Assembly: GCF_963921235.1 (NCBI RefSeq)
Contig: NC_086107.1
Location: 92,754,001-92,818,000, forward strand
Origin: Mobula hypostoma
Lineage: Eukaryota
Reading direction: 5' to 3'
Length of the DNA: 64,000 nt
The notes under the pieces were generated by a model. It was not told the origin of the DNA, made no database searches, and saw only the letters and a program-made list of their open reading frames with translations. Below, one piece after another: positions 1 to 64,000 of this stretch. The position numbers and the translations under genes were made by a program. The first letter of the stretch is position 1; every line of letters begins with the position of its first letter.

Positions 1-319
1 AGCAGTCAACATAATCAAAGATCTCACCCATCCCCGACATTCTCTCTTTCCCTCTTTCTACAGAAGCTTAGATTACGTGGTGCAAACCAGCAATCGGTAA
101 ATTTTAGGATAGTCGTTCAGGGGTTCAGCCTTTGAATAACAATTCAAAGTTGCGGGTGTTGCCGATCTTCTTTAGCTGTGGTGTCGACGTGGTTGGATCA
201 GGATAGTTTATCAGTGATGTTCACTCCCACAGGAACTGGAAGCTCTCAGCACCTCTCAACCTCAGCACCTTTGATGTAGACAGGAGGGCGTACAGCAACC
301 CTCTTATTGTAGTCATGAC

Positions 320-640
320 CGTTGATCGAATGGACAGCCAGAGAATTTGTTCCCAGGGCAGAAAAGGCTAATATGAGGAGGCTTTCTGTAATTTTAAGGT
401 GATTAGAGGAAAGTATTGGGGTGTGTCAGAGGTAGATTTTTATTTTTACACAGAGTGGAGGGTGTGTAGAATGTGCTGCCAGGAGTGATGTAAGATACTC
501 TTAGAGAGACGCATGGAGGGTAGAAAAATGGAGGGCTATGAGAAAGGAGGCTTTAGATTGACCTTGGAGTAGGTTAAACAGTCAGCACAACGACGTGGGC
601 CGAAGGGCCTGTACTGTGTTGTAACGATCCACGTTCTATC
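320..640 (+). mobile_element. CR1 LINE 3' fragment (old)
   Basis: Degenerate CR1 ORF2 C-terminus (TTTTTACACAGAG...GTG...AATG, the FFTQRVV region) followed by the GGGCCGAAGGGCCTGTACTGTG 3' UTR. Confidence 0.8.
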
Positions 641-1009
641 CAGACTCAACTTGTTACTCGCACATTGTGTTTTAAAGGTTGCTTTTATATTTATATTTAT
701 TGTGTTTTATACTTATTGTGTTTTTTATGATGCACCAGGCCCAGAGTAACAATCATTTTGTTCTCTTTTACACTCGTGTAATGAAGAATGACAATAAACC
801 ATGTTAACTCTGGAATTTATGTTCTATAAATAATCAATGCACAGAGGCAGAATCACAAGAATTGCCTAAGTATCAGCTCAATTTGTTGGAGTAGTTTAAG
901 GCCCTGTTACAGGTAATGAATGGACTGTAAACCTCCTGTAGGCAGGTCTAGTCTCCAGCTCACGTGGACATGGATACTCAGTAGTTAAATGATGGCATCA
1001 TCGTCATCT

Positions 1010-2100
1010 GACAACTAGGAAAACTGACATGGTGATGCGAGTTCAAGTCCTACCATGGCAGCTGGAGAATTTTAAGTTCAAGCAATTAAACACGTCCGGA
1101 ATTTATATTAACAAATGACTCAGCAAAGGTCGATATGAAACTATTAGGGTAGCACACACAAAATGCTGGAGGAACTCAGCAGGACAGGCAGCATCAATGG
1201 AAAGGAATAAAGAGTTGACGCTTTGGGTTGAGACACCTCATCAGGACTGGAAAGGAAGGTGGAAGGAGTCAGAATAAAATTGAATGAAGAATGGGGAGAA
1301 AGGTGAGGACAGCCCAGTGCATCTGTGGTTGTGAGTTTCCCATGACTCAGGACATTTACAAGGACAATGTGCAAAAAGGGCCCATAAGATCATTGGGGAC
1401 CCAAGCCATCCCAACCACAATCTATTCCAGCTGCAACCATCCGGGAAGTGGTACCGCAGCATAAAAGCCAGGACCAACAGGTTCCAGGACAGCTTCTTCC
1501 ACCAGGCCATCAGACTGATGAACTCACGCTGACTTAAGTGTACTCTATATTACTTCGACTGTTCAATTTATTATAAATTACTATGATTGCACATTGCACA
1601 TTTAGATGGAGACGTAACGTAAAGATTTTTACTCCTCATGTATGTGAAGGATGTAAGGAATAAAGTCAACTCAATTCAACTCATCCATGGCCAAATAATG
1701 ATGCTTTCAGCTCCTAATCTTGAAGGTGGTTTAAGAACTTTAAACAGCTCTCAAAGAATTCTGGCTCCTTTCCCCTTCCTTTCCAGTCCTGATGAAAGGT
1801 CTCAGCCCAAAGTGTCAATTGCTTATTCCTCTCCAGAGATGCTGCCTTAGCTGTGGAGTTTCCCCGGCATTTTGTGTGTGTTACCCTGCATTCCTAGCAC
1901 CTGCAGAATTCCCTGTGTTCATGTAACTACAAGATTGTTGTAAAAATTACCTGGGAGTAATGTCCTTCAAGAAGCAATATCTTCCATCCAGACTTAGTAA
2001 AAATTACTGACTCCTAACTCCCTGCACAGTTCAGTTAGGAATGGACCATGAAACACTGGAATGATCTGTGACATACACAGCCCGTGAGAGAATAAATGTG
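1010..2100 (+). mobile_element. Old tRNA-derived SINE split by a Penelope insertion (pieces ~1010-1143 and ~1930-2100)
   Basis: B-box-like GTTCAAGTCC and ACCATGGCAG body on the left resume as GATTGTTGTAAAAA...AATGTCCTT on the right; junctions show ATGAAACTA/ATGTAACTA duplication. Confidence 0.6.
1144..1920. mobile_element. Inverted pair of Penelope-like terminal repeats with a nested Rex1/Babar 3' fragment (~1350-1683)
   Basis: Minus-strand terminal repeat at ~1148-1310 and plus-strand copy at ~1760-1915, each with a decayed hammerhead core; imperfect 9-bp TSD at 1135-1143 and 1921-1929. Confidence 0.7.
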
Positions 2101-3021
2101 ATAAATGGCACAGCCTGGGTGTCAGGACAGACAGCAGGCAAGGCTGTTAAGGACCAGCTGGTTTTTCAGTCTGAGTTTTGGACAGATGTGGAAGAGAGCC
2201 AGGCGCAAAGCTCCAAGGGTTTTTGGTGACATTACCTACGTGGAAAGAGAAAGTTTGATGCAGCAATAATTAATAATCCAGGGGTAGTGCTGAGTACGGA
2301 GAACTATGAGTCAGCATTATTAACTTTTCCTCGTCCTTCAAATCTGCACAGAATGAAAAACTTTCTGCCTGAGGCTCTGGAGCCTGTTTGATGTTTAAGA
2401 ATTAAGCTTTCACATCACCGTGAAAGAAACTAATAGTCCCCGAGGTGGAATTTGATACCTCTAAGGAAACAACATTTGGAAAGCTATTCCTTGAGAACTG
2501 TTTAAGATTGTTAAACAACCTCCGAGATTAGGGGCTGAAAGCATTGTTGCCACGGATGAGATTTATTCTCCATTTAATTTTATTTTCAAGTAATTAAAAT
2601 TTCTGGGTAGAAAAGGTCAGAATCAAGATCATAATCAGAATCAGGATCCGTTTATCATAACTGACATATACCATGAAATTTGCTGATCTGCGGCAACAGT
2701 ACAGTGCCATACATAGAGAATGATTGTAAGTTGCAATGAAAGAAATATACGAACCAACTAAATGAGTAATGCAAAATATAAGCAAAATAGTGGAGTAGTG
2801 TTCATGGGTTTAGGGACTGTACAGAAATCTGATAGTGGAGGGGATGATGGCATTCTACAAACATTGACTGTGTGCCTTCAGAATCCTGTACCTCCTCCCT
2901 GACGTCTGTAATGAGAAGAACTTGGAGAAATATGGGCAGAGTGCAGGGAAAAGGGATTAGCTTAGATGGGCATCTAGGTTGGCATTTATGAGTCAGGCTG
3001 AAAGGCCCGTTTTTGTGTTGT

Positions 3022-3365
3022 ATGAGAGGCATTGATCGTGTGGATAGTCAGAGACCTTTTCCCCAGGGCTGAAATGGCTAACACGAGAGGGCACAGTTTT
3101 AAGGTGCTTGGAAGTAGGTACAGAGGAAATGTTAGGGTAAGTTTTTTACGCAGAAAGTGGTAAGTGCGTGGAATGGGCTGCTGGCGATGGTGGTGGAGGT
3201 AGATACAATAGGGTCTATTAAGAGGCTCCTGGATAGGTACAAGGAGCTTAGAAAAATAGACAGTTATGGGTAACCCTAGGTAATTTCTAAAGTAAGTACA
3301 TGTTCGGCACAGCTTTGTGGGCCGAAGGGTCTGTATTGTGCTGTAGGTTTTCTATGTTTCTATGT
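3022..3365 (+). mobile_element. CR1 LINE 3' fragment (same subfamily as 17523-18032)
   Basis: MRGIDRVDSQ...RGHSFKVLGSRYRG coding remnant and (TTCTATGT) tail. Confidence 0.9.
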
Positions 3366-3419
3366 TTTTTTAATGGCTCTGTGTCCAGGCAGTGTGAGGT
3401 TAGGTGTGAGAAAATGAAG

Positions 3420-3830
3420 TTTAGGGCCTGGACTCATTGGTGTTTAGAAGAATGAGGGAGGATTTTATAAAAACCTACCAGATGTTAAAAGGCCTAGATA
3501 GAATACTGTAAATGTGGAGAGAACATTTCCTATAGTGGAGGAGTCTAGAACCAGAGGGCATAGCCTCAGAATAGTAGGACGGCCCTCTGGAAGATAGATG
3601 AGGAGGAATTTCTTGAGCCAGAGGTTGGTGAATCTGAGGAACTCAGTTGGCTGTGGAGGCCAAGTTAAAGTGGGGTTTATAGGTTCTTGATTAGTAAGGA
3701 TGTCAAAGGTTACAGGAAGAAGGCAGGACAACAGGGTTGAGAGAGATAATAAATCAGCCACGATGGATTGGCAGAGCAGATTCAATGGGCTGAATGACCT
3801 AATTCTGCCCTATGTTTTCTGCTCTCATAT
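3420..3830 (+). mobile_element. CR1 LINE 3' fragment
   Basis: GESRTRGHSLRI-type remnant and GGGCTGAATGACCTAATTCTG 3' UTR. Confidence 0.85.
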
Positions 3831-4471
3831 TGTTAGATCAGTAACATATTATGTGTTTTTCTATCAAGTATTTGTCTATGTGGTCAATAGTACAACAGAA
3901 TTTCCTGGTGTGATGGATGTTGTGTTCCATCAACAGCAACATGGGTAATTGCTTAGTTCATTCAGAGCAAGAGAGATAAAGATAAAGAGATTCCTCGCTG
4001 ATGTCACTGACCGGCGATGAGGCCCCTGCACTCGAACCATTTCTCTCTCCCTCCATGGTAAGTGAGAACCTGTTGGTGTTCAAGTCTGTGGGTGTGTGTG
4101 GGGAAGGGATGGTTGCTCGGACAGATTGCAACATCCAGATGGTGTGCTGTTGATCTCCACTCTCGTCTTTTGCGGGAGCAAGCTCTGAGAGCCTGACTGA
4201 GATGTTGAAGTGTTGGCCTGGGCAGTAGTTTTTGATGGACTCTAGACCATGGTCTCTGGGGCTTTGCTATTGCTTGCATGGTGGATGGTGAGGGTTGACG
4301 CTTTGCTGCTGTTTGTGAGTGGAAGGGGAGGGGGCTTTGGGGTTCTAACCTTTTTCTGCCATTCATTCTTTGGGGCTTTTCCTCTCTGTTTCTTGGATGT
4401 ATGCAAAGAGTAAGAATTTCAGGTTGTATACTGTATACCATTCTCTGATATTGAATTGAACCATTGAACAA

Positions 4472-4792
4472 TTAAGATTCCAGATGTTATCTTTAGTTGT
4501 CAGATGTACATCGAAGCATCAAAACATACGGTGAAATGTGAGTATGCGTCAATGACCGACACAGTCCAAGGACGTGCAGGGCAACCCACGAGTGTTGCCC
4601 TGCTTCCAACGTAGCGTACCCACAACTTACTAACCTAACCTGTATGTTTTCAGAATGTGGGAGGAAACCAGAGCACCTGGCAGGTAGCCATGCAATCAGG
4701 GGAGAAGGCACAAACTCCTTACAGACAGCGAAAGGAATTGAACTTTGATTGCTGGCGCCGTAAAGCATTACGCTAACCACTACGCTACCGTG
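4472..4792 (-). mobile_element. V-domain (HE1-like) tRNA-derived SINE with Rex1-type tail
   Basis: Reverse strand has GGTAGCGTAGTGGTTAGC A-box, GTTCAATTCC B-box and GGTGCTCTGGTTTCCTCCCAC core; similar copies at ~9915-10195, 24162-25750 (interrupted), 50790-51050, 52030-52320. Confidence 0.8.
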
Positions 4793-4889
4793 CGGTCCCC
4801 AGGTGTGGTGATTAGAACGGGTGAGAGGGGAACCAGAATGTGGAATGGTAAAGGGGGGGGGGTGACAACACTGGAAATTGGGGAAGTCT

Positions 4890-5550
4890 GGTCAAGCAGT
4901 ATTTGAAGAGGGAAATGAACAGTGAATGTTTCGGGTTGAAACCCTTTATCAGGACTGAAAAGAGCAGGAGGGGGGGAATAGCCATTATAAAGAGCTGAGG
5001 AGCGAAAGGATCAAGAGCAGGTGGATCCAGGTGAGGGGGCAGCAAAGGAGGACAGGTGAGTGAAAGGAGAGTGGAAATATGGCAAGAAGCTGGGAGATGA
5101 TAGGTGGAAGGCCTGAAGAAGATGGAATATGATAGGAGAGGACAGTGGAGCTTGGAATTAATGGAAGGAGATGAGAAGGAGCACCAGAGGGAGGAGTGTG
5201 TGGATGATGGATAGATTGAGAGAGGTGTGAGAGAAAAAGAAAAAGGTGTGAGGGGGCAAGTGGGATAAAGGAAAAGAAAGCAGAGGGGTAGATTTACCAG
5301 AAGTTAGAGAAAGAAAATGGTGGGCTATATGAGAGGGAAGAGTTAGAATGATCTTGGTGTAGGTTAAAGGGTTGGCACAACATTGTGGGCTGAAGGGCCT
5401 GTACTGTGCTGTGTTGTTCTATGTTCTAAACTCATGTTCATGCATCAGGTTGGAGGCTACTCCGACCGAATATAAGGTATTGTTCCTCCAACCCAAGGTT
5501 GTTCTCATTGAAGTAGAGGAAGTCATGGACAGACATGTCAGAATAGGGAT
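4890..5550 (-). mobile_element. Penelope-like element remnant (3' repeat plus GIY-YIG C-terminus), interrupted by a CR1 tail at ~5310-5430
   Basis: Reverse complement resembles 6090-6560; decayed hammerhead at ~4919-4957. Confidence 0.7.
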
Positions 5551-5921
5551 GAACTTACAAAATGCTGGAGAAACCCAACAAGTCAGACAAACACACACAA
5601 AATGAAAGGGGAAGACAGTGACCATCACCATTGTCCCAAACTTAGCAAAGTGCAAAGTGAAAAAGGCCCCTTGTGTTTGATTTCAGGAATGTGCCTTCCC
5701 TCACTGCTGCAAGCACGGAGTTTAAAAAGCTGCGCACTAGTTACTTTTCCCAGAACTGATATCCTTCAATTTGAACATGAAAAGAGCTGGCAGTTTTCAC
5801 TATAACGAAGTGTAACTCAACTCCCACATGCTGTCAGACACACTACTTATGCTAACAACCCCACTCAATGCACATCATTCACTCTCACAAATGAACATGA
5901 AAGGAGTGATGTGCTTGGTTC

Positions 5922-6660
5922 AGGGTCACCTATTGTATCCAGTGCTCCCGGTGCAACCTCCTCTACATCGGTGAAACCCGTTGTGGACTGGGGGAGCTGC
6001 TTCATCAAGCACCACCTTTTGTCTGCCAAAAAAGCCGGGTTTTCCCAGCAGCCATCAATTTTGATTCTACTCCCCGTTTCCATTCCAGCATGTTGGTCCA
6101 GGTCTTCCTCTACTGCCACAATGAAGTCACAATCAGATTGGAGGGGCAACACGTCATATTCCATCCGGGTAGTGTTCAACCTGACAGCACGAATATCAAT
6201 TTCTCTAACCTACAGTAAATTCTCTTCCCTCCCCCCTTCTCTCTTTTTTCATTACTCATTCTTTCTCCCCTCTTACCCCTTCTCTTCTCCTAACCTGTCC
6301 ATCATCTCCCTCTGGTGCCCCACCTCCGTCCCTTTCTCCCGTGATCCATTTCACTCTCCTTCTTCTCCACCCCTTTACCTTTTCCGCATATCACCTCTCT
6401 GCTTCTCACTTTACCGCGCCCCCCCCCCCACTCACTCACCTTCCCCCTGACCTGGTCTCACCTGTCACCTGCCACCTTGTACTGAAATCCTTTTTACTCT
6501 GGCTTCTTCCTCCTTCCTTTCCAGTCCTGATGAAGGATCGCGACCCAAAACATCAACTGCTTGACCACTTCCATAGATGTGGCCTGATCTGCTGAGTCCC
6601 TCCAGCATTATGTGTCTGTTGCTCTGGATTTCCAGCATCTGCAGAATCCCTTGTGCTTGT
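5922..6660 (+). mobile_element. Penelope-like retroelement 3' part: GIY-YIG endonuclease pseudogene plus 3' terminal repeat
   Basis: Frame through 5931 reads VTYCIQCSRCNLLYIGETRCGLG (GIY-YIG motif), later RLEGQHVIF...; then a pyrimidine-rich UTR and decayed hammerhead at 6521-6559. Confidence 0.9.
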
Positions 6661-7194
6661 GATCCACTCCTCACTGCCTTTTGGTCACAATCATTTCTGA
6701 GACGGAAACCAGTGAACCGGAATTTCTTGGAAGTTCTGTCACTGCCTGGGTGAGTGTATCACTTGGTGGGGCTTCAGCACAAATGCAGTTGATAAAGGTA
6801 ATGGGGCATTGGAGCCAGATCCTCTGCTAACCATAGCCAACTGTTACTGGAGTTCTGATGATGGCAGGTTGATAGCTGAAAGGAATAGTTCTAGCTGATT
6901 GCAGTTTGGTCTTTTCAATACACCTGGGCATCAGATATTCCAGGTTCCAGTCGATCATAGGTAAAGCAGTCCCTGTGTAGCTGTGCCATGTGAAACCAGC
7001 ATCTATCATCAAAGACCCCACCATCCATATCAAGCTCTCTTCTCACTCCTACTATCAGGCAGAAGGTATTGAAACCTTAGGCCTTTATACCACTAGGTTC
7101 AGGAACGGATATTACCCAACAACCATCAGGTTCCTGAACTTCACTTACCTCAATTCTAAACTGATTTTGTGACATACAGACTGTTTACATTTCA

Positions 7195-7590
7195 TGTAGG
7201 GTTTTTCTCTTTGCAGCCAAGGATGCAAGGTGACTTGATAAACGTGTACAAGATGACAAGAGATATTGATTGAGCATATAACCATAGCTAGAAACTTTTT
7301 CCTAGGGTGGAAATAGCTTGTACGAGCGGGGCATAATTTTAATGTGATTAGAGGAAAGCATAGGGGGATGTCAGAGGTATTCACAGGCATTAGTGGGTGC
7401 ATGGAATGTACTGCCAAGGGTGGTGGTTGAGGCAGTTACGTCTGGGACATTTCGGAAACATGGATGATAGATAAATGGAGGACTATGTAAGAGAGAAGTT
7501 TTAGATTGATAATAGAGTATGTTAAAAGGACAGCACAAAAGCACGGGCTGAAGGGCCTGTACTGTGCTGTAATGTTCTATGTTCTATGAT
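7195..7590 (+). mobile_element. CR1 LINE 3' fragment (old)
   Basis: Degenerate ORF2 end and GGGCTGAAGGGCCTGTACTGTGCTGTAATGTTCTATGTTCTATG tail. Confidence 0.8.
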
Positions 7591-8628
7591 CTCAGTACTT
7601 CTATTTGCAGCTCGCCTTCTTTTGCACATTGGCTGGTTATCAGTCTTTGTGTGTTTGTGTATAGTTTTTCATAAAAATTCTATTATATTTCTTATTTTTC
7701 CTGTAGATATCTGCAAGAAAATAAATCTCAAGGCAGTATATGGGAACATACATGTACCGTACTTTGATAACAATTTGTACAAGAAGCTGGAGGGAGCCTG
7801 ATTTACTTTTCCTTCCATTGCCACGGAAAAATAACAATGAAAAAAGGATAAGAGAAAGAATAGGGGTACGTTTGTCAACCCCTCGAGCCTGCAGGTCATG
7901 ACAGGTCCTGAAAATCCCCAAATCCTTCGGTGTTTTCAAATCTGTCCGTTTCCACCTCCAACACTCTCCACGGGTCTCTGGGGCAAAGATTTCCAACTGT
8001 ACATGGCCATCCCACTGCAGAGATTCTTCATCCTACAGGAACGACCCCTCATCCCAAGGGCACACTCAGAGAACCTGCCTCTGTCAGTCACTCACAGAAG
8101 TTTGCGCACCTGGGTCAGAATCAGAGTCGGAGTCAGGTTTATTACCAATGAGATGTATCGTGAAATTTGTTGTTTTGCGGCAGCAGTACAGAGCAAGACA
8201 TAAAAAATTACTGCTACATAAATAACAGCACAGTCCAGGCCCTCGACCAGCACTGTTGTTCCAACCTTTTAACCTGCTCTAAAATCAATCTAAGAATAGA
8301 TGAACAGAGAAATAGATCACTTACTTTCCTAAACTCCAGTGGGTATAAGCCCAACCTACTTAATCTCTCCTTGAAATGCCAAACAAATCTTCATTGTTAA
8401 GAAAGTTTATTAAAATTGTATTCAGGCATCAAATAACTCATTGTTTACTTTCTGGTTGAGCGAAGCAACCATATTTTGCCGTCATTGCTGATCTTGGTAA
8501 GTGTTACAGCACAGGTCTAAAAAAAAATTATGTCTGAAAGGGCACCGCAAGCATCATAAAGTTGCTGCCCTGTTGAAGGATCTCGGCCTGAAACGTCAAC
8601 ACTTTATTCCTTTTCATAGATGCTGCCT

Positions 8629-8828
8629 AGCCAGCCAGTGGCATAGTGGTATCCGCACCAGAGTTCGAGGCGAGAGGTCCTGGGTTCGAATCCGGCCAGT
8701 TCCCTGCACACTTTCCATCCATGCTGGGTTCAGCATTGAGCCTCGAGCCTCGTAAAAACCAGGCAAATACTGAAGAAGTGGCAAGGGTGCCCAACCAATG
8801 TGCCATAAGGCGTGGAGAGGAGCCACAA
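8629..8828 (+). mobile_element. tRNA-derived SINE (~200 bp)
   Basis: A-box TGGCATAGTGG, B-box GGTTCGAATCC; 14-bp TSD CATAG(A/G)TGCTGCCT at 8615-8628 and 8829-8842; second copy at 28013-28221. Confidence 0.85.
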
Positions 8829-8934
8829 CATAGGTGCTGCCTGACCTGCTGTGTGTATCTCCAGCATCTGCAGAATCTCCTGTCTTTATTACAAGCATCA
8901 TGTTGGATTAATATTTCAGAATCTTTATATTTTA

Positions 8935-9725
8935 AAACAGACATGAAGGCACAGGAGGAGGCAATGAGATGATTTTGAAATGTGTAGGAATAGTACACAG
9001 TTAATGGCCAGACCCTTAACAGAGATGTACAGAGAGATCTTGAGGTCAAGTCGACAGCTTCCTGATTGTGGCTGCACAGGGTGACCAGGTGGTAAAGAAA
9101 ACGTATTGCCAGAGTCAGGAAATTATGCTGCTGCTTTATAAAATTATGCTTAGGTTGCATCTGGACTATATCATTCGGTTCAGGTCAATAATCATTCCAT
9201 CAATCTAGGAAGGATATGCAGGCTTTGGAGAATGCTGCTTCGATTAGAAGGAGTTAACGATAAAGAGAAGTTGGATAAACTTGGGTTGGTTTCAGAGGCT
9301 GAGGGGAGACCTGATAAAGGCTTATAAGATTATGAGAGACATAGACAGCTAGCTACTATTCATTTCCCAGAGCAGAAATTTCTTACACCAGAAAGCACAA
9401 ACAAGAGAAAATCTGCAGAAGCTATGTGTGTGTTGTTACACCAGACAGCATGCCTCTGGGGTGAGAGGGACAAAGGTGAAAGGAGATGTGCAGGACAAAC
9501 TTTTTGCATTGGGAATGGTGAGTGCCCAGAATGTGCTGCCAGACGTGGTGGCAGAGGCAGACATGTTTAAGATTCTTAAATAGGCAGACGAACGTGCAAA
9601 GAATAGAAGGATACTGACATTGTGTAGGCAAAAGGGACTAGTTTAGTTAGACTTTTAATTAATAGTTTCATTAGTCTGGTACAACCTGTTCTTGTACTGT
9701 ACTGTTCTATTGTTCCATGTTCTAA
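8935..9725 (+). mobile_element. CR1 LINE fragment (old, decayed)
   Basis: Residual similarity to the CR1 ORF2 C-terminal third and its 3' UTR. Confidence 0.75.
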
Positions 9726-11279
9726 TGATATAAATTAATGTTATCAGAAAGCTGAGGATGTACGCATCGGTAAAGTGCTGATAGACTGCATGTCCTTTCT
9801 CTTGAGGAGAGAAGGTTGAAGGGTGATGCGACAGAAATTGTCGGAAGGGTAGGAAGCTTTGCCATAGTGGATACTTTGAGAATGTTTCTATTTGTACGGT
9901 AGAAGTTGTAAAAGGTTAAAGATTAAGTTTATTTGTCACATGTACATTGAAATATCAAAACATACAGTGAAATATGTTGTTTCTGCGCCCACGGCCGACG
10001 CAGTCCAGATGTGCTGGGGGCAGCTCGCAAGTGTCACCATTTTACCTTGCTAACCTAGCATGCTCACAACATACCGACAGCACTGACCCATACACCTGTG
10101 GAATATAGGAGGAAACAGGAGCACCCGGAGAAAATCCAGGCAGTCACTGGAAGAACATACAAACTCCTTAATCGCTGGTACTGTAAAGCATGGTGCTGGG
10201 TACCAAGAAAGCCCGGAAGGAACTGGGGAGAAAATGTTCTTTTCCAAAGAGCGATGAGAAGGTGGAACACCCTTCCACAGAGAGTGGAATGGATGGGTTT
10301 AAGGGGAGGTTGATGAGGGTGAAGTAGTCAAAGTCAAAGTAAATTTATGTGCGTATGTGTTACCATTCATTCTCTCGCAGGTGTGTACAGGAAAATAAAG
10401 AAAGGCAATAGAATTGATGAAGAACTATACAAAAACAAACACTGACTCACAGCCAATGTCCAAAGAAGACGAAGTGTGCAAGTCATGAGAATGTGAATGC
10501 AGGAACCCTGAAAGTGAGTCTCTGCAGGCTGTGGAAACAGTCCCGAGTTGTGGTGAGTGATGTCATCCATGCAGCTTCAGGTGCACAATGGCTGCAGAGT
10601 AAACACGGTCCCTGGACCTTGTGGTGTAGGACCTAAGGCTTTGGTATCTCCTGCCTGATAGCAGCAGTGAGAATGGATGGGCTGAAGGGCCTGTTTCTGT
10701 GCTGTAGTGTTCTATGGCGCTGATAGGAAAGCTTTAGAGGGATGAGGGCCAAAGGCAGCCCAATGGGACAGACTGGGTAAGATGGGCCGAAAAGCTCACC
10801 TCTGCCCTGTACAGCTGACTCTGTAATCATGTGCAATCATAACATCTAGCCTTCACAAGCCAAGATTTAACAAATGCACAGTGCCTGTCCAGTCTTACTT
10901 GTGCTTGAATGTAAATAAATTACAAGCCTATAATCATAGATCCAACAACACAAAGGAGACCACTCTGCCCATTACATCTATGTTAGCACTCTGAGAGAGC
11001 CCCTTTGTCCTCACGGCCCTGCAGGATATACAAAAATCTGACCAGTTTCCCATCCAACATGCTTCAAGCAGGGCAGCCTGCATCAATGCAGATCACCAAA
11101 AAAAAAGGTTTTAAAAACTCTCCTCATCCTGCCACTGTTCTTGCCTTCTGACCCTAAATCCCCACCCAGTCTCGTTCCTGCCTGCTGAAACAGTTTCTCT
11201 GTATTTATCAAATCTCCTCCTATTTTCGGTCACCTTGACCTGACTAATGTTCTTTGCTTGAAAGAGGACAGTCCCAGTC

Positions 11280-11550
11280 TCTTGTCTCCCTGATTAAAAG
11301 CAGATCCGCAGTGCTTTGGTGAGTCATCCCTTCACGTTCCCCGACAATGTTGCCTGTCTGGCATAAAGCAGAGAGAAATCTCTGCAATGAGTGTACTCGG
11401 GCTCCGGAGAGGCTAAATAAAAGCTGTGGAAGGAGTTTACGTTACAAATTGCCTGTCACTCCTTAGTAAGATTGCATATGCAAGGAGACGCTAATTGAAA
11501 TTAGCTCTAATTAATAAAGTTGGTTCTAACTTGATTGCAATTATATAAAA
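11280..11550. promoter_or_regulatory. Candidate enhancer / conserved non-coding element
   Basis: TE-free island with TGAGTCA, palindromic TTGCATATGCAA (11472-11483), GCTAATTGAAATTAGC (11490-11505) and TAATTAA; motif evidence only. Confidence 0.3.
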
Positions 11551-13073
11551 CAGAACCAAGCGTGGGACGTTCAACTCCTCAAGCACTGCTCGTTCAATTT
11601 CTTACCCAGTCCCCGCTTCCCTGGAGTCCTCAGACCATTGATTGTAAGCTGGACATCTTCAGGACCTTAACAAGCAGTCAACGCCAGTGATCTACAATGC
11701 TTTACCCTGAGATATTCATCTATTTATTGGGAAACGTGTGGGATAGGCCCTCTCGGCCCCTCGAGCCACGCCGCCTAGCAACCCACCTATCTATTCAGGA
11801 AACAATTTACAATGAGCAATTAACCAACTAACCTGTGCATCTTTGGACTGTGGGAGGAAACCAGAGCACCCAGAGGAAACCCACACAGTCACAGGGAGAA
11901 CGTACAAACTCCTGACAATTGAACCCAGGTGACTGGTACTGTAAAGCACTGTGCTAACCACTACGCTACCGAGCCACCCAAACCCTTCTCTCCCTTTACC
12001 TCCCAAATGATCAATGCCTTTTGCTGGGTCTATCCCTCCGGGTTGAGTTACCAGCCTCGAGACATCACTCTTATTTGTTTATTAGGATATTACAGGTAAT
12101 TCAGTTTCCATCTATAACTGAAGTCATAAGCATAGCCCATTTCATCTATACCCACCGTGTTTCTCAATGCACTTGTCCTATCTGCTAGCGTTTGGCCCAT
12201 AACCCTCTATACCTCTCCTATCTATGTACTAGATGGGTTTGAAATGTTGCTGATGTGTCCACCTCAGTCACAATTTTGTATCTTTTTTATTTAGAGATAC
12301 AGAATGGTAACAGGCCTTTGCAATCCAAGAAGCCTGCACCATGGCAGTTGAATTCCACAGAGGGTGGTGAATGTATGGATTTTGTTGCCGCAGACAGCTG
12401 CGAAAGCCACGTCATGGGTATACATAAAGTAGATAGGTTCCTGATCAGTAAGGGCGTAAATGGTTACAGGGAGAAGGGATACTAAATCAGCCATGATGGA
12501 ATGGTGAAGCAGACTCGATGGGCCGAGTGGCCTAATTCTGCTCTTGTGTCTTATGGCCATCCTATTACACCAATGTGGCCAAATAACCTACTAACCTGTA
12601 CTTCTTCAGGATGGGAGGGAGCGTTGTCAGTGGAAGAATGTTGCCTGCCTATCCAACGTAGCAAGAAGTATAGACGGAGTCCACGGGGGGGGGGAGGTTA
12701 CTTTTTATGCCCACAACTCCTGATGGGCTACCTGAGGAGATGATTTAGTTGCACTCTACTTCGTTATTAAAGTGCTCAGCGGACAGTCTATCAGTCTATC
12801 CCCGATCACCATCCAGCGCTACTTTTGCATTAGCTACTTCGTAGGTACAGTCGAGCCTTCTCAACTCTGTTGGATGGACGTGGGTCACGCTCGGAGCAGT
12901 GAAGGCAAGCCTCCGCACTGGCTTCTCAATGCCAAGTGCCAAGAACACGCTGCTCTGCTGGAGGAATTTATCAGCTAGCTGCCTGCTCTCCTTAAATCAG
13001 TTCAAAGTTCTAAGTAAATTTATTATCCAAGTACAAAATATATTACATATGCTCTCTTGGGATTCATTTTCTT

Positions 13074-13973
13074 AAACATAGAATGTAGAATGCCAGTACA
13101 GGCACAGTACAGGCCCATCGGACCACAATGTTGTGCCGACCCTCAAACCCTGCCTCCCATATAAACCCCCACCTTAGATTCCTCCATATACCTGTCTAGT
13201 AGTCTCTTAAATTTCACTAGTGTATCTGCCTCCACCACTGACTCAGACAGTGCATTCCACGCACCAACCACTCTCTGAGTAAAAAATCTTCCTCTAATAT
13301 CCTCCTTGAACTTCCCACCCCTTACCTTAAAGCCATGTCCTCTTGTATTGAGCAGTGGTGCCCTGGGGAAGAGGCGCTGGCTATCCACTCTATCTATTCC
13401 TCTTATTATCTTGTATTCCTCTATCATGTCTCCTCTCATCCTCCTTCTCTCCAAAGAGTAAAGCCCTAGCTCCCTTAATCTCTGATCATAATCCATACTC
13501 TCTAAACCAGGCAGCATCCTGGTAAATCTCCTCTGTACCCTTTCCAATGCTTCCACATCCTTCCTATACTGAGGCGACCAAAACTGGATACAGTACTCCA
13601 AGTGTGGCCTAACCAGAGTTTTATAGAGCTGTATTATTACATCGCGCCTCTTAAACTCTATCCCTCGACTTATGAAGGCTAACACCCCATAAACTTTCTT
13701 AACTACCCTATCCACCTGTGAGGCAACTTTCAGGGATCTGTGGACATGTACACCCAGATCCCTCTGCTCCACCACACTACCAAGTATCCTGCCATTTACT
13801 TTGTACTCTGCCTTGGAGTTTGTCCTTCCAAAGTGTACCACCTCACACTTCTCCGGGTTGAACTCCATCTGCCACTTCTCAGCCCACTTCTGCATCCTAT
13901 CAATGTCTCTCTGCAATCTTCGACAATCCTCTGCACTATCTACAACACCACCAACCTTTGTGTCGTCTGCAAA
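13074..13973 (-). mobile_element. Young 5'-truncated CR1 LINE with uninterrupted ORF2 C-terminus (RT motif onward)
   Basis: KFADDTKVGG...WQMEFNPEKC...LVRPHLEYC...FFTQRVVGAWN open for about 280 codons; CTT duplication at 13071-13073 and 13974-13976; the host element rejoins across it. Confidence 0.95.
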
Positions 13974-14164
13974 CTTGCCAGCATTTACAGGAAAAAAGAA
14001 ATACGGATGAATTTCATGAAAAGCTGTACATAAACAGACAAAGGCCGACAAACAACCAATGTGCAAAAGACATTGTGCAAATAAACGCAATACTGAGAGC
14101 ATCCACCTCCCGTGCAAAATGTCCTTTGTTGAAACTTGATTTGAAGAAGACCATGTTAACTCTT

Positions 14165-14635
14165 CATAATTGCCTTAGGAGGATAGGCTGAGTGAGCTGA
14201 GGCCTTTCTCTTTGGAGTGAAGGAGGATGAGAGGCGACTTGATGGAGGTGTACAAAATGGAAAGAGGCATACATGGAGTGGAGAGACAGAGACGTTTCCC
14301 AGAGTGGAAATAGCTGATACGAGGTGACATAGTTTTCATGTGAGTAGAGAGTATGGGGGTGGGGGGGGGCGATATTAGAGGTAATTATTTTATACAGAGT
14401 ATGGTGGATTCATGGAATGTCTTGCCAAGGGTGGTTAGAGAGGCAGATACATTATGGCCATTTAAGAAGCACTTAGATAGGCTCATGGGTGATAGAAAAT
14501 GGAGGGGTATATGAGAGGGAAGAGTTACATTGATATTAGAATAGGTTAAAATGTCAGCACAATATGGTGGGCCAAAGTGCATGTACTGTTCTATGATCTT
14601 TGTTCAATGTTTTATGCTCTATGTTCTATGTTCTG
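14165..14635 (+). mobile_element. CR1 LINE 3' fragment (old)
   Basis: Degenerate RRMRGDL..VYK region and TGTTCTA tail. Confidence 0.8.
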
Positions 14636-15434
14636 TAATTGTCTCTCAGACAAAAGCTGGTGTATTTGTAGGAGGTTATTGTGCACAGACTGGTTCATAC
14701 AGAAGAGAAGGAGACATTTGGCCAATTGAGGAAAGCTGTTTCATCTCACTGGAATCCAATCAAGTCGCTCGTACTCCCTTAGTCTTCTCCCTCAGTTGTG
14801 TGAGTTAGTTATCCAGATAACTATTGAAATCTTCCGTGGAGCATCAAGGCCAGATGAAGTGGTTGAGGCAAGCAGTCAGCTGAATTTAAATTCTGTGTAG
14901 GCTGCTGTAACAGAGCTCTGGATTGTGAATTCGTGGCTTGATCTCATGTGGATGCTTCTGAGATGGGTGTGGGACGCAATCCTTGTCATTCTGCAACCTC
15001 TGAATGTTCAGATAAAAGAATATCCTTTACTAATTCTGCCAGTGTTAGGAGCCAAGTTAGACTTAATGAAGAAACAGGGATGACTGGAAATTCTTAAAAA
15101 TCTATTGAATTTAGAACATGGAACACAGAACAGTACAGCACAGGAACCAGCCCTTCAGTCTACAAAGTCTGTGCTGAACATGATGCCAAATTAAACCATT
15201 AGCAATACCTCACACTTGCCTGAGTTGAACTCAATCTGCCATTTCTCTGCTCATACCTGCACCTGACTTTTTCCTGCTGTAATAGAGAAAGGAACTAGTA
15301 GAAATCAGTGGGTCGAAAAGCACCTGTGGAGGGAAATGGACAGTCGATGTTTCTGGACCGGAACCTATATCATCTGCAATCTCTTGTGAATCTGCATCAT
15401 CAGAATCAGAATCAGGTTTATTGTCACTGACATA

Positions 15435-15981
15435 CCATACTATGCAAAAGTCTTAGGCACACACATATATCCCTAGAGTGCCTAAGACTTCTGCGCAGCA
15501 CTGTAGTAATTTTATGCATTGCACTGTATTGCTACTGCAAAAAAAATCAGATTTGATGACATATGTGAGTGATGATAAACCTGATTTGGAAACGGGTCTC
15601 TTTTGTAGACTGAGAGTGGGAAGGGGGCAGGAAGAGTGGAACCATGGCTGGGAAAAGGGAAGGGAGAGGGAAGGGAGCAGGAAGCACCAGAGAGATATTC
15701 TGTAAAAATCAATAAAACAATTGTTTGGAATCAAATAACCTTGCCTGGTGTCTCAGGGCTGGGTCTGTCTGCCACCCGCATCATCCCCCACCCCTAGCAC
15801 TCCTTCTCTGCCACCTGACCCACACCCCTCCCACAGCGCTCCACCCTCACCACTCCCAACATCCTTTGCTCCCGCCAGATTTACAAACTTGTCAATGCTC
15901 CTCGTGGACAAATACAGTACTGTGCAAAAGTCTTAGGCACCCTAGGTGTATATATGTGCCCAAGACTTTTGCACAGTACTG
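15435..15981 (+). mobile_element. Composite non-autonomous Tc1/mariner-type element, copy A: mini-MITE (15435-15503) + cargo + mini-MITE (15915-15981)
   Basis: TIR CAGTACTGTGCAAAAGTCTTAGGCAC on each mini-MITE, TA flanks; the host tail CTGACA-TA-TGTTGTGAAAT rejoins across the whole unit. Confidence 0.85.
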
Positions 15982-15983
15982 TA

Positions 15984-17245
15984 TGTTGTGAAATGTATTG
16001 TTCTGCGGCAGCAGTACAACATAAATAAACAAATGAATAAGTGAATAAATAAACAGATAGATAGGCAGATAAATAAACAAGTAGTGCAAAGGAGGAATAT
16101 TGAGGTAATAGTGAAAGACCATTCAGCAATCTGATGCAGAAGGGAAGAAACTGGCTGGGGCGGAGCGAAGTGAGGATGGCGCTAAACGGCGACTCCTCTG
16201 CTTGCATCTTCGGAAACTGTTCTATTTCCATCTTTAATGTCTCTATTTTTCCTTTTCAGGGTTCTTTTGAAGACCCTGACCTGGAGTTACATGCTGACTA
16301 CACTTCTTTGCAGGAATGGGACCGGCTCTCGGGTTTTCATAACAGGCCACTGTTCGGCACACCAAGGGCTCGGCCTAAGAGTTCGGCTCGTCTTTGGAGG
16401 CCTAGGATCTCGGAGCTCTGGAGACGGGCAGATCGAAGGTCGGTATCCCGGACTGGTGTGTCATGGGAGCTGGAAGGTCTTTGACTGTGTGCCCAGAGAC
16501 TTGAGATCTTTGGGCACAGAGCTTGAAAAAAGCGAGGCAGGAGACTTTTAAAATCATAAACCAGCGAGTTGTTTGTTATGTCTCCCCTCTTGCTGTGAAA
16601 ATGGAGAGACTTCTTTCTCCCTTATTAGGAAAGGAGAGCCTGTGATATGTTGAAAACCGGGTGAACAAGTAGTCTTTGGAGTACTGCAAGTCTGTGTCTT
16701 TGCTATCGCTTTGCTCGTGCAGATGCCAATGCTTTTTTGCCAGTGGCAAGAGGGGGGTTGTTGCTTGCTACCGCTTAAACTTGGAGGGATGGGGGGAGAA
16801 TTTGGGGTTCTAACATTTAGCTGTCCTTTATCCTTTGGGGCACTCCTCTTTTTTCATGGATGGTTGTGAAGAAAAAGTATCTCAGGATGTATTTTGTGTA
16901 CATTTCTCTGACATTAAAATGTACCTTTGAGACTGTTCCTAAAGTATTGAGTGTGTGTCTTCAGACTCCTGACTACTAGCTCCTCCCTGATGGTAGTTAT
17001 GAGAAGAGGGTACGAACTGGTTGGTGAGGGCCCTTAATGCCTCCCTGAGGCATCGCCTTTTAAATATGTCCTCAATGGTAGGGAGGGTTGTGCCTGTGAG
17101 GGAGCTGGCTGAGTCGACATCCTTCTGCAGCCACTCGCGATCCTTCGCATTGGTCCCTCTGTACCAGAGAGTGATGAAACCAGTCAGAATGCTCTCCCTA
17201 GTACACCTATCAAAACCTGCTGACGTCTTTGGTGACATACTAAAT
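15984..17245 (-). mobile_element. Rex1/Babar LINE 3' portion (tail at ~15400-15432), host of two insertions
   Basis: ORF 16939-17238 (ESILTGFITLWY...LPTIEDIFKRRCL) matches the Rex1/Babar ORF C-terminus; (GATTCT)n tail. Confidence 0.8.
16154..16928 (+). mobile_element. ~775-bp non-coding non-autonomous retroposon
   Basis: GC-rich head (GAGGATGGCGCT), 3' end ATTAAAATGTACCTTT; imperfect TSD GAAACTG/GAGACTG; host GAAACTG-TTCCTAAAG rejoins; related 3' half at ~4000-4470. Confidence 0.7.
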
Positions 17246-17522
17246 CCTGCGGTATCACTTGAGAACCTTCTTCGCCATCTGTAACTCCAACAATTTTTGT
17301 GTTGTCTTTTAACTTATCCCACCTATGGTTTCATCCAAGTCATCGATACACATCACAGACAACAGAGGTCCTAATACTAATCCCTGCAGAACACCACTGG
17401 TTATGGACCTCCACCACGACACTCTGTCTCCTATGGGGAAGCCAATACTGAATCCAAAGTCCCAAGTCAACATGGATTCCATGTATCTTGGTCTTCCAGA
17501 TCAGCCTACCATGAGACAACTT

Positions 17523-18032
17523 ATAGAAACATAGAAAAACCTACAGCACAATACAGGCCATTTGGCCCACAAAGCTGTGCTGAACATGTCCTTACCTTAG
17601 AAATTACCTAGGGTTACCACTAGTTCTGTGTTTTTCTAAGCTCCATGTACCTATCTAGGTGTCTCTTAAAAGACCCTGTCATATCTGTCTCCACCACTAT
17701 TGCCGGCAGCCCATTCCACGCACTCACCACTCTCTGCGTAAAAAACTTACCCCTGATAGCTCCTCTGTACCTACTTCCAAGCACCTTAAAACTGTGCCCT
17801 CTTGTACTAGCCATTTCAGCCCTGGGAGAAAGCTTCTGACTATCCACACAATCAATGCCTCTCATCATCATATTCACCTCTATCAGGTCACCTCTCATCC
17901 TCCTTCACTCCAAGGAGAAAAGGCCGAGTTCACCCAACCTATTCTCATAAGGCATGCTCCCCAATGCAGGCAACATCCTTGTAAATCTTCTGCACCCTTT
18001 CTATGGTTCCCACATCCTTCCTGTAGTGAGGC
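17523..18032 (-). mobile_element. CR1 LINE 3' fragment
   Basis: ORF 17620-17898 MRGDLIEV...FFTQRVVSAWN and CR1 tail. Confidence 0.92.
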
Positions 18033-18789
18033 TTGAATGTCTTGCTAAAGTCCAAGCATAACATTAGAAAGTGGGAATAGGAGTAGGCCATTTGGCCCCT
18101 CGAGCCTGACTTTCAACGTGATCATAGCTAATCTGACCAAGACCTCATCTCCTCTTCTGTGTCAGTCTGCAATTCCTGATTCTGCAGATTGATGTCCTCC
18201 TTAAATGCACAGGTAGCCTCCATGGGCTTCTGAGGTAGAGAATTCTCGACCAAGGCACACAAAATGCTGGAACTCAGCAGGTCAGGCAACATCTATGGAG
18301 AGGCCTCAGCCCGATACGTTGACCGTTCATTCTTCTCTTTAGATGCTGCTTGACCCATTGAATTCCTCCAGCATTTTGTGTTGTTGCTCTGGATTTCGGG
18401 CACCTGCAGAATCTCTTTTGCTTCTGAATTCCAGAAATGTATTCCCAGAGATTTTCCTCCTTCAAAGGTGCTTTGGGTTCTGCAGAGCACTGGGTCCTGA
18501 ACCTATCAGGCACACAACCCACCCCACTGTCAAGGACACCTTCAATAGGCAGAACATTGGGGAGGTGATACAGTACAGGAGCCTGAAGACCCATCCTCAA
18601 AGATTCAGAAACAGCTTCTTCCCCTCCACCAGCAGGATTTGAATGGTCCATGAACCCATGAACACTACCTCACTATTCATTCTCTTTCTTATTTTGTAAA
18701 TTATGCTGATTTTATGTAATTGTACTGTACTGCTGCAAAAGTAAGTGATAGTAAAGATGATTCTGATCTTACAAATGCTCCGAAATCCT

Positions 18790-19225
18790 TTCCATCATCT
18801 GCGAGGTTCTGACCGTGTTGGGAGGTACGATTCAATGCTTGGGTGAGGGCAGCTCCAACAACACTCAAGGAGTCCGACACTATCCGACCACTCAGCTGGC
18901 GCTCAATGCACCACCGTACGTAATCCCCTTCACCGCTGGCACGCGCAAAGTGAGCACTACAAAATGCAACCACCTCCCCCCCCAACTACGATTACTCCAA
19001 CAGCACCTCCTGAACCCAGACAAAGGCACCACCTGTGGATTTCCTCCCAGGTCATACACCTTCCTGACTTGGAAACATATCATGTACGTTGGATCTAAAT
19101 GCACATCTCCCCAACATCTCTGCGGGAGCACCTTCAACAGGGCAGCACTTCAAACCTGAAGCTCGCCACCACCATGTCAAGGACCAATAAGGGATGGGCA
19201 ATAAATGCTGGTCTTGTCAGTAACA
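18790..19225 (+). mobile_element. Old CR1-group LINE 3' end (different family)
   Basis: AWVRAAPTTLKESDTI remnant and GGGATGGGCAATAAATGCTGG 3' UTR. Confidence 0.6.
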
Positions 19226-19460
19226 TCCAGATACAGATCCAGATTGAGATCCAAATTCAGACTCAGATTCAGATCCAGATCAAGTTCCAGATTCAGATCC
19301 CAATTCAGATCCCGATTCAGATCCAGATCCAGTTCCAGATTCTGATCCAGATCCGGATTCAGATTCAGAACCTGATCCACATCCAGATTCAGATCCCGAT
19401 CCAGATCCAGATCCAAAATCCAGATCCAGATACAGGACCAGATTAAGATTCAGATTCATT
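19224..19460. repeat. (CAGATY)n hexamer tandem repeat
   Basis: Long run of CAGATC/CAGATT units; gives the spurious QIQIQI and DLDLDL ORFs. Confidence 0.95.
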
Positions 19461-22034
19461 TATTTATGACATACAGATGGAAACATAGTGAATTGATTCG
19501 TTTGTGTTAACAACTAATGCAACCTAAGAAGGTGCTGAGGGCAGCCCTCAAGTGTGGCCACACAGTCCAGCACCAACGTAGAATGCCCACAATGCTCTGC
19601 AGAACAACGCAAGCAAAACAGCAACAAAACAACAACAGCAATACAAGCACCATTCCTCCCTCCCTCCCTCTCACTCGCCCACCTACCCACACACACAGTC
19701 CTCCAACCCCAGGACAGGCTGTCTCCAGGCCTCCAGCCTATTGCTCTGTGGGCATGCTATGTTGATGCGGGAATTTGTGTTGACCCTTTGTACGTATACC
19801 CATGACTATAATCTTGAACTTGTTTAATAGTTCATTTTTGAGGACTTTTTTCCTCAAAAAACGAGTTAATAAAACAGGTTCAGGTTTAAATTTGTTACCA
19901 TGGGCATACTTACACAGGGTATAAGCGCGGTGAAAATCAGCCTTTTGCAGCAACAGCACAATACATTTCAAACACGACAAATGTAAAATATATGAAGTTA
20001 AATTTACATAAATTATACACAACCTACACAACAAGATAAACAAAAATAAACATAGCAATGCTAGTGCAAGCAAAAAGAAAAATAGCCCGAGGTAGAATGA
20101 GGGATTTTCACGTTGTTTCAAGAACCTGCTGGCAGTAGGGAAGAAGTTGTTGTTGAACCTTGAGGTGTTGGTCCTCAGGATCCTGTACTTTGTGCCTGAT
20201 AGTAGCATGGAGAAGGGCATGGTCCGGATGGTGAGGGTCCTTATTGATGGGCGTCATCTTCCTGAGACATTGCCCCCTGTAGATGGTAGGGAGAACAGCA
20301 GCCCTAATGGAACTGGCTGAGACTCACACACCACAGATGCTGCCTGCGTTCCTCCGGCACTTTGTGTGCATTGCTCAAGATCTCCAGCATCTGCGACGTC
20401 TCTGGTGTCCAACAATGTCTGTAGTCTCTGGTGTACTGGAGTTCTCACACCAATGCAAGAGGTTTCCGTGAACAAGAGTGTTAGAGTGAAGGGCAAGTGG
20501 TTTTGAGGGGATCTGTTGAGGAACTGTTTAGAGGGTGGTTAGAATCTGGAGTGCACAGCCTGAGGGGTGGTGGAGGCAACAATTCTCACAACATCAAAGA
20601 AGTGTTTATTCAAGCATATGAATCACCAAAGCAGAAATGGCTACAGTCCAAAGACCAACTGTGTCCAGCTGTGTAGACACTATGGGCAAGAAAACTCACC
20701 AATCCTTCTACCTCCTCAGAAGGTTAGGGAAACTCAGCATGTCCCCGATAGCCTTCACCTATTTTCATAGATCATCATAGCTTGTCACACCAGACAGCAC
20801 TTTTATAGATGCGCCGCAGGAACTATCCCATCCGGATACGTCGTGGTTCGGTATGGCACTTGCTCTGGGCAGGAACACAAGAAACAGCAGACGGAAGCTT
20901 TTGCTTGGGTGCCGTCCAGACAGATCATTCCATACATAATTACAGTGTGTTGGTGTAAAGGGTAGCAGAATGTGGCATTTTAATCACACTGACCAACCTC
21001 CCCACCGCAGACTCTGTGTCGACACGTTCCACTGCCTCGGTATAAAGCAGACAATGTAATCAAACCCACCCCTCTTGTCTCGTATCTTCCATCGGACAAA
21101 AGGTACAAAAATCTGAGAACACGTAACCACCAGCCTCAAGGACTCCTGAATGTACCTCTGGCATGCTGAAAGATGAACTCTTCCCCTCACACTCCCCCTC
21201 ATTGTGGCCCCTTCATTTTATTTGTCTGCCTGCACTGCACTTCATCTGTAACTGTTACACTCTATTCTGCCTTCTGGCTTCCTTTTTGTACTTGGGTATG
21301 GAATGACGCAAGGACAACAAATTTCACGACGTATGCCGGTGATATTTAACCTGTTTCTGATTCTGATTCTGATCTGTTTGGATGGCAGACACAAGCAAAA
21401 GGTTTTCTCCACATGAAAGTCAAAGCCAAAGTAATTTTATTATCCAGGAACTTGTATGTCACCATTTACTACTTTGAGATTGATTTTCTTGCAGCCACTT
21501 ACTGGAAAATGAAGAAAAACATCAGAATTTATGTAGAACTGTAAATAAACAAGGAATGACAAACAACCGAAGTGGAAAATATCGTGATACCTGTGACCAT
21601 AATAAACCAATACCAATCCTACGTGTGACCAGTACAGTTGGGCACTTGATGGTTGGCATGGATATGATGGGCCAAAGGGCCTGTATAATTCCATGGGACC
21701 AGGGCTTGGGGAGAAGGGTGAAGGGAGGGGAAAAGACCCAATCTCGTTTCCCGCTCCCTTGCCCTACGGACAATCTCACTTTGGTCCGTGCTCTCCTGCG
21801 ATGGATGGGCAGAGACGGGCTTGTCAGCCAGAGCTCCCCCCTCCCCTGCAGATCTCAGCCTGCTCCAGCAGGCAGCAAGCGGCGGCTGGCACGCAGTGCA
21901 GTTTGTTGAACAACAAGCCCTTGCCCCCTGCATCAGGGACGCTGTGCAGACATTAACTCATTAAATTAGGTTTTAAAATTCACAGCCACCACAGAGGGCA
22001 TCTCTGTAGCAGGCTGTCAGCTGAACAGGCTTAC

Positions 22035-22101
22035 CTTTTCTCCGTAGACGAACCCAGCCTTTTGAACCTGCCTCAGCAAGCTGCAGATCCATATTTAACA
22101 T
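22035..22101 (-). CDS. Possible first coding exon of an unidentified host gene (MLNMDLQLAEAGSKGWVRLRRK, phase 1)
   Basis: ATG at 22101 or 22092 (aatATGG context), upstream in-frame stop, consensus donor AG|GTAAG at 22035/22034, inside a TE-free island; no homology recognised. Confidence 0.2.
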
Positions 22102-22320
22102 CTTGCTAGTTAATAGCTTATTGACGTTTAGTTATTTTAGCTGCAAAGGAGAGATCTCACCTTCCCTCCCTTGGCCTTCCCTCTCCTCGTGGGAATGCAC
22201 CTCGTGCTCGATGTCATTCTGTTTCTAGTTTACCCCATACAACCATACTGTCAAGCTATTCCACTGCAGTAGGCAGTGCGCTGGGGTCTAGAACGGTTCT
22301 CGTTCCGCTGCCTGCACAGG

Positions 22321-23062
22321 CGGGGGTATTAATGAGAGGTGTCTGACAAGGGTATTAATGAGAAGGTCTGGCAGGGGTATCATTGAGAGGTGTTTGGCAA
22401 TGGTATTAAAGAGAAGGGTCTGGCAGGTGTATTAATGACAGGAGTCAGGTGAGGGTATTAATGAGAGGGTTCAGGAGGGGTATTAATGAGAGGGTCTGGC
22501 AGGCGAACTAGCAAGAGGGTTCTGGCAATGGTATTAATGAGAGGGATTTTAATGAGAACTAGCAGGGGTATTATTGAGAGGGGTCAGGAGGGGGTATTAA
22601 TGAGAGTGGGTCTGGCAGGGTATTAATGGGAGGGGTCTGGCAGGGGTATTAATGAGAGGCATCAGGAGGGGCTATTAATGAGAGAGGGTCTGGCAGGGTA
22701 TTAATGGGAGGGGTCTGGCAGGGGAATTAACAAGGAGGGTCTGGCAGTGGTATTAACGAGAGGGATTTTAATGAGAACTAGCAGGGGTATTAATGAGAGG
22801 GATCAGGAGGGGCTATTAATGAGAGAGGGTCTGGCAGGGTATTAATGGGAGGGGTCTGGCAGCAAGGAGGGTCTGGCAGTGGTATTAACGAGAGGGATTT
22901 TAATGAGAACTAGCAGGGATATTAATGAGAGGGTGTTGGCATGGGTATTAATGAGAGTGGTCTGGCAGGGCAATTGGCAAGAAGGGTCCAGCAGTGGTAT
23001 TTAATGAGAACTAGCAGGGATATTAATGAAAGAATGTTGGCAGGGGTATTAATGAGGGAGTC
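22321..23062. repeat. G-rich minisatellite, ~26-bp unit GGGGTATTAATGAGAGGGGTCTGGCA
   Basis: Roughly 28-30 degenerate units with a higher-order duplication (22663.. repeated at 22804..). Confidence 0.95.
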
Positions 23063-24580
23063 TGAGTGAGAGGAGAACTGCCCAATCCTGTTTTTCCCTC
23101 AATAGACGTTGCTTTGTCCCCATCATCAGGCTGGAATCGACCAACTAACCCAGTTTGGGATTGGATTATAGAAGATGGACCAGTACAGTACAGGAACAGG
23201 GTCTTCGGCCTACAATATCTGTACTGAGTTAAACTAAATCCCTTCTCCCTGCACGTGATCTATATCTCCCTATTCCCTCCACATTCATGTGTCTAACAGT
23301 CTCTTAAACATATCTGCTTCAGAATTAATCTGGTTACCTTTTTTTTCTGCTGAGACGACTGTTTAGATATTTTCGTTTAAGCATTATTTTCTTTTGAAAA
23401 AAATTGAATCAAAAGGAACTTAAATTAATACCCAAAGTACAGACAAAATGCTGGTGTCATGGTCCCAACTTAACAGCGGCAGGCATCCAACTTTCAGTGA
23501 TCCAATTCCCCAGCGTATGGTTAGCTGCCACTGTCCAGTTAAGTTTCAGACAGCCAATTATTGCCTGCCACATCCCTTCATGGGAAGTCTGTACTTATAG
23601 GCCTTATGCTGAGCACTCAGTACTCAATCATAGGAGTTCCATTTCTAGTGCTACTGTTTGTGATTTTGTCTTTGGATTTCATTTGTGTTGTCTTGTTTAG
23701 TCTAATTCTAGACCCTAATCTGCACCACAAACAAGACGTGCTGGAAGTCCAAGCAACACACACAAAATGCTGGAGGAACTCTGCATGCCTGGCAGCATCT
23801 ATGGAAAAAAATACGGTTGATGTTTCGGGCCAAATCCTGCACTGGGGCTCACCGCCATCCATAGCTCTCTCGTTACAGCTGGAGGTACTCAGCAGGTCAG
23901 GCAGTGTCAATGGAGGGGGATAGGCAGTTGTGTTGGTGCTGAGATCCATCAGCAGGACCTCAGAAAATTCCCCAGTCCATGTGCTGCCCATCGCTTGTGA
24001 AATGTCTCGCGGCTGCGGGAGGGCACCTCAGCCAGAGAGACAAGGGTTCAGTGCTGGCATCCAGTTCTGCCCATTGTGGATTGCCTCATTCTCCCTGCCC
24101 GGGATTCCTCCAGATGCTCCAGTTTCCACCTGAACCCCAAAAACATGCCTTGAAAGGATTAGAGTTAAAGATTGGCTTTATTTATCACATGTACGTCGAA
24201 ACATGCAGTGACATGCGTCATTTGCATCAAGAACCAACACAGTCCGAGGATGTGCTGGGGGCAGCCTGCAAGTGTCACCACACTTACCGCGCCAACGCCA
24301 ACGTAACATGCCCACAACTTAATAACCCTTATCCATACAGGAGGGACCAAAAGCCTTAGGCATGTATACATGCAGCTAGGCTGCCTAAGACTTTTACACA
24401 GTACTGTATTTGTCAATGTGGAAAGGAGAGCAAGTTTGTAAATCTGGCGGGAGCAAAGGATACTGGTGGAGTGTAATAGGTATGGGAGAGGTGGCAGAGA
24501 AGAAGTGCCAGGTGTAGGGGGTGGCACAGGTACAGACACACCTGGCCCTGAGACACCAGGCAAGCTTATTTGATTCCAAA

Positions 24581-24986
24581 AACATTGACTTCTCAAACTT
24601 CCACTAATGCCCCACCTCCCCCTCGTACCCCATCCGTTATTTATTTATATACACACATTCTTCTCTCTCTCTCCTTTTTCTCCCTCTGTCCCTCTCACTA
24701 TACCCCTTGCCCATCCTCTGGGCTTCCCCCCTCCCCCTTTCTTTCTCCCTAGGCCTCCTGTCCCATGATCTTCTTGTATCCCTTTTGCCAATCACCTGTC
24801 CAGCTCTTGGCTCCATCTCTCCCCCTCCTGTCTTCTCCTATCATTTTGGATCTCCCCCTCCCCCTCCAACTTTCAAATCTCTTACTAGCCCTTCTTTCAG
24901 TTAGTCCTGACGAAGGGTCTCGGCCCGAAACGTCGACTGTACCTCTTCCTAGAGATGCTTTCACCAACAACTTTTGTGTGTGTTGC
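24581..24986 (+). mobile_element. Young Penelope-like 3' terminal-repeat insertion
   Basis: 11-bp TSD TTGATTCCAAA (24570-24580 and 24987-24997); begins in the last GIY-YIG codons (NIDFSNF) and contains a hammerhead. Confidence 0.9.
24902..24939 (+). ncRNA. Minimal type I hammerhead ribozyme (Penelope-associated)
   Basis: Stem I UAGUC/GACUG, CUGACGA core, extra A, stem II GGGU-CUCG-GCCC, GAAA, palindromic ACGU in place of stem III, GUC cleavage triplet (cut after 24934). Confidence 0.8.
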
Positions 24987-25222
24987 TTGATTCCAAACAA
25001 TTGGTTTACTGATCATTACAGAATGTCTCTCTGGTGCTTCCCTCTCCCTCCCCTCTCCCTTCCCCCTTTTCCCAACCATGGTTTCCCCTCTCCCTGGCCC
25101 TTTCCCACTCTGTCTGCAATAGAGACCCATATCAGAATTAGTTTGATCATCACTCACTTATGTCATGAAATTTGTTTTTTTTTGTGGCAATATATAAAAT
25201 TACTACAGTGCTGTACAAAAGT

Positions 25223-25535
25223 TTTTTTTTAATAGGCATCCATTAGTCTTGTGAGACCATGGATTTGCGCCTTGCAAGGTTTCCAGGGCGCAGGCCTGGG
25301 CAAGGTTGTATGGAAGACCAGCAGTTGCCCATGCTGCAAGTCTCCCCTCTCCACGCCACCGATGTTGTCCAAGGGAAGGGCACGAGGACCCATACAGCTT
25401 GGCACCGGTGTCGTCGCAGAGCAATGTGTGGTTAGGTGCCTTGTTCAAGGACACACACGCTGCCTCAGCCAAGGCTCGAACCAGCAACCTTCAAATCACT
25501 AGACGAACACTTTAACCACTTGGCTATGCGCCGAC
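25223..25535 (-). mobile_element. tRNA-derived SINE with CORE/Meta-like central motif and poly(A) tail
   Basis: A-box TAGCCAAGTGG, B-box GGTTCGAGCC, GTCCTTGAACAAGGCACCTAAC; TSD ACAAAAGT (25215-25222 and 25536-25543). Confidence 0.88.
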
Positions 25536-26599
25536 ACAAAAGTACTGCGTGTATATATATATATGGGTGCCTAAGACATTTCCTCAGTACTGTACGTCTT
25601 TGGATGTGGAGGAAGGCCGAGCACCAGCAGTAAACCCATGCAGTCTCGGGGAGAATGTACAAACTCCTTACAGACAGCAGTTGAATTGAACCCCAATCTT
25701 ACAGGTAGTGCTGTAAAGCATTACTCTAACCACTATGCTAACATGCCATCCCTTGGCAGATTTAATTGCACACTGTAAGTTACCCTTCATGCGTAAATCT
25801 GGGCACAGGGAATAGGAATGTGGGGAGAATGAAATAAGTAAGGATAGGAGAGGTGTACAAATGGCTGCTTGCCAGTTTGCATAGTCTCAGTGGACCCAGG
25901 GGTCTATTTCTTGGCTATATCTCCATGCCATGTGTTCCCTTTCTCCCGATACCAGGACTGAGTGATTGGGATGGGCAGAAACCAGGCCACCCTCATCCCT
26001 GATAGCCCACTTCCTGGACCTGTGAGTGAGCACCTTATCAATGGGGGCTGCCTGTGGGGCAGACTTTGTCCAGCGCACCCACTCTCCCGGGGTTTAGGAT
26101 CTTTGGGCTGGGAACAAGCAATCAAAGTATGAGGAAAAGAATCCTCAAGAAATCACAATGGTTCACGAACAGCTTCTTCCGCTCCGCCATCAGATTTCTG
26201 AATGCTTAGAAAACTGATGGCAGAGAGGAAGAAGCTGTATCAGAAACACTGAGTGTGGATCTTCAGGCTCCTGTACCTCCTCCCCAATGATAGCAATGAG
26301 AAGAGGGCATGCTTTGGACTGTGCGCGATTACTGGCCTTCCACTTACCGTCACACTTCTGACACTGACACACCAAATGGAGATTGAAAACAAGAGGCCAT
26401 AATATTCCACTGAGCAGCTCACAGCGGCCTCCAGCAGATCGATCGGTTATTTAGTAATTCAATCCGACTTTGATTGTCTCTGTTTGAGCCAGCACTACAT
26501 CTGCATCTGTCAGCGGGCTGACATTCCACTATTAACCCCCGGAGTGCCGGAACGCCATTCCTGTCTCTTCAATACAAGCAAGGGGGATGAGGAGTGAGG

Positions 26600-27085
26600 T
26601 AGGTCAGCTGACTGAGCGGTGTCGCGGCAGCAAACCTCGCACTCAACATCAGCAAGACCAAGGAATTGATTGTGGACTTCAGGAAGAAACACTGCCAGTC
26701 CTCGTCGAGGGAAAGGATGAGCAGTTTGAAATTCCCAAGTGTCAACATCTCTGAGGATCTATCCTGGGCCCACGGATTGACGTGACCATGAAGAAGGCAC
26801 TTTAAGACATTTGGAATTTGAGGAGATTTGGTATATCTTGCAAATTCCTGCAGACGTACGGTGGAGCTCATTGTGACCTCTATGGAGTTTCCAATGCACA
26901 GGATCACAAGAGGATCCAGAAGGTTGTAGACTCGTCCAGCTCCAACACAGGCATTAGCCCCACCACCATCAAGGGCATCTTCAAGAGGCAGTGCCTTAGG
27001 AAGGCAGCATCCGTCATGAAGGACCCTCACCATTCCGACATGCCCAATACTACCGTCAGGGAGGAGGTACAGGAGCCTGAAGACT
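26600..27085 (+). mobile_element. Rex1/Babar LINE fragment
   Basis: LNISKTKELIVDFRK and SIKGIFKRQCLRKAASVMKDPHH-type remnants. Confidence 0.85.
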
Positions 27086-27167
27086 CAAAACGACTAGAAA
27101 CAATGCCAGCATCTTTGGCTGTACACCTGAACAGGTGTACACTTTAACCCTGCTTTCTAGTTCTTAA

Positions 27168-27920
27168 GGCTGATTTATACTTGTGCATCAAATCTACGCC
27201 GTAGGTACGGCGTAGCCGCGTACCCTACGCTGTACTTTACGCCGAACCCTAAGCTGTAGCCTAACGCGCACCTCTCCCAAAATGTAACTACGCGTCGCGG
27301 CGACGCAGACCACAACAACTGTGATTGGTCCACTTGGTAGCATCGCATTTCCTCCTACGCTGCAATAGCTTCCCATTGGGCGACTGAAGGGCAGGGAAGG
27401 AACTCTGGCTGCAATGCTTTCCGTAAAGCTTTACAGACCTCCGAAATTATGGAGGACCCTGTGCTTGATGCCAGTTTGTAGCTAGCTGCTACAGCCTGTT
27501 GACTTCCACCTGAAGCTAAAACTCGAATGGTGATTGCCAGTCTCAGAGTATACTGTGCATACACTGATGCGAAATAAATGGTTGGAGACGATGAACCAAA
27601 TCGTCAAATCTACCTGCCGACATCCAAAAATATTTGAAATGCATTTCCTCATCCATGTCTCTCAGTGGCCGAACAAGCACAGAAAATTCACCCTCCTTCA
27701 GTTTCAGTCGCCATTCTTTGAAGTTCGAGTTTCTTTGTGTTGAGTTTCAACACAAAGAAACTCAACACAGTGGCATAGACACCCCACCGCCAACTTGCGT
27801 TTTGGCGGTGAATTGCAAAGAGATGCAGACACACCAATGCACAAGTATAAATGCTCACAATGGCGTCGCCCACTTGCGTAGGCTACGGTGTAAGCTAGTA
27901 CGCACAAGTATAAATCAGCC
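27168..27920 (-). mobile_element. Non-autonomous PIF/Harbinger transposon with a transposase remnant
   Basis: 19-bp TIR GGCTGATTTATACTTGTGC...GCACAAGTATAAATCAGCC flanked by TTAA; internal [28 protein letters not shown]...EVCKAL resembles the Harbinger transposase HTH region. Confidence 0.88.
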
Positions 27921-28012
27921 TTAAATCTGAAACATTGACCATCCCCTGTCTCCGCAGACGCACCACAACACATTGCGCTCCTCCAGCAGTTTGCTGGCTT
28001 CATGATCCAAAC

Positions 28013-28221
28013 GAGCCAGCCGGTGGTGTAGCAGCGTCTGCATCGGATTTCAGGTGTGTGGTCCCAGGTTCAAATCCGGCCGGCTCCCTGCACGCTTTCC
28101 GTCCGCGCTGAGTCGAGCATCAAGCTAGCAACTGGACCTCAAAAAAAAAAGGACAGATGCTAAAGAAATGGCAAGGTTGCCACCCGATGCGCCACGAGGC
28201 GCGGAGAGGAACAACGACAAC
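28013..28221 (+). mobile_element. tRNA-derived SINE (family of 8629-8828)
   Basis: Same head and body, (CAA)n-like tail, imperfect TSD ATGATCCAAA/ATGCTCCAAA. Confidence 0.8.
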
Positions 28222-28968
28222 AATGCTCCAAATTCCAGCATTTGCGGTCAACTGAGTTACCTGTGAGCATGCCCATCTTTGGAATGTGGAAAGAAATCAG
28301 AGCCCCCGGGAGGAAATAGACAAGGTCACAGGGAGAACGTACAAACCCCACACAGACAGTGACCGAGGTCCCTGATGCTGTGGGGTAGTGGCTTTACTGC
28401 ACCATTACACCACCCAGCGACCCAACAGCAGGAGAGATAGTTTAGTGCAGTGGGACCTCAGGTGCCAATGAAAGGGCTGGAGGGGGCTTTAAGACCATAT
28501 TACATGGGAGTAGAAATAGACCATTTGGCCCATCAAGTCTGCTCCACTATTTCATCATGGCTGATTTATTTTCCCTCTGAACCACATTCTTCTGCCTTCT
28601 CCCAATCTTACTAATCAACCTCCCAATGATTTGTCCTCCGCAACCGAATTCCACAGAATCACCGTCCTCTGGCTAAAGAAATCCCTTCTCATCTCTGTTT
28701 TAAAGGGACGTTCCTCTATACTGAGTCTGTGCACTCTGGTCCTAGAGGAAACACACTCTTCACATCCACTCCATCTAGCATTTTCGCCCCACCCTATCTC
28801 CATCCTTTCTCCCTCAGCTTCTCACATGTGGACTCGAGGAGGGTGAACATAGAACACAGAACTGTACAGCACAGGAACAGGCCCTTCGGCCCATTATGTC
28901 TGTGCTGAACAGATTAGGTTTATTTTAAAGATTAGCTTTATTTGTCATATGTGCATCAATTCATCAAA

Positions 28969-28982
28969 TCTCTCTCTCTCTC

Positions 28983-29020
<38 letters not shown>

Positions 29021-29060
29021 CCCCCCACTCTCTCTCTCTCTCTCTCTCTCTCGCTCTCTC
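28969..29060. repeat. (CT)n microsatellite
   Basis: Interrupted CT dinucleotide run. Confidence 0.95.
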
Positions 29061-29942
29061 ACATAAGAAGATGGCGAGAATGGGAAAGGTACAAGCTGGA
29101 AGATGATACTCCATGTGTTTTCTAAAGTGGTAGTAATATCCCTAATTTATATTTTATTCCTTGGTCTATGAAGCATGCTTATTAAACACAAGAGATTCTA
29201 CAGATGCTGAATACTCAGAAAAAGACACACAGCAGTACAATGAGGAACTCAGCGGGCAAAACAGCATTTATGGAGAGGAATAAACTGTTGACATCTTGGG
29301 CTGAGCCCTTCACCGGGATGGCAAAGGAAGCGGGAAGAAGCCAGAATAAGAATGTGGGTTGTTGTAGAGTTATTGCTAGGAGTGGGTGTCTCTGTGATGG
29401 CCATACTTATGACTGGGTGGACCTGGTGAGGGAAAGATTTGTAAATGGGTTGGGTGGAATGCATGAGGATAATCCCAATGGAAGCTCCTGGAGCCTCCCC
29501 CAATTTACCCCCCCCCCCATTGAAAACAGGGGTGGGTGTAGACACCAGGGTAAATCCCAACATTTGCTTGGGGCACAGTATCTGCCAAATGTCACCAGAG
29601 GCAGAGAATAGTTGGAGGTTTCTATCCAAGAAGGCTCATTTGTTGAAGATGGGATAAGTACATGGATGGGAAGGGGTATGGGGTCCAGATGCAGGTCAAT
29701 GGGATGAGGCAGAGTAACACTTTGGCATGACTGGATGGGCCAGATGGCCTTTCTGTGTGGTAATGCTCTCTGACTCTGACTCTGTCACCTGTTCAAAGTT
29801 GGAGCTGACGAACTTCAAAGACACAACAGTACACCTTGCCTGGTTCCTTTGCACTGTTACTGTCTGGAGCTAACCGTGAGCCACTGCTAGGAACACAATC
29901 ACCTCTGGCTCGTTGATATCCTCAGGGAGGGAAGGAATATAT

Positions 29943-30562
29943 GATTGTGAAGACATGTAGTCCTCTTTTATTGTCATTTAGTAATGCATGCATTAAGAAA
30001 TGATACATTATTTCCTGCGGTGTGATACCACAAAACACAGGACAAACCAAGACTGAAAAAACTGACAAAACCACATAATTATAACATAATGTTACAAACA
30101 GTGTAAAAATACCATAACTTGATGAAGAAGTCCATGAGCACAGTAAAAGTTCAAAGGTTCTCAAATGTCCCACATCTCACACAGACGGGAGAAGGGAGAA
30201 AAACTCTCCCTGCCATGCCGACCACAGTCCGACTCTCAGTCATCCGAAAACTTCGAGCTCTGATCAGCTCTCCAACACCGAGTACTGAGCGCCACCTCTG
30301 TCCGAACGATTTGACCTCCTTCTCGGTCGCCAAAAACAGGCAAGTCCGGGGATTTTGAGGCCTACCCTCCGAAAGATTCACGACCACGCAGTAACGACAG
30401 CAGCAAACGGGCATTTCAGAAATTTCTCCAGATGTTCCTCTGTGCTTTCACGTCCATTCTCCATCAAATCAGTATTGTCCACAGCCCCTATTTAACAGAT
30501 ACGATATCATTTTTCACTGGACAGCTGCGCACGCACGGCGCACTGCCATCTTCTCCTCCCGC
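29943..30562 (-). mobile_element. ~620-bp non-coding non-autonomous retroposon (family of 60149-60793)
   Basis: Reverse complement is colinear with 60149-60793 from the GGAGGAGAAGATGG head to the AATGCATGCATTACTAAATGACAAT...CACAATC end. Confidence 0.85.
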
Positions 30563-30574
30563 CGACAGGCTATC

Positions 30575-31635
30575 CTTCATGGGAGGCTCATCCGGAAGGT
30601 TAAGATGCATGGTGAATTGGCCATTTGGATTCAGAACTGTCTTGCCCTTAGAAGACAGATTAGTGGACAAAGGGACTTAATCTAGCTGCAGTTCTATGAC
30701 TAGTGGTGTTCCGCAGGGATCTGTATTGGGACCTCTGCTGTTTGTGATGTTTATAACTGACATGGCTAAAAATGTAGATGGGTGGATTAGAAGTTTGCAG
30801 ATGATACGGAGATTAGTGGTGTTGTGGATAGCATAGAAAACTGGCAAAGAATACAATGAGACATAGATCAGTTGCAGATATGTGTGGAGAAATGGCAGAT
30901 GGAGTATAACCCGGCCAAATGTGAAGTGTTGCGCCTTGTAGATCAAATGCAGAGAGACAGTTCACTGTTAAGGGCAAGCGCCTTAACAGTGTTGATAAGC
31001 AGAGGGATCCTGGGGTCCAGGTTCATAGCTCCATGAATCTGGCCTCACAGGTTGATAGGGAGGTTAAGAAGGCACTGGGCATACTTGGCTTTATAGTTAG
31101 GCCAGGTTTGGAGTGTTGGATGCAGTTCTGGTTGTCCATTCTCAGAAGGGTGTCAAGGCGTTAGAGAGGGCGCAGAAGATGTTTACCGGAATGTTGCCCG
31201 GATTAGAAGGCATGTGCTATAATGACAGGTTGGACAAACTTAGGTTGTTTATTCTGGAGCAGCTGAAGATATTTATAAGATTATGAGAGACATAGATACA
31301 GTAGGCAGGCAGTATCTTTTTCCCGGAGTTGAAATACCTAATTCCAGAGGGCATGCATCTAAGGTGAGAGGGGATAATTTCAAAGGAGATATGAAGGGTG
31401 ATTTTTTTTACACAGGGAGCAGTGGATGTCTGGAATGCACTGCTGGGTGGTGGTAAAAGCAATAACATTAGAGACTTCTGAGATACATTTAGATAGGCAC
31501 ATGAATGTGAGGAAAATCCAGAAGGATATGGACAGTGATTAGTTTAGTTGGCCATCTGATTACTAATTTAATTGGTTCAGCAGAACATTACGGGCTGAAG
31601 GGCCTGTTCTTGTGCTGAACTGTCTACGTTCTATG
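30575..31635 (+). mobile_element. CR1 LINE ~1-kb 3' fragment including RT motifs (decayed)
   Basis: SGVPQGSVLGPLLFVMFI and KFADDT remnants, then C-terminus and 3' UTR with indels and stops. Confidence 0.92.
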
Positions 31636-31758
31636 GTTTTTACCCAGTCCAACCTGCACATGACTCCAGAACATCCTGAAATCCTCTCTGAAACTGGCCA
31701 GCAGCCACTGTTGAAGGGCAATCAGTGGTGGGCAGTAAACGCTCAGTTCAGTTCACAG

Positions 31759-31995
31759 TGTCGGGCACATGGCCAAGTGGTTAAGGTGTTCGTCTAGTGA
31801 TCTGAAGGTCGCTAGTTCGAGCCTGAGCTGCGGCAGTATGTTTGTACCCTTGAGCAAGGCACTTAATCACACATTGCTCTAGTCTGTGTGAGGAGTGGCA
31901 CCCCACACAGACTTCCAATCTGTGCCTTGTAAGGCATGAAAATGCCCGACGCAGGCCTCTCATGGTCTGAGTCGACGTTCCCTCCCTCCCTCCCC
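31759..31995 (+). mobile_element. tRNA-derived SINE with (CCCT)n tail
   Basis: Same head and core as 25223-25535; 11-bp TSD TCAGTTCACAG (31748-31758 and 31996-32006). Confidence 0.88.
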
Positions 31996-32224
31996 TCAGT
32001 TCACAGAACATAGAAGATTACAGCACATTACAACACCCTTTAACCAACTGTAAGATCAATCTAACCTTAACCTCCTACATACACCTCAATTTTACTATCA
32101 TCCAAGAGCCTATCTAAGAGTCTCTTAAACGTCCCTAATGTATCTCCTTCTAGCACCCCCTGGGCAGGGTGTTCCATGCACTCGCTGTGTAAAAAACCTA
32201 TCTCTGACATCCCCCTATACTTTC

Positions 32225-32656
32225 ATGTTTGCTTTTGTGTGCTGGGTAGCAGACACCAACAGAATCAACAAACTCATTCGTAAGGCCAATGATGTTGTGG
32301 GGATGGAACTGGACTCTCTGACGGTGGTGTCTGAAAAGAGGATGCTGTCCAAGTTGCATGCTATCTTGGACAATGCCTCCCATCCACTACATAATGTACT
32401 GGTTGGGCACAGGAGTACATTCAGCCAGAGACTCATTCCACCGAGATGCAACACAGAGCGTCATAGGAAGTCATTCCTGCCTGTGGCCATCAAACTTTAC
32501 AGCTCCTCCCTTGGAGGGTCAGACACCCTGAGCCAATAGGCATAATTTACATATTATTATTAATTATTTATGGTTTTATATTGTTATATTTATACTCTAT
32601 TCTTGGTTGGTGCAACTGTAACAAAACCCAATTTCCCTTGGGATCAATAAAGTATG

Positions 32657-32685
<29 letters not shown>
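32225..32685 (+). mobile_element. Young Rex1/Babar-type LINE 3' end with (TATC)n tail, nested in a CR1 fragment
   Basis: RINKLIRKA...HPLH...RHRKSFLPVAIKLY open frame; AATAAAGTATG(TCTA)n; TSD CTTTC. Confidence 0.88.
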
Positions 32686-32690
<5 letters not shown>

Positions 32691-34327
32691 CTTCAATCAC
32701 TTTAAAAGTGATTCAATCACTTGAAACACTTCAATCACTTTAATACCTTCGTATTAATCACTGGCTATTTACTCAATTTATGCCTCTTATCGTCGTTATA
32801 CGCTCTCATACTCTTCTGATCCCAAGGGAAAAACCCTAGCTCGCTGAGCCTATCCTCATAAGAAACATTCTCAAGTTCCTGAGCTATTAAAAAATTAATA
32901 CAGGCTACCATTTAATTAAACATAGCATACGTAGTGTAGCGCACAATTAACACATGAGGAGTGTTTGCTATCTTTGGGCCTGTACTTGATGGAGTTTAGA
33001 AGACTGAGGGTGGGGGGGGAATATCATTTAATCCTACCAGATACCAAAAATCCTGGATAGAGTGGATGTGGAGAGGATGTTTCCATTAGTAGGAATGAAC
33101 AGGACTAGATCGAACAGCTTCAGAATAAAGGGACATCCCTTTAAAACCGAGCTGAGGAGAAATTTCTTCAGCTAGAGGTGGTGAGTCTGTGGAATTTGTT
33201 GCCGCAGAGAACTGTGGAGACAAGCCATTGGATGTATTTAGGGTAGAGATTGGTAGGTTCTTGGTTGGCATGTGGGTTAAGGGTTACAGGGATGAGGCAG
33301 GAGAATGGGTGAAACAAGAAGTCAGCTTGGATTGAATGGCAGAGCAGTCTCAATGGACTGAATGGCCTAATTCAGCTCCTGTATCTTAAAGAACACTCAC
33401 ACATTGGGAGCCCTAAAACCCAGGTTTGAATTCCAGGTTTAGCACCTGGGGTAGTGTTCTGTCAGGTGCGCCATTTCTTGAAGAACTACCCCAGTGTCAA
33501 GAGCATATATTTACAATTCTGTGCAAAGGTCTTCGGCACTTGCAAAAAGATTTCTGGAAAGTGAAGATACTTTCAAAAAGAATGAAATGAAAAGTTTCTA
33601 AGTATCAAAAAAATACTATAAAGAGAGCAGTAAACAGTAAAAAAAACTAAATCAGATTAATATTTGATGTGACCAACCTTTGCCCTTAAAACTGCATCAA
33701 TTCTCTTAGGTACATCGTTGTGCAGTTTTATAAGAAAATCAGCTGGTAGGTTGCTCCAGGCATCTTGGAGAACTTGCCACAATTCTTCTGCAGACCTCAG
33801 CTGTCTCGTTTGCTTCTGCCTCTGCAGGTACTGTAATTCTGGATAGCCTCGGTGTTCTTGGAGGCGAGGGTGGAGTGCCATGAGAGGGGTGGCAAAAAAA
33901 GGAGTGCCAGGATGGGGGTAGGGGGGTGGTGAGGATGCAGACACCCCCAGCCCTGAGTCATGAGGCAAAGCTCTTTGATTCCAGACAACTGGCTTATTGA
34001 TCATTACAGAATGTCTCTCTGGTGCTTCCCTCTTCCTCCCCTCTACCTTCGCCTTTTCATAACCATGATTCCCCTCTCCATCTCCCCTTCCCACTCTCAC
34101 CCATATCAGAATCAGGTTTATCGTCACTCACATATGTCACGAAATTTCTTCTGTTTCGCGGCAGCATTATAGTGCAACACATAAAATTCCCATTGCTGCC
34201 TGTAAGTAGTTTGTACATTCTCCCTGTGACTGCATGGGTTTCCTCCGGGTGTTCCAGTTTCCTCCCACAGTCCAAAGACATGCCGATTGGTGGGTTAGTT
34301 TGCCATTGTAAATTGTCCCATGATTAG

Positions 34328-34895
34328 TCAATAGACAACAGGTGCAGGCGTAGGCCATTCAGCCCTTCGAGCCAGCATCACCATTCACTATGATCATGGC
34401 AGATCATCCACAATCAGCACCCTTTTCCTGCCTTCTTCCCATATCCCTTGACTCCGCTATCTTTAAGAGCTCTATCTAATTCTTTCTTGAAAGAATCCAG
34501 AGAATTGGCCTCCACTGCCTTCTGAGGCAGAGCATTCCACAGAACCACAACCCTCTGTGTGAAAAAGTTTTTCCTCAACTCCGTTCTAAATTGTCTACCC
34601 CTTATTTGTAAACTGTGGCCCCTGGTTCTGGACTCCCCCAACATCGGGAACATGTTTCCTGCCTCTAGCGTGTCCAATCCCTTAACAATCTTATATGTTT
34701 CAATCAGATCCCCTCTCATCCTTCTAAATTCCAGTGTATACAACCCCAGTCGCTCCAATCTTTCAACATATGACAGTCCCGCCATCCCGGGAATTAACCT
34801 TGTGAACCTACGCTGTACTCCCTCAATAGCTAGAATGTCCTTCCTCAAATTTGGAGACTCAAAACTGTACACAATACTCCAGGTGTGGTCTCACC
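34328..34895 (-). mobile_element. Young 5'-truncated CR1 nested in a V-domain SINE
   Basis: ORF 34414-34872 (EGVQRRFTRLIPG...FFTQRVV); TSD ATTAG (34323-34327 and 34896-34900). Confidence 0.95.
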
Positions 34896-35028
34896 ATTAG
34901 GCTAGGACTAAATTGAGGGGTGCTGGATGAGGCAGCTCAAAGGGTCAGAAAGGCATATTCTGCACTCTATCTCAGTAATTAAATCAAAATAAACCTTACT
35001 ACAATACTGTGGAAAAGTCTTAGGTGCC

Positions 35029-35087
35029 ATATATATATATACATATATATGTGTATATATATACATATATATATACACACACACATG

Positions 35088-35150
<63 letters not shown>
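35029..35150. repeat. Compound (TA)n/(TACA)n microsatellite
   Basis: Direct observation; lies between the TIRs of a mini-MITE. Confidence 0.95.
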
Positions 35151-35389
35151 CTATCTACACCTAAGACGTTTGTATAGTACTGTATGTATAATACATAACC
35201 TATTAACAATAAATTGTTGAGAATAAATAATATTAACAATAAATGCTCTCTATTGTAAGCTAGATGTGGGAGTTTGCTGGAGACAAATTGGCTGCTGGGT
35301 TTCCTTCATTATAACAGAACCATTTGCTTTAAAACACACTGAAATTCTATGAAGATTGCAAGAATTTCTTCCTTGTTTTGGAGAACAGA

Positions 35390-35590
35390 TTATCTAGTCA
35401 ATGAGGTTTTGTTACAGATTTGCTCATATATTAAAACCTGCAGCTAATTGAGTGTGGCAACATGAATCTTCCTGAGTAATTGCTGCCAACACTGACACAT
35501 CAAGATGTCATGAGTAATTGATGGACTCTTACCACCGATCTGTTCTTCAGTCACTGGACAAGATGTCTGTCAGCTCGTCATTGTGCCCCC
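35390..35590. promoter_or_regulatory. Candidate enhancer / conserved non-coding element
   Basis: Three TAATTG, TGATGGAC and TGACA/CTGTCA motifs in TE-free sequence. Confidence 0.3.
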
Positions 35591-36341
35591 TACCCCTCCG
35601 TATAATGCATTGGTCAGACCACAGCTGGACTAGTCACACACCATAAACTACTTCCCTTCAACCATTCAGTTCCTGAACCAGCCAGCACAACCCTAATCAT
35701 TCAAACTGCACTAAAATTGACTTCTTCACTTTGCACTAAAATTGACTTTTTCTTTGATCTAATTGAGTTTTCTTGTAAGAAAGACAAGCGCCTTTGCTCC
35801 TCCCTCTGCAAAAGGCAGGATTTCCTGGTGGCCTTCCCATTCCCATTTTAACATGTCTGTCCAAGGCGTCCTCTACTCCTAAGATGTGAGGCCACTCTCA
35901 GGTTGGAGGAGCAGCACCTCAAGGTTTGAGGTCTTACAAAGGGGCATGGATTGAATGAATGCAGTCTTTGCCCTAGGGTTGAGGAGAGAATGCCCGGGGT
36001 AGGTGGGGTCTTTGACTGTGCTGGCTGTTTTACTGAGGCAGCGAGGGGTATAGACAGAGTCCACAGAGAGGAGGCTGGTTCCTGTGATGTGCTGAACTAT
36101 GTCCACAACTCTCTGCAGGTTCTTGCAATCATGTACAAAACAGCTTGAGCACACACTCCCCCTTTCTGCTATAAAATTTATTTGACAGTTTGCCTTCTTT
36201 TGCACATTGGTTGTTTTTCAGTGTTTGTGTATAGTTTTTTATTGATCCAGTTGTATTTCTTTGATTCACTGGGAATGCTTGCAAGAAAATGAATCTCAAG
36301 GTAGTACAGTCTGACATATACATATTTTGATAATAAATTTA

Positions 36342-36985
36342 TAGTCCTGTGCAAAAGTCTTAGTTTCCCTCGATGTTTCATATTGTTTCAGATAGTATGG
36401 TTTCCACAGAGCCCTGATCGCACCATTATCAAGGTTGTCTGGGATTATCTGGAGAGACAGAAGCAAGCGAGACAGCTGAAGTCTTCAGAAAACCATGGCA
36501 AGTTTTCCAAGATGTTTGGAACAACCTACCAGATGATTTTCTTAAAAAACTGAATGACAGTGTACCTAAGAGAATTGGCGCAGTTTTAAAGGCAAAGCGT
36601 GGTCTCATCAAATATTAATTTGATTTCAAACAACAGGAATTCTGCAGATGCTGGGAATTCAAGCAACACACATCAAAGTTGCTGGTGAACGCAGCAGGCC
36701 AAGCAGCATCTGTAGGAAGAGGTGCAGTCGCTGGTGAACGCTGTCCTGACGAAGGGTCTCGGCTTGAAACGTCGACTGCACCTCTTCCTACAGATGCTGC
36801 TTGGCCTGCTGCGTTCACCAGCAACTTTGATGTGTGTTGCTATTAATTTGATTTAGTTTTTTTCTCTTTACTGCTCTTTATAGTAATTTTTTTGATCTTT
36901 AGAAACGTTTCATTTCATTATTTTTGAAGCTATCTTCACTTTACAGATTTTTTTTACATGTGCCCAAGACCTTTGCACAGTACTG
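36342..36985 (+). mobile_element. Internally deleted Tc1/mariner element with both TIRs
   Basis: Same TIR family as the mini-MITEs; VWDYLERQK...WQVFQDVWNNLP...PKRIGAVLKAK remnant; host tail AATAAATT-TA-CTTTGAAC rejoins. Confidence 0.85.
36627..36840. mobile_element. Palindromic Penelope mini-insertion (68-bp perfect inverted repeat, hammerhead core in the loop)
   Basis: Arms 36663-36730 and 36773-36840 are exact reverse complements; 14-bp TSD TATTAATTTGATTT (36613-36626 and 36841-36854). Confidence 0.92.
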
Positions 36986-37377
36986 CACTTTGAACTTTGA
37001 ACTTTGAACAATATGGTCTAAACTAGTGAATGGGTACCAACTGAGTCACGCATGAACTTTGCAAAGAAACCACAGAAGAATAGAAATAAATGTTACGCAA
37101 AGTTTACAAACGGATGATTATATAAGCTATAAGCAAATGACAAACATAACAGCTAAAACTCAAGGTAAAACACAGGTCAAACGACAATCTGGACCCTAAT
37201 GCATCATCACCCAGTGACTAGCTACTTTAGCGCTCAAGGAAAGTGGTTGATTGTTGCCAGAACCCCTTGTTACATCAGTGAGGGAAGAGGTGTAATGCTG
37301 CATGAATTATAACAGAGAAACATGCTGAACTGTTAAACGCTTGCTAAACACTTGCCAGTCAAATCTCCTGTAAAAAT

Positions 37378-37935
37378 ACATGAGCAGAGTTAGGCCATTC
37401 AGCCCAATGAGTCTTCTCCACCATTCCACCATGGCTAACTTATTATTCCTCTCAACCCCATACACCTGCCTTCTCCCCATAACCATTAACGCTCTTACTA
37501 ATCAAGAACCTATCAAACTCTGCTTTAAATATGCACAATGACTTGGCTGCCACAGCCATCTGGGGCAATGAATTCCAAAGACTGATCACTGTCCTCATCT
37601 CTGTTCTCAAGCTGTGCCCTCTGGTCCACTTATGGGAAACATCCTCCTCACATCCACTCTATCTAGGCTTTAATATTCAATAGGTCTCAGTGAACTTCCC
37701 CCCCCCCGCCCCCATTCTTCTAAACTCTAACAAGTACAGACCCAGAGCCATCAAGGGTTAACCCTCAATCAAATGCTCCTCATGCGTTAACACTTCCATT
37801 CCCAGATCCATTCCTGTGGACCTTCTCTGGACCCTCTCCAATGCTAGCTCATCCTTCCTTAGATAAGGGTCCTTAAACTGCTCACAATACTCCAATGACC
37901 AACGCCTTAAAAAACCTCAGCATTACATCCTTGCT
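37378..37935 (-). mobile_element. CR1 LINE 3' fragment
   Basis: Reverse-strand CR1 3' UTR and ORF2 end. Confidence 0.85.
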
Positions 37936-37939
37936 TTTA

Positions 37940-38213
37940 AGGTGGCATGGTAGCATAGCACAATGCTTTACAGTACTGGCAACGTAGGTTCAATTCCTGC
38001 CACTGCCTGGACGTTGTCCCCGTGACCATGCGGATTTCTTCCAGGTGCTCAGGTTTCCTCCCACAGTCGAAAGATATACCAATTGGTAGGTTAATTGGTC
38101 ATTGTAAATTGTACCATGATTAGGCAACGATTAAATCAGGGGATTGCTGGGTAATGTGGCTCGAAGGGCTGGGAGGGCCTATTCTGCACTGTAGCTTAAT
38201 AAAAATTAAATAA
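37940..38213 (+). mobile_element. V-domain tRNA SINE with CR1-type tail
   Basis: GGTTCAATTCC B-box, GGTGCTCAGGTTTCCTCCCACAG core, GAAGGGC...GGGCCTATTC tail; relatives at ~11725-11977 (-) and ~34185-34990 (+). Confidence 0.8.
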
Positions 38214-38639
38214 ATGTTCCAGTTCTCCTGAAATGAATGCATATTTTGTGCATCCTGAATCATGGGCTGACAGGGCCATTTCTGCTCGTCCACAGAAAGA
38301 TGTTGGTCAGTCTAAGCAGTTGGGGATGGTGGATGGTCAGGAGAGAAATTCAAAACCACAACCCCATCTGTTCTCTGTCATTTTGCTTTCTTCCTTCCCC
38401 TCTCACTTTTCCGCCTTCAGTTTTATTTTTATACATCCTCACCTTGAATTTGCAATTCTGATTTTCTCCTACAACATTAGAGAGAGAGGAAAACAGTGAG
38501 CATCAGGCTGGTGTGCCTGGCCAGCTATTCGAAAATGTCAACACCACCTTCCACGCTAACCCCTCGATATCCCTTCCCAGCTAACAATCTATCAAGCTTT
38601 TCATCCCAATTTCACACTTACAATTTCTCTTCAGTCGAT

Positions 38640-39050
38640 TGTCAAGCTCTCTGTGCTCTCTCTCTCTCGCTCTCTCTCTGCCTTCCCACATTCACGTTAC
38701 ACTCTTCCTCCATTCTCCCTCTCCATTCATTCTCTCCACTCCATCTCTCCCTCCCATTCTCTCTTCCCACTCTATCTCCCTTTTAACTCTCTCCCTCTCT
38801 CTCTCTCCATTCTTTCCCTCAACTCATTCTCTCTCTCACTTTCTCTTTGCACACTCTCTGCCCATTGTTCCTCCCATCTCTCTCTCCCAAGTCTATCTTC
38901 CACTGGACTCTCAACCCTTCTCTCTCCATTCTCTCCGTGCCACATTCTCTCTCCCCCAGTTCTATTTCCCCAATTTATTTTCATTCTGTCTGCTCCCTCT
39001 CCACTCTTTTACTTCCCGCTCTCTGTCACTCTCTCTCAGCCACTACTTCG
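38640..39050. repeat. CT-rich low-complexity tract
   Basis: Polypyrimidine strand with degenerate (CT)n; source of the S/L/P-rich ORFs. Confidence 0.9.
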
Positions 39051-39129
39051 GTCTCTAATCTTATTTGAATTCCTTGAAGATCAATCCCTGCTCCTTGACT
39101 GTTTTTTTCTCCCTAACTATCAATCTTTA

Positions 39130-39480
39130 TTTTCAAAGACTGATGGATCTGTGAGACACCTCCCCCGCTTCTGCCTGACTAACTGTTGGTTAAAAGAACA
39201 GATTAGATGTTATTTAATTAATGCTTTTTTATCAGGCTGATAGCTTAGCCTGCCATTGACTAAGTGCCTGATGACTTTTAAAATCAAAAATGCAAATTCA
39301 CTTGATGCAAACCTCTCTTTATTCATCTCCAGTATTTGAGCTTCAAAAGTTCAACCATTTATTTGTTTCTTTTATCTGAACAAGGATTCTAATGATTCAT
39401 TCGATGACTCAGTGATGTGGAGAACCAGAAGAGAATCAAACAACTGCTCTGTATTTCAATTTAGGGAGAAAAGCCGGCAG
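39130..39480. promoter_or_regulatory. Candidate enhancer / conserved non-coding element
   Basis: TAATTAAT, octamer ATGCAAAT (39290-39297), TATTTGTTT and TGACTCA (39405-39411) in TE-free sequence. Confidence 0.28.
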
Positions 39481-39490
39481 CCTGTCACCA

Positions 39491-39492
<2 letters not shown>

Positions 39493-39534
<42 letters not shown>

Positions 39535-39647
39535 TTCACATGACCGTGTGTATGTATGTGTGAGTGTGTGTCTAAGTGCTTGTGTGGCTGTGTGTGCATG
39601 AGAGAGAGTTTGTGTATCTGTCTGTGTGAGCGAGAGAGTTCGCAATA

Positions 39648-39688
<41 letters not shown>

Positions 39689-39845
39689 TGTCAGAGAGAG
39701 AAACAGAGTTTGTGTGTGTGGCTGTGTGTGAAAGTTGTGTGTGTGGGAGGAGGAGGTGTGTGTGTGTCCCCGTATGTGTGTCTTTGTGTGAGATAGAGAG
39801 AGAGAGAATATGTATGTTTGCGTGCCTGTATCTCTGTGTATGTGT
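39493..39845. repeat. (TG)n/(AG)n compound microsatellite region
   Basis: Direct observation. Confidence 0.95.
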
Positions 39846-39859
39846 GGCCTCTATATTAG

Positions 39860-40256
39860 GTACAGCCAGGCAACAACTCAATGCATAAAAGCATGCAGAC
39901 GTGGTCAAAAGGTTCAGTTGTTGTTCTGACCAAACATCAGAATGGGGAAGAAATGTGATCTAAGTGAGTTTGACTGAGGAATGATTGTTGGTGTCAGACA
40001 GGGTGGTTTGAGTATCTCAGAAACTGCTGATCTCCTGGGATTTTCACACACGACAGTCTTCAATGTTTACAGAGAATGGTGTGGAAACCAAAAACATCCA
40101 GCAAGCAGTGGTTTTGTGGACAAAACGCCTTGTTATGACAGAGGTCAGATGAGAATGGCCAGACCGGTTCAAGCTGACAGGAAGGCGACAGTAACTCAAA
40201 TAACCACGGGTCACAACAGTGGTGTGCAGAAGGGCATCTCTGAACCCACAACACGG
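39860..40256 (+). pseudogene. Tc1-like transposase N-terminal (paired-like HTH) fragment
   Basis: From ATG 39942: MGKKCDLSEFD*GMIVGVRQGGLSISETADLLGFSHTTVFNVYREW...RMARPVQADRKATVTQIT; premature stop, truncated by a Rex1 fragment. Confidence 0.92.
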
Positions 40257-41045
40257 AAAGCCATCTCACGGTCTAAGTAGAAATTCTGGACCAAACTTGA
40301 CCGAACGAAGGATGCTTGACAGTTGTGGCAAGGCTTGAATACTATCACCTCTTGTAAAGTAAAATCAAACAGCATAGGAGACAGCAGGGCTTCGGTTCCA
40401 GCTGAGCTCAATGCCTTCTTTGCTGTCCTTGATCACCAAACTATGAAGGAACAATCACAAACTCCCACATCCCTGATGATTTAGCGACTCCCATCTCTGA
40501 AGTTCTCTCTCTCTCTCACTCTCTGAAGCTGAAATGTGAGCTGCCTTCGGGAGGGTGAACCCACACAAAGCATCCTGCCCAGATGGGGTACCTGTACCAC
40601 ACACTAAAGACCTGTGCTTATCAACTAGTGTTTTCACTGAGATCTTTAACCTCTCATTTGGCAGTGTATTCTACCCACCTGCTTCCAGCAGGCTTCAACT
40701 CTATTAGTGCCCAAGAAGAGTGTGGTGACATACCTCAATGTCTATCACCCAATAGCACTTACAACCACAGTGAGATTAGTGATGAAACATATCAACTCCT
40801 GCCTCAGCAGTGACTTCGATCCACTCCAATTTGTCTACTGGAGCAACAAGGTTCACAGCATCTCACTGGCTCTTCACACAACCTTCGAAAATCAGGACAG
40901 TGAAGATTCATACATCAGAATGCTCTTTCTCGACTGTGCCTCAGCATTCAATACCATCATCCTTTCCCCACCATTGAGCACATCTACATGAAAGGCTGTC
41001 GCAGGAAAGCAGTATCAATCATCAGGGACCCCCACCACCCAGGGC
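40257..41045 (+). mobile_element. Rex1/Babar LINE internal fragment (RT N-terminal part) with deletion
   Basis: YHPIALT...FDPLQFVY...YIRMLFLDCASAFNTII. Confidence 0.88.
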
Positions 41046-41413
41046 ATTTTCTCTGTTTACTCTTTTCCATAGATGCTGCCTGGCCTGCTGAGTTCCTCCA
41101 GCACTTTGAGTGTTTTGCAAGGCTGTGAGTCGTTTGTTCCTGTGGAGAGATCCATAATGTGAGACATTGGAGTCGGTGCCTCTTCTGTGCCAACGTTCCC
41201 GATGGAAGGCAGCCACAGTTGATCTCAGCTCAGTGAGTCCCAGGGTTGGAGACCCGTGCGAGTCCAGAGTTCAAAGTCCTGTCCTCACCAAGTCCTAGGG
41301 TTGATACCAGAGGTTGAAGACCTAAGTTCGATGAGCTCGGAGCTCGAGGACTAAAGGTCAAAGCCCCCTGGGTCAGCATGATCAGAATTTTGAAATTTGC
41401 AGCAACAGTACAG

Positions 41414-41797
41414 TTCGTTCGTTATGTTCCACGTCACATGATGTGGGCGATCCTGGTCTTTCCATGACCGTGATTGTTCTTGGCAGATCTTTCTACAGAA
41501 GTGGTTTGCCATTGCCTTCTTCTGGGCAGTGTCCTTACAAGACGTGCGACCCCCAGCCATTATCAATACTCTTCAGAGGTTGTCTGGCTGGTGTCAGTGC
41601 TCGCATAACTAGGACTTGTGATGTGCACTGGCTGCTCACACGACCGTCCACCACCAGCTTCCGCGGCTTCACGTGACCCTGATCAGTGGGGGCTAAGCAG
41701 GTGCTACACCTTGCCCAAGGGTGACCTGCAGGCCAGCGGAGGGAAGGAGTACTTACACCTCCTTTGGTAGAGACACAGCGCCACTCCGCCATCCGAG
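41414..41797 (-). mobile_element. Short RTE-derived (BovA-like bipartite) non-autonomous element
   Basis: Reverse strand has GAAGAAGGCAATGGCAAACCACTTCTG...GCCAAGAACAATCACGG; TSD CAGTACAG (41406-41413 and 41798-41805); second copy ~49797-50220. Confidence 0.75.
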
Positions 41798-44035
41798 CAG
41801 TACAGACCCATATATAATAAAATTACTATGTTATGATAAGAAATAGGTATAAAAATTAAATAAGTAGGGCAGAGAGGGAGGTGGCATTGATGGGACATTC
41901 AGAAATCTGATGGCGGAGGATAAAAAGCTGTACCTGAACTGTTGAGTGTGATAAATGACTGAATCTGATTGACATGATAGACTGGCGTATTGAGAGCATG
42001 TCCTGGGTGGTGGGGGTCCCTGATGATGGATGCTGCTTTCCTGCCACGGCATTTCATATAGATGTGCTCAATAGCGGGGAGGGCTTTACCTGTGATATAC
42101 TGGGCTGTATCCACTACTTTTTTGTAGGGCTTTCCGTTTCAAGAGCATTGGTGTTTCCATACCAGGCTGTGGTTCAGCTGGTCAAAACACAGTCAATAAA
42201 GCACTAGATCATTTTTTATACTCTCCTCTGCTTGCTGAGTTCCCAACTCAATAAATGCTGAACCAGGAAGTAAAAAAAAAGGGAGCAGGCCATTCAGCCC
42301 ATCTTGCCTACTCCATCATCCGCTTCCCTGTGCTAGCCCATCTCTTGACCCATATGCCCATGAATCTATCACAGGCAGGGCATTGTGGAGACACCAGAGA
42401 GATGGTAGATGCTGGAAACTTTGAGCAACACATGCAAAATGCTGGAGGAACTCAGCAGGTCAGGCAGCATCCATGGAGAGGAATAAAGAGTCGACGTTTC
42501 GGGCCTAGGCCCTTCATTAGCAACAAACAATCTGCTGGAGAAACTCAGCGGGTCAGGCGGCATCTGGGGAGGGAAAGAAATTAAGCTCTAAGACTGTAAG
42601 ATGCACTGGAGAGGCAAAGTGATCTAGAGTCACAGAGCAATACCACATGAGTGATGGAGCTGTACAACAGGGACACAGGCCCTTCAGCCCAACCAGTCCA
42701 TGCTAACCTCATTGTCTACACAGCTACTCCGAATACCCTGAGTTTGGTCCATATCCCTCCAAGCCCTGCTCCTCCATGTAACCCTCCAGATGGTGGTTGG
42801 CCATCATGTCTGACGATGATAAGAAACCGGTGCTGGAGAGTTTTTAAAGTGGAAAAGCCATCGCACTGACACAGTTCCACTCTCTCGAACTTAGAAGTCC
42901 GGGTCCAGTGGTACAAACGAGCATCACAAACTGGGATCTTCCTTGATTCCAGTGGGTGACCATGACGTCTTCTGTTCCTTGTCATGCCCTTTGCTCTCCA
43001 CGGAGCATTGCAGAACTGCTTACCTGGCCATTGTATCTCACTGTAGATCTCATCCGCCCTGTCCACTTCACATGGTAGGACTGGCATGAAGCCTATTGAA
43101 TGGTGAAAGGCCTTGATAGGGTGGATGTGGAGAGGATGTTTCCTATGGTGGGAGAGTCCAACACGGCCTCAGAATAGAGGGGCGTCCTTTTAGAACGGAG
43201 ATGAGGAGGAATTTCTCAAGCCAGAGAGTAGTGAATCTGTGGAATTCGTTGCCACAGGCAGCTGTAGGGGACAAGTCTTTATGTGAATTTAAGGCATGGG
43301 TTGATAGATTCTTGATTGGTCAGGGCATAAGAAGTTAGGGTGAGAAGGTAGGAGATTGGGGCTAAGAGGAAAAAATGATGATGAAAATGTGGAGCAAACT
43401 CAATGGGCCAAATTCTGCTCCTATATCGTATGGTGTTATGGACTTATCTCCCTCTGTCACCAGGGTATGAGGCCACCGGCGACCTTCTCCTGGTTTAGCC
43501 CATCTGTTGGAGCCCTTTACCAGGGTGTGGCCACTGCCGCGTTTAAACAGCTACTCGATTGCTCAATTGAGAGGCGAACGTCCAGTGGAGACCGAGGGTG
43601 AGTGAGCTGCCCCGGGACAGACACAATGTGCCCCCTTCACCCCTCCCTGGACACCCTGTACACCAAAAGTATCTCCGCAGGATCTTCTGAAATGACAAGC
43701 ATGAGCGTGTCCTGCTGTAGGGTTTTGACCTGAAACATCGATAATTCCTTTCCTCCCACGGAAGTTGCTCAGCCCACTGAGATCCTCCAGGAGATTGTTA
43801 GTCGCTCCTGTACACTGAAATTGGCAGCCAACTTGGAATTTCCTCAGCTATGTTGTTGCCAGGTTCAGGATGCAAAGACAGAGATTGCCAAAAGCTTCTT
43901 CCCACAGCACAACCCAGGACACCATTTTGTAGGGACCACACAGTGATGGGGTAGTGTGAACTTTTCTGACTGCCCCATTGCAGAAAGGACTTGGGGCTAT
44001 GGAGAGGGAGCAGATGTTGCCTGTATTTCAGGGTA

Positions 44036-44415
44036 TGAAGCAACACATACAAAACGCTGCAGGAACCCAGCAGGTCAGGCAGCGTCTATGGAAATGAATA
44101 AACAGTTGACGTTTCAGGGTGGGACCCTTCTTCAGGGCTGGAAAGGAAGTGGGAAGGCACCAGAATAAAAAAGTAGGGGAAGGGAAAGGAGGGTTGCTAG
44201 AAGGTGATGGGTGAAGCCAGGCGGGTAGGAAAGATAAAAGGCTGGAGAGAAAGGAATCTGATAGGAGAGGAGAGCGGACTACAGGAGAGAGGGAAGGAGG
44301 AGGGGCACCAGGGGAGGTGATAGGCAGGTGAGAAGAGGTAAGAGGCCAGAGTGAGGAATAGAAGGAGAGGGAGTGAATTTTTTTTTAACCAGAAAGAGGA
44401 ATCGATATTCATGCC
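44036..44415 (-). mobile_element. Penelope-like 3' terminal repeat
   Basis: Reverse complement of the 6190-6620 type sequence; hammerhead core at ~44102-44141 with a damaged stem I. Confidence 0.85.
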
Positions 44416-45829
44416 AGAGGGTATGAACTATAAGGAGAGGTTGGACAAGTTTCTCTCAAGCGCAGGAGGCTAAAGGGAGACCTGATAGGAGTTCATAAGA
44501 TAATGAGATGCACAGATAGAATAGGCAGCCCGTATCTTTTTCTCAGGGTGGAAATATCAAATACTACAGAACATGCATTTAAGGCAAGAAGGGGGAGGTT
44601 TCGAGGAGATGTGCACAACAGGGTTTTTAGCACAGAGGGTGGTGGGTGCATGGAACGGGCTGCAGGAGTTGCAGTGGATGCAGATACAACAATGTATTGC
44701 TGAAGAGGCTGTTGGGTGGAACCATGCTGTGGCAGGGAATGGAGGAAAACAGGCCACGTGCTGGCAGAAGGGTTTAGTTTAGTTCAGCGTTGTGTTCGGC
44801 ACAGGCACGATGGGCTGAACAGCCTAATTCCGTGTCACACTGTCCGGTGTTCTGTGTCGTGTGAGGTCTGGATTGTGCAGAGTTGCATGGGTGGAACAGG
44901 TGCGAGTCAAAATCACAGTCAAAGTCAAATTTATCACCAACATGCATATGTGTTACCATATACTTGAGATTGATTTTCTTACAGGAATTTGTAGGAAAAT
45001 AAAGAATACAACAGAATTTATGAAAAACCAGACATAAACAAACAACTAATGTACAAAAGAAAACAAATTGTGACATAGATAGATAGACAGGTAGGTAGAT
45101 AACACTGAGAACACGGGTTGCAGAGTTCTTGAAAGTGAGTCTGTAGGCTGTGGAACCAGTTCCGAGTTGTGGTGAGTGAAGATGGTCTTTGGTTCAGGGA
45201 TTCACTTCCTCACGTCTCATTGTGACGTGACGTCGGTGCAGGCAGTCACCGGCCTCTGCAGCTATTGCAGCTGAGAGTCACGCAACACCCAGCCTAACGG
45301 GACGGAGGAACAGAAGGGACCAAAGGAAAGGACCCAAAATGCTGACTGTACTGTCCCCCTCCACCCAGCTGATGCTCTCGTCTCGCTGCTGCCATCGGGG
45401 AGAAGGTACAGGAGCCCCAGGGTCCACGCCGCCAGGTTCAGGAGCAGTTATTACCCCTCAACCATAAGGCTCTCTTCACTCAACTTCACTTGCCCCATCG
45501 CTGAACTGTTCCCCCAACTATTGGACTCACCTTCAAGGACTCTTCATTTCACGTTCTCAATGTTTATTTCTTATTTATTTATTATTTTTCTTCTTTCTTT
45601 CTTTCTTTGTGTATTTGCACAGTTTGCTGTCTTTGACACTCTGGTTGTCCATCCTTTTAGTACAGTCTTTCATTGAGTCTATTAGGATTTTTGGATTTAT
45701 TGAGTGTGCCCTCATGAAAATGAATCTCAGGGTTGTATGTGGTGACATGCATGTACTTTCAACTTTGAACTTTGTACAGCTTCTTCCATGGATGCTGTCC
45801 GGCCCACTGAGATCCGCCAGAACTTTGCT

Positions 45830-46535
45830 TTTTGCAGTGAAGTTAACCGTCCTGTTTAGTTTAAGGGTCCCCCGTTTTCCTATCACTCAGAAAACTCACA
45901 AGGTGTTTTATTTTTAATTTGCTCATCAGACAGAAACACACCAGGCTGTTCCTTCATGGTTGGGGAATCTTTCTCAAAACAAACAAACGATGATTATACA
46001 CTTGGGATACATGAGCGTTATTCCATCTCACTGAGAACAATTGGGAGGAACGCTACAGTATGTTTACAAACGTTATTGTCTGCATCCCTCTCCAAAAAAA
46101 CAATTACCGAATTTAAAGTATTTATGAATCAACTTTAGTATCAAATAGCTTAAAAATATTACACCTTAATGAAAAGAGCCCAAGTTCATTTTTAATACAA
46201 TACTAAACCATAATTACTTTTAAGCAATATTTGTCTCAAAAAATAACTACTGGTCTGTAATTTTCTTTCATAAATATTTCAAATTGAATGCATTCATTTT
46301 TAAATAAGTGTATTACTGGTTCTGTTTTAATCGTGTACATAGTCCAATTTTTACCGGTACTCTGTAAATTATTATAAAGGTTAATTAAAAACGCAATTAT
46401 TACTTCCTGGGTTGTTGTCGGTGAAAATCCTTTCATGTTAATTAGTTTTCAGGTTAATGCAATAATACCACTGCTGCTGGATATCAGGGATCCCTTTGAA
46501 CTTATTTACTGGTGACAGCAATGGCCATTAAAAGG
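45830..46535. promoter_or_regulatory. Candidate conserved non-coding element (AT-rich TE-free island)
   Basis: AACAAT, TGTTTAC, TTAATTAA, ACTTCCTG, CCTTTGAA, TGACAG and CCATTAA motifs; about 700 bp without a recognisable repeat. Confidence 0.33.
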
Positions 46536-46539
46536 GAGA

Positions 46540-47139
46540 GGAGAGGAGATGGGATGTAATGTTCAAATTGTACAGGGCATTGGTAAGGCCAGATTTGGAG
46601 TATTGTGTACAGTTCTGGTCACTGAATTATAGGAAAGATGTCAATAAAATTGAGAGAGTACAGAGGAGGTTTACTAAAATGTTGCCTGGGTTTCATCTCC
46701 TAAGTTACAGAGAAAGGTTGAATAAGTTAGGTCTTTATTCTTTGGAGCATAGAAGGTTGAGGGGGGACTTGATAGAGGTGTTTAAAATTATGAGGGGGAT
46801 TGATAGAGTTGATGTGGATAAGCTTTCTCCATTGAGAGTAGGGGAGATTCAAACAAGAGGACATGAGTTGAGAGTTAAAGGACAAAAGTTTAGGGGTAAC
46901 ATGAGGGGGAACTTCTTTACTCAGAGAGTGGTAGCTGTGTGGAACGAGCTTCCAGCAGAAGTGGTTGAGGCAGGTTCGATGTTATTGTTCAAAGTTAAAT
47001 TCGATAGATATATGGACAGGAAAGGAATGGAGGGTTATGGGCTGAGTGCAGGTCGGTGGGACTAGATGAGAGTAAGAGTTCGGCACGGACTAGAAGGGCC
47101 AAGATGGCCTGTTTCTGTGCTGTAATTGTTATATGGTTA
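46540..47139 (+). mobile_element. Young 5'-truncated CR1 LINE
   Basis: ORF 46559-47065 LYRALVRPDLEYCVQFW...FFTQRVVAVWNELP open to its stop; CR1 3' UTR. Confidence 0.95.
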
Positions 47140-47344
47140 ACTCCATGGGGCCAGGAGGGGGCCTGTCCTGGTGTTGGAGCCTGAGAGTGTGTGTGAGGGG
47201 ATGGCTGGCTGGGAAGGGGGGACGTAGGCTTGTTTTGTAGCTATTGTTGCTGCTGCTTGTGTTGTTCTGCTAAACACTGTGAGGAAGCTACGTTGGCCAC
47301 ACTTGCGAGCTGTCCCCGGAACATCCTTGAGTCATGTTATACAC

Positions 47345-47708
47345 AATAGACAATAGGTGCAGGAGAAGGCCATTCGGCCCTTTGAGTCAGCACCACCATT
47401 CACTGTGATCATGACTGATCATCCACAATCAGTATCCAGTTCCTGCCTTATCCCCATAACCTTTGATTCCAGTATCTTTAAGAGCTCTATCTACCTCTTT
47501 CTTGAAAACATCCAGAGACATGGCCTCCACTGCTTTCTGAAGCAGAGCATTCCACATATCCACCACTCTCTGGGTGAAAAAGTTTTTCCTCAACTCTGTT
47601 CTAAATGGACTACCTCTTATTCTTAAACTGTGGCCTCTGATTCTGGACTCACCCATCAGCGGGAACATGCTTCCTGCCTCCAGCATGTCCAATCCCTTAA
47701 TAATCTTA
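47345..47708 (-). mobile_element. CR1 LINE 3' fragment (subfamily of 34328-34895)
   Basis: ORF 47429-47692 GESRIRGHSLRIRG...FFTQRVV; same CAATAGACAA tail. Confidence 0.92.
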
Positions 47709-48451
47709 ATGTTGGTGGTTAATGCAAACTGTATGCTTCAATATGCATGCAGTAACTAAATCCTCCTTCTTCCGACCTTTACCTCTTCCACCTATCATCT
47801 CCCAGCTTCGTACTTTATCCCCCCTCACCCACCCACCGCCTCCCCTCACCCCCACCTGGTCTCACCTATTATTTGCCAGCTTGTACTCCTTCCCCTCCCC
47901 ACCCCCTTCTGCCCCCTTCCTTTCCAGTTCTGATGAGGGGTCTCTGCCCGAAAGCAATACCAGAATACAGAAAATAGTGTAGCAGTTCCAGACTGTTCAT
48001 TCCTCACCACAGGTACAACTTAACCTGCCGAGTTCTCCAGCTCTTTTAGTTTGCCCCTCTGGATTTCCAACAACTGCACAACTTCTTGTGCTTATGGTAA
48101 GCTGCCCGACCTGCTGAGTTCCTCCAGAATTTTTTGTGCATTGCTTTGACTTTCCAACAACTGTGCAATCTCTTGTGTTTATACAGTGTGCTCGCCTTCA
48201 GAAACTGCAGAATAAAATATAAAGTTGGGATGTCATATGACTGCTTCACAAAACGCAGGCTAGCAGGGGGATCCCAACCTTTTTTATCCCATGGACCCTA
48301 CCACTAACTGAGGGATCTGTGGACCCCAGGTGGGGAACTCCTGGGCTAGAGTATCACCTGCCAGCGTATACTCCTTCCCCTCTCCCACCTTCTTACCCTG
48401 ACTTCTGCCCGCTTTTCTTTCCGGCCCTGATGAGGAGTCTTGGCCCAAAAG

Positions 48452-49515
48452 TTCAAATTTCAAAGTAGAATTTATTATCGAAGTTCATACATGTCACCAC
48501 ATACAACCCTGTGATTCTTTTCCCTGCGGGCGTACTCAGCAAATCTATAGAATAGTAACTGTAAACAGGATCAATGAAAGAACAGGAGCATAGAAGACAA
48601 CAAACTGTGCAAATGCAAATATAAATAATTAACAAAAATAACGAGAGCATAAAATTACGAGATAAAGAGTCCTTAAAGTGAGATAATTGGTTGTGAGAAT
48701 ATCTCAGTAGATGAGCGTAGTTATCCCCTTTTGTTAAAGTCCGATGATTGAGGGGTAGTAACTGTTCTTGAACCTGGTGGTGCGGGTTCTGAAGCTTTTG
48801 TACCTTCTACCTGACGGCAGCAGCGAGAAAAGAACATGGCCTGGGTGGTGAGGATCTTTAATGATGGACGTTGCTTCCCTGTGACAGCGTTTTATGTGGA
48901 TGTGCTTAATGGTTGAGAGGGTTTTACCCGTGATGGACTGGGTCTAACCCCTAACTTTTGTTGGATTTTCTTCTCAAAGGCACTGGTGTTCCTATACCAG
49001 GCCATAATGCAGCCAGCCAGCACACTTGACACCACACATCTGTAGAGGCTTGTCAAGGGTTTCGATGTCATGCCAAATCATCGCAGACTCCTGAGGAAGT
49101 AGAGGTGCTGTCGTGCTTTCTTTGCCATTATATTTATATGATGGGTCCAGGACAGGTCCTCTGAGATATTGACACCCAGGAATTTAAAGGTACTGACTCT
49201 CTCTATCTGCTCCTCCCATGAGCACTGGCTCATGAACCTCTGGCTTCCCTCTCCTGAAGTCTACAATCAGTCCCTTGGTCTTGCTGACATTGAGTGAGAG
49301 ATTGTTGTTATGACCTCACTTGGCCACATTTTCAATCTCCCTTCTGTATGCTGATTCATCACCACCTTTGATACGGCCCACAACAATGGTGTCCTCAGCA
49401 AACCTGAATATAGCATTGGAGCTGTACTTAGCCACACAGTCATACGTGTAAAGTGAGTAGAGCAGGGGGCTGAGCACACATCCCAGTGGCGTTGCTATGT
49501 TGATGGTGATTGTGG
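48452..49515 (-). mobile_element. Rex1/Babar LINE ~1.06-kb 3' fragment with RT motifs
   Basis: GCVLSPLLYSLYTYDC...FRFAEDTIVVGRIKGGDESAYRREI; tail AATAAATTCTACTTTGAAATTTGAAC. Confidence 0.92.
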
Positions 49516-49796
49516 AGCAATAACAGAGTGCAGGTACAGAGAAAATGGCGTGCAGGTCAGCAGTAAGGTGCAAGGGCCATGTTGAAATGGACAGAGAGAT
49601 GAACAGTTCATCTTTATCATACTAGAGGTCCATTCAAGGATCCTTTAATTGTTGGATCGAAGATGCTATTTAGCTTGTTTGTATCTTTTTCAAGCTTAGC
49701 GTAGCGACATTGCTGGCTGCCCCCTGAGCATCCTTGGATTGTGTTGATCGTTAATGTAAAACGACCCACTTCACTGTCTGTTTTGATGTTTCAATG

Positions 49797-50220
49797 TCAT
49801 CATCATCATCATCACCATCACTATGTGCCATATCTTATGACATCATCATTATGTGCTGTGTCATGTGACATCGGCAGTCATGGTCCATCCATGACCATGA
49901 TTGTTCTTGGCAAATTCTTCTACAGAAGTAATTTGTCATTGCCATCTTCTGGGCAGTGTCTTTATAAGACGGGTGACCCCTATCATCATCAATACCCTTC
50001 AGAGATGGTCTGCCTGGCATCAGTGGTCGCATAACCAGGACTTGTGATATGCACCAGCTGCTCATACAACCATCCACCACCTCCACCCATGGCTTCACAT
50101 CAGCCTAATCAGGGGCTAAGCAGGGGCCACACCTTGCCCAAGGGTGACCTGCAGGCTAGCAGAGAGAAGGAGCACCTTACACCTCCTTTGGTAGAGACGC
50201 ATCTCGACCCCGTCAGCCGG
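49797..50220 (-). mobile_element. Short RTE-derived element, second copy, with (GAT)n tail
   Basis: Colinear with 41414-41797; (CAT)n at 49797-49820. Confidence 0.75.
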
Positions 50221-52635
50221 TTTTGAAACACATGTGACAACTAGGGCTAATCTCTAAAAAACTGATCGGCCTTCTGAAGCTGTTTTGGGATTCAACATGT
50301 GAATATGTGCAAGATAATAGTTCTCTTGATGCAGCTAAAGGCTGACGTCAAATCCAGTTGCAGAGATCCTGATGGGAGGGGTTGACGAGCAAATAACCAG
50401 ATAAGAGGGGTCTTTGATAATTTTCTATTATTGTGTCAGCAGTAAGACTCATGTTGTCATGTTGCCTACACCACGACAGTAACTAAACGTCAAAATGCCT
50501 TCATTTTTTGGAGCACTTTGTGCTGTGATGTAATGATAAAGCTGATATTTTCTTGCATCTAGGTTATACTTTACCTGACTGCATCTCTGTGACCAACCCT
50601 TTCAAGTTCTGTCTCACTATTTCAATTACGTCATTCCTATTAGTCATTCTACGTAATTGGCAAGGAAAAGTACGTTGGATCTCTGTAAATCAATTTTGAC
50701 ATCAACCTTCAGTTGCATCGAAACACTATTAGCTTGCAGATATTTGCTTATTGAATGCCAACACAGCTTTGGAAGGCCATTTTAAAAATTTTATCCTGAT
50801 TTACTACAAGTACATTGAAACATCAAAACTTACAGTGAATTGGGTTACGTTGCAGCAATGACAACACAGTCCGAGGATTCCGGCGCCCACTACTTACTAA
50901 CATTAACCCATACATTTTGGAATGTGGGAGGAAGGTAGAGCAGCTGGAGGAAACCACTGCAGTCGTGGCACACCAACTCCTTACAGACGCCAGCGGGGAT
51001 TGAACCCCTATCACGGGCGCAGCAAACGCCGTGCTAACCGTGACACGCTCCGGTGAAGGAAGCAAGTTTTAAGTAGCATCAGATGAAGGCAAGCGCGACA
51101 GCTGCAGGGAGTCAGACCACAACACCACATTTACATCAGAGGCATGCTAACTATGAACAAGTATAAAATATTAATGCCATGTTTTATGAAAATATGCTTA
51201 CAAAGATTAAATGTTATCCTGAGGAAAACCTCAAGTCCTTTGAGAGCAAAATATAGAACATCTCATTGTACTTTTCACTCTCTCTTTTTCTAAAGACGTT
51301 TAGTTGGACTGAGACATCTCTCCACATGTACCAGATATTCCCTGGTGGCTTGTTGCCGTGTCCTAGATAGGCAGCTTATCTGCATAAGTGTTACTATAAA
51401 TAAGGTATATTTACACACACATTAGCAGAGACTCCCACGATCCAGGCCGTGCCTTATTCTCGATGCTGCCATCAGGCAGGAGGTACAGGAGCATGAAGAC
51501 CGCACCTCAAGGTTCAACAATAGCTTCTTCCCCCTTGCCATGAGTTCTTGATAAACCCTAACACTTCCTCAATCTCCCTCTCTCTCTCCAAACTTCTACT
51601 AATATAGTTATGTTATTTTGTTGTTTATTCTGTTGTGTGGTCATAGACTAATATTGAACAGGATTAGGCCCTTTGCCCAAGATTCCCATTTAAATGAATC
51701 CCATTTTCCCTCATTTGGTCCAAATCTTTCCTATCCAAATATCTTCATATACTAGCATCAACCACTTCCGCTGGAAGCTCATTCCATGTCCTGACCACCC
51801 TCTGAGTGTAAAATCTGCCTTTCAGGTCCTTATTAAATCTCTCCCCTCTCACCTTAAACCTGTGCCTTCTGGTTCTTGATTCCCCAACCCAAGGGAAAAG
51901 ACTGTGTGCTTTCACCCTATCTATGCCCCTCATGATTGTATATATTTCTATATAATCACACCTCCTTCTCTTGGCAATAAATTACATTAAATTTATGCTA
52001 ACTTATGTTTGTCATGATTTTAAAGATTTGAAGATTAGTAATATTTGTCACATGTATATTGCAACACACAGTGAAATGTGTCGTTTACATCAATGACTAA
52101 TGCAGTCCTAGGATGTACGGGGGGGGGGGGCAGCCAGCAAGTGTTGCTATGCTTCTGGCGCCAACAAAGCGTGCCCAAAACTTACTGACCCTAACCCGCA
52201 TGAGGGGGGAGCCACAGGAGACCCGCACGGGGAGAACACGCACACTCTTCAAGGACAGTGGTGGGAATTGAACCTGGGTCACTGGTGCTATCGAACATCA
52301 CACCAGCCACTACACTATCATGTTGTGATAAGCTGTGCTACAACTCTCAAAAAGTTGATTTTCATGGCATTTCTACTGTGCGTGTGTATGCCTATGTCAA
52401 GAAACCTGAATTTGAACTTATAAAACACGGATCTTTTTTTTAAATGGTATCATTGGCATGTTTTGTAGTTTTGTTGTTGCTGTGCTCTGTGTCATTCTGG
52501 CCATTGTGGGCGTGCTATGTTGGTGCCGGAATGTGTGCTGACACTTGCCGGCTGCCCCCAGCACATCCTTGGGTGTGTTGGTTGTTTATGCAAACAATGC
52601 ATTTCACTACATGTTTCGATGTACATGTGACAAAT

Positions 52636-53511
52636 CAAGTCAAGTCACTTTTTATTGTCATTTCGACCATAAACTGCTGGTACAGTACACAGTAAAAACA
52701 AAACAATGTTCCTCCAGGACCATGGTGCTACATGAAACAACACAAAACTACACTAGACTAAGTGAGTAAACACAAGGCTACACTAGACTACGTAAGATAA
52801 CACAAAAACTACACTAGACTACAGACTTGCACAGGACTACATAAAGTGCACAACACTGTGCAGGGCAGTACACTAAATAATAAACAAGACAATAGGCACT
52901 GTGAATGTCAGTCTAGACTCTGGGTATTAAGGAGTCTGATTGCTTGGGGGAAGAAACTGTTGCCCAGTCTGGTCGTGAGAGCCCGAATGCTTTGGTGCCT
53001 TTTCCCAGATGGCAGGAGGGAGAAGAGTTTATATGAGGGGTGCATGGGGTCCTTCATAATGCTGTTTGCTTTACGGATGCAGCATGTGGTGTAAATGTCT
53101 GTAATGGCGGGAAGAGAGACCCTAATGATCTTCTCAGCTGACCTCACTATCCACTGCAGGGTCTTGCGATCCGAGACGGTGCAATTTCCAAACCAGGCAG
53201 TAATGCGTCTGCTCAGGATGCTCTCAATACATCCTCTGTAGAATGTGGTGAGGATGGGGGTTGGGAGATGGACTTTTCTCAGCCTTCGCAGAAAGTAGAG
53301 ACGCTGCTGTGCTTTCTTTGCTATGGGGCTGGTGTTGAGGGACCAGGTGAAATTCTCCGCCAGGTGAACACCAAGAAATTTGGTGCTCTTAACGCTCTCA
53401 ACGGAGGAGTCGCTGATGTTCAGTGGAGAGTGGTTGTTCCATGCTCTCCTGAAGTCAACAACCATCTCTTTGTTTTGTTTACATTCAGAGACAGCTTGTT
53501 GGCTCCGCACC
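52636..53511 (-). mobile_element. Young Rex1/Babar LINE 3' fragment
   Basis: KEMVVDFRRA...KFLGVHL...[16 protein letters not shown]...NSFFPQAIRLLN open frame; (GACTT)n tail; ACTACACTAG repeats in the UTR; host SINE tail rejoins at AAT. Confidence 0.93.
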
Positions 53512-54095
53512 AATAAACTTGAATCTTGAATTAATGTAACACCTTTAACGAATGGGCTAAAGATAACCCAGAAGTTTAACTGAGCACAGATTAACATTGT
53601 GAGTGATAGGTCAGAGAGGCAGGTGTTATTGAACATTCCAAGGGTAAGTTGAAGAGCTTTAGAGTATAAATTGCAGAACTAAGGGCTCAGAGAGATGAGA
53701 GTTTATGTGGCAAGAATAAAAGAAGTAGAGGAGAGGGGAAAAGATTCAGATTCAGACTAATTTATTTATCATATGTATTTAGAAACATACAGTGAAATGC
53801 GTCCTTTGTGTTTACACCCAACATACCCAAGCATGAGCTGGGTGCTGCCTACAAGGGTCGCCACACATTCTGACAGCAACATAGTATGTCCACAATGCTT
53901 GACAGAACAATGCAGAGAATAACAGGCAATGAAACAACAGCAAAACAAGCCACATTCCTTCCTCCCACGCGTGCACATACATTGTCCTCTAACCCCAGGG
54001 CAGACCATCCTCTTCGGCCTCTAGACTCCAGCAGATTCGTGAGTTTGCAGTCCTGGGGCCCTCAGCTCTCCAGTAGACTCACAGAGATTCATAGA

Positions 54096-54345
54096 TATGA
54101 TGTTTTGTAACTCCAAAACAGAAAACTAGTTGAAAGAAAAACACAGAAGACCAGAAGATGCACATCTTAGTTTTGTTTTGCTCTGGTGAGACGTGCACAT
54201 GTGACGTGGTGGCATAATGACGTATGCCATTTACATACTTTTACATATAACCTGCAATGAATTATTTAAATGAACAAAGAATGCTTAAGCAAATGACTTA
54301 CTTACAATTTTACTCAAAATACTATTTAACTATTAAATATAGACA
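54096..54345 (-). repeat. Gypsy 3' LTR
   Basis: Colinear with 58505-58755; purine-rich AAAATGAGGA immediately upstream on the minus strand. Confidence 0.88.
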
Positions 54346-54399
54346 TCCTCATTTTTAATTTTCTCATTCAGGCCCAAAGATTTACTCGCTGTGGAGGAT

Positions 54400-57370
54400 T
54401 TCTTACTGGTGGGATAATATCTTTCTTGATAAGGTGGGGTGGGGGGGGGTCACTCTGCTTGGCAGGAGAGACTTATGGCTGTGAAACAATCTCAGTTTCT
54501 GGGGCCTCCTCTGTGGAGATTGTAGGAGTCGACTCTGAGACTGCAGGATGTGGGTCTGACAGCTCTGGACACCTTTCTTCTCTAACAATCAACTCTGCTC
54601 TCCTCAACTGATCGATGTATCGTCTCCAAACAATCTCTACCGTGAAGGATAGTGGTCCAGTTCTGTCCTTAATTTTGCCATGTACCCATTTTTGATCAGT
54701 AACAAGGGGAAACACTCTCCCATACAAGTACTGGCTGAAACGTTTTGCACACTGAATCAAGGCCTTTCTCTCAATATGTGCATAATTTTTCTCTGCAGAA
54801 GTAAACGAATGTGTTGCAAAGTCTATGGAGTGTTCACTTCCATCGGCACTCGTAACATGTGACTCGACTGCACCTATACCATAAGGCGAAGCATCACAGG
54901 CAAGCTTCACTGGAAGATGTGAGTACAATGTCTGAAATTACCATTTGCTTTGTCCTTTGGGAAGCCTCCTCACACTGCTTTATCCATTTTCATTTCCTCT
55001 CAATCTGTAGTAAGGAGTTCAGGGGATTGGAGCATTGTAGCCAGGTTTGGCAGGAACCTGTTACAGTAATTGACAAACCCTAAAAAGGACTGCAACTGTG
55101 ACATCCTTTGGCCTTGGAGCATCCATCATTGATTGAATTTTCTCAGCACACTTGTGTAATTCTTGTGTGTCAATGGTGTGACCACAGTAAGTAATGTTTG
55201 ATTTAAAGAATTCACATTTGTCACACCATGATCTGAGCCCATAATCTTCTAATATTTGCAACACTGTCTTGAGATTTCAGAGATGTTTCTTATCGCCTTA
55301 CTAGGAACAAATGATATCATGGTAACAGAGTGCCTGGGCAGCTTTGCAATGCTGGCCAATAGCTTTCTGCTAGAGTGCCTATTATAGCAATAAAGCCCTT
55401 TATGAGTGTTTATGGTGAGAAATACCTTGGACTCTTCTTCCATCTCCATCTTTAGGTAGACCTCAGTTAAGTTCACTTTCCTGAAATATAGTTTGCAAAG
55501 GTATCCTTTATCCAGGGAAGAGGGTATTGATCTAATTTCACTACCGGGATAACGGTGATCTTAAGATCACCGCGGATCCTGACAGACCCATTCCTCTTGG
55601 CCACTGGCACCATAGGTTTTGCCCATCAGCTCCACTCAACCTTGAAAAGGATTCCTTCAAACTCCGTGTGATCACTGGCTACCTTATCAGAGTGTAAAGA
55701 ACCAGATGGTCTTTGTAAAACTTGGGTGCTGCATTTTCATTTAACACTATTTTACCCTTGAATTGTTCCAGTTTTCCAATGCCATCCTTGAACACTGCTG
55801 TGGCATCATCCAGTACTTTTTTAAATTCACTTTCAGTTGACTCTATTGCAGGGGATGGGCCTGTCACAATGGTGGGGCATTGGGAGCAAGGGTGGACCCA
55901 AGTGCAAGACACATCTTGTGAGGTTACTTAGATTTAGTTTATTGTTTGATGCCAGGAGAGCAAGACAGGAGCAGGAATAGCGAACTGGACAAGGACTGAG
56001 GACTACGACTAGGCTGGGACCAAGGGTCTGGGCTAGGACTCGGAATCGGCTCCCAGAACTAGAGGAGACATGAAAAGGCTAGGGTATGGACTCCGAGCCA
56101 GAGACTGGGCAAGGACCCAGTACTTGGGTCTTGCCTTGGGCTTGGACCCCAGAACCAGGCAAGGACATGACATGGGCTAGGGACAAGAGGAACATGGGAA
56201 CACAGAGCCTCGGTCTCAGGGAGCAGGTACATGGAACCACGGATACATACACAGAACACAGAGTTGGGACCCCTCCTTGGGTACAGGACATAGGGCCGGG
56301 ACTCACACACAGGACAGTGAGCCGGGACCCCTCCTTGTGCACAGAACATAGGGCCGGGACTCATGATCCTCCGCGGGGCAACGGCAAGACGACCTGACCT
56401 ACCCCACGGAGGCAAGGACAAGACACGACAAGACCAACACGAATGAACACCAGACAGTACCTATCTAGCTCCGGTGATGGAACTAGGGGCTGCAGATTAG
56501 GGCTAGAGGCGAGAGGGGCAGAGAAGGGATTCAGACAAGGGGGTAGGACAGGAATCACAGACCGCCAGGGCCAGGACTTGACTTGGAACTGGGAAGCCGC
56601 CAGGACCAGGACTTGACTTGGTACTTGAATGCCGCCGGAGCCAGGACTTGACTTGGAGCCTCCGGGTAGTGGCGAGCTCTCGACTCAGCCCAGGAACAGT
56701 AGACAGCGGTTCTTGATTCCCTCCGGCAGGTTAACTGACGGACCCACCTTGGTGAGGAAAATTTGCAGGCTCGCTTTGGCGAGGTAACTGGACAGGGTTG
56801 CTCCAGTGAGGAAGGATGAATTACCGGCACTCGCTTCGGGTGGAGACTAGGCTTGCTCCGGCCAGATGACATTGGCACGCCGTACCTTGGTGACTTCGCA
56901 AACGCTCCCGCTCCGAACAGCTGAAAGCCGGAGACCATAAACTATCGATTCAGCCGAGCGTTAATTGCCTCTAATCACCAAAGTTGAGGGACACGGGAAT
57001 ACAGGGAATCAATGGTCCGGATTGTAACATAAACAAGGTAAATTTAAAGGGACCCTGATCCGGAGCATGACAGGGCCATGCAAATAGTGGATGGATCTCC
57101 AATCAAGTGTAGTTGTCTCAGCCACTCACAAACCCACAATGCCGGCCCTCCTGTTTTTACCACATACACGCCCAATGTGGCTGGTTGGTTATTGTATTTC
57201 ACTTACAAATGTCATTCCCACAGGAGTTAGCCCTTCTCTAGTACAAGTTCTTTGTTGGATAGCTGCAGGCTTTAGTTCAGTATCTTTGAAATGCCATTCA
57301 GACTCATATTATGGAATGACTGAAACAGCTGAGTCAGTATCCAATTTCATGTTAATAAATTTGCTGTTCA
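54400..57370 (-). pseudogene. Gypsy pol remnant (protease, RT, RNase H, integrase C-terminal tail), split by a solo LTR
   Basis: MKLDTDSAVSVIP (protease), TINTHKGLYCYNR (RT), CEFFKSNITYCGH, LACDASPYGIGAV (RNase H), GPLSFTV...WRRYIDQLR; many stops and frameshifts. Confidence 0.9.
55862..57072 (-). mobile_element. 1211-bp solo LTR of a second LTR family nested in the Gypsy
   Basis: Termini TGTCA...TGACA, perfect 5-bp TSD GGGCC (55857-55861 and 57073-57077), AATAAA on the minus strand near 55940, internal tandem repeats. Confidence 0.88.
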
Positions 57371-57439
57371 CTTCTGGTGTAAGCCATATTGCTTGTCTAT
57401 TATTACAGTAGCTTTCACATTGTAATTCTCAAGGCTTCT

Positions 57440-58243
57440 TAGTCCTGTATCATTCTCATCATTATCAGATTTTCATTACAACATACAGATTAGTGCCCTT
57501 TTTGAAACTGCAACTTGACTTCTTACCTTTATTCTCCCCCGTGCAGTCCAATTATTTTTGTCTGTCCAACATGCTCTTTGAGTGTGTCCTACTTATTGCT
57601 TTTTCTGCAAGTTTTGCCTTTAAATCTGCATTGGTCTGGTGTATGTGAGTCTCAGCCACAATGGTAACACAAATTGTTCAACCAAGCCAGTTTCTTTTCG
57701 GACACTGCAATTTTGTTCACGCTCACTTTCATTCCTGACTGCAATTCAATTGCACCTCTGACTGCTGTTTCCATTGACACAGCGATTTCAACTGCTCTTC
57801 TAAATTTGAGTTGCACTTCAGATGGGAGCCATATTTGAATGTTTTCTTATGACTCCACTAAATGATCTCTCAGTGCATCATTAAGCCTATCACTGAACCA
57901 GCAATGCTCAAACAATCTCCTCAATTCAGGCATGTATGCTGAAATGGACTCCCCTTCCTTATGATTCAACTTATGAAACCTAGACTCTGCAATCAACAAC
58001 GGTTTGGGTTCTAAAAGTTCTTCCATTAATTTCCAATATCATCAAAGACTATTTTGGCAGGTTTGGTGGGAAAATTCAAACTTCTAAGTAAACTGTATGC
58101 TCAGTTACACTCAGCAAAACTAGAACTCACTTCTCATTGGCTATTTCATTTGCTTTAAAATGCTGCTAAATTTGCTCAGTATACAATATCCAGTTATCTC
58201 TTGTGATATCAAATGCATCTATCTTTCCAATGTAGCTGGCAAT
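57440..58243 (-). pseudogene. Gypsy gag remnant
   Basis: ASYIGKIDAFD...NWILYTEQ N-terminus and CYHCG...H...C-RFKGKTC...GH...C double knuckle remnant. Confidence 0.85.
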
Positions 58244-58504
58244 TTTTGCTTTTTAAGAATTTATTATTATTACTACCCGGTATTCACCCATAAACTTGTC
58301 TGTTTTCTGTCTTTTTTTTTAACTTGACTGGCTTTGTCACGTCTCAGAGAAGCACATGCTGTACTGCTTTTTAACTCAACAATTTCTCTCTATGCTTTTT
58401 TAAAAATAGAACCTCTCACTGTGCTTTTTTTAAACTCAAACATCTTGCTATACTTCAAAAGGTGGTAGTTGTCTCAGGTTCATTCAAAACTTACATGTCA
58501 CCAC

Positions 58505-58755
58505 TCTTATGATTTCCAACTCTAAAACATAACACTAATTGAAAGAAAAACACGGAGAGACTGGAAGACATACTCCTTTGTTTTGCTTTACTTTAGTGAG
58601 GCACACATATATGACGTAGTGGCCTAATGAGGTATGTCATTCATGTACTTATACATATAACCCTTAATGAATCATTTAAACAAACAAAGAATGCTTAGTC
58701 AAATAATATATATATAATATTACTCAAATATTATTGCCATATTAAATACACAACA
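58505..58755 (-). repeat. Gypsy 5' LTR
   Basis: Begins TGTTG on the minus strand; colinear with 54096-54345. Confidence 0.88.
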
Positions 58756-59289
58756 GCAGAATTGGGGCTCCAGCCATCAGGCTTCGATCTAACTTTTACA
58801 TCAACCTTTGGATCTTGATCTTTGGAATTGACCCAGGACTTACCAATGATGACGAATGAGGGCCCTTAATGAGGACTGAAATTCCAGGTCTGAAACTTTG
58901 ATTTCGCAGACTTGCAAACCTAAGGGATCACCGGCCCTTGTGCTTCCTGCCCATACGAACCTCCATTCCCGGAACATGCTAACACTGACTGGAGGTGGGG
59001 GGCCCACAAGCTCTTATCCTCAATGTTCCATAACCACATCACTGGCCTTCAAATGTAGACCAGAAGCTTAGATTCCAGTCTGTCCTCTAATTCCACCACT
59101 AACTGGTTCTAAACCCAAACCTGACCCCTAACCAACCCCCCATCCTCAAAACTATCCTTATGGATCTAAAAAACGCTGAAGAGCAGTGAGGTTTGAGCTA
59201 TAATCCCAATGGAGTTTGTAGCTCAGCAGGTGATAACAAAATGATGTCAAAGGTTGGCAGTGGGGAATAAGCTGTTGTTGGACATTCCG

Positions 59290-59990
59290 TGAAGCATAGG
59301 AGAATGAGGGGAGATTTGACAGAGGTATACAAAATTATGAGTGGTATAGATGGGGTAAATGCAAGCAGGCTTTTCCCCTTCAAGTATGGCAAGACTAGAA
59401 CTAGAGGTCATAGATTAAGATCGTAAGACCATAAGATATAGGAACAGAATTAGGCCATTATCTCTGCCATTTCATCATGGCTGATCCAATTTTCCTCTCA
59501 GCCCCAATCTCCTGCTTTCTCCCATATCCCTTCATGCCCTGACCAATCAAGAATCTATCAACCTCTGCCTTAAATATACATAAAGACTCGGCCTCCACAA
59601 CTGCCTGCGGCAAAGAATTCCATAGATTCACCACTCTCTAGCTGAAGAAATTTCTCTTCATCTCCATTCTAAAAGGATACCCCTCTATCTGAGGCTGTGT
59701 CCTCTGCTTTTAGACTCTCCCATCATAGGAAACATCCTCTCCACAATCCACTCTACTAAGGCCTTTCACCATTTGATACATTTCAATGAGATTACACCTC
59801 ATTCTTCTGAATTCTCATGAAAACAGGTCCAGAACCATCAAACGCTCTTCATATGACAAGTCGTTCAATCTTGGAATCATTTTCGTGAACCTCCTTTGAA
59901 CCCTTCCCAGTTTCATCACATCATTTCTAAAGGGCCCAAAACCACTCACAGACTTAAGGGTTAAGGGTGAAAAGTGAATTATTTAAGGGG
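59290..59990. mobile_element. Plus-strand CR1 fragment interrupted by a minus-strand CR1 3' fragment (~59420-59955)
   Basis: RRMRGDLTEVYKIM...TRGHRL resumes as GGTTAAGGGTGAAA after the insert. Confidence 0.85.
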
Positions 59991-60148
59991 AAGGCATTTA
60001 GCACAACCGTTTTACAGTGCCAGATGGCAATTATCGATCGGGGGTTCAATTCCCACCGCAGTCTGTAAGGAGTTTGTACTCTCTGTGGCCACGTGGGGTT
60101 CCGCTGTGTGTCCTAGTTTTCCCCACAATCCAAAGACATACTATAATG

Positions 60149-60793
60149 GAAGGAGGGAGGAGAAGATGGTGGCGCGACACAACACGTGCAGCCGTTCCGA
60201 ATTGATATCGTATCTGTGAAGTAGGATGCCATGCACAATCCTGATTTGATAGAGACAGACGTGAAGAGGCATGGAGGAATATCTGGAGTAACTTCTGAAA
60301 TGCCCGCTTCGCTGCCGCTGCTACTGCGCGATCGAGAATCTCCGGAGGAAAGGCCCCAAATCCTCGGCCTTGCATATCGCCTGTTGCTGGGGCCGGGGTC
60401 GAAACGCTCGGCAGAGATGGTGCTCGGTGCATCGGTGTCGGGGAGCTGGTCGGAGGCTCGGAGTTTTCGGACGGATTCGGAGTCGGACTGTGGTCGGATG
60501 CTTCCGGGATGCTGCATCGGCAAGTTTGCGGCGCTGGAGGTTCACCGTCTGCGTGAGATGATGGGACTTTCGAGAGACTTTGTGACTTTACCGTGCCCAT
60601 GGTCTGTTCTTATCAAATTACGGTATTGCTTTGCACTGTTGTAACTACACGTTATAATTATGTGGGCTTTGTCAATTTTTCAGTCTTGGTTTGTCATGTG
60701 TCTCTGTGATATCATTCTGGAAAAACATTGTATCATTTCTTAATGCATGCATTACTAAATGACAATGAAAGAGGACTGCGTGTCCTCACAATC
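60149..60793 (+). mobile_element. ~645-bp non-coding non-autonomous retroposon
   Basis: TSD TAATG (60144-60148 and 60794-60798); colinear with 29943-30562; CpG-rich, no credible ORF. Confidence 0.85.
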
Positions 60794-61007
60794 TAATGTT
60801 TTGTAACCCCATAAACTAGTCAAAAGAAAAATGCTGGAGCTCGGGATAAACTTTGCTTTTTACTTTAAGTAAGGCATAAAAATATGAATAATAATGTAAT
60901 GACTCGTGCCATTCACATACCTTTTTCATATAACCTGTGTAAATAAACAAAGGATGCTTAATCAGACAATATATTTACAATATTACTGACATATTAAGCA
61001 CACAACA
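60794..61007 (-). repeat. Solo LTR related to the LTRs of the Gypsy at 54096-58755 (edge bases at 60142-60148)
   Basis: Shares ATGTTTTGTAAC, GCCATTCACATAC, AAACAAAG.ATGCTTA and CACAACA with both LTRs. Confidence 0.82.
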
Positions 61008-61046
61008 GGGACAGCTCAAGTCATTATGTTCAGAAAAACTGGCCGG

Positions 61047-61378
61047 CTAAATATCTTTCAAAGGAGATTGTTTAAACTTAAGAGACAGAAGGAAGAAGAT
61101 CTGAGAGCTCAAGCAGATTACAAAAACAAAACATTTTTGTGATATACTGCGGTCCCAGGGCATTAGAGCTTTAAATACAAGTAAGAGAACTTTAAAATCA
61201 ATTCTAAAAGATCCTGGAAGCCAATGTAGAGTAGCGAGGATGGAAGTGATCTGTTCCCTCATCCTGGTTTTGGTTAAAAGTGTAGCAGTGGTATTCTGAA
61301 CGAGTTGAAGTTTGTCAATAGATTGCTTTGGAAGGCCAGTAAAAAGTGCATTGCAGTAATCTAGTCTAATGACAATTG
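61047..61378 (-). mobile_element. L2 LINE ORF2 C-terminal fragment
   Basis: RLDYCNALFTGLP...LQLVQN...LHWLP...RIDFKVLLLVFKAL is the characteristic L2 C-terminus. Confidence 0.92.
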
Positions 61379-64000
61379 GAATCAGAATCAGATTGTTTAA
61401 TATCACTGGCATATGTCATGAAATTTGTTAACTTAATGGCAGCAGTGCAATGCAATATTTGATAAAATCAAAAACAAAAATTACAGTACATATATATTAA
61501 GGAGGTTCACGAAAATGATTCCAGGTCTGAATGGCTTGTCATATGAAGAGCATTTGATGGCTCTGGGCCTGTATTCACTAGAATTCAGTAGAATGAGACC
61601 CATTGAATGGTGAAACACCTTGATAGAGTGGATGTGGAGAGGATGTTTCCTGTGTTGGGAGAGTCTAAGACCAGAGGACACAACCTCAGAATAGGGGGCG
61701 TCCTTTTAGATCAGAGATTAAGAGGAATTTCTTTAGCCAGAGAGTGGTGAATCTGTGGAATTCTTTGCCACAGAGCCAAGCCTTTATGTATATTTAAGGC
61801 AGAAGTCAATAGATTCTTGATTAGTCAGGGTATGAAGGGATACAGGGAGAAGGCAGGAAACTAGGCCTCAGAGGAAAATTGGATCAGTCATGGTGAAATG
61901 GCAGAGCAGACTCAACGGGCCAAATGGACTAATTCTGCTCTTATATCCTGTGGTTTTGTGGTCCTATATTAAATACTTAAATTAAAAATAGTTCAAAAAA
62001 AACAGAAACCATATTAAAAAGTGAGGTGGTGTTCATGGGTTCAATGTCCATTTAGGAGTCGAATTGCAGAGGGGAAGAAGCTGTTCCTGAATCACTGAGT
62101 GTCCCGGGTGGTTGGGACCCTTAATAATGGACGCCGCCTTTTTGAGGCACTGCTCCTTGAAGATGTCTTGGATACTACAGAGGCTAGTACCCAACATGGA
62201 GCTGACTAATTTTACAACTTTCTGTAGCCTCTTTCAATCCTGTGCAGTAGCCCTCCCCCCTATACCAGACCATGATGCCGTCTGTCAGAATGCTCTCCAC
62301 AATACATATGCAGAAGTTTTTGAGTGTTTTAGATGACAAACCAAATCTCTCCAAACTCCTAATGAAATATAGCTGCTGTCGTGCCTTCTTTATAGTTGCA
62401 CCAATATGTTGGGATCGGGTTAGGTCCTCAGAGATCTTGACACCCAGGAGCTTGAAATTGCTCACTCTCTCCACTTCTGATCCCTCTGTGAGGACTGGTG
62501 TGTGTTCCCTCGTCTTACCCTCCTGGTCCATAATCAGCTCTTTGGTCTTCCTGACATTCAGTGCAACACCGCTCAACTAACTCGTATATTTCACTCCTGC
62601 ACGCCCTCTCATCTCCATTTGAGGTTCTGCCAACAATCGTTGTATCATCAGCAAATTTATAGATGGTATTTGAGCTATACCTATCCACTCAGTCATCAGT
62701 ATAGAGAGAATAGAGCAGGCTGCTAAATACACATCACTGAAGGGCACCAGTGTTGACTGTCAGTAAGGAAGAGATATTATTATCAGTCCACACAGATTGT
62801 GGTCTTCTGGTCAGGAAGTCAAGGATCCAATTACAGATGGAGGTACAGAGGCCCAGGTTCTGTAGAGTATTGATGAGGACTGTAGGAATGAAGGTGTTAA
62901 ACGCTGAGCTATAGTCAACAAACAGCATCCTGACATAGGTGTTTGTATTGTGCAGGTGATTTAAAGCCATGTGAATAGCCATTGAGATTGCATCTGCCAT
63001 AGCCCTATTGTAGGAATAGGCAAACTGCAGTGGGTCCAGGTCCTTGCTGAGGCAGCAGCCATGACCAACCTGCCAAAGCATTTCAACACCGTAGATGTGA
63101 GTGCTACTGGACGATAGGCATTAAGGCAGCTCTCATTATTCTTCCTAGGCACTGGTGTGATTGTTGCTTTTTTGAAGCAGGTGGGAACTTCTGACAGTAG
63201 CAGTAGCAATGAAATTGTTCTTGAATACTCCTGTCAGTTGGTTGGCACAAGTTTTCAGAGCCTTTTCAGGTACTCCATCGGGGCCTGCCACCTTGTAGAG
63301 TGTTCGCCCTCCTGAAAGACAGCCTGACATTGGCCTCCAATACAGAAATCACAGTGTCACTGAGTACAGCAGGGATCCTCACAACTGTTGTTATATTCTG
63401 TCTTTCAAAGCTGGCATAGAAGGCGTTGAGCTCATCTGATAGTGAAGCATCGCTGCCATTCATGCTATTGGGTTTCACTTCGTAGGAAGCATTGTCCTTC
63501 AAACCCCGCCAGAGTTGACGTGCACCTGATGTTGCCTCTAACCTCGTTTGGAATTGTTCCTTCACTCTTGAAATAGCCCTCTGCAAATCACTCTGCTTTA
63601 CTTGCATGGATCTGGGTCACCAGACTTAAATACCACAGACCTAGGCCTCAGCAGATGACGAACCTACTGGTTCATCTGCAGCCTTTGCTTTGGGAATGTA
63701 CAGCGAGTTTTCATAGACACACACTCACCCACGCAGGTTTTAATGAAGTCAGTAACAACTGCAACATACTCATCCAGATTTGAAGGTGAATCCCTGGATA
63801 CAGTCCAGTCCACAGATTCAAAGCAGTTCTGTGCTTCCCTTGTCTACACCTTCTTGGTCTTCACTACTAGTGCTACAGTCTTCAGTCTCTGCCTATGCTC
63901 AGGGAGTAGAAGTACAGCCAGGTGATCAGACTTATCAAAGTGTGGGCATGGAATAGCTCGGTGGGCATTCTTGATGCTGGTGTAACAGAGTTCCAATGTG
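61379..64000 (-). mobile_element. Rex1/Babar LINE, >2 kb, runs off the window end; interrupted by CR1 at 61501-61964
   Basis: [16 protein letters not shown]...[16 protein letters not shown]...[33 protein letters not shown]; frameshifted; (GATTCT)n tail at ~61380. Confidence 0.93.
61501..61964 (+). mobile_element. CR1 LINE 3' fragment
   Basis: RRFTKMIPGL remnant; 8-bp TSD TATATTAA (61493-61500 and 61965-61972). Confidence 0.92.

What the first reader, a model, noticed from the sequence alone, without database searches (positions are those of the whole stretch)
15435..15981. Composite transposon: two ~68-bp mini-MITEs bracket and mobilise a ~410-bp cargo
Seen: a complete TIR-TIR mini-MITE (15435-15503) and a second one (15915-15981) enclose a cargo made of a retroposon 3' tail plus non-coding sequence. 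The same three-part unit recurs reversed at 24338-25592. In both places a different host repeat rejoins across the outer TA when the whole unit is removed. Established: CAGT-starting TIRs with TA duplication are Tc1/mariner hallmarks. Inference: two neighbouring mini-MITEs captured the DNA between them and the unit transposed using its outer TIRs, like an IS-flanked bacterial composite transposon but in a vertebrate. I cannot tell whether repeat libraries already hold it as a single unannotated consensus.
Basis: partly seen in the sequence, partly recalled or inferred. Interest (0 to 1): 0.7.

Follow-up and report, generated by a model that had tools for sequence, protein, structure and literature searches.

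The report
Miniature composite transposon in a ray
Two tiny jumping-gene remnants bracket about 410 bases of non-coding DNA, and the whole block has jumped as one piece to three places in this stretch of a ray genome; this layout is best known from bacteria, has a few eukaryotic precedents, and here carries no gene.

Summary
Two 67-69-bp Tc1-type TIR-TIR arms, inverted relative to each other, bracket a ~410-bp non-coding cargo at 15435-15981. The unit recurs at 24338-25592 and, with a different B arm, at 33514-35182, both stretched by later insertions.

All 3 cargo copies in the window lie between outward-facing TIRs, and 11 of 11 TIR tips carry TA. Host repeats rejoin across one TA at 2 of 2 testable sites. 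None of 8 flank pairs is similar. So the unit moved as one piece by its outer TIRs, not by segmental duplication.

How it was born is less certain. No free mini-MITE occurs in the window (0 of 5). In copy 3 the B arm is the 3' end of a Tc1 transposase gene plus TIR, so the first partner may have been a longer Tc1. Copies are 75-86% identical: old and dead. Genome-wide copy number, donor locus and repeat-library status could not be tested. Eukaryotic composites are known (KolobokP, Ac/Ds macrotransposons). This is a new variant of a known kind, of moderate interest.

The parts
15399..15434 (-). Host repeat, left part; ends in the outer TA (15433-15434). Same repeat family as the tail inside the cargo
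15435..15503 (-). Copy 1 arm A: TIR-spacer-TIR mini-MITE, 69 bp, inverted relative to arm B
   Evidence: inverted alignment score 93, direct 75
15504..15590 (+). Inner TA (15504-15505) and a captured piece of a dispersed repeat with a short tandem tail, cut at the TA. Right boundary approximate; retroposon class not tested
15591..15912 (.). Cargo-specific non-coding DNA, purine-rich then C-rich. Found only in the three units
15913..15983 (+). Inner TA, copy 1 arm B (15915-15981, 67 bp), outer TA (15982-15983)
15984..16017 (-). Host repeat, start of the right part; continues the left part with one TA
   Evidence: offset 0 in 3 host copies
24336..24408 (-). Copy 2 arm B with TA at both tips; outer TIR decayed (7 mismatches of 28)
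24409..25205 (-). Copy 2 cargo, split by a later insertion at about 24581-24997 with an 11-bp direct repeat
25206..25594 (-). Copy 2 arm A and outer TA; inner TIR broken by a later insertion at about 25223-25543 with an 8-bp direct repeat
33512..33830 (-). Copy 3 B side: outer TA, TIR, 3' untranslated part and the last ~57 codons of a Tc1 transposase (33660-33830). No inner TIR
33831..34188 (-). Copy 3 cargo; the junction with the Tc1 remnant lies somewhere in 33830-33856
34186..34995 (+). Later insertion in copy 3: a 5'-truncated SINE-like repeat, itself split by a LINE-like fragment (about 34328-34900, 5-bp direct repeat). Class names recalled, boundaries approximate
35000..35184 (.). Mini-MITE with a TA-microsatellite-expanded spacer and TA at both tips. 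Read as the displaced arm A of copy 3, because it is preceded by the same TTAC|TA junction as arm A in copies 1 and 2
   Evidence: (TTAC precedes 32 of 6854 TA sites, both strands)
36340..36987 (+). Free, internally deleted Tc1 of the same TIR family: left TIR, transposase C-terminus with a frameshift, later insertion, right TIR. Host repeat rejoins across it

Best explanation
This is a dead, non-autonomous composite DNA transposon of the Tc1 family. Step 1 (inferred): two elements of one Tc1 family landed at two TA sites about 410 bp apart, one inside a dispersed repeat tail and one in ordinary DNA, in opposite orientation. Step 2 (shown by its traces): a transposase supplied in trans paired the two outermost TIRs, cut out the whole block and pasted it into new TA sites. 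Step 3 (inferred): repeated rounds made a family with at least two structural forms, mini-arm/cargo/mini-arm (copies 1 and 2) and mini-arm/cargo/Tc1-3'-end (copy 3). Both outer ends appear to be the parent's right (3') end and the inner ends its left end; this rests on 4-5 bases next to each TIR and is only likely. Whether arm B was a mini-MITE or a longer Tc1 at birth is open; I put it near 60:40 for mini.
For: Within the window, 3 of 3 cargo copies lie between outward-facing TIRs, and an nhmmer profile finds no other cargo piece (next hit E 0.58). TA stands at 11 of 11 TIR tips of the three units; TA is 3427 of 64000 positions. Hosts rejoin with one TA at copy 1 (offset 0, three host copies) and copy 2 (+1, -2), and the two hosts are different repeats. 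Flank scores in 8 pairs are 12-23, against 221 inside the unit. Inner junctions are exact TIR tip + TA, and the captured tail stops at that TA. Copies 1 and 2 share a G at position 5 of arm A's inner TIR that the other TIRs lack. All three cargo tails share a CTCAC state absent from 4 of 4 free tails, so they descend from one founder. The TIR is tied to a Tc1 transposase C-terminus (144 hits, best E 4e-13); 5 of 5 full-length relatives scanned carry DDE_3 and HTH_Tnp_Tc3_2.
Against: Only three copies, all from one window that was picked because it shows the pattern. No free mini-MITE was seen (0 of 5), so independent mobility of the arms is unshown. Copy 3 lacks inner TIR B. Its arm A is assigned across an 800-bp insertion on a 4-base junction match and a 5-base direct repeat, lacks the shared G, and has ambiguous polarity. 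Copy 3's outer flanks match no host repeat, so its empty site is untested. Pairwise cargo identity does not cleanly group copies 1 and 2 (86/80/85% and 82/80/75%). One flank pair (B side, copies 2 and 3) was reached by only 7 of 200 shuffles, though its score (23) is below the shuffled maximum (29). No donor locus was found.
Confidence: 0.78

Rival explanations
1. Pack-TIR route: one internally deleted Tc1 took up the cargo by template switching during gap repair (copy 3 type). The inner TIRs came later, when mini-MITEs inserted just inside the ends or replaced them.
For: Copy 3 joins cargo directly to transposase coding sequence, and the 25 bases at the junction resemble both partners. Microhomology junctions are the signature described for Pack-TIRs and MITE birth (PMC8277862 passages; PMC3814204 abstract). 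Copy 3 keeps the ancestral state of the tail where copies 1 and 2 share a T run.
Against: In copies 1 and 2 both cargo junctions are TIR tip + TA, with no Tc1 internal sequence between arm and cargo. The same junction in copy 3 is equally explained by a deletion in a composite whose B partner was a long Tc1.
Confidence: 0.12
2. The cargo is a repeat in its own right (for example a retroposon), and mini-MITEs inserted independently into its copies at the same two TA sites.
For: The cargo begins with a dispersed repeat tail, and the same tail family was hit by the unit at copy 1. Arm A of copy 3 may be flipped and lacks the shared G.
Against: No cargo copy without TIRs is found (0 of 3). Cargo similarity stops at the arms, and the DNA beyond the outer TA is unrelated host repeat that rejoins across the whole unit.
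Confidence: 0.05
3. Segmental or tandem duplication of a region that happened to contain two mini-MITEs.
For: The three units lie within 20 kb of each other.
Against: There is no flank similarity in 8 pairs. The hosts differ and each rejoins across one TA. The copies are 75-86% identical, with opposite orientations.
Confidence: 0.02
4. Circle capture: the two inner TIR tips attacked one TA on a circular piece of DNA, so the cargo is a circle opened at a single TA.
For: The cargo is bounded by TA on both sides and both inner tips face it.
Against: It predicts that the sequence before the B junction continues into the A junction. None of the 4 free tail copies continues that way, although they also differ from each other there.
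Confidence: 0.03

Closest known systems
Bacterial composite transposons (definition in PMC9977792 and PMC9587614; passages read)
   Same: Two elements of one family, here inverted, bracket a central segment and move with it, leaving the target duplication outside.
   Different: No gene in the cargo and no intact transposase in either arm. The arms are 67-69 bp. Independent movement of the arms is not shown.
KolobokP composite-like DNA transposons (Kojima-type Repbase study, PMC9587614; passages read; supplements not seen)
   Same: A eukaryotic, animal family whose two terminal units each carry their own short TIRs; non-autonomous families exist.
   Different: KolobokP has direct repeats of about 450 or 660 bp, a Kolobok transposase and a His-Me nuclease, with solo units and multimers. 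Here: Tc1, TA duplication, inverted arms of about 68 bp, non-coding cargo, a vertebrate.
Maize Ac/Ds macrotransposon and compound Ds-l4-483 (PMC3260210; passages read)
   Same: Two ends from separate elements mobilise or trap the DNA between them.
   Different: hAT superfamily, 7 to 100 kb, single events rather than an amplified small family.
Pack-TIRs of animals (PMC8277862; passages read; supplements not seen)
   Same: TIR elements carrying captured host DNA. Multicopy cases with distinct target duplications exist in frog and alligator, 4 cases (1.4%).
   Different: There the cargo sits inside one element and is thought to enter by gap filling or fork switching. Here copies 1 and 2 have four TIRs with TA at each. 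The word 'composite' does not occur in that paper's main text.
MADE1/MiHsmar1 (PMC1784062, PMC5224488; passages read) and MER6 (PMC6887750; passages read)
   Same: MADE1 is an 80-bp TIR-spacer-TIR element like one arm. MER6 is a Tc1/mariner MITE with TA duplication that spread a SINE piece.
   Different: MADE1 moves alone. MER6 has one TIR pair and got its cargo by a SINE inserting into it.
Foldback-flanked 'TE' elements of Drosophila melanogaster, the Paris pair of D. virilis and the Sleeping Beauty sandwich vector (all recalled; searches did not retrieve a passage)
   Same: As recalled: animal DNA transposon pairs, the last two Tc1-like, that move intervening DNA by their outer ends.
   Different: As recalled: large, rare or engineered events, not a small amplified family.

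Membership tests
Non-autonomous Tc1/mariner element | Terminal inverted repeats at both ends | tested here: met
   26-bp TIRs at both outer ends of 3 of 3 units
Non-autonomous Tc1/mariner element | TA target duplication | tested here: met
   TA at 6 of 6 outer tips; host rejoins with one TA at 2 of 2 testable units
Non-autonomous Tc1/mariner element | TIR shared with a Tc1-type transposase element | tested here: met
   The same TIR follows a transposase C-terminus at 33512-33830 and 36340-36987; relatives carry DDE_3 + HTH_Tnp_Tc3_2. The remnants themselves gave no significant Pfam or PDB hit
Non-autonomous Tc1/mariner element | DD34E spacing of the parent transposase | not testable with these tools
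   The remnants keep only the C-terminal end
MITE | High copy number with uniform size | not testable with these tools
   No genome held; no read depth obtained; 3 copies in 64 kb
Composite transposon | Two complete elements of one family flank a central segment | tested here: met
   Met in copy 1; met in copy 2 with one inner TIR broken by a later insertion; not met in copy 3, which lacks inner TIR B
Composite transposon | Moves as one unit, with the target duplication outside and unrelated flanks | tested here: met
Composite transposon | The flanking elements also occur and move on their own | tested here: inconclusive
   0 of 5 mini-MITEs are free in the window; one free longer element of the family exists at 36340-36987
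Composite transposon | At least one flanking element encodes the transposase | tested here: not met
   None in copies 1 and 2; a ~57-codon remnant in copy 3. It therefore works like a composite but is non-autonomous, as MITE-bounded composites are
Pack-TIR | Cargo inside a single TIR element, with a parental copy elsewhere that is free of the element | tested here: inconclusive
   Copies 1 and 2 have two TIR pairs, not one; copy 3 could fit; the parental copy could not be sought
KolobokP | Long terminal direct repeats of about 450 or 660 bp, Kolobok transposase and His-Me nuclease | tested here: not met
   Arms are inverted, 67-69 bp and of Tc1 type
IR/DR Tc1 subgroup (Sleeping Beauty, Tdr1) | Inner and outer binding sites as direct repeats within an inverted repeat of about 230 bp | tested here: not met
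   Within each arm the two TIRs are inverted and 15-17 bp apart (PMC5224488 passages)

The most novel reading that the evidence does not exclude
The family began as a true IS-style composite: a transposase-coding Tc1 at one end (copy 3 keeps its last ~57 codons) and a mini-MITE at the other. It then shrank into a four-TIR 'sandwich' MITE that moves by two right ends and spread to very high copy number in rays, more successfully than the free ~68-bp arm, because the cargo gives a workable length and the inner TIRs give extra transposase sites. That would be a natural, amplified vertebrate composite whose birth, shrinkage and success over its own parts can be read from one genome.
Probability: 0.25. 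Interest if true: 0.62.

Novelty: new variant of a known kind. Interest (0 to 1): 0.4.

Why it matters
It shows that pairs of tiny Tc1 derivatives can pick up and spread the DNA between them in a vertebrate. That is a route of sequence capture distinct from the gap-filling and fork-switching models proposed for animal Pack-TIRs, in a survey where only 4 cases (1.4%) were multicopy. Because the family appears repeated, it allows a direct count of which TIR pair a transposase prefers (outer-outer or one arm alone) in a natural four-TIR substrate. Limits: the cargo is non-coding, the copies are old and inactive, and composite-like elements are already described in eukaryotes, so this adds an example and a test bed rather than a principle.

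Tried and rejected
No whole genome is held, and no read-depth or loose-end table was obtained, so copy number and end usage outside the window are open.

Sequencing-run search: 20 of 23 listed rows, from 8 studies and 9 organism labels, hold 0.11-0.55 of the words of a 661-bp stretch.

Pattern scans for the TIR found 0 in metagenome, genome and viral contigs. A cargo pattern found 0 in metagenome contigs, and blastn against phages found none; these collections are not expected to hold ray DNA.

Translated frames across both arm-cargo junctions found no protein relatives. The first word-based search with the transposase remnant also failed, and Pfam and PDB gave nothing significant for it; the exhaustive search did find relatives. 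Rfam: 0 hits. tRNA: 0.

The idea that the cargo is itself a foldback was rejected: 29 and 22 of 40 shuffles fold as well. The strong fold of the whole unit (z -5.2) comes from arm A pairing with arm B. The idea that the cargo is Tc1 internal sequence was also rejected: of 149 proteins, none hits the cargo of copy 1 or 2, and four alignments run 11-32 bases into copy 3's cargo as extensions. My first reading of 35000-35184 as a free mini-MITE was dropped.

Earlier-findings look-ups by sequence and by relatives returned nothing, nor did one by words.

Full report
Setting. No genome is held for this window, so the tests are confined to its 64 kb plus protein and literature searches. The nearest named relative of a transposase remnant in the window is a piece inside a Mobula hypostoma gene model, 67% identical. 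Earlier scan notes call the same genome a devil ray (unchecked). I take the host to be a ray.

Observation. Copy 1 reads TA, arm A (15435-15503), TA, cargo (15506-15912), TA, arm B (15915-15981), TA. Each arm is two 26-bp TIRs with a 15-17-bp spacer. The TIR has 7 matches at up to 3 mismatches against none in 100 shuffles. With TA included and up to 9 mismatches allowed there are 13 sites, against 0.7 by chance. These 13 sites belong to four elements: copy 1 (4), copy 2 (4), copy 3 (3) and a free longer element (2). Arms A and B align better inverted than direct (score 93 against 75), so they also form one inverted repeat of about 68 bp, which dominates the predicted fold.

Copy 2 (24338-25592, minus strand) has the same order of parts. 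It is longer because of two later insertions, each with its own direct repeat (11 bp at 24570 and 24987; 8 bp at 25215 and 25536). The second one breaks the inner TIR of arm A.

Its cargo (about 33831-34188, minus strand) is 75-85% identical to the other two. On the A side it is cut by a 5'-truncated SINE-like repeat that holds a LINE-like fragment (class names recalled). Right behind that repeat's tail comes TTAC, TA and a mini-MITE (35002-35182), the same junction as arm A has in copies 1 and 2. TTAC precedes 32 of 6854 TA sites counted on both strands. I read this as arm A pushed 800 bp away. The support is a 4-base match and a 5-base direct repeat; against it, this arm lacks a variant shared by the other two and its polarity is ambiguous. 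On the B side the cargo runs straight into the last ~57 codons of a transposase, then its 3' end, a TIR and TA (33512-33830). There is no inner TIR on that side.

Family. The remnant has 144 relatives at E up to 0.001. Of 12 hits scanned, the 5 full-length ones (336-350 aa) carry DDE_3 and HTH_Tnp_Tc3_2, one has HTH domains only, one has an unrelated host domain and five have none. This is a Tc1-type transposase; catalytic spacing cannot be read from the remnant. A free, internally deleted element at 36340-36987 has the same TIR and the same C-terminus, with a frameshift, and its host rejoins across it (offsets 0 and +1). By comparison with it, the ends of the arms that face the cargo look like the parent's left end (CTAG next to the TIR in 3 of 3 scorable inner ends) and the outer ends like its right end. 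Copy 3's outer B end is a true right end, since it follows the stop codon. This polarity rests on few bases and is only likely.

Did the unit move as a whole? Four tests say yes. (1) TA stands at 11 of 11 tips of the three units; the template used to find the tips contained TA but did not require it. (2) Left and right flanks, aligned separately, meet in free copies of the host repeat. For copy 1 the offset is 0 in three host copies, +2 in a fourth, and +5 or +6 in three rows slipped in the tandem tail. For copy 2 it is +1 and -2, with one row at -13. Copy 3's flanks match no shared host, so it is untested. The hosts of copies 1 and 2 are different repeats. (3) In 8 flank pairs local scores are 12-23, none above the shuffled maximum, against 221 for an internal control; the best pair was reached by 7 of 200 shuffles. 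(4) A profile of the cargo-specific DNA finds only these three copies, the next hit being at E 0.58, so 3 of 3 are bracketed. Segmental duplication and a free-standing cargo repeat are both disfavoured.

How was it born? Both inner junctions in copies 1 and 2 are an exact TIR tip plus TA, and the captured repeat tail stops at that TA. This is what two separate transposition events leave, not a template switch (inference). All three cargo tails share a state absent from 4 of 4 free tails, so there was one founder. Copies 1 and 2 share a T run in the tail and a G in arm A's inner TIR that copy 3 lacks, which hints at two subfamilies; overall identity does not confirm it. All 5 mini-MITEs in the window are bound to cargo, so free arms are not shown. 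And copy 3's B side is a longer Tc1 piece in the same orientation as arm B. That fits an ancestor with a long Tc1 at B, from which copy 3 arose by a deletion; about 25 bases at its junction resemble both cargo and Tc1. It also fits a later template switch from a four-TIR unit onto a long Tc1, or a Pack-TIR origin. The near-equal size and spacer of arms A and B (56 of 67 aligned bases identical) favour both having been minis. Three copies cannot settle this.

Why would the composite spread? This is inference only. A 547-bp substrate with extra TIRs may be a better substrate than a 68-bp one. The literature cuts both ways: Sleeping Beauty handles a substrate made almost only of its ends at about 10% efficiency, while Hsmar1 prefers its 80-bp MADE1 (PMC5224488, passages). 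This family has simple short TIRs, closer to the second case.

Comparison with what is known. Composite transposons are defined and mostly found in bacteria (PMC9977792, passages). Eukaryotic precedents read here are KolobokP, whose terminal direct repeats carry their own TIRs (PMC9587614, passages); an Ac/Ds macrotransposon and a compound Ds in maize (PMC3260210, passages); multicopy Pack-TIRs in frog and alligator (PMC8277862, passages); and MER6, a Tc1/mariner MITE carrying a SINE piece (PMC6887750, passages). MADE1 is the model for one arm (PMC1784062, passages), and microhomology-guided shrinkage of Tc1/mariner elements is described (PMC3814204, abstract). Passages of PMC3072357, PMC3169594 and PMC7043111 added nothing. 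Foldback-flanked elements and the Paris pair in Drosophila, and the Sleeping Beauty sandwich vector, are recalled, not retrieved. Ten searches listed no paper on an amplified four-TIR Tc1 composite in a vertebrate, or on this family. The library lacks most subscription journals, three of the searches returned mostly off-topic papers, I saw no supplements, and Dfam and Repbase could not be searched. Absence from print is therefore not established; the repeat may already exist as an unclassified consensus, and the supplements of PMC8277862 could list similar cases.

Verdict. The feature is real, and the unit transposed whole. It works like a composite transposon. It meets the structural and mobility criteria, fails the criterion of an encoded transposase, and leaves independent arm mobility open. 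It is a new variant of a known kind: small, non-autonomous, Tc1, inverted arms, vertebrate, non-coding cargo, long dead. Interest 0.4.

Noticed in passing
window 36340-36987: Free internally deleted Tc1 of the same family. It holds a ~230-bp insertion with a 14-bp direct repeat (36613, 36841) whose core (36662-36841) is an 86% self-inverted pair of repeat tails, a hairpin.
   Followed up: partly
window 15399-15434 and 15506-15590: Copy 1 landed in a member of the same repeat family whose tail it carries, in the opposite orientation. Probably chance, given at least four other copies of that tail in the window; not tested.
   Followed up: partly
window 15433-36987: All 13 TIR sites (four elements) lie within 21.6 kb of the 64-kb window and none in the rest; local hopping or chance.
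   Followed up: no
window 35028-35150: The spacer of a mini-MITE has grown from about 16 bp to about 130 bp by TA/CA microsatellite expansion.
   Followed up: no
window 19201-19439: Array of 12-bp units, 13 registers at 64-83% identity; it resembles an expanded repeat tail or a low-complexity coding stretch.
   Followed up: no
window 22306-23056: Minisatellite of about 26-bp units with higher-order spacing.
   Followed up: no
protein P0003 (XP_062898578.1): A Mobula hypostoma C10orf67 gene model contains about 70 residues of this Tc1 family's C-terminus: an exonised element or a gene-model artefact.
   Followed up: no
proteins P0004, P0012: P0012 runs from the same transposase end through the translated right TIR. 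P0004 starts with a near-identical translated TIR. So close relatives of the family exist in other deposited sequences; hosts not determined.
   Followed up: partly
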